DNA of 41,463 nt from Actinomycetes bacterium. Its GTDB lineage: Bacteria; Actinomycetota; Acidimicrobiia; Acidimicrobiales; Bog-793. Made by a program: the position numbers and the translations under genes. The stretch covers positions 1 through 41,463 of the forward strand of contig JAKATT010000183.1 of assembly GCA_021818615.1 (NCBI GenBank), read 5' to 3'. This document shows positions 1 to 41,463 of the stretch, in pieces. The stretch's first letter is position 1, and the number at the start of each line of letters is the position of its first letter. The notes under the pieces were generated by a model. The model ran no database searches, had not been told where the DNA came from, and saw only the letters and a list, made by a program, of their open reading frames with translations.

Positions 1-115
1 CCTCCCCGATCGCGGGTCATCATCGAGGGCTACTTCGGCGCGTCCGCTGCTCGAAGATCTCGCCGTCATCTGCCAGGACGAACAGCCAACGGAGCCTTCG
101 GCACCGCTTGACAAA

Positions 116-1130
116 TTGCGCTCCTTCGAGATGACTTCGCGAACGGATCGAGGTCTCATACCTCGTTCGTTGGCGACGCTGCCGGTCATGGGCATACAGC
201 CCATGTTGCAAAACCCCATGTCAAAGGTGGTTCTCACGGGCCCGGACGCCTGGGCCGAGCCCGCCCCGCCATCGGCTGCGGGATCCGAGGCCGAGCCGCC
301 GCTTCGAGTGCTCCCGCCGACTGGGCGCCAGCTCGTCGCCCTGCTCGGCACCCACGAGGTGCTCACCTCGGGCCAGCTGGTGCGCCTCACCGGGCTGCCC
401 GAGCGCACCGTCCAGCACCACCTCGGCCTGCTCTACCGAGACGGCCTCGTCAGCCGCGTCCGCCCGCCGCGTGAGGTCGGCACCAGCCCGTACCACTGCT
501 GGCCGACCGCCTTCGGCGCCGCTGCCATCGGCGCCGAGAAGCCTGGCGCGAGAAGCGACGACCTTGCCGGCGTGCAGGCCACCGCGGCGCTCAGCGAGCC
601 GTGGCCGGCCGTGCGCGACTGCAGGAAGGGAGTCGGCCTCGAACTGCGCGGCTGGCGGCGCCTCCCCTCCGGCCTCCCCTACCAGGACCCTCATACCGGG
701 ACGATCCGCGAGCTGCCGGCCGAGGCTCAGCTCAACGTCGCGCTCGGCCCGCTCGACATCGAAGTGACGATGCTTGTTGTCTCCCGGGTAGAGCGTGTTC
801 CCGTTGCCCGGCTCGCCGCGGTGCTGGCCCGCTTTGCCGGCTACCTCACCTCGTCGTACTCAGAGCGGTGCCCGCCGGTCCTCGCCGTCCTCGCCCGTAC
901 GCCACGGGTCGCAGAGCGGGTGCTCACCACCGCCGACACGCTCGGTGCGGCCCTCGGGCAGCCACCTCGAGGAAGAAGTCATCGCGACGGCGCGACGCCG
1001 GGTGGTGGTCGGGGTCGTCGAGCCCCACCCGGTCGGGCTCTCCACCGAGCCAGTGTGGGCCACGCCGGGCGATCGGCGCGCTCGGCGCCTCGTCGAGGTG
1101 CTCCCCGAGCATGCGGGGAGCACCAAGTGA
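116..1130 (+). pseudogene. Replication-relaxation family-like (winged-helix) protein, apparently frameshifted near 955-965
   Basis: The N-terminal part of ORF 116..1432 (LPPTGRQLVALLGTHEVLTSGQLVRLTGLPERTVQHHLGLLYRDGLVSRVRP...SPYHCW) resembles the wHTH of replication-relaxation proteins. After ~residue 282 that frame becomes Arg/Gly/Pro junk. A plausible C-terminus (HLEEEVIATARRRVVVGVVEPHPVGLSTEPVWATPGDRRARRLVEVL, stop at 1128-1130) continues in the frame of ORF 795..1130. The true start is uncertain (ATG at 218 is possible; the frame is open to the window edge). Confidence 0.5.
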
Positions 1131-1200
1131 AGGCGCACCCGGCGACCGCTCGCTCCCGTCGTGGCGGAGAGCCTCCGGCCGACCGGACGGCGCAGCTACC

Positions 1201-1312
1201 CCGCCATCCGCAATCCCAGCGGACCGGGAGCCCCCGCTATCCGCAAGGAGGGCCTACCGATCACCATCACCACCCGCAAAGCCGTGCTGACGGCGACGCC
1301 CGCCATCCGCAA
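1201..1312. repeat. Iteron-like array: 13-mer CCGCYATCCGCAA x4 at exact 33-bp phasing
   Basis: Copies start at 1201 (CCGCCATCCGCAA), 1234 (CCGCTATCCGCAA), 1267 (TCACCACCCGCAA, 10/13 match) and 1300 (CCGCCATCCGCAA). The spacers between them are unrelated. Confidence 0.8.
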
Positions 1313-1560
1313 GCGAGTAGTGGGAGCGCCGCGCCGATCGAGCATTTCGGCCTCCGAACGAACGGAAGGATCTGCCGCCAATGCGTCGCCACCGGAGCGC
1401 CGAACCTCCCCCGGTTTGGTTGTCACTCCTGATGTGGAGGAGTAGACACGTCCCCTTCGGTTGGGCGGTGTGCTGATTGGCATCACCACCGTGCCGACCG
1501 GAGGGGGCACCGCGGGTGGATGGTTCAGTGAGGGGCGGGTACTTCTCCTGGCCATGCGCG

Positions 1561-1629
1561 GGGACTTTTGTTGGCCACCAGCGGGGACCTCACATGGCCA
1601 CCAGCGGAGACTTTTCATGGCCACGGACA
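1561..1629. repeat. Three imperfect tandem 23-bp repeats (GGGACTTTTGTTGGCCACCAGCG-like)
   Basis: r1 is 1561-1583, r2 is 1584-1606 (18/23 identical to r1) and r3 is 1607-1629 (16/23). r3 contains the ATG at 1617 of the next CDS. Confidence 0.8.
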
Positions 1630-2234
1630 CCGGTATCGCTTTCTGGCGGACGAAGACGCCCTGGCCCGACGACTTCCACAACCGTGGCTACAAGAAGTGG
1701 GCAGCTGAGGTCCGCGACTTCTCGGACATCTGGTGGACGCAGTTCCGCAAACGGCTACACGACTGGATCGCCATTCGACCCGCCACGTATGCGGACGTGA
1801 CAGAAAGGTTCGTCGAGCGCCGGAATGCTCTTTCGGAGGCGTGGGCAATGAGCTGCGTCCCTTTCCAGAACCTCAATATCACCGGTGTGACGTGGGCGCA
1901 GGTCGGCGCGTTCGCCGATCTTGTCGGTGAGATCAAGCCGATGAAGGGCCTCCCCTCGCCGGTATTCACGTCGAAGTTCTGCCATTTCTTGCTCCCGAAA
2001 GTGTTCCCTGTCGTCGACAATGAGGGTTCGGGCAACCGTTGGCCCAGGTACCAGCAGTACTTCGAGCACGTGCAAGAGGTCTGGACGTCGACGTCCGAGG
2101 GAACCCGCGACGCTCTGATCGCAGCCATGACCAAGGCCGTCGAGGCGGCTGGTGCGCAGATGAATCACGAGTTTCCGATGGTCAACAAGATCGTGGAGCT
2201 GCGGCTCATCGGCAGGCAACACCCGCTCGGCTGA
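1617..2234 (+). CDS. Hypothetical protein (~205 aa, Trp-rich), unknown function
   Basis: ORF 1461..2234. I prefer the ATG at 1617 (MATDTGIAFW...) because the upstream part is covered by the 23-bp repeats. The motif SKFCHFLLPKVFPVVDN is vaguely reminiscent of OGG-fold/DUF-type proteins, but I cannot verify that. Confidence 0.55.
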   Translation: MATDTGIAFWRTKTPWPDDFHNRGYKKWAAEVRDFSDIWWTQFRKRLHDWIAIRPATYADVTERFVERRNALSEAWAMSCVPFQNLNITGVTWAQVGAFADLVGEIKPMKGLPSPVFTSKFCHFLLPKVFPVVDNEGSGNRWPRYQQYFEHVQEVWTSTSEGTRDALIAAMTKAVEAAGAQMNHEFPMVNKIVELRLIGRQHPLG

Positions 2235-2279
2235 CGCGCTTCGATCAGCGGTGCCAGTGATCTCTCCAAGTCGGGAACG

Positions 2280-3203
2280 GTGCACAATCGGAACGTGCGC
2301 ATCCCAGCTACGTTCGTCCCGGTAGATGCCGATCGACTTGCGCGCCTCGCCGGGTTCCTTCAGCGGGCGACAGGAGTAGAGGCCGGATACACCGAGGACG
2401 ATCAGACGTGGACAGGCACTCCCGGGTCGGCGGCTGATCTCGATCGCCAGTGGACCGAGCCGGGCATTCCGACCGAGAAGACCCGGCGAGCGATCGACAC
2501 TACGTACGCCGCCGCGCGGGTCGGGCTGATCGCCGCCACCGACCATGCCTCGTCTCTGTCCCGATTGATCACCGATCCCGCCCTCGGCGGCTGTCTCTCC
2601 GTCGAGGCAGTTGCGCGCTCAGCCGTCGAGACGGCGGCGCGCTCGTGGTGGCTGATGGAACCAAGGCTCACGCCCCGCGAGCGGGCTGCCCGGTTCTTCG
2701 CGGACCAGTTGTTCAGCGCCTACCAGGCAGAGGACATGGCGCGCCGCATGAAGTGGTCAGCCGGCGTCACCGGTTTCTCGCCAGAGGTCACCGTGATCAA
2801 GGCGAAGTGCGACGAGCTCGGGCTCACCTACGACGCCAACCGATCGGCGCCATCAGTGGACTCGCAGAGACGACCTGGTTCGACACCGCTGGTGGCGAAC
2901 CTATTGCGCGACACGATCTACTCCGCGTCGGACCAACTCGTCTATGCCCTCACCTCGGCGACCACACACGGCACGCACTTCGCGCTCATGCGATCGTTCA
3001 TCGACAGCGGTGAGAAGCATGGTGCCGACCCGATCTTCGATCGCCACCTCGACCACCGTCAGATCGAACCCGTCTGCGGCGTCGTTCTCGAAGCCTTCGC
3101 TGCAACCGTGACGCGTGTCGTTTGGCTCGCCAAGTGGGGCTGGATCAGGGTCGATGGCTTCCGGTCGCCGGTCCGCAACTTCCTGTACACGATGCCTTAC
3201 TGA
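2280..3203 (+). CDS. Hypothetical protein (~307 aa, predicted mostly helical), unknown function
   Basis: ORF 2280..3203 with a GTG start, 45 bp after the previous gene on the same strand. The start is uncertain because the first ~25 codons have weak GC3 bias. No family was recognised. Confidence 0.5.
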   Translation: MHNRNVRIPATFVPVDADRLARLAGFLQRATGVEAGYTEDDQTWTGTPGSAADLDRQWTEPGIPTEKTRRAIDTTYAAARVGLIAATDHASSLSRLITDPALGGCLSVEAVARSAVETAARSWWLMEPRLTPRERAARFFADQLFSAYQAEDMARRMKWSAGVTGFSPEVTVIKAKCDELGLTYDANRSAPSVDSQRRPGSTPLVANLLRDTIYSASDQLVYALTSATTHGTHFALMRSFIDSGEKHGADPIFDRHLDHRQIEPVCGVVLEAFAATVTRVVWLAKWGWIRVDGFRSPVRNFLYTMPY

Positions 3204-3326
3204 GATCGTGTTCACGGGGCGTTCCAGAGGATGCTCGCTACGAGCGCGCGATGGCCGCGCGATCGGCGGATGACAGGTGGCAGGGCCGGTGGTGAGAAAG
3301 CTACCCTGACCAGGGAAGTTAGCGAG

Positions 3327-3397
3327 AGCGGGCGACGGGAATCGAACCCGCGTTCTCAGCTTGGGAAGCTGATGTTCTGCCTCTGAACTACGCCCGC
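3327..3397 (-). tRNA. tRNA-Gly (anticodon CCC)
   Basis: The reverse complement reads GCGGGCGTAGTTCAGAGGCAGAACATCAGCTTCCCAAGCTGAGAACGCGGGTTCGATTCCCGTCGCCCGCT. The acceptor stem is GCGGGCG/CGCCCGC. The anticodon stem is TCAGC/GCTGA with loop TTCCCAA. A GGTTCGATTCC T-arm is present. CCA is not encoded. Confidence 0.9.
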
Positions 3398-3442
3398 GGC
3401 ACGCAAGACGATAGCGGACAGGCGAGCGACGCTCGCTGGGTC

Positions 3443-3467
3443 GACCGGGGCTCGTCGAGCCCCGGTC
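3443..3467 (-). terminator. Perfect 11-bp stem hairpin (GACCGGGGCTC-gtc-GAGCCCCGGTC) downstream of the permease gene
   Basis: The palindrome is read directly from the sequence. It lies ~100 nt after the permease stop on the minus strand. There is no clear U-tract. Confidence 0.35.
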
Positions 3468-3570
3468 CAACCCCACGGCTCCCCACCACTCGATCCTGCC
3501 GGGCGTGCTCGACGCCGGGCTCTCGCCTCACCATCCTCAAGGCTCCAAGGCTCTCCAGGGCACGATCCCG

Positions 3571-5535
3571 CTACGAGGCGCTGGCATCGCCAGGCTCGTG
3601 AGGCTCGTGGTGGTGCTCATGCCAGGGTTCTTCCATCTCCGGTACAGGCTCGAGCTTTGCTGCTCCACTGAGCGCCTGCTGCAATTCCTTCAGCTCGTCA
3701 GTCTCGAAGCCGCTCCACACAGCCCAGAAGAACGCCACCAGTCCGATACCTGCGGCGATCAGGTCACCCCACGGGAAGGCAATCGTCGGGTGCACTGGGT
3801 TGAACCCGTAATCGCCGTAGTACGAAAGAAGGAACAACGTCAGGCAGAGGAAGATGAACCACCACGACTTGTCGATGTGCATGCGCCCTTCCTCGTTCGA
3901 GAGCAGCCACGTCCCGACGGCCACGAGAACGACCGCTGCCGCAAAGGCGATGTAGTACGTCCCGAATGTCCAGGACCCGCTCACGGGGAGAGTACCCACT
4001 CGCATCATCCATCCGCCCTTTGCGGCGATGTAGATCCATACCAACAAGAACCCCAACCCGAGAGACAGTCCCTGCCCCTTAGAGATGAAACCGCGAGCCG
4101 GCGCATAGTAGAGCAGGTAGAGCACGACAGCGAGAAAGACGGCCGTCATTACCTGGACGAGCGTTGTGAACCCGCTCCAATACACCACCTCGGTGGCGGC
4201 GATGAAGCTCAGGGCAGACAACACCCAGACCGCCGGCAGGCGGACGGGCCGGTGCCAGTCGGGCGCAACGCGGCGCAGCACCATGACTCCGGCCCCGCCC
4301 ATCAGATAGGTCAGCACGGTCGCCGACGTGATGAAGCCGACAAGGCCGTACCAGCTCGGCTCTCGGACGAAGAAGAGGCCACCGACAAAGAACGAAGCCA
4401 CAAGAGCCGGCCACGGGATCGAGAAGCGGTTCATGGTCTGCAACCCGGGTGGAAGCAGGCGCTGCACCGACATGCCGTAGAGGGTCCGAACCGACGTGCC
4501 CATGTAGACGTAGCCCGTCCCTGCCGGCGAGATCACGGCGTCCCAGATCAACAAGGCTGCAAAGCCGGCAAGGACTCCGATGCCCGCTGCGTGCAGCTCA
4601 CGGTAGAAGGGACCGGTAGCCCAGGCTCCCTTGCCGATAAGGCCCCAGTTCCCGATCTTCACACCCATGCTCCCCCACCTGATCCCACCGGTGAAGGCGA
4701 GCTGGAGGAGCGTGTAGAGCACGATGGCGATCGTGACGGAGATGATCGTCGCCCGCGGAACATCCCTCTGCGGCCGACGCGCTTCGCCCGCGTACTCGAG
4801 CGCCTGGCGGAACCCGAGATAAGAGAAGACGATGCCTGTCGTCGCGACCGCTTCGAAGATCGGCGCCTTGCCAAGCGGGGTAAAGCCTCCAACGCTGGAG
4901 CCGAAGTTCGAGCTTCGGAAGGCAAAGAAGACGAAGATGAACGTGAGGGTCGGGATGACGAGCTTCCACAGCACCACCCAGCGGTTGACCTCCGAGAGGA
5001 ACCTGATCCCCATGAAGTTCAGGAAGAAGAAGAAGAGCAGGAACCCGAAGGCCAGCATCACGCCCTTCGGCCAGGAGAGGATCGTGCTGTTGGGCGAGAT
5101 CAGCCCGATCGTGGGGAACTTCGAGGAGAGGTAGGTGACCGAAGCCTCTGCCTCGATCGCCGGCACGGACACCGCTGACAGCAGGTAAGCCCAGCCGAGC
5201 AGCATGCCCGTGAAGCCGCCGTGGGTGAGCTGCGGGTACCGGGCGAGCGCCCCGGTCCTTGGCAGCATCGCGGCGATCTCCATGTACGTCAGCGCGATGA
5301 ACAGCACGCAGATGCCGCCGACCACCCACGAGACCACAGCGGCGGGCCCTGCGACGCTGTCAGCACTGAGCACGGCAAAGAGCCAGCCCGAGCCGATGAT
5401 CGCTCCGAGCGAGAGCGCCGTCAGCTGCGTCAGGCCCATGGTCTTTCGCAGCTTCAGGTCGGAATGTTCGAAACTAGCTATGTGCTCAGTTGGCTCTGGC
5501 TCGGGTACGGCGACTTCTTCTCTCGCGAGTGCCAC
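3571..5535 (-). CDS. APC-family amino acid permease
   Basis: 654 aa with about 12 or more hydrophobic segments and the N-terminal APC signature LTALSLGAIIGSGWLF. The GTG start is preceded by GGGGGAGGTGG (SD) with a 4-nt spacer. The C-terminal tail is acidic and His-rich. Confidence 0.85.
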   Translation of the reverse strand: MALAREEVAVPEPEPTEHIASFEHSDLKLRKTMGLTQLTALSLGAIIGSGWLFAVLSADSVAGPAAVVSWVVGGICVLFIALTYMEIAAMLPRTGALARYPQLTHGGFTGMLLGWAYLLSAVSVPAIEAEASVTYLSSKFPTIGLISPNSTILSWPKGVMLAFGFLLFFFFLNFMGIRFLSEVNRWVVLWKLVIPTLTFIFVFFAFRSSNFGSSVGGFTPLGKAPIFEAVATTGIVFSYLGFRQALEYAGEARRPQRDVPRATIISVTIAIVLYTLLQLAFTGGIRWGSMGVKIGNWGLIGKGAWATGPFYRELHAAGIGVLAGFAALLIWDAVISPAGTGYVYMGTSVRTLYGMSVQRLLPPGLQTMNRFSIPWPALVASFFVGGLFFVREPSWYGLVGFITSATVLTYLMGGAGVMVLRRVAPDWHRPVRLPAVWVLSALSFIAATEVVYWSGFTTLVQVMTAVFLAVVLYLLYYAPARGFISKGQGLSLGLGFLLVWIYIAAKGGWMMRVGTLPVSGSWTFGTYYIAFAAAVVLVAVGTWLLSNEEGRMHIDKSWWFIFLCLTLFLLSYYGDYGFNPVHPTIAFPWGDLIAAGIGLVAFFWAVWSGFETDELKELQQALSGAAKLEPVPEMEEPWHEHHHEPHEPGDASAS

Positions 5536-5683
5536 CTGCCACCTCCCCCTTCGACATGGTCATGCAGGACTACCAGAGTCTCTCAGAGGTCTCGACGGAC
5601 ATCAAGGACCTTCACCGGCATGCGGCACGGCACTGTCTCTTCCTCTTCCGTGCCCTGCTCCGCCAGCGAGAAACCCCTGCCTC

Positions 5684-7597
5684 TCAGGTGGGAGCCAGCG
5701 ACGGCCGACTCGCTGGATCCTGGTCCTCGAACTGGGTTCGATAGAGCTCGGCGTAGAGCCCACGGCGCTTGAGCAGACCATCGTGCGTGCCCTCCTCGAC
5801 GATCCGGCCACCGTCGACGACGAGGATCTTTTCGGCATCTCGCACGGTGGAGAGCCTGTGGGCGATGACGATGGAGGTCCTGCCGGCCAAGGCAGTCCTG
5901 AGCGCCTGCTGCACTGCGGCCTCGGACTCCGAGTCGAGATGGGCCGTGGCCTCGTCGAGCACCACGACTGCCGGAGCCTTCAACAACAGGCGGGCGATCG
6001 CGATCCGCTGCTTCTCGCCGCCCGACAACCGGTAGCCGCGGTCGCCGACGACGGTGTCGAGGCCATCGGGGAGGGAGTCGACGAGCGGCAGGATCTGAGC
6101 GGCAGCCAGCGCCTCTCGCAACTCGCTGTCGGCTGCGTCCGGCTTCGCGTAGAGCAGGTTGGAACGGATCGTCTCGTGGAACAGGTGCGCGTCCTGGGTC
6201 ACCACGCCGACCGTGCGCCTGAGCGAGTCCAACGTGGCGTCGCGAACGTCGACGCCGTTGATTCGGACTGCTCCTTCCCGCACCTCATAGAGGCGAGGCA
6301 CGAGATGCGAGATCGTCGTCTTTCCCGCACCCGAGGGACCGACGAGAGCGACCATCTCACCGGGGGCCGCTCGGAAAGACACGCCGAAGAGCACTTGCTG
6401 GGTCGGAGCTTGGTCGAGGACGGCGACGCTCTCGAGCGACGCCAGAGAGACCTCGTCAGCAGTCGGGTAGGAGAAGCTGACCGAGTCGAAGACTACGTCG
6501 GCTGGCCCGGCCGGGATGTCGACGGCAGCCGGTCGCTCGTCGATCATCGGGGCAAGGTCGAGCACCTCGAAGACCCGGTCGAAGGAGACGAGGGCTGTCA
6601 TAACATCGACTTGGACGTTCGAGAGGGCGGTCAGCGGCCCGTAGAGCCGGTTCAGGTAGGCCGTAAGAGCGACCACCGTCCCGACGAGCAGTATGCCCCG
6701 CGCGGCCTCGACGCCGCCCCAGCCATAGACGAGGGCCGTCGCGAGCGAGGCGGTCAGCAGCAGGGCCGACATGAACACGGCGCCGTACATAGACGTCGTC
6801 ACTCCTATGTCCCTCACCCGCCCGGCGCGGGAATTGAAGAGAGCGGACTCCGACGCCGGATCACCGAACAGCTTCACGAGCAGGGCGCCGGAGACGTTGA
6901 AGCGCTCGGTCATCGTGTTGTTCATCGCCGCGTTGAGCGTGTAGCTCTCCCGGGTCAAGGCCGCGAGGCGCCGCCCTACGTATCGGGCCGGCACGACGAA
7001 GATCGGCAGCAGCGCCAGTGACACGAGCGTGATAGGCCAGGAGAGCACGAACATGGCACCGAGGGTCACGGCTACACCGACGAGGTTGCCGACGACAGAC
7101 TGGAACGTGTCGGTAAAGGCCTGTTGGGCGCCGAGGACATCGTTGTTCAACCTCGAGACGAGCGCGCCCGTCTGCGTGCGCGTGAAGAACGAGATCGGCA
7201 TCCGGGAAACATGGGCGAAGACCTGGCTGCGCATGTCGTAGATCAGCCCCTCGCCGATCCGTGCGCTTATCCAGCGTTGGACGAGTGAGAGAAGGGCGCT
7301 CAGGAGGGCGAGCCCGGCCACAACGGCTGCCAGCAGGATCACGAGACCGGTCCGGTGCTGTCCGATGCCCTGGTCGATAATGGCGCGCAACAGGAGCGGA
7401 TTGGCCGCCGCCACCAGGGCGCTCACGATGATGAGAACGAGAAACAGCGCCAACTGCAGACGGTAGGGCCGTGCGAACTGGGCCACGCGCCGCACGATGC
7501 CCTTCGGCAGCGTCTGCCGCGTGACGCTCTGGTCCCGGCGAAACGACCGCATCGCTCCCCAGCCCTCCGCGCCGCCGCCCATCATCCTCATGCCCAT
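5684..7597 (-). CDS. ABC transporter, fused permease/ATP-binding protein (exporter type)
   Basis: Six-TM N-terminal domain plus NBD with Walker A GPSGAGKTT, signature LSGGEKQR and Walker B VVVLDEATAHLD. The ATG at 7597 (MGMRMMGGG) has GAGAGGA 8 nt upstream. The ORF is open to 7678. Confidence 0.9.
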   Translation of the reverse strand: MGMRMMGGGAEGWGAMRSFRRDQSVTRQTLPKGIVRRVAQFARPYRLQLALFLVLIIVSALVAAANPLLLRAIIDQGIGQHRTGLVILLAAVVAGLALLSALLSLVQRWISARIGEGLIYDMRSQVFAHVSRMPISFFTRTQTGALVSRLNNDVLGAQQAFTDTFQSVVGNLVGVAVTLGAMFVLSWPITLVSLALLPIFVVPARYVGRRLAALTRESYTLNAAMNNTMTERFNVSGALLVKLFGDPASESALFNSRAGRVRDIGVTTSMYGAVFMSALLLTASLATALVYGWGGVEAARGILLVGTVVALTAYLNRLYGPLTALSNVQVDVMTALVSFDRVFEVLDLAPMIDERPAAVDIPAGPADVVFDSVSFSYPTADEVSLASLESVAVLDQAPTQQVLFGVSFRAAPGEMVALVGPSGAGKTTISHLVPRLYEVREGAVRINGVDVRDATLDSLRRTVGVVTQDAHLFHETIRSNLLYAKPDAADSELREALAAAQILPLVDSLPDGLDTVVGDRGYRLSGGEKQRIAIARLLLKAPAVVVLDEATAHLDSESEAAVQQALRTALAGRTSIVIAHRLSTVRDAEKILVVDGGRIVEEGTHDGLLKRRGLYAELYRTQFEDQDPASRPSLAPT

Positions 7598-7813
7598 CGC
7601 AGCCGTCCTCTCGCCCTCGAGCCGGAGAACGCCGCAAGGGCTTACCGGCATTCCCTCGAGGGGCGGATATTGGAACATCGCGCCGCACCCGATTGTTGGC
7701 GGACCAGCTTCTCGAAGGCGACCACTTCCAGTGTCCAGGAGCTGTGAGCCCCTCGCAACCGGGACGGTGGCCGCCTGAGCTCCTTAGCCCTCTGGGCAGT
7801 GGACCAACGAAAC

Positions 7814-7853
7814 GGTCAGAGAAAGTGCTGCCATATGAGCACTTTCTCTGACC
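7814..7853 (-). terminator. 16-bp perfect-stem hairpin, likely terminator of merR-ahcY
   Basis: GGTCAGAGAAAGTGCT-gccatatg-AGCACTTTCTCTGACC. On the minus strand it is followed by GTTTCGTT. It lies ~130 nt after the ahcY stop. Confidence 0.55.
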
Positions 7854-7880
7854 GAACCGGGGACCGCGGGTGAGAAGGCA

Positions 7881-7944
7881 CGAGCAGCCGAGCAGCCGAG
7901 CAGCCGAGCAGCCGAGCAGCCGAGCAGCCGAGCAGCCGAGCAGC
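7881..7944. repeat. Perfect microsatellite (CGAGCAGC)x8, intergenic
   Basis: Eight head-to-tail identical 8-mers counted directly. They lie between the ahcY stop (7985) and the hairpin. Confidence 0.95.
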
Positions 7945-7984
7945 GGTGCAAGGCGTGCAGGCCCTCGCCTTCACGGCGAAGCCC

Positions 7985-9420
<1,436 letters not shown>

Positions 9421-9421
<1 letters not shown>

Positions 9422-9816
9422 CACGTCTCCTTCCCAGTACTGCCCACCGTGACAGGCCCGGCGAGCGCCAGCAACTGCAGATGCTTCTCTTGCTCGTAGA
9501 CGAGCCAGTCGGGGGCCGCGACCTCCGGCGGCCGCATCGGCTCGGCGGCGAACCAGCCGTCGAGCGCCTCTCTCAGCTCGGCGTCGTGACGCAGTCGCAG
9601 AGCGAAGCCGACGTCGGACAGATCGAGCTCGAAGTCCTCGAGCAGCTCACGCAGCGTGCGGAGCCGCTGGAGCTCGCCCGGCCCGAAGAGGCGGTACCCG
9701 GCCGGCGAGCGGCGCGGGACGACGAGCCCGGAGTCCTCGATGTAGCGCAGCATGCGAGACGACCAGCCGGTCGTGAGCGCCGCTTCGTGGATCGTGAGCG
9801 AGGTCCCATCCGCCAT
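9421..9816 (-). CDS. MerR-family transcriptional regulator
   Basis: The N-terminal HTH is [53 protein letters not shown]. 131 aa. Confidence 0.85.
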
Positions 9817-9821
9817 GCCCG

Positions 9822-9847
9822 AACCTTACCAGGCTTATGCGAAGGTT
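9822..9847. promoter_or_regulatory. Inverted repeat AACCTT-N14-AAGGTT in the merR/dcd divergent intergenic region (candidate MerR operator)
   Basis: Read directly from the sequence. It is located 6 bp upstream of the merR start codon. Confidence 0.3.
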
Positions 9848-9889
9848 GGCCGGAGAGCCGGGGACGGCCCGCAGAGTATGGTGCAAGTG

Positions 9890-10471
9890 ATGATCCTCTC
9901 CGACTGGACCATCCGAGAAGAGCTCGAGGCGGGCCGGATCGGCATCGACCCTCTCGGCGAGGGCTGCGTCCAGCCGTCCTCCGTCGATCTCCACGTCGAC
10001 CGCTACTTCCGCGTGTTCCGCAACCACTCCCAGCGGGTCATCGACGTGAAGGAGAACCAGGAGGAGCTGACCGAGCTGGTGGAGTTGGCCGGACCGGACG
10101 CTCTCATCCTTCACCCAGGCGAGTTCGTCCTCGGCTCGACGCTCGAGCGCGTCCGCCTGCCCGACGACCTCGTCGGCAGGCTGGAAGGCAAGTCGAGCCT
10201 CGGGCGCCTCGGGCTGCTGATCCACTCGACGGCCGGGTTCGTCGACGCCGGCTGGGACGGCTACCTGACGCTCGAGCTCTCGAACGTCGCCAACCTCCCT
10301 ATCACCGTCTACCCCCGCATGAAGATCGGCCAGATCAGCTTCCTTAAGATGACCACGCCGGCCGCGATCCCCTACGGGAGCGCCGGGCTCGGCTCGAAGT
10401 ACCAGCACCAGCGGGGCCCGACTCCGAGCCGCTACTTCGAGAATTTCCGCTCGGTCGCGACCGGCGAATAG
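9890..10471 (+). CDS. dcd: dCTP deaminase
   Basis: [21 protein letters not shown]...[10 protein letters not shown]...[20 protein letters not shown] at 9890. TATGGT at 9877-9882 suggests a very short leader or none. Confidence 0.9.
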
Positions 10472-10590
10472 ATTTCCCGCCTGCGGGCAGGACCGGTGCG
10501 CCGACTGTCGGGCCAGGAGGGGTGTCCCTCGTCTTCTGCGTCACCGGTTCGTGCCACCTCAGCTCCGACGCTTCCCTGCAAGGAGGGCAT

Positions 10591-12780
10591 GTGCTTTCGA
10601 GGTACCCGATCGCGATGGCAATCACCGCACTGGCGCTCGCCATCGCCGGCCGGCGGCTGTTCTCCCTCTACGGCCTGATCTCTTCGGGCAAGCCAGCGCC
10701 AGAGCGCCTGGCGCACTGGGGAAAGCGGGCCGAGGTCGAGGTCGCCGAGGTGGGCGGCCAGAAGCGCCTGCTCAAGTGGACGGTCCCCGGCCTCGCCCAT
10801 GCCTTTACGTTCTGGGGCTTCACCGTGCTGCTCCTCACGATCATCGAGGCCTACGGCGACGTCTTCCAGCCCACCTTCCACATCCCGGGCATAGGCACCA
10901 ACCCGTTCGTCGGCTTCATCGAGGACTTCTTCATAGTCGCAGTGCTGGTGGCGCTCGTCGTCTTCTCGATCATCCGGCTGAAGAACAGTCCCGCCCGCAT
11001 GGAGCGCCAGAGCCGCTTCTACGGCTCGCACACCGGCGCTGCATGGCTCACCCTCGGGCTCATCGCCGCCGTGATGGTGACGCTGCTCGCCTACCGGGCT
11101 GCCCAGACGCGAGTGCCTGGTGACTTCCCCTATACCCACTGGGCGTTCGCCTCCTGGGGACTCGGCAGCCTCTTCGGCCACATGTCCGTGAGCTCAGCCC
11201 GGATCGTCGAGACAGTGTTCATCGACTTGAACATCGCGGTGATCATGGGTTTCGCAGTGTTCGTCGTGTACTCCAAGCACCTGCACATCGTCATGGCGCC
11301 GGTCAATGTCGCCTTCTCCCGCCAGCCGCGGGCACTCGGCGGCCTCACTACTACCCCGCGTATCGACGTCGAGACGATGGACGAGGACACGATCTTCGGC
11401 GCCGGCAAGATCGAGCACTTCTCCTGGAAGCAGTTGCTCGACTTCGTGACCTGCACCGAGTGCGGTCGCTGCCAGAGCCAGTGCCCTGCCTGGAACACCG
11501 GGAAGCCACTGTCGCCAAAGCTCGTCATCATGGACCTTCGCGAGGAGCTCTTCCGGGCTCATAGGCCAGCAGGCACCGCTGGGGCCAGCACCGGGGGTAC
11601 CGACGGAGCCGCCGGTGCCGGGGGAGCCGCCGGTGCCGGGGGAGCCGCCGGTGCCGGAGCACTCTCGCAGCGCACCCTCGTCCCGGACGTCATCGACCCG
11701 GAGGTCCTCTGGTCGTGCACGACCTGTGGCGCCTGCGTCGAGCAGTGCCCGGTCGACATCGAGCACGTCGACGCGATCATCGATATGCGCCGCTACGAGG
11801 TGCTCATCGAGTCCCGTTTCCCGAGCGAGGCCGGCCTCATGCTCCGCAACATCGAGAACCGGGGCGACCCGTGGGGTCTCGGCCAGTCCAAGCGCCTCGA
11901 GTGGACAGAGGCGCTCGACTTCGAGGTGCCGGTCGTCGACGGGCACATCTCCGACGATGTCGAGTACCTCTTCTGGGTCGGCTGCGCCGGAGCGCTCGAC
12001 GAGCGGGCCCGCAAGACGACGCAGTCGATAGCGAGGCTGCTGCGCCAGGCCGGCGTGAGCTTCGCCGTGCTCGGTCCGGGCGAGTCCTGCACCGGTGACC
12101 CCGCACGGCGTCTCGGCAACGAGTACCTCTTCCAGATGCAGGCGATGCAGAACATCGACACCCTCTCCTCTGCCGGCACGAGGAAGGTGGTCACCTCCTG
12201 CCCTCACTGCTTCAATTCGCTGGCGAACGAGTACCCCGCCCTTGGCGGCAACTTCGAGGTCCTGCACCACTCCCAGCTCCTCGGCCGGCTCATCGCGGAG
12301 GGGAGGCTGCAGCCCGGACGCCTCGATGCCAAGGTCACCTATCACGATCCCTGCTACCTCGGGCGGCACAACCGGGTCTATGAGCCGCCCCGATCGGTGA
12401 TCGAGGCGGTCCCGGGCGTGGAGTCGGTCGAGATGCACCGCTGCAGGGAGCGAGGCTTCTGCTGCGGAGCGGGCGGAGCGCGCATGTGGCTCGAGGAGAG
12501 GATCGGCAAGCGCATCAACCTCGAACGGGCAGACGAGGCGCTCGGGACCGGCGCCGGCGTCGTGTCGACGGCGTGTCCCTACTGCCTCATCATGCTGGAC
12601 GACGCGCTGAAGGAGCGCCAGCGCGACGAGGAGGTCTCGGTGCTCGACATCTCGCAGCTCCTCGAGCGCTCCCTCCCGTCGGCCCCGGCCGGTGCCGGGC
12701 TCGCCCCACCAGGCGACGGCGAGCCGGCACAGCCGAGCGCTGGCCCCGGCGACGAGACCGAGGGCGAGGCTCGGCCCTGA
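10591..12780 (+). CDS. Membrane-anchored (Fe-S)-binding reductase, HdrD/GlpC-like with two CCG domains
   Basis: N-terminal TM helices. Two 4Fe-4S motifs are present (CTECGRCQSQCP and CTTCGACVEQCP), plus C-terminal Cys-rich CCG motifs (CPHC...HDPCYLGR, FCCGAGG). The in-frame GTG at 10591 lies 4 nt after AGGAGG. The ATG at 10615 is an alternative start. Confidence 0.8.
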   Translation: MLSRYPIAMAITALALAIAGRRLFSLYGLISSGKPAPERLAHWGKRAEVEVAEVGGQKRLLKWTVPGLAHAFTFWGFTVLLLTIIEAYGDVFQPTFHIPGIGTNPFVGFIEDFFIVAVLVALVVFSIIRLKNSPARMERQSRFYGSHTGAAWLTLGLIAAVMVTLLAYRAAQTRVPGDFPYTHWAFASWGLGSLFGHMSVSSARIVETVFIDLNIAVIMGFAVFVVYSKHLHIVMAPVNVAFSRQPRALGGLTTTPRIDVETMDEDTIFGAGKIEHFSWKQLLDFVTCTECGRCQSQCPAWNTGKPLSPKLVIMDLREELFRAHRPAGTAGASTGGTDGAAGAGGAAGAGGAAGAGALSQRTLVPDVIDPEVLWSCTTCGACVEQCPVDIEHVDAIIDMRRYEVLIESRFPSEAGLMLRNIENRGDPWGLGQSKRLEWTEALDFEVPVVDGHISDDVEYLFWVGCAGALDERARKTTQSIARLLRQAGVSFAVLGPGESCTGDPARRLGNEYLFQMQAMQNIDTLSSAGTRKVVTSCPHCFNSLANEYPALGGNFEVLHHSQLLGRLIAEGRLQPGRLDAKVTYHDPCYLGRHNRVYEPPRSVIEAVPGVESVEMHRCRERGFCCGAGGARMWLEERIGKRINLERADEALGTGAGVVSTACPYCLIMLDDALKERQRDEEVSVLDISQLLERSLPSAPAGAGLAPPGDGEPAQPSAGPGDETEGEARP
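11605..11658 (+). repeat. 3 x 18-bp tandem repeat (GGAGCCGCCGGTGCCGGG) encoding (GAAGAG)3 inside the Fe-S reductase
   Basis: Units are 11605-11622, 11623-11640 and 11641-11658 (the last differs by 1 nt). The repeat is in frame. Confidence 0.95.
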
Positions 12781-12816
12781 GCCGGCCCGCTACGGCGCGA
12801 CCTGCAGCCGCACGCC

Positions 12817-13248
12817 TCAATGGACGGCGGCATTGAGCGCCTTGGCATCGGCGCTGCGCAGGCGTGCCGCCGTCGCGACGAGCAGCTTGCGGGTCAGGCC
12901 AACCGACTCCCTCAAAAGCGAGTTGAAGTCCTTCTGGCCGATAACGAGCAGCTCCATGTCGGTCGCCGCCTTCACCGTCGCCGAGCGGGGCAGCCGGTCG
13001 AGGAGCGCCAGCTCGCCGAAGTAGCCGTTCGGTCCGATCTCTGCCGCCTTGCGCCCATTGCGGACGACGGTGGCCTCGCCACTCAAGACGACGTAGAAGG
13101 CCTGGCCGACCTCTCCCTCGTCGCAGATGACCGTTCCGGCCTTCACCGACAGGGGGCGCGCCTTTCTCAAGATGCTCTTCAGCTCCGCCCGTGAGCACTC
13201 GCTGAAGAGCCACACGCTGCCGAAGTCAAAGGCTCGAGACGACGACAT
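12817..13248 (-). CDS. Stand-alone cyclic nucleotide-binding domain protein
   Basis: 143 aa. cNMP-binding signatures GYFGELALL and PRSATVKA are present. No HTH or other output domain. Confidence 0.85.
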   Translation of the reverse strand: MSSSRAFDFGSVWLFSECSRAELKSILRKARPLSVKAGTVICDEGEVGQAFYVVLSGEATVVRNGRKAAEIGPNGYFGELALLDRLPRSATVKAATDMELLVIGQKDFNSLLRESVGLTRKLLVATAARLRSADAKALNAAVH

Positions 13249-13327
13249 GAAGAAAAGCGTAGCTGTGGAAAGGCGCGATCACCGGGGCCGCTCCGCTGCG
13301 GCCGCCCGGGCAGCGGGGAGCGGGCAC

Positions 13328-15120
<1,793 letters not shown>

Positions 15121-15208
15121 CGCATCCCTCCTTCGGACCCGTGGGACGGGAAGACCGAGCGGACGCCGTTGTCCGGGAACAGGTTCGGGCCGAGACTAAA
15201 GAGCGGGT

Positions 15209-15257
15209 GTTGCGAGATCGTAAGTGGCGCGCAAAGGCTCTGTTTCTGGGTTGTGAA
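15209..15257 (-). promoter_or_regulatory. Two GlnR-box-like elements upstream of amtB
   Basis: The minus strand reads TTCAC-AACCCA-GAAAC (15257..15242) and CTTAC-GATCTC-GCAAC (15224..15209). The published actinobacterial consensus is gTnAC-n6-GaAAC. The elements lie 90-137 nt upstream of the start. Confidence 0.4.
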
Positions 15258-15299
15258 CAGCGTGTGAACCCATCCCGCAGCGCCCGAGGCGGCGCGCTC

Positions 15300-16043
15300 T
15301 CAGCCTGCTTGGCGAGCCACTGCCTCTGCCGCAGCCCTCGCCGCATCGGGGTCGCCGAGGTAACGAGCCGAGACCAAATTCAGCTCAGCGTCCAGCTCGT
15401 AGACGCGGGGGATGCCCGTCGGGACGTCGAGCCCGACGACGTCTTCGTCGGAGATGGACTCGAGGTGCTTGGCAAGCGCCCGAAGGCTGTTGCCGTGCGC
15501 GACGACGAAGACGGCCTTGCCGGCGAGGAGCTCGGGCGCAATGGCGTCCTCGTAGTACGGGACGAGACGGCGTACCACGTCCTTCAGGCACTCGGAGGCG
15601 GGAAGGGCGGAGAAGGGCAGTTCCCGGTAGCGCGGGTCGTTGACGGGATGGTTCGGGTCCTCGCGGCCGACAGCGCCGGGCGCAACGTCGTAGCTCCGAC
15701 GCCAGAGCTTCACCTGCTCGACCCCGTAGGCGTCGGCCGTCTCCTTCTTGTTGAGCCCCTGGAGCGTCCCGTAGTGGCGCTCGTTGAGGCGCCAGTGCCG
15801 CCGGACCGGCAGGTAGGAGAGGCCCATCTCCTCGAGCGCCAGGTTGGCGGTGCGCACCGCCCGGGTGAGGACCGAGGTATGGACGGAGCGGGGCTCGAGG
15901 CCGCTCTCGGCAGCTATCAGCCGACCGGCGGCGCGGGCCTCATCTTCTCCTTTCGGGCTGAGGTCGACGTCGGCCCAGCCGGTGAAGCGGTTCTCGGAGT
16001 TCCAGGTGCTCTCTCCGTGACGGAGGGTGACAAGTGTGGGCAC
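15300..16043 (-). CDS. gpmA: 2,3-bisphosphoglycerate-dependent phosphoglycerate mutase
   Basis: VPTLVTLRHGESTWNSENRFTGWADVDLS...RLNERHYG...VVAHGNSLRAL. GTG start at 16043. The rest of the 810-aa ORF (to 17732) is a shadow ORF. Confidence 0.9.
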   Translation of the reverse strand: MPTLVTLRHGESTWNSENRFTGWADVDLSPKGEDEARAAGRLIAAESGLEPRSVHTSVLTRAVRTANLALEEMGLSYLPVRRHWRLNERHYGTLQGLNKKETADAYGVEQVKLWRRSYDVAPGAVGREDPNHPVNDPRYRELPFSALPASECLKDVVRRLVPYYEDAIAPELLAGKAVFVVAHGNSLRALAKHLESISDEDVVGLDVPTGIPRVYELDAELNLVSARYLGDPDAARAAAEAVARQAG

Positions 16044-16145
16044 GCTCGCTCCTTGTCTCGGTCGTTCCCGCCATAGCGTTCTTCCTCGCAGCGCCTCGTG
16101 CAACACGCCGGTGCGAGGCCGAGCGCCTGGTCCTACACTTCGGCG

Positions 16146-17762
16146 ATGCGGCGGCGGGAGTTCCTCCGGCTCTCTGGAGGGCTGCTCGCCGGCGGCATGC
16201 TCGCCGGCTGCGCGTCCTCGAGCAGCGCACCGGCAGGCGCGACGACGTCCTCGGCACGGGGCGGAGCTCGCCCGGGCGGCTCGACGAGCGCATCGGGCAC
16301 CTCGAGCACTTCCACCATGCCAGCCGGTCCAGGCGACCTTTCGTCGCTCGCCCGGGAGCTGCAGGGCGAGCTCGTCCTGCCGTCGTCCCCCTCTTACGCG
16401 GCGGACGCCGAGTCGTACAACCCGGTCTTCGACGGCGCCCGCCCGCTTGCCATCGCTTACGTCGAGTCGGCCCGAGACGTCGTGGCCGCGGTCGGCTACG
16501 GGAAGGACCGGGGCGTGCCGCTCTCGATCCGCTCCGGGGGGCACTGCTACGGCGGATGGTCGACCGGACCGGGACTCGTGATCGACGTGAGCCGGCTGTC
16601 GGCCGTGAGCGTCGCCGCTGCGGCGGTGTCGGCGGGAACCGGCACTCGGCTGATCGACCTCTACGCCGCCCTGGCGCGAAGCGGGGTGGCCGTGCCCGGG
16701 GGGTCCTGCCCCTCGGTCGGTCTGGCCGGGCTGGCTCTCGGCGGTGGGCTCGGCGTCCTCGACCGCAAGTTCGGGTTGACGAGCGACAACATGGTGAGTG
16801 CGGAGGTCGTGCTCGCCTCCGGCGATGTCGTCACCTGCTCGAGCAGCGAGCGGACCGATCTCTTCTGGGCGCTGAGAGGAGCAGGTGGGGGCAACTTCGG
16901 CGTCGTGACGAGCATGGAGCTGCGTGCACATCCCATCGGTGAGCTCGCCATCTTCACCCTCGTCTGGCCGTGGCCGTCTGCCCCACAGGTCGTCGCCGCC
17001 TGGCAGGAGTGGGCGCCGCCAGGCCCGGACGAGCTGTGGTCCAACTGCCTGCTCCTCGCCAGCCAGGACACCCCGTCGGGCGTCGGACCGGTCGCCCGGG
17101 TGACCGGCGTCTATGTGGGGAGTCAAGCCGCTTTGCAGGCAGAGGTGGACAACCTGGTCGCGGCGGTCGGCGCCGGCCCCTTCGACCACTTCGTCGGAGC
17201 GGGCGGCTACCTCGACACCATGCTCATCGAGGCGGGCTGTGGCGGGGACAGCGTGGCCGAGTGCCACCTGCCGAGCCAGCAGCCAGGAGGCATCCTCACC
17301 CGTGCGCCGTTCGCCGCCAAGTCCGACTTCGTGACGGCGCGCCTGGCCTCGGGCGGCATCACGACGCTTCTCGCCGCAGTCGAGGCACGCGAGAGCTCGC
17401 CCGTGCTGTCGGGAGGCGGCGTCGCCCTCGATGCCTCGGGAGGCGCCATAAACCGCCTGGCTCCGAACGCGACCGCCTTCGTCCACCGCGACGCCCTGTT
17501 CAGCCTGCAGTACAGCGCCAACTGGCCAGAGGGAGCCCCGGGCTCGCTCGTGCAGGCGAACCGCCAGTGGCTGCAGGCGTCGTGGCAGTCCATGCGGCCG
17601 TACGTGAGCGGGCAGGCGTACCAGAACTATGCCGACCCCGCCCTCGCCGACTGGGCGCACGCCTACTACGGCTCGAACCTTCCCCGGCTCGAGGAGGTGA
17701 AGGCGCGCTACGACCCGGGGAACCTGTGGCACTTCCCCCAGTCCATCCCCCTCCCGTCCTGA
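16146..17762 (+). CDS. FAD-linked oxidase with C-terminal BBE domain, Tat-signal lipoprotein
   Basis: MRRREFLRLSGGLLAGGMLAGC gives a twin-Arg motif plus a lipobox Cys. FAD_binding_4-like motifs are present (SIRSGGHCYGG; CPSVGLAGLALGGGLG). The BBE-like end is YQNYADP...YDPGNLWHFPQSI. Confidence 0.85.
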   Translation: MRRREFLRLSGGLLAGGMLAGCASSSSAPAGATTSSARGGARPGGSTSASGTSSTSTMPAGPGDLSSLARELQGELVLPSSPSYAADAESYNPVFDGARPLAIAYVESARDVVAAVGYGKDRGVPLSIRSGGHCYGGWSTGPGLVIDVSRLSAVSVAAAAVSAGTGTRLIDLYAALARSGVAVPGGSCPSVGLAGLALGGGLGVLDRKFGLTSDNMVSAEVVLASGDVVTCSSSERTDLFWALRGAGGGNFGVVTSMELRAHPIGELAIFTLVWPWPSAPQVVAAWQEWAPPGPDELWSNCLLLASQDTPSGVGPVARVTGVYVGSQAALQAEVDNLVAAVGAGPFDHFVGAGGYLDTMLIEAGCGGDSVAECHLPSQQPGGILTRAPFAAKSDFVTARLASGGITTLLAAVEARESSPVLSGGGVALDASGGAINRLAPNATAFVHRDALFSLQYSANWPEGAPGSLVQANRQWLQASWQSMRPYVSGQAYQNYADPALADWAHAYYGSNLPRLEEVKARYDPGNLWHFPQSIPLPS

Positions 17763-17784
17763 GCCCCCGCCGCTCCGCCGTCCC

Positions 17785-17831
17785 GCGGCGCGGCGACGGG
17801 GCGCGGCTGAGGCGGCGCGGCGACGGGGCGC
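17785..17831. repeat. Identical 20-mer GCGGCGCGGCGACGGGGCGC twice, 27-bp period, intergenic
   Basis: 17785-17804 and 17812-17831 are identical by direct count. Confidence 0.9.
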
Positions 17832-17866
17832 ACTCGCAACATGCCGTTCTCACAACGGACCATCTC

Positions 17867-17910
17867 GCGTAACAGAGCCGGCGTAACGTGACTGCGTGCC
17901 GCGTTACGCC
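17867..17910 (+). promoter_or_regulatory. GCGTAAC motif trio (two direct, one inverted) bracketing the GTG start of the ACT-domain gene
   Basis: GCGTAAC at 17867 and 17881, and GTTACGC at 17903. The 9-bp arms GGCGTAACG (17880-17888) and CGTTACGCC (17902-17910) can pair, placing the GTG (17896) in the loop. Confidence 0.35.
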
Positions 17911-18534
17911 GTGGAGGTCCTCCTCGACGACCGGCCCGGCGCGCTCGGGCTCGTGGCGAGCCTGATCGGCGAGCTCGGCGGCGACGTCGTCGACATAGAC
18001 GTGATCGAGCACTTCCCCGGCCAGGTCCGCGACGAGATAACCGTCGACCTCCCGAGCGATGCGGTCACCGGCGAGCTGGCGTCCTGTCTCGGCGAACTGA
18101 AGGGCGTCGTGCTCGAGCATCTTGCCCCGGTGGGCCAGTTCGGCCACCACCTGCTCGTGGACGCGCTCGAGGTGGCGGGCGCGCTCGTCGCCGAGCGGGA
18201 CCCGGCCGGCGTGCTCGATGCGCTCGTCACGGGCGTGCAGGCCGCCTTCGGCACGTCCTGGGTGCTCGTGGCCACCGACGGGGGCCAGCGGATAGTAGCG
18301 GCAGCCGGCGAGGAGCTGCCGGAGCCGTCGGAGCCGGTGATGGGGCGAGACGATGGCGGTGTGCCTCTCGGCAACGGGGACGACCGCCTCGTGCTCGACC
18401 TCGGCTGCTGCGGTGCACGCCTCGTCGTTGGCAGGAACGGCTGGCCGTTCCGCAACAGGGAGCTCCGCGAGCTGTCGGCCCTCGCCCGCATCGCAGGCGA
18501 GAGGTGGTCACAGGTCGCTGCGACCGGCAGCTGA
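17896..18534 (+). CDS. ACT domain protein with a GAF-like C-terminal half
   Basis: The N-terminus YAVEVLLDDRPGALGLVASLIGELGGDVVDIDV is ACT-like. The C-terminal ~130 aa is of unknown (GAF-like?) fold. 212 aa. Confidence 0.65.
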   Translation: MPRYAVEVLLDDRPGALGLVASLIGELGGDVVDIDVIEHFPGQVRDEITVDLPSDAVTGELASCLGELKGVVLEHLAPVGQFGHHLLVDALEVAGALVAERDPAGVLDALVTGVQAAFGTSWVLVATDGGQRIVAAAGEELPEPSEPVMGRDDGGVPLGNGDDRLVLDLGCCGARLVVGRNGWPFRNRELRELSALARIAGERWSQVAATGS

Positions 18535-18621
18535 GCACGCCGAGGCAACCGGCTCTGGAGCCTCGTCCGAGCCGCTCCAACCGCCTGAGCGACAGGCTGG
18601 CCCTCCCGGCCTCCCTGCGAC

Positions 18622-18653
18622 ATTGACAACAGTACGCTCAACTTCGTTATACT
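18622..18653 (+). promoter_or_regulatory. Near-consensus promoter TTGACA-N19-TATACT, with an overlapping HAIR-like element (ATTGACA-N7-GCTCAAC)
   Basis: TTGACA at 18623-18628 and TATACT at 18648-18653, ~108 nt upstream of the dnaK ATG. The HAIR consensus is CTTGAGT-N7-ACTCAAG. Here 9/14 positions match at the correct spacing. Confidence 0.45.
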
Positions 18654-18760
18654 GAGAGCTGTAAGTGAACAGACAAGCGCTCGGGTGACGAAGCGCGAAA
18701 GCCCGGGCACGAACGGGGTATCCGCTGCCGGTCGCCCCGATGAAAGGAAGTGGAGCTCTC

Positions 18761-20617
18761 ATGCCGAAAGCCGTGGGGATCGACCTCGGCACCACCAACT
18801 CTGTGGTCGCGTTCCTCGAAGCCGGCGAGCCGACCGTCATACCCAACGCCGAAGGCGGACGGACGACCCCGTCGGTCGTCGGCTTTGCCAAGTCGGGTGA
18901 GGTGCTCGTCGGCGAGGTCGCCAAACGACAGGCGATCACGAACCCCGACCGGACCGTCCGATCCGTGAAGCGCCAGATGGGGACGGACTGGACCATCGGC
19001 ATCGACGCGAAGAAGTACACGGCCCAGGAGATCTCGGCCCGGATACTCCAGAAGCTGAAGCGGGACGCGGAGTCATATCTCGGCGACACGGTCGCCCAGG
19101 CCGTCATCACCGTGCCGGCCTATTTCGACGACGCCCAGCGCACCGCGACCAAAGAGGCCGGGCAGATCGCCGGCCTCGAGGTCCTTCGGATCATCAACGA
19201 GCCGACTGCCGCCGCCCTCGCCTACGGGCTCGACAAGGAGGGCGCCGACCAGACGGTGCTCGTGTTCGACCTGGGCGGCGGCACCTTCGACGTGTCGGTG
19301 CTCGACATCGGTGAAGGCGTCTTCGAGGTGAAGTCGACTTCGGGCAACACCCACCTCGGGGGCGACGACTGGGACCAGCGGGTCATCGACTGGCTCGTGA
19401 AGACGTTCAAGGACACCGAGGGCGTAGACCTGTCGAACGACAAGATGGCCATGCAGCGCCTGAAGGAAGCTGCGGAGAAGGCCAAGATCGAGCTGTCGAC
19501 GGTGCAGGAGACGACAGTCAACCTGCCGTTCATCACAGCCACGAGCGAGGGTCCGAAGCACCTCGACCTGAAGCTCACGCGCTCCAAGCTCCAAGAGCTC
19601 ACCGAGGACCTCGTCGACGCCTGCAAGGGCCCGTTCGAGCAGGCAATCAGCGATGCCGGCCTGTCGAAGGCCGACATTCACCATGTCGTCCTCGTCGGCG
19701 GCTCGACGCGCATGCCCGCGATCCAAGAGCTCGTCCAGCAGCTGACCGGCAAGGAGCCCCACAAGGGCGTGAACCCGGACGAGGTCGTCGCCGTCGGTGC
19801 CGCCATCCAGGCAGGCGTGCTGAAAGGCGAGGTGAAGGACGTCCTGCTTCTGGACGTCACCCCGCTCAGCCTCGGCATCGAGACCAAAGGTGGGATCACC
19901 CACAAGCTCATCGAGCGCAACACGACGATCCCGACCCGCCGCTCGGAGATCTTCACGACCGCCGAGGACAGCCAGCCGTCTGTCGAGATCCACGTCCTGC
20001 AGGGCGAGCGCGAGATGGCGATGTACAACAAGACGCTCGGCAAGTTCCAGCTCGTCGACCTGCCCCCGGCGCCTCGCGGCGTCCCGCAGATCGAGGTCGC
20101 CTTCGACATCGACGCCAACGGCATAGTGCACGTCTCTGCGAAGGACCTCGCGACCGGAAAGGAGCAGTCGATGACGATCACCGGCCAGTCCTCGCTGCCG
20201 AGGGACGACATCGAGCGCATGGTGCGCGACGCCGAGGCGCACGCCGCCGACGACCGCCGCCGCCGTGAGGAGGCAGAGGCGAGGAACAACGCCGACACTC
20301 TCGTCTACCAGACCGAGAAGCTCCTGCGTGAGCAGGGCGACAAGGTGCCGGCTGACGAGCGCGAGAAGGTCGAGTCCGCCCTCAAGGAAGTGAAGGGCGC
20401 CCTCGCCGGATCGGACGTCGGGGCGATCAACCGTGCCCTCGACACGCTGCGCTCCGCCTCGTCGGTCATGGGCCAGCGGATGTACGAGGAGGCCAGCCGG
20501 CACCAGGCCGGCTCCGCCCCCGGCTCGTCCACCGGGCCGGCGAGCGCGTCCTCCGACGAGGAGGTCGTGGACGCCGAGATCGTCGACGAGCCCAATACGG
20601 GCACCGAGGGCTCATGA
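18761..20617 (+). CDS. dnaK: Chaperone DnaK (Hsp70)
   Basis: [17 protein letters not shown]..., [10 protein letters not shown], and full-length Hsp70 features. GGAAGTGGAG lies upstream of the ATG at 18761. Confidence 0.97.
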
Positions 20618-21279
20618 GCGACGCGTCGTTCCACCCCGAGCCCTCGACGGCAGGAGGCGAAGGGCAGGACACTGCCGGCCCTGCCGCTCGGCCAGCCGAG
20701 GCAGGCAACGCCGAGCACACCGACAACGAGCTCAGCGACGAGCTCGGCGAACTGCGCGGCCTCGACGAACTGCGCGGCCTCGACGAGCTCCTCGGCGAAC
20801 AGGCGCGCAAGGTGGCGGCGGAGCGGGACGAGTACCTCGACTCGCTGCGCCGGCTCCAGGCCGACTTCGACAACTTCCGCAAGCGGGCGCTCCGCCAGCA
20901 GACAGAGTTGCTGGAGCGGGCGAGCGAGGCCCTGGTGCGCCAGCTCCTGCCGGTGCTCGACGCCCTCGACCTGGCAATCGACCATGCGAGCTCGCGAGCC
21001 GACGACGACACTGGCGACAACAAGGCCGATGCCGAGGCGCTCGTCCAGATCGGGGCGCTCCTGCGGGACACGATCGCCCGTGAAGGCGTCGAGCGGATCG
21101 ACGCTCTCGAAGTGCCCTTCGACCCGACGGTGCACGACGCCGTCGCGCACGAGCCGCCCTCCGAGGACGACCCGCAGGCGGCCGAGGCACGCACGCCAGT
21201 CGTGACGGAGGTGCTCCGTGCGGGTTACTGCCTGAAGGGGAGGGTCATCCGACCCGCCATGGTGAAGGTCAGAGGTTGA
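20614..21279 (+). CDS. grpE: Nucleotide exchange factor GrpE
   Basis: [13 protein letters not shown] motif and C-terminal [24 protein letters not shown] overlap with the dnaK stop. Confidence 0.9.
20749..20784 (+). repeat. 2 x 18-bp perfect tandem duplication (GAACTGCGCGGCCTCGAC) in grpE
   Basis: 20749-20766 equals 20767-20784. It encodes [12 protein letters not shown]. Confidence 0.95.
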
Positions 21280-22427
21280 AAGGCGAGGGCAGCTCCGTGG
21301 CCCCCCAGCGCGAATGGTTCCAGACCGACTACTACAAGGTGCTCGGCGTCTCGCCCGAGGCGACCGAGAAGGAGATCACACGCGCCTACCGCAAGCTGGC
21401 GAAGCAGTTCCACCCCGACGCCAACCCCGGAGCCGAGGACAAGTTCAAGGAGCTCTCCGCCGCCTACGACGTGCTCGGGGACGCCGACAAGCGCAAGGAG
21501 TACGACGAGGTCCGCCGTCTCGGGCCGCTGTCGGGCAGCTTCCCGGGGGGCTTCGGCGGAGCGGGCAGCCCCGGCAACGGTGGCTTCAGCTTCCGGGTCG
21601 ACAACCTGGGCGACCTCTTCGGCGGCATCTTCAACAGGGGAGGGCGCAGCCAGCAGACCTCGACATGGCCGGGAGGAGGACCCCGGCGGGGCCGGGACGT
21701 GGAGGCGGAGCTGCACCTCTCCTTCGAGGAGGCGGTCGAGGGGGTCGTCACCTCGGTCAACGTCGTCACCGCGGCGTTGTGCCATGTCTGCGCCGGCACC
21801 GGCTCGAAGCCGGGCAGCATGCCCATCACCTGCCCGCGCTGCGGCGGCACCGGTAGCCTCAACGACAACCAGGGCCTCTTCTCGCTCGCCTCACCTTGCC
21901 CCGAATGCCGCGGGCGCGGCCTCAAGATCGTCGATCCCTGCCCCAACTGCGGCGGGTCCGGCACCGAGCCGCGCCAGCGCAAGGTGAAGGTGCGCATCCC
22001 TGCCGGCGTCGAAGGCGGCCAGCGAATCCGCGTGAAGGGTCGCGGCGAGCCGGGCGAGAACGGCGGGCCGGCGGGCGACCTGTTCGTCGTCGTGCACGTC
22101 GCCCACCACCCCCTCTTCGGACGCAAGGGCCGCAACCTCACGCTCAAGGCCCCGGTCACCTTCTCAGAGGCGACTCTCGGCGCCGACATCACCGTTCCGT
22201 CGCTCGACGGTCCGGTGACGCTGCGCATCCCGCCCGGCACACCGGGCGGCAAGACCTTCCGGGTGAAGGGTCGGGGCGTGCACACGGGCACGAGCGCAGG
22301 AGACCTCCTCGTCACGGTCGAGGTGACGGTCCCCGACCGCCTGAGCGACGAGCAGCGCAAGGCGGTCGAGGCGCTCGCCCGTGCGACGAGCGAGTCGCCC
22401 CGCCAGCATCTCGGAGTCCGGCAATGA
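21276..22427 (+). CDS. dnaJ: Co-chaperone DnaJ
   Basis: J-domain DYYKVLGVSPEATEKEITRAYRKLAKQFHPD, a G/F region, and four CxxCxGxG zinc motifs. The TTG at 21276 overlaps the grpE stop. The GTG at 21297 is an alternative start. Confidence 0.92.
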   Translation: MKGEGSSVAPQREWFQTDYYKVLGVSPEATEKEITRAYRKLAKQFHPDANPGAEDKFKELSAAYDVLGDADKRKEYDEVRRLGPLSGSFPGGFGGAGSPGNGGFSFRVDNLGDLFGGIFNRGGRSQQTSTWPGGGPRRGRDVEAELHLSFEEAVEGVVTSVNVVTAALCHVCAGTGSKPGSMPITCPRCGGTGSLNDNQGLFSLASPCPECRGRGLKIVDPCPNCGGSGTEPRQRKVKVRIPAGVEGGQRIRVKGRGEPGENGGPAGDLFVVVHVAHHPLFGRKGRNLTLKAPVTFSEATLGADITVPSLDGPVTLRIPPGTPGGKTFRVKGRGVHTGTSAGDLLVTVEVTVPDRLSDEQRKAVEALARATSESPRQHLGVRQ

Positions 22428-22882
22428 GGAGCCGAACGGCCGAGGCCGCCCCGAGACGCCATGTCGCCCCCGCCGGCGCTCGCCGGGAGCCCGGCGCTCG
22501 CCGGGAGCCCGGCGAGCGCTCGCAGCGAGCCGTCTACGTCATCTCCGTGGCGGCCGAGCTCGCAGGGGTGCACCCACAGACGCTGCGCATCTACGAGCGG
22601 CGAGGGCTGCTCGACCCTGCGAGGACCGGAGGCGGGAGCCGCCGCTACTCGGAGGCCGACATCGCCCACCTGCGCCGCATCCAGCAGCTGACGGCAGAAG
22701 GCGTGAACCTCGAAGGGGTGCGGCGCATCCTCGAGCTCGAGGGGCGCATCGAGCTGCTGAGAGCCGAGGTCGACCGGGTACGCGCCGAGGCCGCCGAGAC
22801 CATCGCCCGTACCCACCGCCAGTACCGCCGGGATCTCGTTCCGGTGTCGAAGACCCGGCTGCCGGCAAGGTGGAGGTCCTGA
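22424..22882 (+). CDS. hspR: Heat-shock repressor HspR (MerR family)
   Basis: [53 protein letters not shown]. The ATG at 22424 overlaps the dnaJ TGA (ATGA). Its position after dnaJ is canonical. Confidence 0.85.
22473..22508 (+). repeat. 2 x 18-bp perfect tandem duplication (CCGGCGCTCGCCGGGAGC) in the hspR 5' region
   Basis: 22473-22490 equals 22491-22508. A partial third copy follows. Confidence 0.9.
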
Positions 22883-22886
22883 CGCC

Positions 22887-25376
22887 GTGCCGCTTGACCC
22901 CAACCGCTGGACCCAGAAGACACAGGACGCCGCCCGGGAGGCCATCGCGGCCGCTCGCTCGCTCCACCACGCCGAGGTCGCCCCCGAGCACTTCCTCCTC
23001 GCAGCCATCGGCCAGGAGGGCGGCGTCGCCATTCCTTTGCTCGATCGGATGGGGGTGTCGCCGCTGAGTGCGCGGAACCGGCTCGACGAGTCGCTCCGGC
23101 GGATCCCGAAGGCATACGGGGGCGCCGAGCCGTCCTTTTCCCGTGAGCTGACCCACGCCTTCGAGGAGGCCGACGGCCTTCGCACCGAGATGGGCGACGA
23201 GTACCTCTCGGTCGAGCACATGCTGCTGGCGCTCGCCGACCGACTCGGGCTGAAGCGGGACGAGCTGCTCGCCGCCCTGCGCGAGGTTCGCGGGTCCCAC
23301 CGGGTGGCTTCGCAGAACCCCGAGGAGCAGTACCAGGCGCTCGAACGCTACGGCAGGGACCTCACCGACCTCGCCCGCAGCCGGAAGCTCGACCCCGTCA
23401 TCGGGCGCGACGAGGAGATCCGCCGCGTGATCCAGGTGCTCTCCCGGCGCACCAAGAACAATCCGGTTCTCATCGGCGAGCCGGGCGTAGGAAAGACCGC
23501 CATCGTCGAGGGCCTCGCCAACCGGATCGTCGAGGGCGACGTGCCCGAGGGCCTCAAGAACAAGCGGGTCGTCGCGCTCGACCTCGGCTCCATGGTCGCC
23601 GGCGCGAAGTACCGGGGCGAGTTCGAGGAGCGGCTGAAGGCAGTCCTGAAGGAGATCACCGACGCCGAGGGCGAGATCGTCACCTTCATCGACGAGCTCC
23701 ACACAATCGTCGGGGCAGGTGCAGCCGAGGGTGCGATGGACGCCGGCAACATGATCAAGCCGATGCTCGCCCGGGGCGAGCTGCGCATGATCGGCGCCAC
23801 GACGCTCGACGAGTACCGCAAGCACATCGAGAAGGACGCCGCGCTCGAGCGCCGCTTCCAGCCGGTGATGGTGAACCCTCCCTCGGTAGAGGACACGGTC
23901 GCCATCCTGCGCGGCCTGAAGGAGCGCTACGAGGTCCACCATGGCGTGCGTATCCAGGACGCCGCCCTCGTGGCAGCGGCGGTCCTGTCGGACCGCTACG
24001 TCGCCGGGCGGTTCCTGCCCGACAAGGCGATCGACCTCATCGACGAGGCCGCCAGCAAGCTGCGGATCGAGATCGACTCGATGCCGACGGAGCTCGACGT
24101 CGTGAACCGTCGCCTCCGCCAGCTCGAGATCGAGCAGCTCGCCCTGTCGAAGGAGGAGGACACCGCCTCGAAGGAGCGGCTGCGCCGCCTCGACGAGGAG
24201 ATCGCCAACCTGCGCGAGCAGCTGACCGCGATGACCGCGCACTGGCAGTCCGAGAAGGACGCCATCGCGGCGATCCGCAGCCTGAAGAGCGAGGCGGAGA
24301 CGGCCCGTGGCGAGATGGAGCGCTTCGAGCGCGAGGGCGACCTGCAGCGCTCGGCCGAGATCCGCTACGGCAGGCTGCCGGACCTCGAGCACCGCATCGA
24401 GGAGGCCACGGCCAAGCTCGCCGGGCTGCAGGCCGAACAGAAGATGCTGAAGGAGGAGGTCGACGCCGAGGACGTGGCCGAGGTCGTCTCCCGCTGGACA
24501 GGCGTGCCGGTCTCACGCCTCGTCGAGGGCGAGGTCGCGAAGCTCGTGCACCTCGAGGAGCTGCTGCACGCGAGGGTCGTCGGCCAGGACGAGGCGGTCG
24601 GCGCCGTCGCCAACGCCATCCGCCGCAGCCGAGCCGGCCTGGCGGATCCCCACCGGCCGATCGGGAGCTTCCTGTTCCTCGGCCCGACCGGCGTCGGCAA
24701 GACCGAGCTCGCCCGCAGCCTCGCCGAGGTCCTCTTCGACGACGAGCGGGCGATGATCCGCATCGACATGGGGGAGTACCAGGAACGCCACAACGTCTCC
24801 CGCCTCGTCGGCGCCCCCCCCGGGTATGTCGGCTACGAGGAGGGCGGGCAGCTGACCGAGGCCGTGCGCCGTCGCCCGTACGCCGTCGTGCTGCTCGACG
24901 AGATAGAGAAGGCCCACGCCGACGTCTTCAACGTCCTGCTGCAGGTGCTCGACGATGGGCGCCTCACCGACGGTCATGGCCGGACGGTCGACTTCACGAA
25001 CGTCGTGCTGATCATGACCTCCAATCTGCAGGGCGACCCGATCGACTTCTTCAAGCCGGAGTTCGTCAACCGCATCGACGAGATCGTGCGGTTCCGGGCG
25101 CTCACGCGTGACGACCTCTCCCGCATCGTGGACATCCAGCTTCGCCACCTCGAGACCCGTCTTGCCGGTCGCCGCCTCACCCTCGTGCTCACCGACGAGG
25201 CCCGCACCTGGCTCGGCGACCACGGCTACGACCCAACTTTCGGGGCCAGGCCCCTCCGCCGGGTGATCCAGCGCGAGCTGGGCGACCGCTTGGCGGTCGC
25301 GCTGCTCGAAGGGAGCTACTCGGAGGGCGACACCATCGAGGTGGGCGTGAAGGCCGGCGGGCTCGCCGTCACCTGA
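22887..25376 (+). CDS. clpB: ATP-dependent chaperone ClpB
   Basis: Two AAA+ modules ([13 protein letters not shown]; [11 protein letters not shown]) with a coiled-coil middle domain. The GTG at 22887 is 4 nt after the hspR stop, with GGTGGAGG upstream. Confidence 0.95.
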
Positions 25377-25485
25377 GCTGAGCTGAACCTCTTGGCCGGC
25401 TGAGGGCGCCCGCGCAGGGCTCGGAGCCCGCGACGGCGCACGCCGCCCTGCGGGAGGTCTTCGAGCTCGCCGGGCGGTCGCCTAA

Positions 25486-28099
<2,614 letters not shown>

Positions 28100-28103
<4 letters not shown>

Positions 28104-29425
28104 TCCCCCGTTACTCGCTGCCGGAGATGGCGTCGCTCTTCTCCGACGAGGCGCGCCTCGGCCTCTGGCTCGAGGTCGAGCTGCTCGCCCTCGAGGCATT
28201 GGCCGAGCTCGGCGAGGTGCCGGCCGCGTACCCGGCAGCCTGCCGGGCCCGCGCGCCGGTCGTCGACGCCGGCTTCGTCGCCCGTGTGAGCCGGCGCGAG
28301 CAGGTGACCGATCACGACGTGGCGGCGTTCGTCGACGTCGTCCAGGCGACGATCGGCCCGCCGGAAGGCTCGTTCGTCCATCACGGCCTCACCTCCTCCG
28401 ACGTGGTCGACACTGCCCTCTCGACCACCCTCACCCGGGCCGCCGACCTCCTCCTCGAGGCGTCGGTGGACTTCGTCGAAGTGCTGCGGAGGCGGGCGGT
28501 CGAGCAGGCCGGGACGGCGATGCTCGGGCGGACCCATGGCATGCACGCCGAGCCAACCACCTTCGGCGTGAAGCTGGCGCTGTTCTGCCTTCAGGCGGAC
28601 CGCGACCGGGAGCGGCTGCGACGGGCGCGAGACGCAGTCGCCGTCGGAAAGCTCTCGGGCGCGGTCGGCACCTACTCGAACGTCGATCCCTTCGTCGAGC
28701 GGCACGTCTGCCATTCGCTCGGGCTGCGGCCGGTGCCGGCGACCCAGGTGATAGCGCGGGACCGCCATGCCGAGTACCTCTACGCGCTGGCAGCCGTCGG
28801 CTCGACCGTCGAGGCGCTCGCGACCGAGATCCGCCACCTTCAGCGCTCAGAGGTGGCCGAGGTCGAAGAGGCCTTCGGCGCCGGCCAGAAGGGCTCCTCG
28901 GCCATGCCGCACAAGCGCAACCCGATCACCGCCGAGCGGCTCGTCGGGCTTGCGAGAGTCCTGCGCGGCTACCTCGTCGCCGGCCTCGAGGATGTCGCTT
29001 TGTGGCACGAGCGTGACATCTCACACAGCTCGGTCGAGCGGATCGTCCTCCCCGACGCCAGCCTGCTCGCCTACTACTCGCTGCGGCGGGCGGCGCGCCT
29101 CGTCGAAGGGCTCGTCGTGAAGGCGGAGCGCATGCTCGAGAACCTCCTGGAGGGCTCGTACGGGCTCGTGTTCTCCCAACCGGTCCTTCTCGCCCTCGTG
29201 CGGGCGGGCCTCGACCGTGACGACGCCTACAGGATCGTGCAGCGCGACGCCCTCAGCGCCCAGAGCGAGCGCGTGCCGCTCCGCTCGGTGCTCGAGAAGG
29301 ACGCCGACGTGGTGGCGGCGCTCGGCGCGGATGCGGTCGCCGCCGTGCTCGACGACGCCTTCGACCTCGAGCGGGCGCTCGCCCATGCCACGCATACCAT
29401 CGACGCCCTGAAGGAGCTCCCGTGA
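28100..29425 (+). CDS. purB: Adenylosuccinate lyase
   Basis: MIPRYSLPEMASLFSDEARL...GSSAMPHKRNP signature. ATGA overlap with purD. Confidence 0.93.
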
Positions 29426-30303
29426 CGCTCAGGCGCCTCTACTCGGGCAAGGTGCGCGACGTCTACGACGCTGGCGGCGGCCTCCTGCTCATCGTGGCCA
29501 CTGACCGGATATCTGCCTTCGACCGGGTCTTTGCGGAGCCTGTGCCGGACAAGGGCCGGGTGCTCACGGCGATGACGGCGTTCTGGTCCGAGCAGCTCGG
29601 CGACATCGCGCCGACTCACCTGGTCACGACCGACCCGTCCCGATTCCCCGCCGGAGCCGCCGGGCTCAGGGACCTGGAGGGGCGGGCGATGCTCGTCCGG
29701 CGGGCGGAGATGCTGCCGCTCGAGTGCATCGTGCGGGGCTACCTCTCCGGCTCCGCCTGGAAAGAGTACAAGGCCACCCGGACCATGCACGGATCTCCGC
29801 TCCCCGCAGGCATGCGGGAGTCCGACCCGCTGCACTCGCCTGTCTTCACGCCTTCGACGAAAGCAGCAGCGGGCCACGACGAGAACATCTCCTTCGAGGA
29901 GGCCGCGAGGATCGTCGGGCCCGAGCAGGCCGAGCGCGCGAGGGAGATCTCGCTCGCCGCCTACGCGCGAGGCGCCGCGAGGGCGTCCGAGCACGGGATC
30001 GTGGTCGCCGACACGAAGTTCGAGCTCGGTCTCGTCGGCGGCGAGCTCGTGATCTGTGACGAGATCCTCACACCGGACTCGAGCCGGCTCTGGGCGGCCG
30101 AAGAGTGGCGCCCGGGGCGGACGCCGCCGTCGTTCGACAAGCAGCCGGTGCGGGACTGGGCCGAGACCACTGGCTGGGACAAGGACTCCGACCCTCCAGA
30201 GCTTCCGCCCGAGGTGGTGGCCGCCACGCGGGAGCGCTATGTGGCCGCCTACGAGCGCATCACCGGAAGGTCCTTTGCCGACTGGTGGGGTGTGGCCAGG
30301 TGA
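29422..30303 (+). CDS. purC: SAICAR synthetase
   Basis: LYSGKVRDVYD...IVATDRISAFD...ADTKFELG. GTGA overlap with purB. Confidence 0.93.
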   Translation: MTLRRLYSGKVRDVYDAGGGLLLIVATDRISAFDRVFAEPVPDKGRVLTAMTAFWSEQLGDIAPTHLVTTDPSRFPAGAAGLRDLEGRAMLVRRAEMLPLECIVRGYLSGSAWKEYKATRTMHGSPLPAGMRESDPLHSPVFTPSTKAAAGHDENISFEEAARIVGPEQAERAREISLAAYARGAARASEHGIVVADTKFELGLVGGELVICDEILTPDSSRLWAAEEWRPGRTPPSFDKQPVRDWAETTGWDKDSDPPELPPEVVAATRERYVAAYERITGRSFADWWGVAR

Positions 30304-30560
30304 GGTTCCTCGTCACCGTCGAGGTGACCGCCCTGGACTCCATCGCCGACCCGGAGGGCCAGACGATCGAACGGGCCCTCCCGCTGCTCGGCTTCAGCGG
30401 CATCGGGCGTGTGCGGGTCGGCAAGCTCTTCCGCCTGGAGATCGAGGCGGACGACGCCGCAGATGCCGAGCGACGTTCCCTCGAGCTGTGCGACCACCTG
30501 CTCGCCAATCCGGTGATCGAGCAGGCAGAGGTGCATGTGACGGAGCAGACCACGCAGTGA
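30300..30560 (+). CDS. purS: FGAM synthase subunit PurS
   Basis: 86 aa, VRFLVTVEVTALDSIADPEGQTIERALPLLGF...ANPVIEQAEV. GTGA overlap with purC. Confidence 0.85.
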   Translation: MRFLVTVEVTALDSIADPEGQTIERALPLLGFSGIGRVRVGKLFRLEIEADDAADAERRSLELCDHLLANPVIEQAEVHVTEQTTQ

Positions 30561-31300
30561 GCCCGGGAGACGACGCTTCCAGGCCGGGCGGCCGCCCCAG
30601 GATCGCCGTGGTGGTCTTCCCCGGCACGAACTGCGAGCACGACACCGCGGCAGCCCTCCGCCGAGCCGGGGCCGAAGCGTCGCTCGTCTGGCACACCGAG
30701 GAGCGCCTCGAAGGTTTCGACGGAGTCGTCGTGCCGGGAGGCTTCGCCCACGGCGACTATCTCCGGCCGGGAGCGATCGCCCGCTTCTCGCCCGTCATGG
30801 AAGCAGTCGGCAGGCTGGCGGCGCTCGGCGCGCCGGTCCTCGGGATCTGCAACGGGTTCCAGGTGCTGACCGAGGCGCGCCTTTTGCCCGGGGCGCTCCG
30901 GCGCAATTCGGGGCTGCGGTTCCTCTGCGAGACGGTCGCCTGCAAGGTGACCTCAGGCCGCTCGGCCGTCACCCGAGGGGTGGCACCCGGCACTGTGCTG
31001 CAGCTGCCCATCAATCACTATGAGGGCAACTACACCTGTGACGAAGCCACCCTGAGCGCCCTGCGCAGCTCGGGCAGCATCGTGCTGACATACGAGGACA
31101 CACCGAATGGCTCGGTCGGCGGCATCGCAGGAGTCTGCAACGAAGAGGGCAATGTGGTCGGTCTCATGCCGCATCCCGAGCGCGCGAGCGACGCGCTCCT
31201 CGGCAGCACCGGCGGCCTCGTCCTCCTCAGGCCATTCGTCGAGAGCTCTTCCCGCTACGGTGCGAGGACGCTGCCGCCGGCAGCCATACCGGCGGACTAA
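30557..31300 (+). CDS. purQ: FGAM synthase glutamine amidotransferase subunit PurQ
   Basis: IAVVVFPGTNCEHD...GICNGFQVL...MPHPER. GTGA overlap with purS. Confidence 0.9.
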   Translation: MSPGDDASRPGGRPRIAVVVFPGTNCEHDTAAALRRAGAEASLVWHTEERLEGFDGVVVPGGFAHGDYLRPGAIARFSPVMEAVGRLAALGAPVLGICNGFQVLTEARLLPGALRRNSGLRFLCETVACKVTSGRSAVTRGVAPGTVLQLPINHYEGNYTCDEATLSALRSSGSIVLTYEDTPNGSVGGIAGVCNEEGNVVGLMPHPERASDALLGSTGGLVLLRPFVESSSRYGARTLPPAAIPAD

Positions 31301-31725
31301 CGGCGACTCCAATGGATACCTGCGCGCTGGAGGACGTCGGACGGCACTCCGGCCTCGCGCCAGGTGCTGTAGTCGATCCCCTTTCGCTCGCCGTACTCGG
31401 CCGCCACTTCGACGAAGGCGTCTTCGAGAGCGGGAAGGTCGTCCTCGGACTGCTCGCTGGCAGCGCTCAGCCGCTGCTCGAGATCACGACGCTGCTGGAT
31501 GAGATGGACGCGCTGCAACGGCTCCGCCGACGCTATCTTCGCCTCCACTTCCTCGAGGCGCTTCTCGAGCGTCTCAGTGCTCACTTGGCGCCCCCGCCGC
31601 GGGCGATGCGTCTCGAGCGCGACGAGGTAGCGGCGAACTGCATTTCCCTGCCGCCGCCCGGCCGCGAGCGCATCTTTGTGCTCCGAGGTGAGGCTGGTCT
31701 TGGCTTGTCTCTTACGAGGTGGCAT
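31297..31725 (-). CDS. Hypothetical basic/coiled-coil protein (142 aa)
   Basis: MPPRKRQAKTSLTSEHKDALAAGRR...YLVALETHRPRRGRQ...coiled middle...YGERKGIDYSTWREAGVPSDVLQRAGI. The pattern looks like conserved actinobacterial hypotheticals I recall, but this is unverified. Its stop overlaps the purQ stop (CTAA). Confidence 0.6.
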   Translation of the reverse strand: MPPRKRQAKTSLTSEHKDALAAGRRQGNAVRRYLVALETHRPRRGRQVSTETLEKRLEEVEAKIASAEPLQRVHLIQQRRDLEQRLSAASEQSEDDLPALEDAFVEVAAEYGERKGIDYSTWREAGVPSDVLQRAGIHWSRR

Positions 31726-31805
31726 GCCTCAAGTTTCCACCCATTTTCTCGAACATGCAAACAGGACAGCGGTGAAGTGTTCTGCCGGCACCACAGGAGC
31801 ATTGG

Positions 31806-34169
31806 ATGAGGGCATCGGGCAATACGGACATTCGGCTGTCCAGGGGAGCAGCGGTACCCCATCAACAGCTCGGTCTCACAGACGGCGAGTACGAGATGAT
31901 CCTCACAGTCCTCGGCCGCGAGCCTTCTCCAGTCGAGCTCGCTATGTACTCGGTGATGTGGAGCGAGCATTGTTCCTACAAGTCGTCACGCATTCATCTG
32001 AGACGTCTTCCCTCCGAGGGCCCACATGTCCTCGTCGGCCCAGGAGAGAACGCCGGCGTCGTCGACGTCGGCGACGGGATCGCGCTCGCGGTGCGAATCG
32101 AGAGCCACAACCACCCCTCCGCCGTCGAGCCCTACCAGGGCGCCGCGACGGGCGTAGGCGGCATCCTCCGAGATGTCTTCACGATGGGCGCCCGTCCGGT
32201 CGCGCTCATGGACCCGCTCTTCTTCGGCCCGCTCGAGGACGCGAGGTCGCGTTACGTCTTCGACGGCGTGGTGCGCGGGATCGCCGGCTACGGCAACTCG
32301 GTCGGAGTGCCGACGGTGGGCGGGCAGCTCACCTTCTCCTCCTGCTACAGGGGGAACCCGCTCGTCAACGTGTTCTGCCTCGGCGTGCTGCCGGTCGAGC
32401 GCCTGGTGCTCGGCCGGGCATCGGGCGTCGGCAACCTCGCCTTGCTGCTCGGTTCCCTCACGGGACGGGACGGGATCGGCGGCGTGAGCGTGCTGGCCTC
32501 GGCGGGTTTCGAGCCTGGGGGCGGGGCGGCCGGGGCGGCCGGGGCGGCCGGGGCGGCCGAAGGGTGGGCGACCAAGCGGCCGAGCGTTCAGATCGGCGAC
32601 CCGTACGAGGAGAAGCGGCTGATCGAAGCCTGCCTCGACCTCTTGGACCAGCACCTCGTTGTGGGCATCCAGGACCTCGGCGGCGCCGGGCTCACCTGCG
32701 CGGCCGCCGAGACGGCAGCGAGGGCCGGCCTCGGCATGCAGGTCGACGTCTCGGCAGTGCCCCTGCGGGAAGCTGGAATGACACCTGCAGAGATCATGAC
32801 CAGCGAGAGCCAGGAGCGCATGCTGGCGATCGTCGAGCCCTCGGCGCTCGAGGGCATCCTTCTCACCTGTGCGCGCCACGAGGTACGGGCAAGCGTGATC
32901 GGCAGGGTCGTCGGGTCCGGCGAGGGCGGCGGGAGCCTGGTCGTTCGCGACGGGCCGGACGGCCAAGTCGTAGCCTCAGTGCCGGCGCGCTCGCTTGCCG
33001 ACGGGGCACCGCTCTATGCGCGGCCGGCCGCGCCGCCGGAGGACCTCGCGGTGCTCCGCCAGCCCGGTGAGGACGCCCGTGCGGCGGCTGGGCCGGGCCC
33101 ATGGCCCTTCGACCCTGCATCGGACCTGCTCGCGCTCCTCTACGACCCGGCCTTCGTCGCACGCCAGTACGACCACCAGCTCTTCCTCAACACCGTTCGC
33201 GGGCCGGGCGAGGCCGACGCCACGGTTCTCAGGTTGGCCGCCCCCGGCGTTGCCTGGACAGGAAAGGGCCTGGCGCTCACATGCGACGCCAACCCGTCGT
33301 GGTGCGTGCTCGACCCACATGCCGGCGCAGCGCTCACCGTCGCAGAGGCCGCCCTCAACATCGCCTGCGCGGGCGGCGTGCCAATCGCAGTCGTCGACTG
33401 CATGAACTTCGGCAACCCGGAGCACCCCGCCGTGATGTGGCAGCTCTCCGAGGCGATCGACGGCATCGCCGAGGCCTGCCGGGTCTTCGGGATACCGGTC
33501 GTCGGCGGCAACGTGTCGCTCTACAACGAGAGCGGCGGCGAGGACATCGACCCGACGCCCGTGATCGCGATGGTCGGCCTCATCGAGTCCCTCACCCGGC
33601 GCCCACCTGGGATCTGGCTCGGCGAGGCCGACGCGGTCGTGCTCGTCGGCGGCAGCAGCACTCCACGGTCGTCGCGTGCGGGACCCGCGCCCGCGGGCGC
33701 GCCGTCCGGCGCGCCGGCGCTCGGCGGCTCCCGATGGGCGGTGCAGGTGAGGGGGGGGCGCGGCGGCGAGCTCCCGGCGCTCCACCCCGGGCTGCACACG
33801 GCCGTCTGCGAGCTCGTGCGCTCGCTCGTCGTTGCAGGAGCGGTCAGCGGTGTCCACGACGTGAGCGATGGCGGTCTCGCCATGTGCCTTGCGGAGCTGT
33901 GCTGTGCCTCCGGCCGCGGCATCTCAGTCGCCGGCATCGACACGCCTGCCTCCTTCTTCTCCGAGGCGCCGTCGAGGGTGATCGTCTCGGCACCCGATGC
34001 GGCCGCGATCCTCCGGGCCTGCTCGAACGCCGGGGTCGCAGCCTCGGTGCTCGGAACGGTCGTCGGCAGACGCCTCCTTGTCGAGGGTCTGGTAGATCTC
34101 GAGGTGGCCGAGCTGCAGCAGGTGCGCTCAGGTCGGCTACAAGAGGCAGCCGACCCGGCGCGGCGGTGA
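31806..34169 (+). CDS. purL: FGAM synthase II (large subunit)
   Basis: [60 protein letters not shown]. 787 aa, with two low-complexity insertions. Confidence 0.93.
32523..32558 (+). repeat. 4 x 9-bp perfect tandem repeat (GGGGCGGCC) encoding (GAA)n inside purL
   Basis: Units start at 32523, 32532, 32541 and 32550, by direct count. Confidence 0.95.
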
Positions 34170-34212
34170 CCGCCTGAGGCTGTGCAGGCTCACTACCCGG
34201 CGAGCTGCAGGC

Positions 34213-34671
34213 TCACTGCTCGGCCCGCTGCTCGGCCCGCTGCTCGGCCCGCTGCTCGGCCCGCTGCAGCAGGAAGGTGCCGGTGGCACGGCTCACGAGG
34301 GCGCCCTCTGCGGTCTCGACGCGGGCTTCGGCGAACGCGATCTGTCGCGCCTCTCGCACGACGGCGCCACGGACGGCCAGGCGGTCGCCGACCGCTGCCG
34401 GCCGCATCGCCTCTGTCTTCATCTCGAGGGTGGCCTTGGTTCGGTCGCGCCCTCGTAGGCCGGCGTTGACGGCAAAGTTCATCGCCGCGTCGAGCACGAC
34501 CGAGTGGACTCCCGCCTGGACGATCCCGTGCGGGTTGCAGGCGAGCTGCCTCGGCTCCCAGACGGCGGTCGCCCATCCCGCCTGGTCGTCGTCTTCGACG
34601 CCGTAGTCGTCGAAGGACACGCCGACGGCGGCGAGGAGCTCCATTCCGCCGTCGCCGAGCCAGCGGCTCAT
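34213..34671 (-). CDS. PaaI/hotdog-fold thioesterase
   Basis: NPHGIVQAGVHSVVLDAAMNFAV...the core is typical of PaaI-type thioesterases. The start is uncertain (ATG at 34671 or GTG at 34767). The C-terminus is (RAEQ)x4. Confidence 0.7.
   Translation of the reverse strand: MSRWLGDGGMELLAAVGVSFDDYGVEDDDQAGWATAVWEPRQLACNPHGIVQAGVHSVVLDAAMNFAVNAGLRGRDRTKATLEMKTEAMRPAAVGDRLAVRGAVVREARQIAFAEARVETAEGALVSRATGTFLLQRAEQRAEQRAEQRAEQ
34217..34264. repeat. 4 x 12-bp perfect tandem repeat (TGCTCGGCCCGC) at the 3' end of the thioesterase gene
   Basis: Units start at 34217, 34229, 34241 and 34253. The repeat abuts the stop codon (34213-34215). Confidence 0.95.
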
Positions 34672-34877
34672 GTCCTTTGGTGGGGTCTCGGAGTCGCCCG
34701 CGAGGCTTGCACTCTGCTCGGCCGGCGAGCTCCCGCCCGAGCCCGGCACGTCGCTCGCTGTCGTCACGGCCGGTCAGGCTAGCCGGGTGGCTGCCCGTGG
34801 GCGCCCGACGGTACTCTCCTTTCCGGCACGTCAGCAATCGAGCGACTGCCATTCGCTCACAGCCGAGGAGAGTCGGG

Positions 34878-36056
34878 ATGCCGAACGCCGTAATCGTGGA
34901 CGCCGTCCGTACGCCAGGAGGCAGGCGCAACGGCAAGCTCTCCGGCTGGCACCCGGTCGATCTCGCAGCCGAGACGCTGAAGGCGCTCGCCCAGCGCAAC
35001 GACCTCGACCCGGCGATCGTCGACGACGTCGTCATGGGCTGCGTGATGCAGGTGGGTGACCAGGCCCTGAACGTCGGGCGGAACGCCGTGCTGGCAGCCG
35101 GTTGGCCCGAGTCGGTACCTGCGACCACCGTCGACCGCCAGTGCGGCTCGTCCCAGCAGGCACTCCACTTCGTCGCGCAGGGCGTCATAGCCGGTGCGTA
35201 CGACGTCGCCATAGCAGCAGGCGTCGAGACGATGACGCGGGTGCCCATGGGTGCCTCGATCGGCTCGGGGGTGGGGTTCCCCTTCGGGCCGAGCGTCCGC
35301 CAGCGCTACGAACCTGCGGGCGGCCTGGTGCCCCAGGGGATCTCGGCCGAGATGATCGCCGAGAAGTGGGCCATCTCGCGCGAGGAGCTCGACGGGTTCG
35401 GGGCGCGCTCTCAGCAGCTCGGCCTGCGAGCGACCGAGGAGGGCCGTTTCGAGCGTGAGCTCCTGCCCGTCGCGGTGCGCGATGCCGAGGGCAACCTCAC
35501 CGACGAGCTGCTCGCCGCCGACGAGGGTCTCCGGCCGGGCACGACGGTGGAGACGCTCGCCAAGCTGAAGCCGGCGTTCAAGGAGGACGGCAAGGTCACA
35601 GCCGGGAACTCCTCCCAGATCACCGACGGCGCCGCCGCAGTCCTCGTCATGTCCGAGGAGCGGGCGGTCGAGCTGGGCCTGCGTCCGAGGGCCCGTGTCG
35701 TCGGGTTCTCCGTGGTCGGCGTCGACCCGGTGACGATGCTCACCGGTCCGATCCCTGCGACTCTGAAGGTGCTCGAGCGCGCGAAGCTCTCGATGGACGA
35801 CATCGACCTCGTCGAGATCAACGAGGCCTTCGCCTCGGTCGTCCTTGCCTGGGAGAAGGAGCTCCATCCGGACATGTCCAAGGTGAACGTGAACGGCGGT
35901 GCGATCGCCCTCGGGCACCCCCTCGGGGCGTCGGGAGCAAAGCTGATGGCGACGCTCTTGAACGAGCTCGAGCGCCGCGGCGGCCGTTACGGCCTCCAGA
36001 CGATGTGCGAGGGCGGCGGGCTCGCCAACGCCACCGTCATCGAGCGCCTCGACTGA
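34878..36056 (+). CDS. Acetyl-CoA C-acetyltransferase (thiolase)
   Basis: MPNAVIVDAVRTPGGRRNG...VDRQCGSSQQA...NVNGGAIALGHPLGASGA...CEGGGLANA. GAGGAG lies upstream of the ATG at 34878. Confidence 0.92.
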   Translation: MPNAVIVDAVRTPGGRRNGKLSGWHPVDLAAETLKALAQRNDLDPAIVDDVVMGCVMQVGDQALNVGRNAVLAAGWPESVPATTVDRQCGSSQQALHFVAQGVIAGAYDVAIAAGVETMTRVPMGASIGSGVGFPFGPSVRQRYEPAGGLVPQGISAEMIAEKWAISREELDGFGARSQQLGLRATEEGRFERELLPVAVRDAEGNLTDELLAADEGLRPGTTVETLAKLKPAFKEDGKVTAGNSSQITDGAAAVLVMSEERAVELGLRPRARVVGFSVVGVDPVTMLTGPIPATLKVLERAKLSMDDIDLVEINEAFASVVLAWEKELHPDMSKVNVNGGAIALGHPLGASGAKLMATLLNELERRGGRYGLQTMCEGGGLANATVIERLD

Positions 36057-36092
36057 CTTGGCCTGCCGATACGATGACGCCTTGGCGCCAGT

Positions 36093-36521
36093 TCAGTGGT
36101 AGGTGGTCGCCATCACGAGGCCGGCGATGATAGCGACGATGCCGGCGACGAGGTAGTAGTTGTGCGTGCCACTCGGCAGCACGCCTACGTAGTTGAGCAC
36201 GATGAGGAGCAGTCCGAGGACGAGCAGGGCAAGCAGGAGCACCCCGACCCAGGCCGGGCTCTTGCGCTGCTCCTTGGGGATGGGCGGCGTGTAGCGGCCC
36301 GAGCTGCCGGGACGCCCGCTGCCGGGACGCCCGTTGCCGGTCGCGCCCCTCGCCGCCCTCGCCCCTCTCGTCCCCCTCGTCCCCCTCGTGCGGTGCTGTG
36401 CCTGGCTCTCGCCCTTTGGAGTCACGCGACCCGTCCGAGGAGCGCCCCGCTTCCCGCCGGGCCCCTGGGCTGATGCTGACTGGTCTCTGCTCTCGGACTT
36501 GCTCTGCGGCACGGTCGGCAA
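36093..36521 (-). CDS. crgA: Cell division protein CrgA with an expanded repeat-rich N-terminal region
   Basis: Starts MP..SKS. Two C-terminal TM helices (SPAWVGVLLLALLVLGLLLIVLNYVG; NYYLVAGIVAIIAGLVMATTYH), as in CrgA. Conserved position next to trpG-pknB. At 142 aa it seems longer than CrgA proteins I recall (roughly 90 aa, unverified). Confidence 0.7.
   Translation of the reverse strand: MPTVPQSKSESRDQSASAQGPGGKRGAPRTGRVTPKGESQAQHRTRGTRGTRGARAARGATGNGRPGSGRPGSSGRYTPPIPKEQRKSPAWVGVLLLALLVLGLLLIVLNYVGVLPSGTHNYYLVAGIVAIIAGLVMATTYH
36303..36332. repeat. 2 x 15-bp perfect tandem repeat (GCTGCCGGGACGCCC) in crgA, followed by a 9-bp CTCGTCCCC-type repeat at ~36366-36390
   Basis: 36303-36317 equals 36318-36332. 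These encode GRPGSGRPGS and TRGTRGTRG on the minus strand. Confidence 0.9.
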
Positions 36522-36575
36522 GGTTAGCTACGACTGGAGCGGTACCCTCACCGCAGCCCGAGGAGCAGCCCTAGC

Positions 36576-37208
36576 GTGCGGGTCGTCGTAATCGACAACT
36601 ACGACAGCTTCGTCTACAACCTCGTGCAGTATCTGGGCGAGCTCGGCGCCGAGCCGCTCGTCGTCCGCAACGACGAGGTCGACGTCGCAGAACTGGGCCA
36701 CCTCTCGCCCGACGCGCTGCTCGTCTCTCCCGGTCCCGGCCGACCCGGCAGCGCAGGGATCAGCAAGGAGGCGATCCTCGCCCTCGGCTCGGCCGGCGTG
36801 CCTGTCCTCGGCGTCTGCCTCGGCCACCAATGTGTCGGAGAGGTCTTCGGCGGCTCGATCGTACGCGCGCCCGAGGTGGTGCATGGGAAAGCGTCGAACA
36901 TCTTGCACGACGGCTCCGGTGTCTTCGCCGGCCTGCCCAACCCGTTCCTCGCGACCCGCTATCACTCCCTCGTCGTCGAGGCGCTGTCCGTCCCAGAGGT
37001 GCTCGAGGTGACCGCCCGCTCGTCCGATGGCCTCGTCATGGGGCTGAGGCACCGCGCACTGCCGATCGAAGGAGTCCAGTTCCACCCCGAGTCGATCCTC
37101 ACCGGCGACGCCGGCAGGACCCTCGTGCGCAACTTCGTCTCGATGGCCGGAAAGGGCCCCGCCGGGACGAGCCCGCGGGCGGCGCCACCGGCTGCGCGAT
37201 CGAGCTAG
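36576..37208 (+). CDS. trpG: Glutamine amidotransferase component II (anthranilate/aminodeoxychorismate synthase)
   Basis: MRVVVIDNYDSFVYNLVQYLGELG...GVCLGHQ...GVQFHPESI. Confidence 0.9.
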   Translation: MRVVVIDNYDSFVYNLVQYLGELGAEPLVVRNDEVDVAELGHLSPDALLVSPGPGRPGSAGISKEAILALGSAGVPVLGVCLGHQCVGEVFGGSIVRAPEVVHGKASNILHDGSGVFAGLPNPFLATRYHSLVVEALSVPEVLEVTARSSDGLVMGLRHRALPIEGVQFHPESILTGDAGRTLVRNFVSMAGKGPAGTSPRAAPPAARSS

Positions 37209-39253
37209 TGCCGCCCGTGACGCTGGTGATGACCCTGCAGCGTCGGGAGCGTGGTCGCGCTGGTCGTAGTGGTCGTGGTGGTGGAAGTAGTCGTGGTGGT
37301 GGTGGGACCGCTGTCGATGACGATCGTCACCGAGGCGCCGGCCGCAGCCTGAGTGCCGCCAGTCGGCGTCTGGCTGATGACGGTGTTCTGCTGGGCAACC
37401 GACCCGGTCGTGTACTGCACGATGACCTGGAAGCCCTTGGCTGACAGAGCCGCCTGGGCCTGGGGCTGGGTGTCGTTGAGGACGTTCGGCACGGTCACGC
37501 CCGGCCCGGCGGACACGATGATGTTGATGTAGGTCCCGACCGGCTCGGTCGTGCCCGGTGGTGGGCTCGTCGTGACGACGTCGCCCTTCGGGACCGTGGC
37601 AGAGAGCTGGGTCTGCGAGGTCGCCCCGACCTTCAGCCCTGCGTTGTAGAGCTCGGCTTCGGCGTTCGGCAGTGTCTTGCCGGTGAGATCAGTGGGCACT
37701 TTCACCAGCTGGGCACCGGAGATGTAGTAGAGCGTCACGGTGCTTCCGGGAGGTCTCAGGATGCCCGGGCTCGGAGACTGCCGGACGACGAGGCCCTGGG
37801 TCTGGTTCGGGCTGGTCGGGCGCACCGGTACGAGGGCCACCTTGAAGCCCTTGGCCTTGAGAGCTGTCTCCGCCGTGTTGTAGGGCACATCGAATTCGCT
37901 CGGCACCTGGATGTCTGCCAAGCCGGCCGAGTAGGAGAGCGTGACTGTGCTCCCCGACCTCACCACCGTGAGCGGTCCGGGGACCTGGCCGATCACGACG
38001 CCCTTCGGCTTGCTCGAGTGCTCGGGGTTGAGCTGGTACCTGAGGCCGTGCTGCTTGAGGATTGCCTCGGCTTGACTGAGCGGGGAGCCGATGACGTCCG
38101 GCTCTCTCACCGATGGCTTCGCGCCGAAGTAGCCGAGCTGGCGACCCCCGTAGTAGACCAGCACCCCGAGTGCTGCGAGCAGGAGCAGCCCGGCGAGGAC
38201 CCAGGGGATCCAGCGGCGCTTCGGCATCTCGGAAGGGACCCCGTCGCCGTGAGCGACCTCCGTGCGCTGCTCGACGGCGGTCGCCGGCGTCCCAGCCATC
38301 GGCCCCGGCAACACGGTCGTCGTCGCAGGAGAGAGCATCTGGGTGGCCGCCGCCCCGAGGGTGCCGCCGGTCGCCATCGCGGCTGCTCCCGCCAGCACGG
38401 GCGACCCCTGCGAGAAGCGCTGCAGGTCTGCGCGCAGGTCCTCGGCGGTCGCATAGCGGTCCCCCGGGTGCTTGGCCATCGCCCGCAGGATGATCGCCTC
38501 GAGCGCCCCGGGCACTCGTGACTCGATCTCTCGAGGTCGCACCGGGGTCTCCGAGACGTGCTTGTAGGCGATGGCGACCGGCGTGTCCGCGGCGAACGGC
38601 GGACGCCCCGTCACCATCTCGTAGAGGACGACGCCGAGAGAGTAGACGTCGCTGCGACCGTCGACGCCGAAGCCCTGCGCCTGCTCGGGCGAGAAGTACG
38701 TGGCCGTTCCCATCACGAGCCCGGTCTGGGTCACGTTGTCGTCGGCCCCGATCGCCCGGGCGATGCCGAAGTCGGTCACCTTTACCTGCCCGTCGCGGGT
38801 GAGAAGGACGTTGCCCGGCTTGATGTCGCGGTGGACGACGCCGTGGCGGTGGGCGTAGCTGAGAGCCTTGGCGATGTCGGCTGCGACCGCGGCCGAGCGC
38901 ACCGGCGAGAGCGGCGCCTCAGACTTGATGACGGCCGACAGCGGCTCGCCGTCGACGTACTCCATGACGATGAAATAGGTGCGGTCCGACTCCCCCCAGT
39001 CGAAGACCGGGACGATGTTCGGATGCGAGAGGTTGGCGGCCGCCTGCGCCTCCCGTCGGAAACGATCGACGAACGAGCTGTCGCTCGACAGCTCCGGGAA
39101 CAGCACCTTCAGCGCGACCGGGCGGTCCAGGAGGAGATCCCTCGCGAGATAGACCTGGGCGGTACCGCCGCGGGCGATCTGGTGGCTGAGCTCGTAGCGG
39201 CCGTTGTAGATCGGCGGGGAGCTGTCCCCAGGCCTGGTGGGGTTGCGGCTCAT
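37205..39253 (-). CDS. pknB: Ser/Thr protein kinase PknB with four PASTA domains
   Basis: Kinase motifs are present (GGTAQVYLA, HRDIKPGNVLL, DFGIARA, SPEQA), then a TM segment (WIPWVLAGLLLLAALGVLVYY) and four PASTA-like repeats. A poly-Thr C-terminal tail follows. The stop overlaps the trpG stop (CTAG). Confidence 0.92.
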   Translation of the reverse strand: MSRNPTRPGDSSPPIYNGRYELSHQIARGGTAQVYLARDLLLDRPVALKVLFPELSSDSSFVDRFRREAQAAANLSHPNIVPVFDWGESDRTYFIVMEYVDGEPLSAVIKSEAPLSPVRSAAVAADIAKALSYAHRHGVVHRDIKPGNVLLTRDGQVKVTDFGIARAIGADDNVTQTGLVMGTATYFSPEQAQGFGVDGRSDVYSLGVVLYEMVTGRPPFAADTPVAIAYKHVSETPVRPREIESRVPGALEAIILRAMAKHPGDRYATAEDLRADLQRFSQGSPVLAGAAAMATGGTLGAAATQMLSPATTTVLPGPMAGTPATAVEQRTEVAHGDGVPSEMPKRRWIPWVLAGLLLLAALGVLVYYGGRQLGYFGAKPSVREPDVIGSPLSQAEAILKQHGLRYQLNPEHSSKPKGVVIGQVPGPLTVVRSGSTVTLSYSAGLADIQVPSEFDVPYNTAETALKAKGFKVALVPVRPTSPNQTQGLVVRQSPSPGILRPPGSTVTLYYISGAQLVKVPTDLTGKTLPNAEAELYNAGLKVGATSQTQLSATVPKGDVVTTSPPPGTTEPVGTYINIIVSAGPGVTVPNVLNDTQPQAQAALSAKGFQVIVQYTTGSVAQQNTVISQTPTGGTQAAAGASVTIVIDSGPTTTTTTSTTTTTTTSATTLPTLQGHHQRHGRH

Positions 39254-39321
39254 GCGACCTCGAGCCTATTGGAGTGGCGGGGAGGCCGAGGACCCGCCTC
39301 AGCCGGGGCGCCAAGAACGCG

Positions 39322-39375
39322 AGCGGCGCTGCGGGCGCTGCGGGCGCTGCGGGCGCTGCGGGCGCTGCGGGCGCG
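39322..39375. repeat. ~6 x 9-bp tandem repeat (GCGGGCGCT) in the pbpA-pknB spacer
   Basis: Four perfect full units start at 39331, 39340, 39349 and 39358, and a fifth at 39367 has 1 mismatch. There is a partial copy before them. A 2 x 15-bp repeat (GGGCCAGCCCC...) follows at 39392-39417. Confidence 0.9.
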
Positions 39376-39446
39376 AGCGCCAGCACCGTAAGGGCCAGCC
39401 CCGTGAGGGCCAGCCCCTGTCCCGCAGGCACCGCAAAGGCAACGGC

Positions 39447-40988
39447 TCATGGGGCGAGCCCGAGCGCCTGGCGGAGGATGGGGATCAGCACCGGGCCGGC
39501 GACCGACGCACCCGTCGGGTTGGTGGCACACGATGTCGAGTTGCTCGGTATGGGCACGACCGCGGCCGCTGCGACCGTCGGCGTCTCCCCGGGTCCGGCA
39601 GGCCCGAAGGAGACGAGCCAGTTGTAGGTGCCGCAGACGTTCTTCTGCGGCTCTGCGGTGCCGGTCTTGGCAGCCATCGTCGGCATGCCCTGGCCGTACT
39701 GTTGGAAGACCCCGTAGGCGGTGCCAGCAGGGTTCTGGGTGACCCCCAGCATGAGCTTGCGCACCTGCTGGGCGGTGCTCGCAGACGTCGCCTGGCGCCA
39801 CACCTGTGGCTTCGCCTGGTACTCGATGTTGCCGTACTTGCCGACCGCCCGCGAGACCAGGTAGGGCTTCATCATCTTCCCGTGGTTGGCGATCGCCGCG
39901 GCCACGAGCGCCATCTGCAGCGCGGTGGCGGTGTCGTCGAGCTGGCCGATGGCCGAGTAGCCCATGTAGGGAGTGGCGCCGATCTGGGAGGGCGAGGGAA
40001 AGATGCTCGGGGCGACCTCTGCCTTCGGCAAGTCGATCGGGGGCGTCGAGTCGAAGCCGAACGAGCGTGCCTCGAGGGCGAGGTTGATCGGCCCGAGGGC
40101 GACGCCGATGCGGCTGAAGGAAGTGTCGCACGACTGGAGCAGCGCCATCGCCAGGTCCCCTCCGCACAGCTCGCTCGCGTAGTTGTGGATCTTCTGCGGC
40201 GGATTGCCCGAGTTGGGAAAGCTGTAGGAAGACTCGACCGGGTAGATCCTCGTCGCAAGCGAAGGGTCGTGGTCGAAGATGGCCGAGGTGGTGACGATCT
40301 TGAAGGTCGAGCCCGGCGCGAGCGGGCGGTAGGTGGCGAGGTTCGGCAGCGGGCTGTCGTTGTACGGATAAGCGGCGATGCGCTTGTAAGCGGCGTCGGC
40401 GACCTTCGGCGAGTGCGATGCGAGCCCGTTCGGGTTGTAGCTCGGGTACTCCGCCATGGCAAGGACTGCTCCGGTACGCGGGTCGAGCACCACCATGGCA
40501 CTTCCCGGCTCGTTGGCGGCCTTCAGCACGTTGTAGGCGGCGACTTGGAGCTTCTCCGAGACGGTGAGCTGGACCGTGTCGGTCTCGGTGTGCTGGCTGA
40601 GCAGCTGCCCGAGGGTGTTCGTCGGTGACTCGTGCTGGGCAAGCAGCGAGTCGTATTGAGCCTCGATCCCATAGGGGTCCGACGCCGCGACGACGTCGTA
40701 GTACCCGGTGATGGGTGCGAAGGCCTCGGCTGTGAGCGGCGGGTAGATGCGCTGCCAGCGCCAGTAGTCGTGGACCGGCTTCGATTCTGCCAGCACGTAG
40801 CCGTCCGCGGACACTATCGCTCCCCTCGGCAGCCGAAGCGCCGAGACCGCCGACGATGCCGTCTCGTTGATGAGCGGGTTCTTCACCAGCTTCGGCGCCT
40901 GCCGGACCTGGATGTTGTTCAGCTGGATGAAAAGGACGACGAAGCAGAGAAGCATCACTGCGCCCACCCAGCGGATTCTCGGGTTCAC
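39447..40988 (-). CDS. pbpA: Penicillin-binding protein (class B transpeptidase, PbpA-like)
   Basis: N-terminal TM anchor. Active-site motifs are STFK (PGSTFKIVT), SGN (FPNSGN) and KTG (AAKTGTAE). Confidence 0.9.
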   Translation of the reverse strand: MNPRIRWVGAVMLLCFVVLFIQLNNIQVRQAPKLVKNPLINETASSAVSALRLPRGAIVSADGYVLAESKPVHDYWRWQRIYPPLTAEAFAPITGYYDVVAASDPYGIEAQYDSLLAQHESPTNTLGQLLSQHTETDTVQLTVSEKLQVAAYNVLKAANEPGSAMVVLDPRTGAVLAMAEYPSYNPNGLASHSPKVADAAYKRIAAYPYNDSPLPNLATYRPLAPGSTFKIVTTSAIFDHDPSLATRIYPVESSYSFPNSGNPPQKIHNYASELCGGDLAMALLQSCDTSFSRIGVALGPINLALEARSFGFDSTPPIDLPKAEVAPSIFPSPSQIGATPYMGYSAIGQLDDTATALQMALVAAAIANHGKMMKPYLVSRAVGKYGNIEYQAKPQVWRQATSASTAQQVRKLMLGVTQNPAGTAYGVFQQYGQGMPTMAAKTGTAEPQKNVCGTYNWLVSFGPAGPGETPTVAAAAVVPIPSNSTSCATNPTGASVAGPVLIPILRQALGLAP

Positions 40989-40998
40989 GGCCTGCTCC

Positions 40999-41463
40999 TC
41001 ATCCGGTCTTCGAGGTGGTCGTCGTGGTCGAGGCCGGCCTGGTGGTCGTCGTGGTCGAGGCCGGCCTGGTGGTCGTCGTGGTCGAGGCCGGCCTGGTCGT
41101 CGTCGTGGTCGAGGCCGGCCTGGTCGTCGTCGTGGTCGAGGCCGGCCTGGTCGTCGATGGCGTGTAGGCGGTCGATGGGGGGGCCGTCGAAGCCGGCAGG
41201 GTGGACGTGGCGAGCCCGAGGAGACCGAAGCTCTTCTCCTTCGCCAGCTCGGTCACCAGCTGGCGCGCGGCGGCAAGCGACGACTCAGTCACTCCCGCCT
41301 TCAGCTCGGACACGGTAGAGGCGAGCAGCTTGCGGGTCTTCACGCGGCTGACGTCGATCAATTGCGGCTTGAACCAGAGCATCCCCCCGGGCCGTCCCTG
41401 GTAGATCGCCACCCGGTTGCCGTCGAGACCGACGTAGAACGAGGACTGGTTGAACCAGATGAC
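40999..41463 (-). CDS. 3' part of a gene continuing beyond the window; C-terminal domain plus (RPASTTTTT)x5 tail
   Basis: The frame is open to the window edge (VIWFNQSSFYVGLDGNRVAIYQGRPGGMLWFKPQLIDVS...). By position and a vaguely remembered motif it could be the C-terminus of a PstP-like PP2C phosphatase. This is unverified. Confidence 0.55.
   Translation of the reverse strand, partial: VIWFNQSSFYVGLDGNRVAIYQGRPGGMLWFKPQLIDVSRVKTRKLLASTVSELKAGVTESSLAAARQLVTELAKEKSFGLLGLATSTLPASTAPPSTAYTPSTTRPASTTTTTRPASTTTTTRPASTTTTTRPASTTTTTRPASTTTTTSKTG
41014..41148. repeat. 5 x 27-bp near-perfect tandem repeat
   Basis: Units start at 41014, 41041 and 41068 (identical) and at 41095 and 41122 (identical to each other, 1 nt different from the first three). 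A partial sixth copy follows. Confidence 0.95.

Follow-up and report, generated by a model that had tools for sequence, protein, structure and literature searches.

Proteins of the PF13814 (Replic_Relax) family, which in Pfam corresponds to the MobC relaxase superfamily (PMC5357655), have a PD-(D/E)XK fold; they were initially predicted to be transcriptional regulators, and roles in plasmid replication and relaxation have been given for the family (PMC3424549). The prototype of the MOBC relaxases, TraX of the Enterococcus faecalis plasmid pAD1, has a winged helix-turn-helix (HTH) at its N-terminus, and its binding site in oriT is formed by five direct repeats located 70-120 bp from nic (PMC12857230). 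Compact modules that associate a serine integrase or recombinase with a PF13814/MobC relaxase have been described in streptococci as IME_Class_8 (PMC5357655).

The locus analyzed here lies in a window of 41,463 nucleotides, by which we mean the whole stretch of DNA that was examined, and has relatives in which an intact element of about 4.2 kb carries two Replic_Relax genes (RR1 and RR2), an open reading frame between them (ORFx) and a serine recombinase gene. It shares with the oriT/TraX system of pAD1 the presence of PF13814/MobC family proteins and of an N-terminal winged HTH (PMC12857230, PMC5357655). The TraX site consists of five short direct repeats apart from nic, while here two to four repeats lie beside two PF13814 genes. 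The sequences of the two systems are unrelated, however, and the host here belongs to the high-GC actinobacteria; the candidate sites lie on a 33-bp lattice inside coding sequence, PF13814 is represented by two paralogs and not by a single protein, and the carrier is a 4.2-kb integrative element instead of a conjugative plasmid. The analogy with pAD1 that we draw below concerns membership of the family and direct repeats as such.

The association of a serine recombinase and a MobC relaxase in a compact module makes the element comparable to IME_Class_8. A VirD4 coupling protein is present in the latter but absent here, and the element differs further by its insertion at the 3' end of a tRNA-Gly gene, into which the recombinase gene runs, and by the presence of ORFx and of a second, catalytically degenerate paralog. 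Phased direct repeats acting as protein-binding sites can be tolerated within an ORF, as in phage lambda, where the iterons of ori are located inside gene O. The array described here resembles the lambda ori and plasmid iterons in this respect, but it has a core of only 9-10 bp and no AT-rich region, and ORFx, with no Pfam match and a single helix predicted with confidence, does not appear to be initiator-like as lambda O is. Finally, the actinomycete integrative and conjugative elements (AICEs), which the earlier note had named for comparison, are also tRNA-associated integrative elements of Actinomycetota; their known modules are a tyrosine integrase, RepSA/RepAM and an FtsK-like TraB, none of which was seen in the four-gene module, where a large serine recombinase and PF13814 proteins are found instead.

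The repeat array in the window

Reading of the window letters confirmed the positions and the spacing that an earlier note on this DNA had given for four 13-mers of the forward strand, which start at positions 1201, 1234, 1267 and 1300, exactly 33 bp apart from start to start, with 20-bp spacers that are, as the note also held, mutually unrelated. Direct repeat 1 (1201..1213) is CCGCCATCCGCAA, with the core CATCCGCAA at 1205-1213, and the same 13-mer followed by a G forms direct repeat 4 (1300..1312). The core of direct repeat 2 (1234..1246, CCGCTATCCGCAA) has a T as its first base instead of the C of the family, the aligned copy of locus L005 being CATCCGCAAG. Direct repeat 3 (1267..1279, TCACCACCCGCAA) has the core variant CACCCGCAA, which is common to loci L005, L013, L031 and L035.

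A repeat finder placed three close copies in one 14-nt family with spacings of 33 and 66. Exact matches to CCGCYATCCGCAA were found three times in the 41.4-kb window, all of them within the array, when the expectation from shuffled sequences was 0.01 and none of 100 shuffles (0/100) contained three or more. Allowing two mismatches yielded one extra match in the window, which is the chance level. Because the exact matches are confined to the array and the extra match is at chance level, the 13-mer is not dispersed in the window, and the array is real, local and non-random. Exact CATCCGCAAG was, moreover, nearly confined to ORFx among the 48 loci fetched, so the dispersed repeat that the earlier note had considered was found neither in the window nor in these loci. 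A second and unrelated array is present close by, in the form of a 23-bp tandem repeat of about four copies at 1535-1624.

A four-gene element in related genomes

The comparison drew on contigs with a close homolog of RR1, on 26 loci obtained by scanning species-representative genomes and on 11 metagenomic loci; all of the relatives are Acidimicrobiia or "Actinomycetes" MAGs, that is, genomes assembled from metagenomes only. The same module was present throughout the homologous loci: RR1, an interval of about 600 bp corresponding to ORFx, RR2 and a large serine recombinase, the latter with its Resolvase, Recombinase and Zn_ribbon_recom domains in every intact locus. The final codons of the recombinase gene overlap the 3' end of a tRNA-Gly gene (GAGCGGGCGACGGGAATCGAACCCGC) in the intact elements. 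The target tRNA-Gly of L005, L007 and L036 has the same sequence as positions 3323-3397 of the window, and that of L011 and L040 is a different tRNA-Gly, which means that two tRNA-Gly genes are used. The intact elements thus encode a site-specific recombinase of their own and have a defined target in the chromosome. They consist of four genes, without coupling protein or mating-pore genes. A promoter-like TTGACT is located at the left end of the element, and the array lies about 1 kb downstream of it. Two copies, L025 and L026, share one contig, and the element is therefore multi-copy in some genomes. A search of viral contigs for relatives, which would have pointed to a phage or satellite origin, returned none. 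On sequence comparison, these loci constitute a family of elements of about 4.2 kb in uncultured Acidimicrobiia, inserted at the 3' end of tRNA-Gly genes.

The array lies within ORFx

Three-frame translation of 23 loci showed that the interval between RR1 and RR2 is filled by a continuous ORF of about 190-206 amino acids, ORFx, the start of which overlaps the stop of RR1 (GTGA or ATGA) and the stop of which overlaps the start of RR2 (GCATGA). Independent gene callers have predicted it in many metagenomes as proteins of 190-206 amino acids, and its length differences among loci are all multiples of 3. The C-terminal half of the protein is conserved (PPPGALRPLARALLSVAAEVHAAR...LRM...HPVR...PATPERT...PPPV.NPDC.GDCA), and substitutions in the 3' half of the gene are distributed over the three codon positions as 96/84/156 (p = 2e-6), a third-position excess. 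The 5' half, which evolves rapidly, gave 219/212/238 (p = 0.44) and carries no codon-phase signal. No Pfam match was obtained for ORFx. AlphaFold predicted one helix (residues 115-132) and no other secondary structure, with a mean pLDDT of 56 and a pTM of 0.19, and on this model ORFx is probably largely disordered. Judged from its sequence conservation and its overlaps with the neighbouring genes, ORFx is a conserved, translationally coupled gene.

The array is located in the first half of ORFx in about 27 non-redundant Acidimicrobiia loci, and in the ORFx frame (frame B) the repeats are read as (R/H)HPQ every 11 residues, not as PAIRK. In the window, tblastn aligned ORFx residues 1-80 with positions 1127-1366, and three-frame comparison together with alignment of the right break delimited a remnant of the ORFx 5' end, of some 80-90 codons, at 1127..1403 of the forward strand. 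The GTG with which it starts shares bases with the RR1 stop (GTGA), a 4-nt insertion is present at about 1355-1358, and homology is lost past 1403. The earlier note had seen no convincing CDS in 1131-1616 and had placed the array in a non-coding gap of about 490 bp. Neither statement holds, since the stretch from 1127 to about 1403 is the conserved ORFx remnant, read in a third frame, and the conserved ORF that spans the whole RR1-RR2 interval in relatives rules out a non-coding gap. A GC-rich hairpin noticed by eye in the block coding for ALRPLARA was also considered and was dismissed, as its stem is lost in L016, L017 and L018.

The note had also raised ORF 1161-1445, which translates the array as PAIR(K/N) every 11 amino acids. 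It could be a gene in its own right, possibly overlapping ORFx or expressed by read-through of the RR1 stop. This frame is that of RR1 prolonged beyond its stop codon. It uses common codons (ATC, CGC, AAG), it is open through the array in 26/26 non-redundant loci, and a database gene call, P0117, has its start there; open frames are, however, expected by default at about 70% GC. No ATG, GTG or TTG is present between the RR1 stop and the first repeat in 14/26 loci, and L034 has a stop codon ahead of the array. The codon-phase signal does not favour the PAIRK frame, and the downstream translation is not conserved as protein, unlike that of frame B. A third-position bias in this frame, obtained from a quick count of the window against L005, was not upheld by a larger multi-clade count. 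We have rejected ORF 1161-1445 as a conserved gene and consider a PAIR(K/N) product barely credible as the explanation of the array.

Constraint on the repeats at the nucleotide level

Codon usage in the repeats was determined for 65 HPQ instances from 27 loci of at most 93% nucleotide identity, which are phylogenetically related across loci, so that binomial p-values overstate their independence. The site consensus is YCCC(R)CCATCCGCAAG, with the core CATCCGCAA, in two to four direct copies on the 33-bp lattice. The His codon was CAT in 54/65 instances (background 19.6%), the Pro codon was CCG in 63/65 (background 39.8%) and the Gln codon was CAA in 64/65 (background 20.3%), while the base following these codons was a G in 54/65. 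The Arg codon of the PAIRK frame was nearly always CGC (background 45%). On these counts, the invariance of the motif is explained by the peptide of neither frame.

The lattice itself was conserved. The distance between adjacent copies in the 27 non-redundant loci was 33 bp in 33 cases, 66 bp in six, 99 bp in six, 30 bp in one and 63 bp in one, so that 45/47 spacings are multiples of 33 bp; the phasing is thus present in homologous loci, where the earlier note had allowed that it might be missing. The spacers cannot be aligned among loci, and close relatives show them shuffled as whole 33-bp units, exactly one of which is missing from L010.

An inverted copy of the motif, CTTGCGGATG, was found in the same gene, ORFx, in 26/26 loci, and it lies 260 bp past the last direct copy in 12/25 loci. 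It encodes L-R-M, with Leu as TTG in 24 loci (background 6.3%). Directly after the inverted copy, still within ORFx, (G/C)TCCGT is repeated three to four times with a 12-nt period, and the Arg codon of this array is CGT in 60/96 cases (background 11.6%). Conserved-residue columns were fixed on rare codons at 15/55 positions of ORFx and at 13/748 of RR1, RR2 and the recombinase combined (Fisher p = 9e-12), an excess that is due in part to the (G/C)TCCGT array. These results show that the motif is constrained as nucleotides, as would fit protein-binding DNA sites.

A selection for the peptide only would make the DNA identity a by-product of (R/H)HPQ, which would then be a short linear motif of the ORFx N-terminus, a part of the protein that is modelled with low confidence and is probably disordered. 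ORFx is a real gene, with frame B open in at least 15 divergent loci and a coding-type 3' half, HPQ hardly varies among the aligned proteins, and the motif has the same frame in every copy, where it encodes the conserved (R/H)HPQ peptide. However, a shared phase follows automatically from duplication of 33-bp units and in-frame indels. Moreover, the fixation of CAT and CAA, both rare, and of one Pro codon greatly exceeds what codon usage would give, which does not correspond to selection on amino acids with free synonymous sites, and the same 9-10 nt recur in inverted orientation, where they encode LRM with the rare TTG. We consider the peptide very unlikely to be the whole explanation, although it may have a role besides that of the DNA.

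The 10-nt perfect complementarity between the direct and the inverted copies could also reflect an RNA element, in which these copies would pair, either within the mRNA of RR1-ORFx-RR2 or within the single-stranded DNA that is transferred, and would form a long-range stem tuning the translation of ORFx or RR2. The minimum-free-energy fold paired the inverted with a direct copy in 3/6 ORFx RNAs, but the other three folds were without this pairing, and the direct copies show no changes that would compensate for the variants of the inverted copy in L026, L034, L033 and L046. Uncompensated changes and inconsistent folds weaken this possibility; in addition, it is not evident why an RNA element would need several redundant 5' arms on a strict 33-nt lattice, and a search against Rfam matched no family other than the tRNA. 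Pairing of this kind is therefore, in our estimation, a most improbable function of the repeats.

Candidate binding sites for the Replic_Relax proteins

The array very probably acts at the level of the DNA, and binding of a protein is the most likely role of the repeats. A gene of the MOBC-type (PF13814, PD-(D/E)XK) relaxase family adjoins the array: this is RR2 in relatives, and the window retains the degenerate RR1 only. RR2 of the intact relatives matched PF13814 with E = 6.5e-45 and has the invariant motif PDG...LEYDRG.E, and RR1 is a full-length paralog of RR2 (hhalign probability 97.8%) in which the acidic positions of RR2 are replaced. A sequence search of the PDB with RR2 yielded weak HTH matches only. 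A distant homolog of RR2, on an Embleya plasmid, directly follows a type IV coupling-protein gene.

By analogy with TraX of pAD1, there is in our view about an even chance that the 13-mers are cis-acting DNA sites that are bound by Replic_Relax proteins and serve an origin of transfer. The winged-helix N-terminal domains of the Replic_Relax proteins of the element would bind the repeats; RR2 would be the PD-(D/E)XK nuclease and RR1, without the acidic residues of RR2, a binding or accessory partner. A spacing of 33 bp (about three helical turns) would place the bound proteins roughly on one face of the helix and allow cooperative assembly; because 33 bp correspond to 3.14 turns at 10.5 bp per turn, the copies would not be exactly on one face. 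The bound complex might loop to the inverted site. The repeats would in this manner nucleate a relaxosome-like complex and constitute the 'bind' part of an origin of transfer on the excised circle, and the element would be a minimal integrative mobilizable element that uses the mating apparatus of another element. With hardly any DNA left between its genes, the element must accommodate its cis sites within coding sequence. On the same analogy, conjugative transfer is probably the purpose of the site array. Many actinobacteria conjugate double-stranded DNA without a relaxase, and for this reason an origin of transfer may be the wrong purpose.

The same binding sites could be the iterons of a replication origin, to which an initiator, in this case a replication-relaxation protein, would bind to start replication of the excised 4.2-kb circle. 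Phased direct repeats are found here next to genes of a replication/relaxation family (PMC3424549). The conserved 33-bp lattice gives direct repeats in helical phase, as in replication iterons, the array is inside a CDS, as in gene O of lambda, and the element is multi-copy in some genomes, as seen from L025 and L026. On the other hand, the GC content is 0.64-0.76 over the whole of positions 1-1650 of the window, leaving no AT-rich unwinding element nearby, and a core of 9-10 bp is shorter than the 17-22 bp of typical iterons. No known Rep initiator family was matched by Pfam among the local ORFs of the window, ORFx, RR2 and the recombinase; near the array, Pfam gave PF13814 and weak HTH families, and NCBIfam gave no Rep match. 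The family PF13814 is, moreover, treated as the relaxase family MobC (PMC5357655, PMC12857230). The lack of an AT-rich region and of a known Rep family weakens the case for iterons, and we consider an origin of replication unlikely.

The sites could otherwise be operators, bound by RR1, ORFx or a host factor, which would control the expression of RR2 and of the recombinase or the directionality of excision through a roadblock or looping. RR1 is ArsR/MarR-like in its winged HTH and has a degenerate catalytic site, and a role in transcriptional regulation was the initial prediction for PD-(D/E)XK Replic_Relax proteins (PMC3424549). Direct repeats with a distal inverted site at a conserved 260 bp would also suit looping. 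The sites are, however, about 1 kb downstream of the promoter-like TTGACT and not at a promoter, and a regulatory role of this kind seems improbable to us.

The interpretation given in the earlier note is thus partly supported. Its protein-binding array is favoured by the nucleotide constraint, the inverted copies and the conserved phase; its suggestion of origin iterons is disfavoured by the absence of an AT-rich region and of a Rep family.

A further development of the origin of transfer proposal is that ORFx would be primarily a cis-acting DNA scaffold, the frame of which would be kept open only to couple the translation of RR1 and RR2, and that its sites would form the complete oriT of a hitherto undescribed family of minimal (4.2-kb) mobilizable elements that target tRNA-Gly. 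The sites would be the 33-bp-phased CATCCGCAAG array, the inverted copy 260 bp away, the 12-bp-phased (G/C)TCCGT array and a conserved TCTCCCGCCACTCCT block, with the catalytically dead MOBC paralog as the site-binding subunit and the live paralog as the nickase. We regard this scaffold as possible but rather unlikely.

If binding by the Replic_Relax proteins is correct, the repeats would provide a sequence-defined candidate oriT or binding site for MOBC/Replic_Relax proteins in Actinomycetota. To our knowledge, DNA processing by MOBC relaxases has been studied in essentially one prototype, TraX of pAD1. A very small family of integrative elements would also be defined in uncultured Acidimicrobiia, in which a serine recombinase running into tRNA-Gly is combined with two MOBC paralogs and an ORF that is probably disordered for the most part. 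The repeats would further be a natural example of protein-binding DNA sites that are maintained within coding sequence through fixed rare codons. Direct-repeat binding sites of relaxases are already known; the variations found here are a 33-bp lattice placed within coding sequence, a live MOBC paralog paired with a dead one, and the minimal size of the tRNA-Gly element.

The decayed copy of the element in the window

Comparison of the loci with the window by blastn and alignment of the right break identified positions 132..1403 of the forward strand as a remnant of the integrative element of about 4.2 kb (RR1-ORFx-RR2-serine recombinase), the homology beginning at 132 and ending at 1403, with 86-89% identity to the intact copies L005, L013, L014 and L040. 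The array was rightly said in the earlier note to adjoin a replication-relaxation-like gene: this is RR1, which matches PF13814 and is of the MOBC type.

The RR1 copy of the window (188..1130, forward strand) is a pseudogene of a Replic_Relax paralog with an N-terminal winged HTH, as determined by Pfam, GC content at third positions and alignment; its Pfam matches are PF13814 and HTH models of the ArsR/MarR type. An alternative start is located at 203 and the true stop is the TGA at 1128-1130. GC content by codon position indicated a switch of frame near 950, and alignment to relatives revealed a 2-bp deletion between 956 and 957 that causes a frameshift. When RR1 is rebuilt across the shift, it has 313 amino acids and aligns over 98-100% of its length with homologs of 305-312 amino acids.

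The 3' part of ORFx, RR2 and the serine recombinase are replaced by an unrelated segment (1404..3322, forward strand), and a search of the window copy of the element for RR2 and the recombinase found both absent. The segment encodes two ORFs, at 1617-2234 (205 amino acids) and 2280-3203 (307 amino acids). The first matched no family in Pfam, NCBIfam or PADLOC, and the second had a weak DUF5677 match in Pfam and nothing in NCBIfam or PADLOC. A gene of L005, also of 205 amino acids, was compared with ORF 1617-2234 as a candidate homolog and is not homologous to it.

The segment is followed by the integration target, a tRNA-Gly(CCC) gene (3326..3397, reverse strand) identified with ARAGORN and Rfam, and the tRNA-Gly region has a 75-bp match of 100% identity to positions 7565-7639 of L005, at the 3' end of the recombinase gene. 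The tRNA-adjacent islet recognized in the earlier note is a mobile-element remnant beside tRNA-Gly, namely the wreck of the integrative element of about 4.2 kb. Its marks of decay are the RR1 frameshift, the truncation of ORFx at 1403, the mutation in the core of repeat 2 and the loss of RR2 and the recombinase. Because this degraded copy is without RR2 or recombinase, the array of the window is a relic that probably no longer functions; for this genome, the decay of the local copy also leaves it with little importance.

Positions 1-3770 of the window are identical to a 3.8-kb MAG contig. Contigs from three other assemblies begin at position 1475 of the window, which suggests the edge of a repeat or of a variant at this position.

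Ends and target of the element

The 3' end of the tRNA-Gly gene, read as its reverse complement, was found to encode the last ~10 codons of the serine recombinase gene (..RERATGIEPA). The tRNA-Gly segment lies at 7565-7639 in the intact copy L005, at 4614-4688 in homologous locus L011, at 6464-6539 in L040 and at 3323-3397 in the window. Insertion was seen at two different tRNA-Gly genes with a common 26-nt end, so that, judging from these shared sequences, the crossover site of the element is probably located within the T-arm or the acceptor region.

At the left end of the element, a promoter-like TTGACT followed by ...TCTCATA was conserved (window 132-170) in L005, L011, L013, L014 and L040. 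The left ends of the intact copies had an additional ~25 nt in common (AAATCTTCGSCRAMCCC), which the window lacks. GAAATC-like strings, similar to the tRNA T-arm, were present in the left flanks.

Further repeats and a hairpin

Directly after the inverted copy of the motif in ORFx, all intact loci carried at the same place three to four copies of (G/C)TCCGT with a period of 12 nt (L005, about 4917-4965), whose translation is ..VR..LR..LR. The rare codon CGT was the arginine codon in 60 of 96 cases at these copies, compared with a background of 11.6%. This array was followed by the block TCTCCCGCCACTCCT, where the rare codon TCT was fixed in the aligned serine columns and ACT, also rare, in the threonine columns. 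From their sequence, the (G/C)TCCGT copies and the TCTCCCGCCACTCCT block look like additional DNA-level sites. Three divergent loci (L013, position 9943; L022, 9928; L035, 9868) had an extra copy of CACCCGCAAG ~150 bp upstream of the 3' end of the recombinase gene; near this gene end, none was found within one mismatch in L005, L017 and L020.

A hairpin sequence (GTGCTCCCCG AGCATG CGGGGAGCAC; window 1098-1123), with ten perfectly matched base pairs in its stem and 6 nt in its loop, lies within the 3' end of RR1, and the GTG start of ORFx is 3 nt downstream. Its counterpart in L005 appears weaker than that of the window.

Copy number, decay and assembly edges

The element is multi-copy and accretes. 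Two copies (L025 and L026) were located about 11.5 kb apart on contig CAVYKV010000003.1 with recombinase fragments between them, and diverged copies were paired within single MAGs (L012 with L016, and L027 with L028). Decay appears to be common: of two frameshifted database proteins, P0014 (452 aa, on a 229-kb contig) passes from RR1 into a third frame across the array, while P0117 (191 aa) starts in the PAIRK frame, which the earlier note had read through the array, and ends in the ORFx frame.

The first base of contigs L001-L003 (99.2-99.6% identical), from three other assemblies, corresponded exactly to window position 1475, and L004, an identical MAG contig, starts with the window at position 1. 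These shared starts suggest that repeat or strain-variant edges break the assemblies.

A second tandem array and a distant RR2 homolog

The non-element segment of the window (1404-3322) contained a tandem array of ~3.9 copies of a 23-bp unit (1535-1624; consensus GCGGGGACTTCTCCTGGCCACCA; 76% matches) that is unrelated to the 33-bp-phased repeats. Its end falls on the ATG (1617) of the 205-aa ORF 1617-2234, for which the array could be an operator or iteron. The 17-mer TGGCCACCAGCGGRGAC was enriched, with five matches versus 0.64 expected from shuffles when three mismatches were allowed.

A distant homolog of RR2, annotated as 'replication-relaxation family protein', was found on the Embleya sp. 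plasmid NZ_CP108778.1 (L049, 282728-283723). Its setting is a conjugation cluster, with genes for an ATP-binding protein and a type IV coupling protein directly upstream and an NlpC/P60 hydrolase gene downstream.
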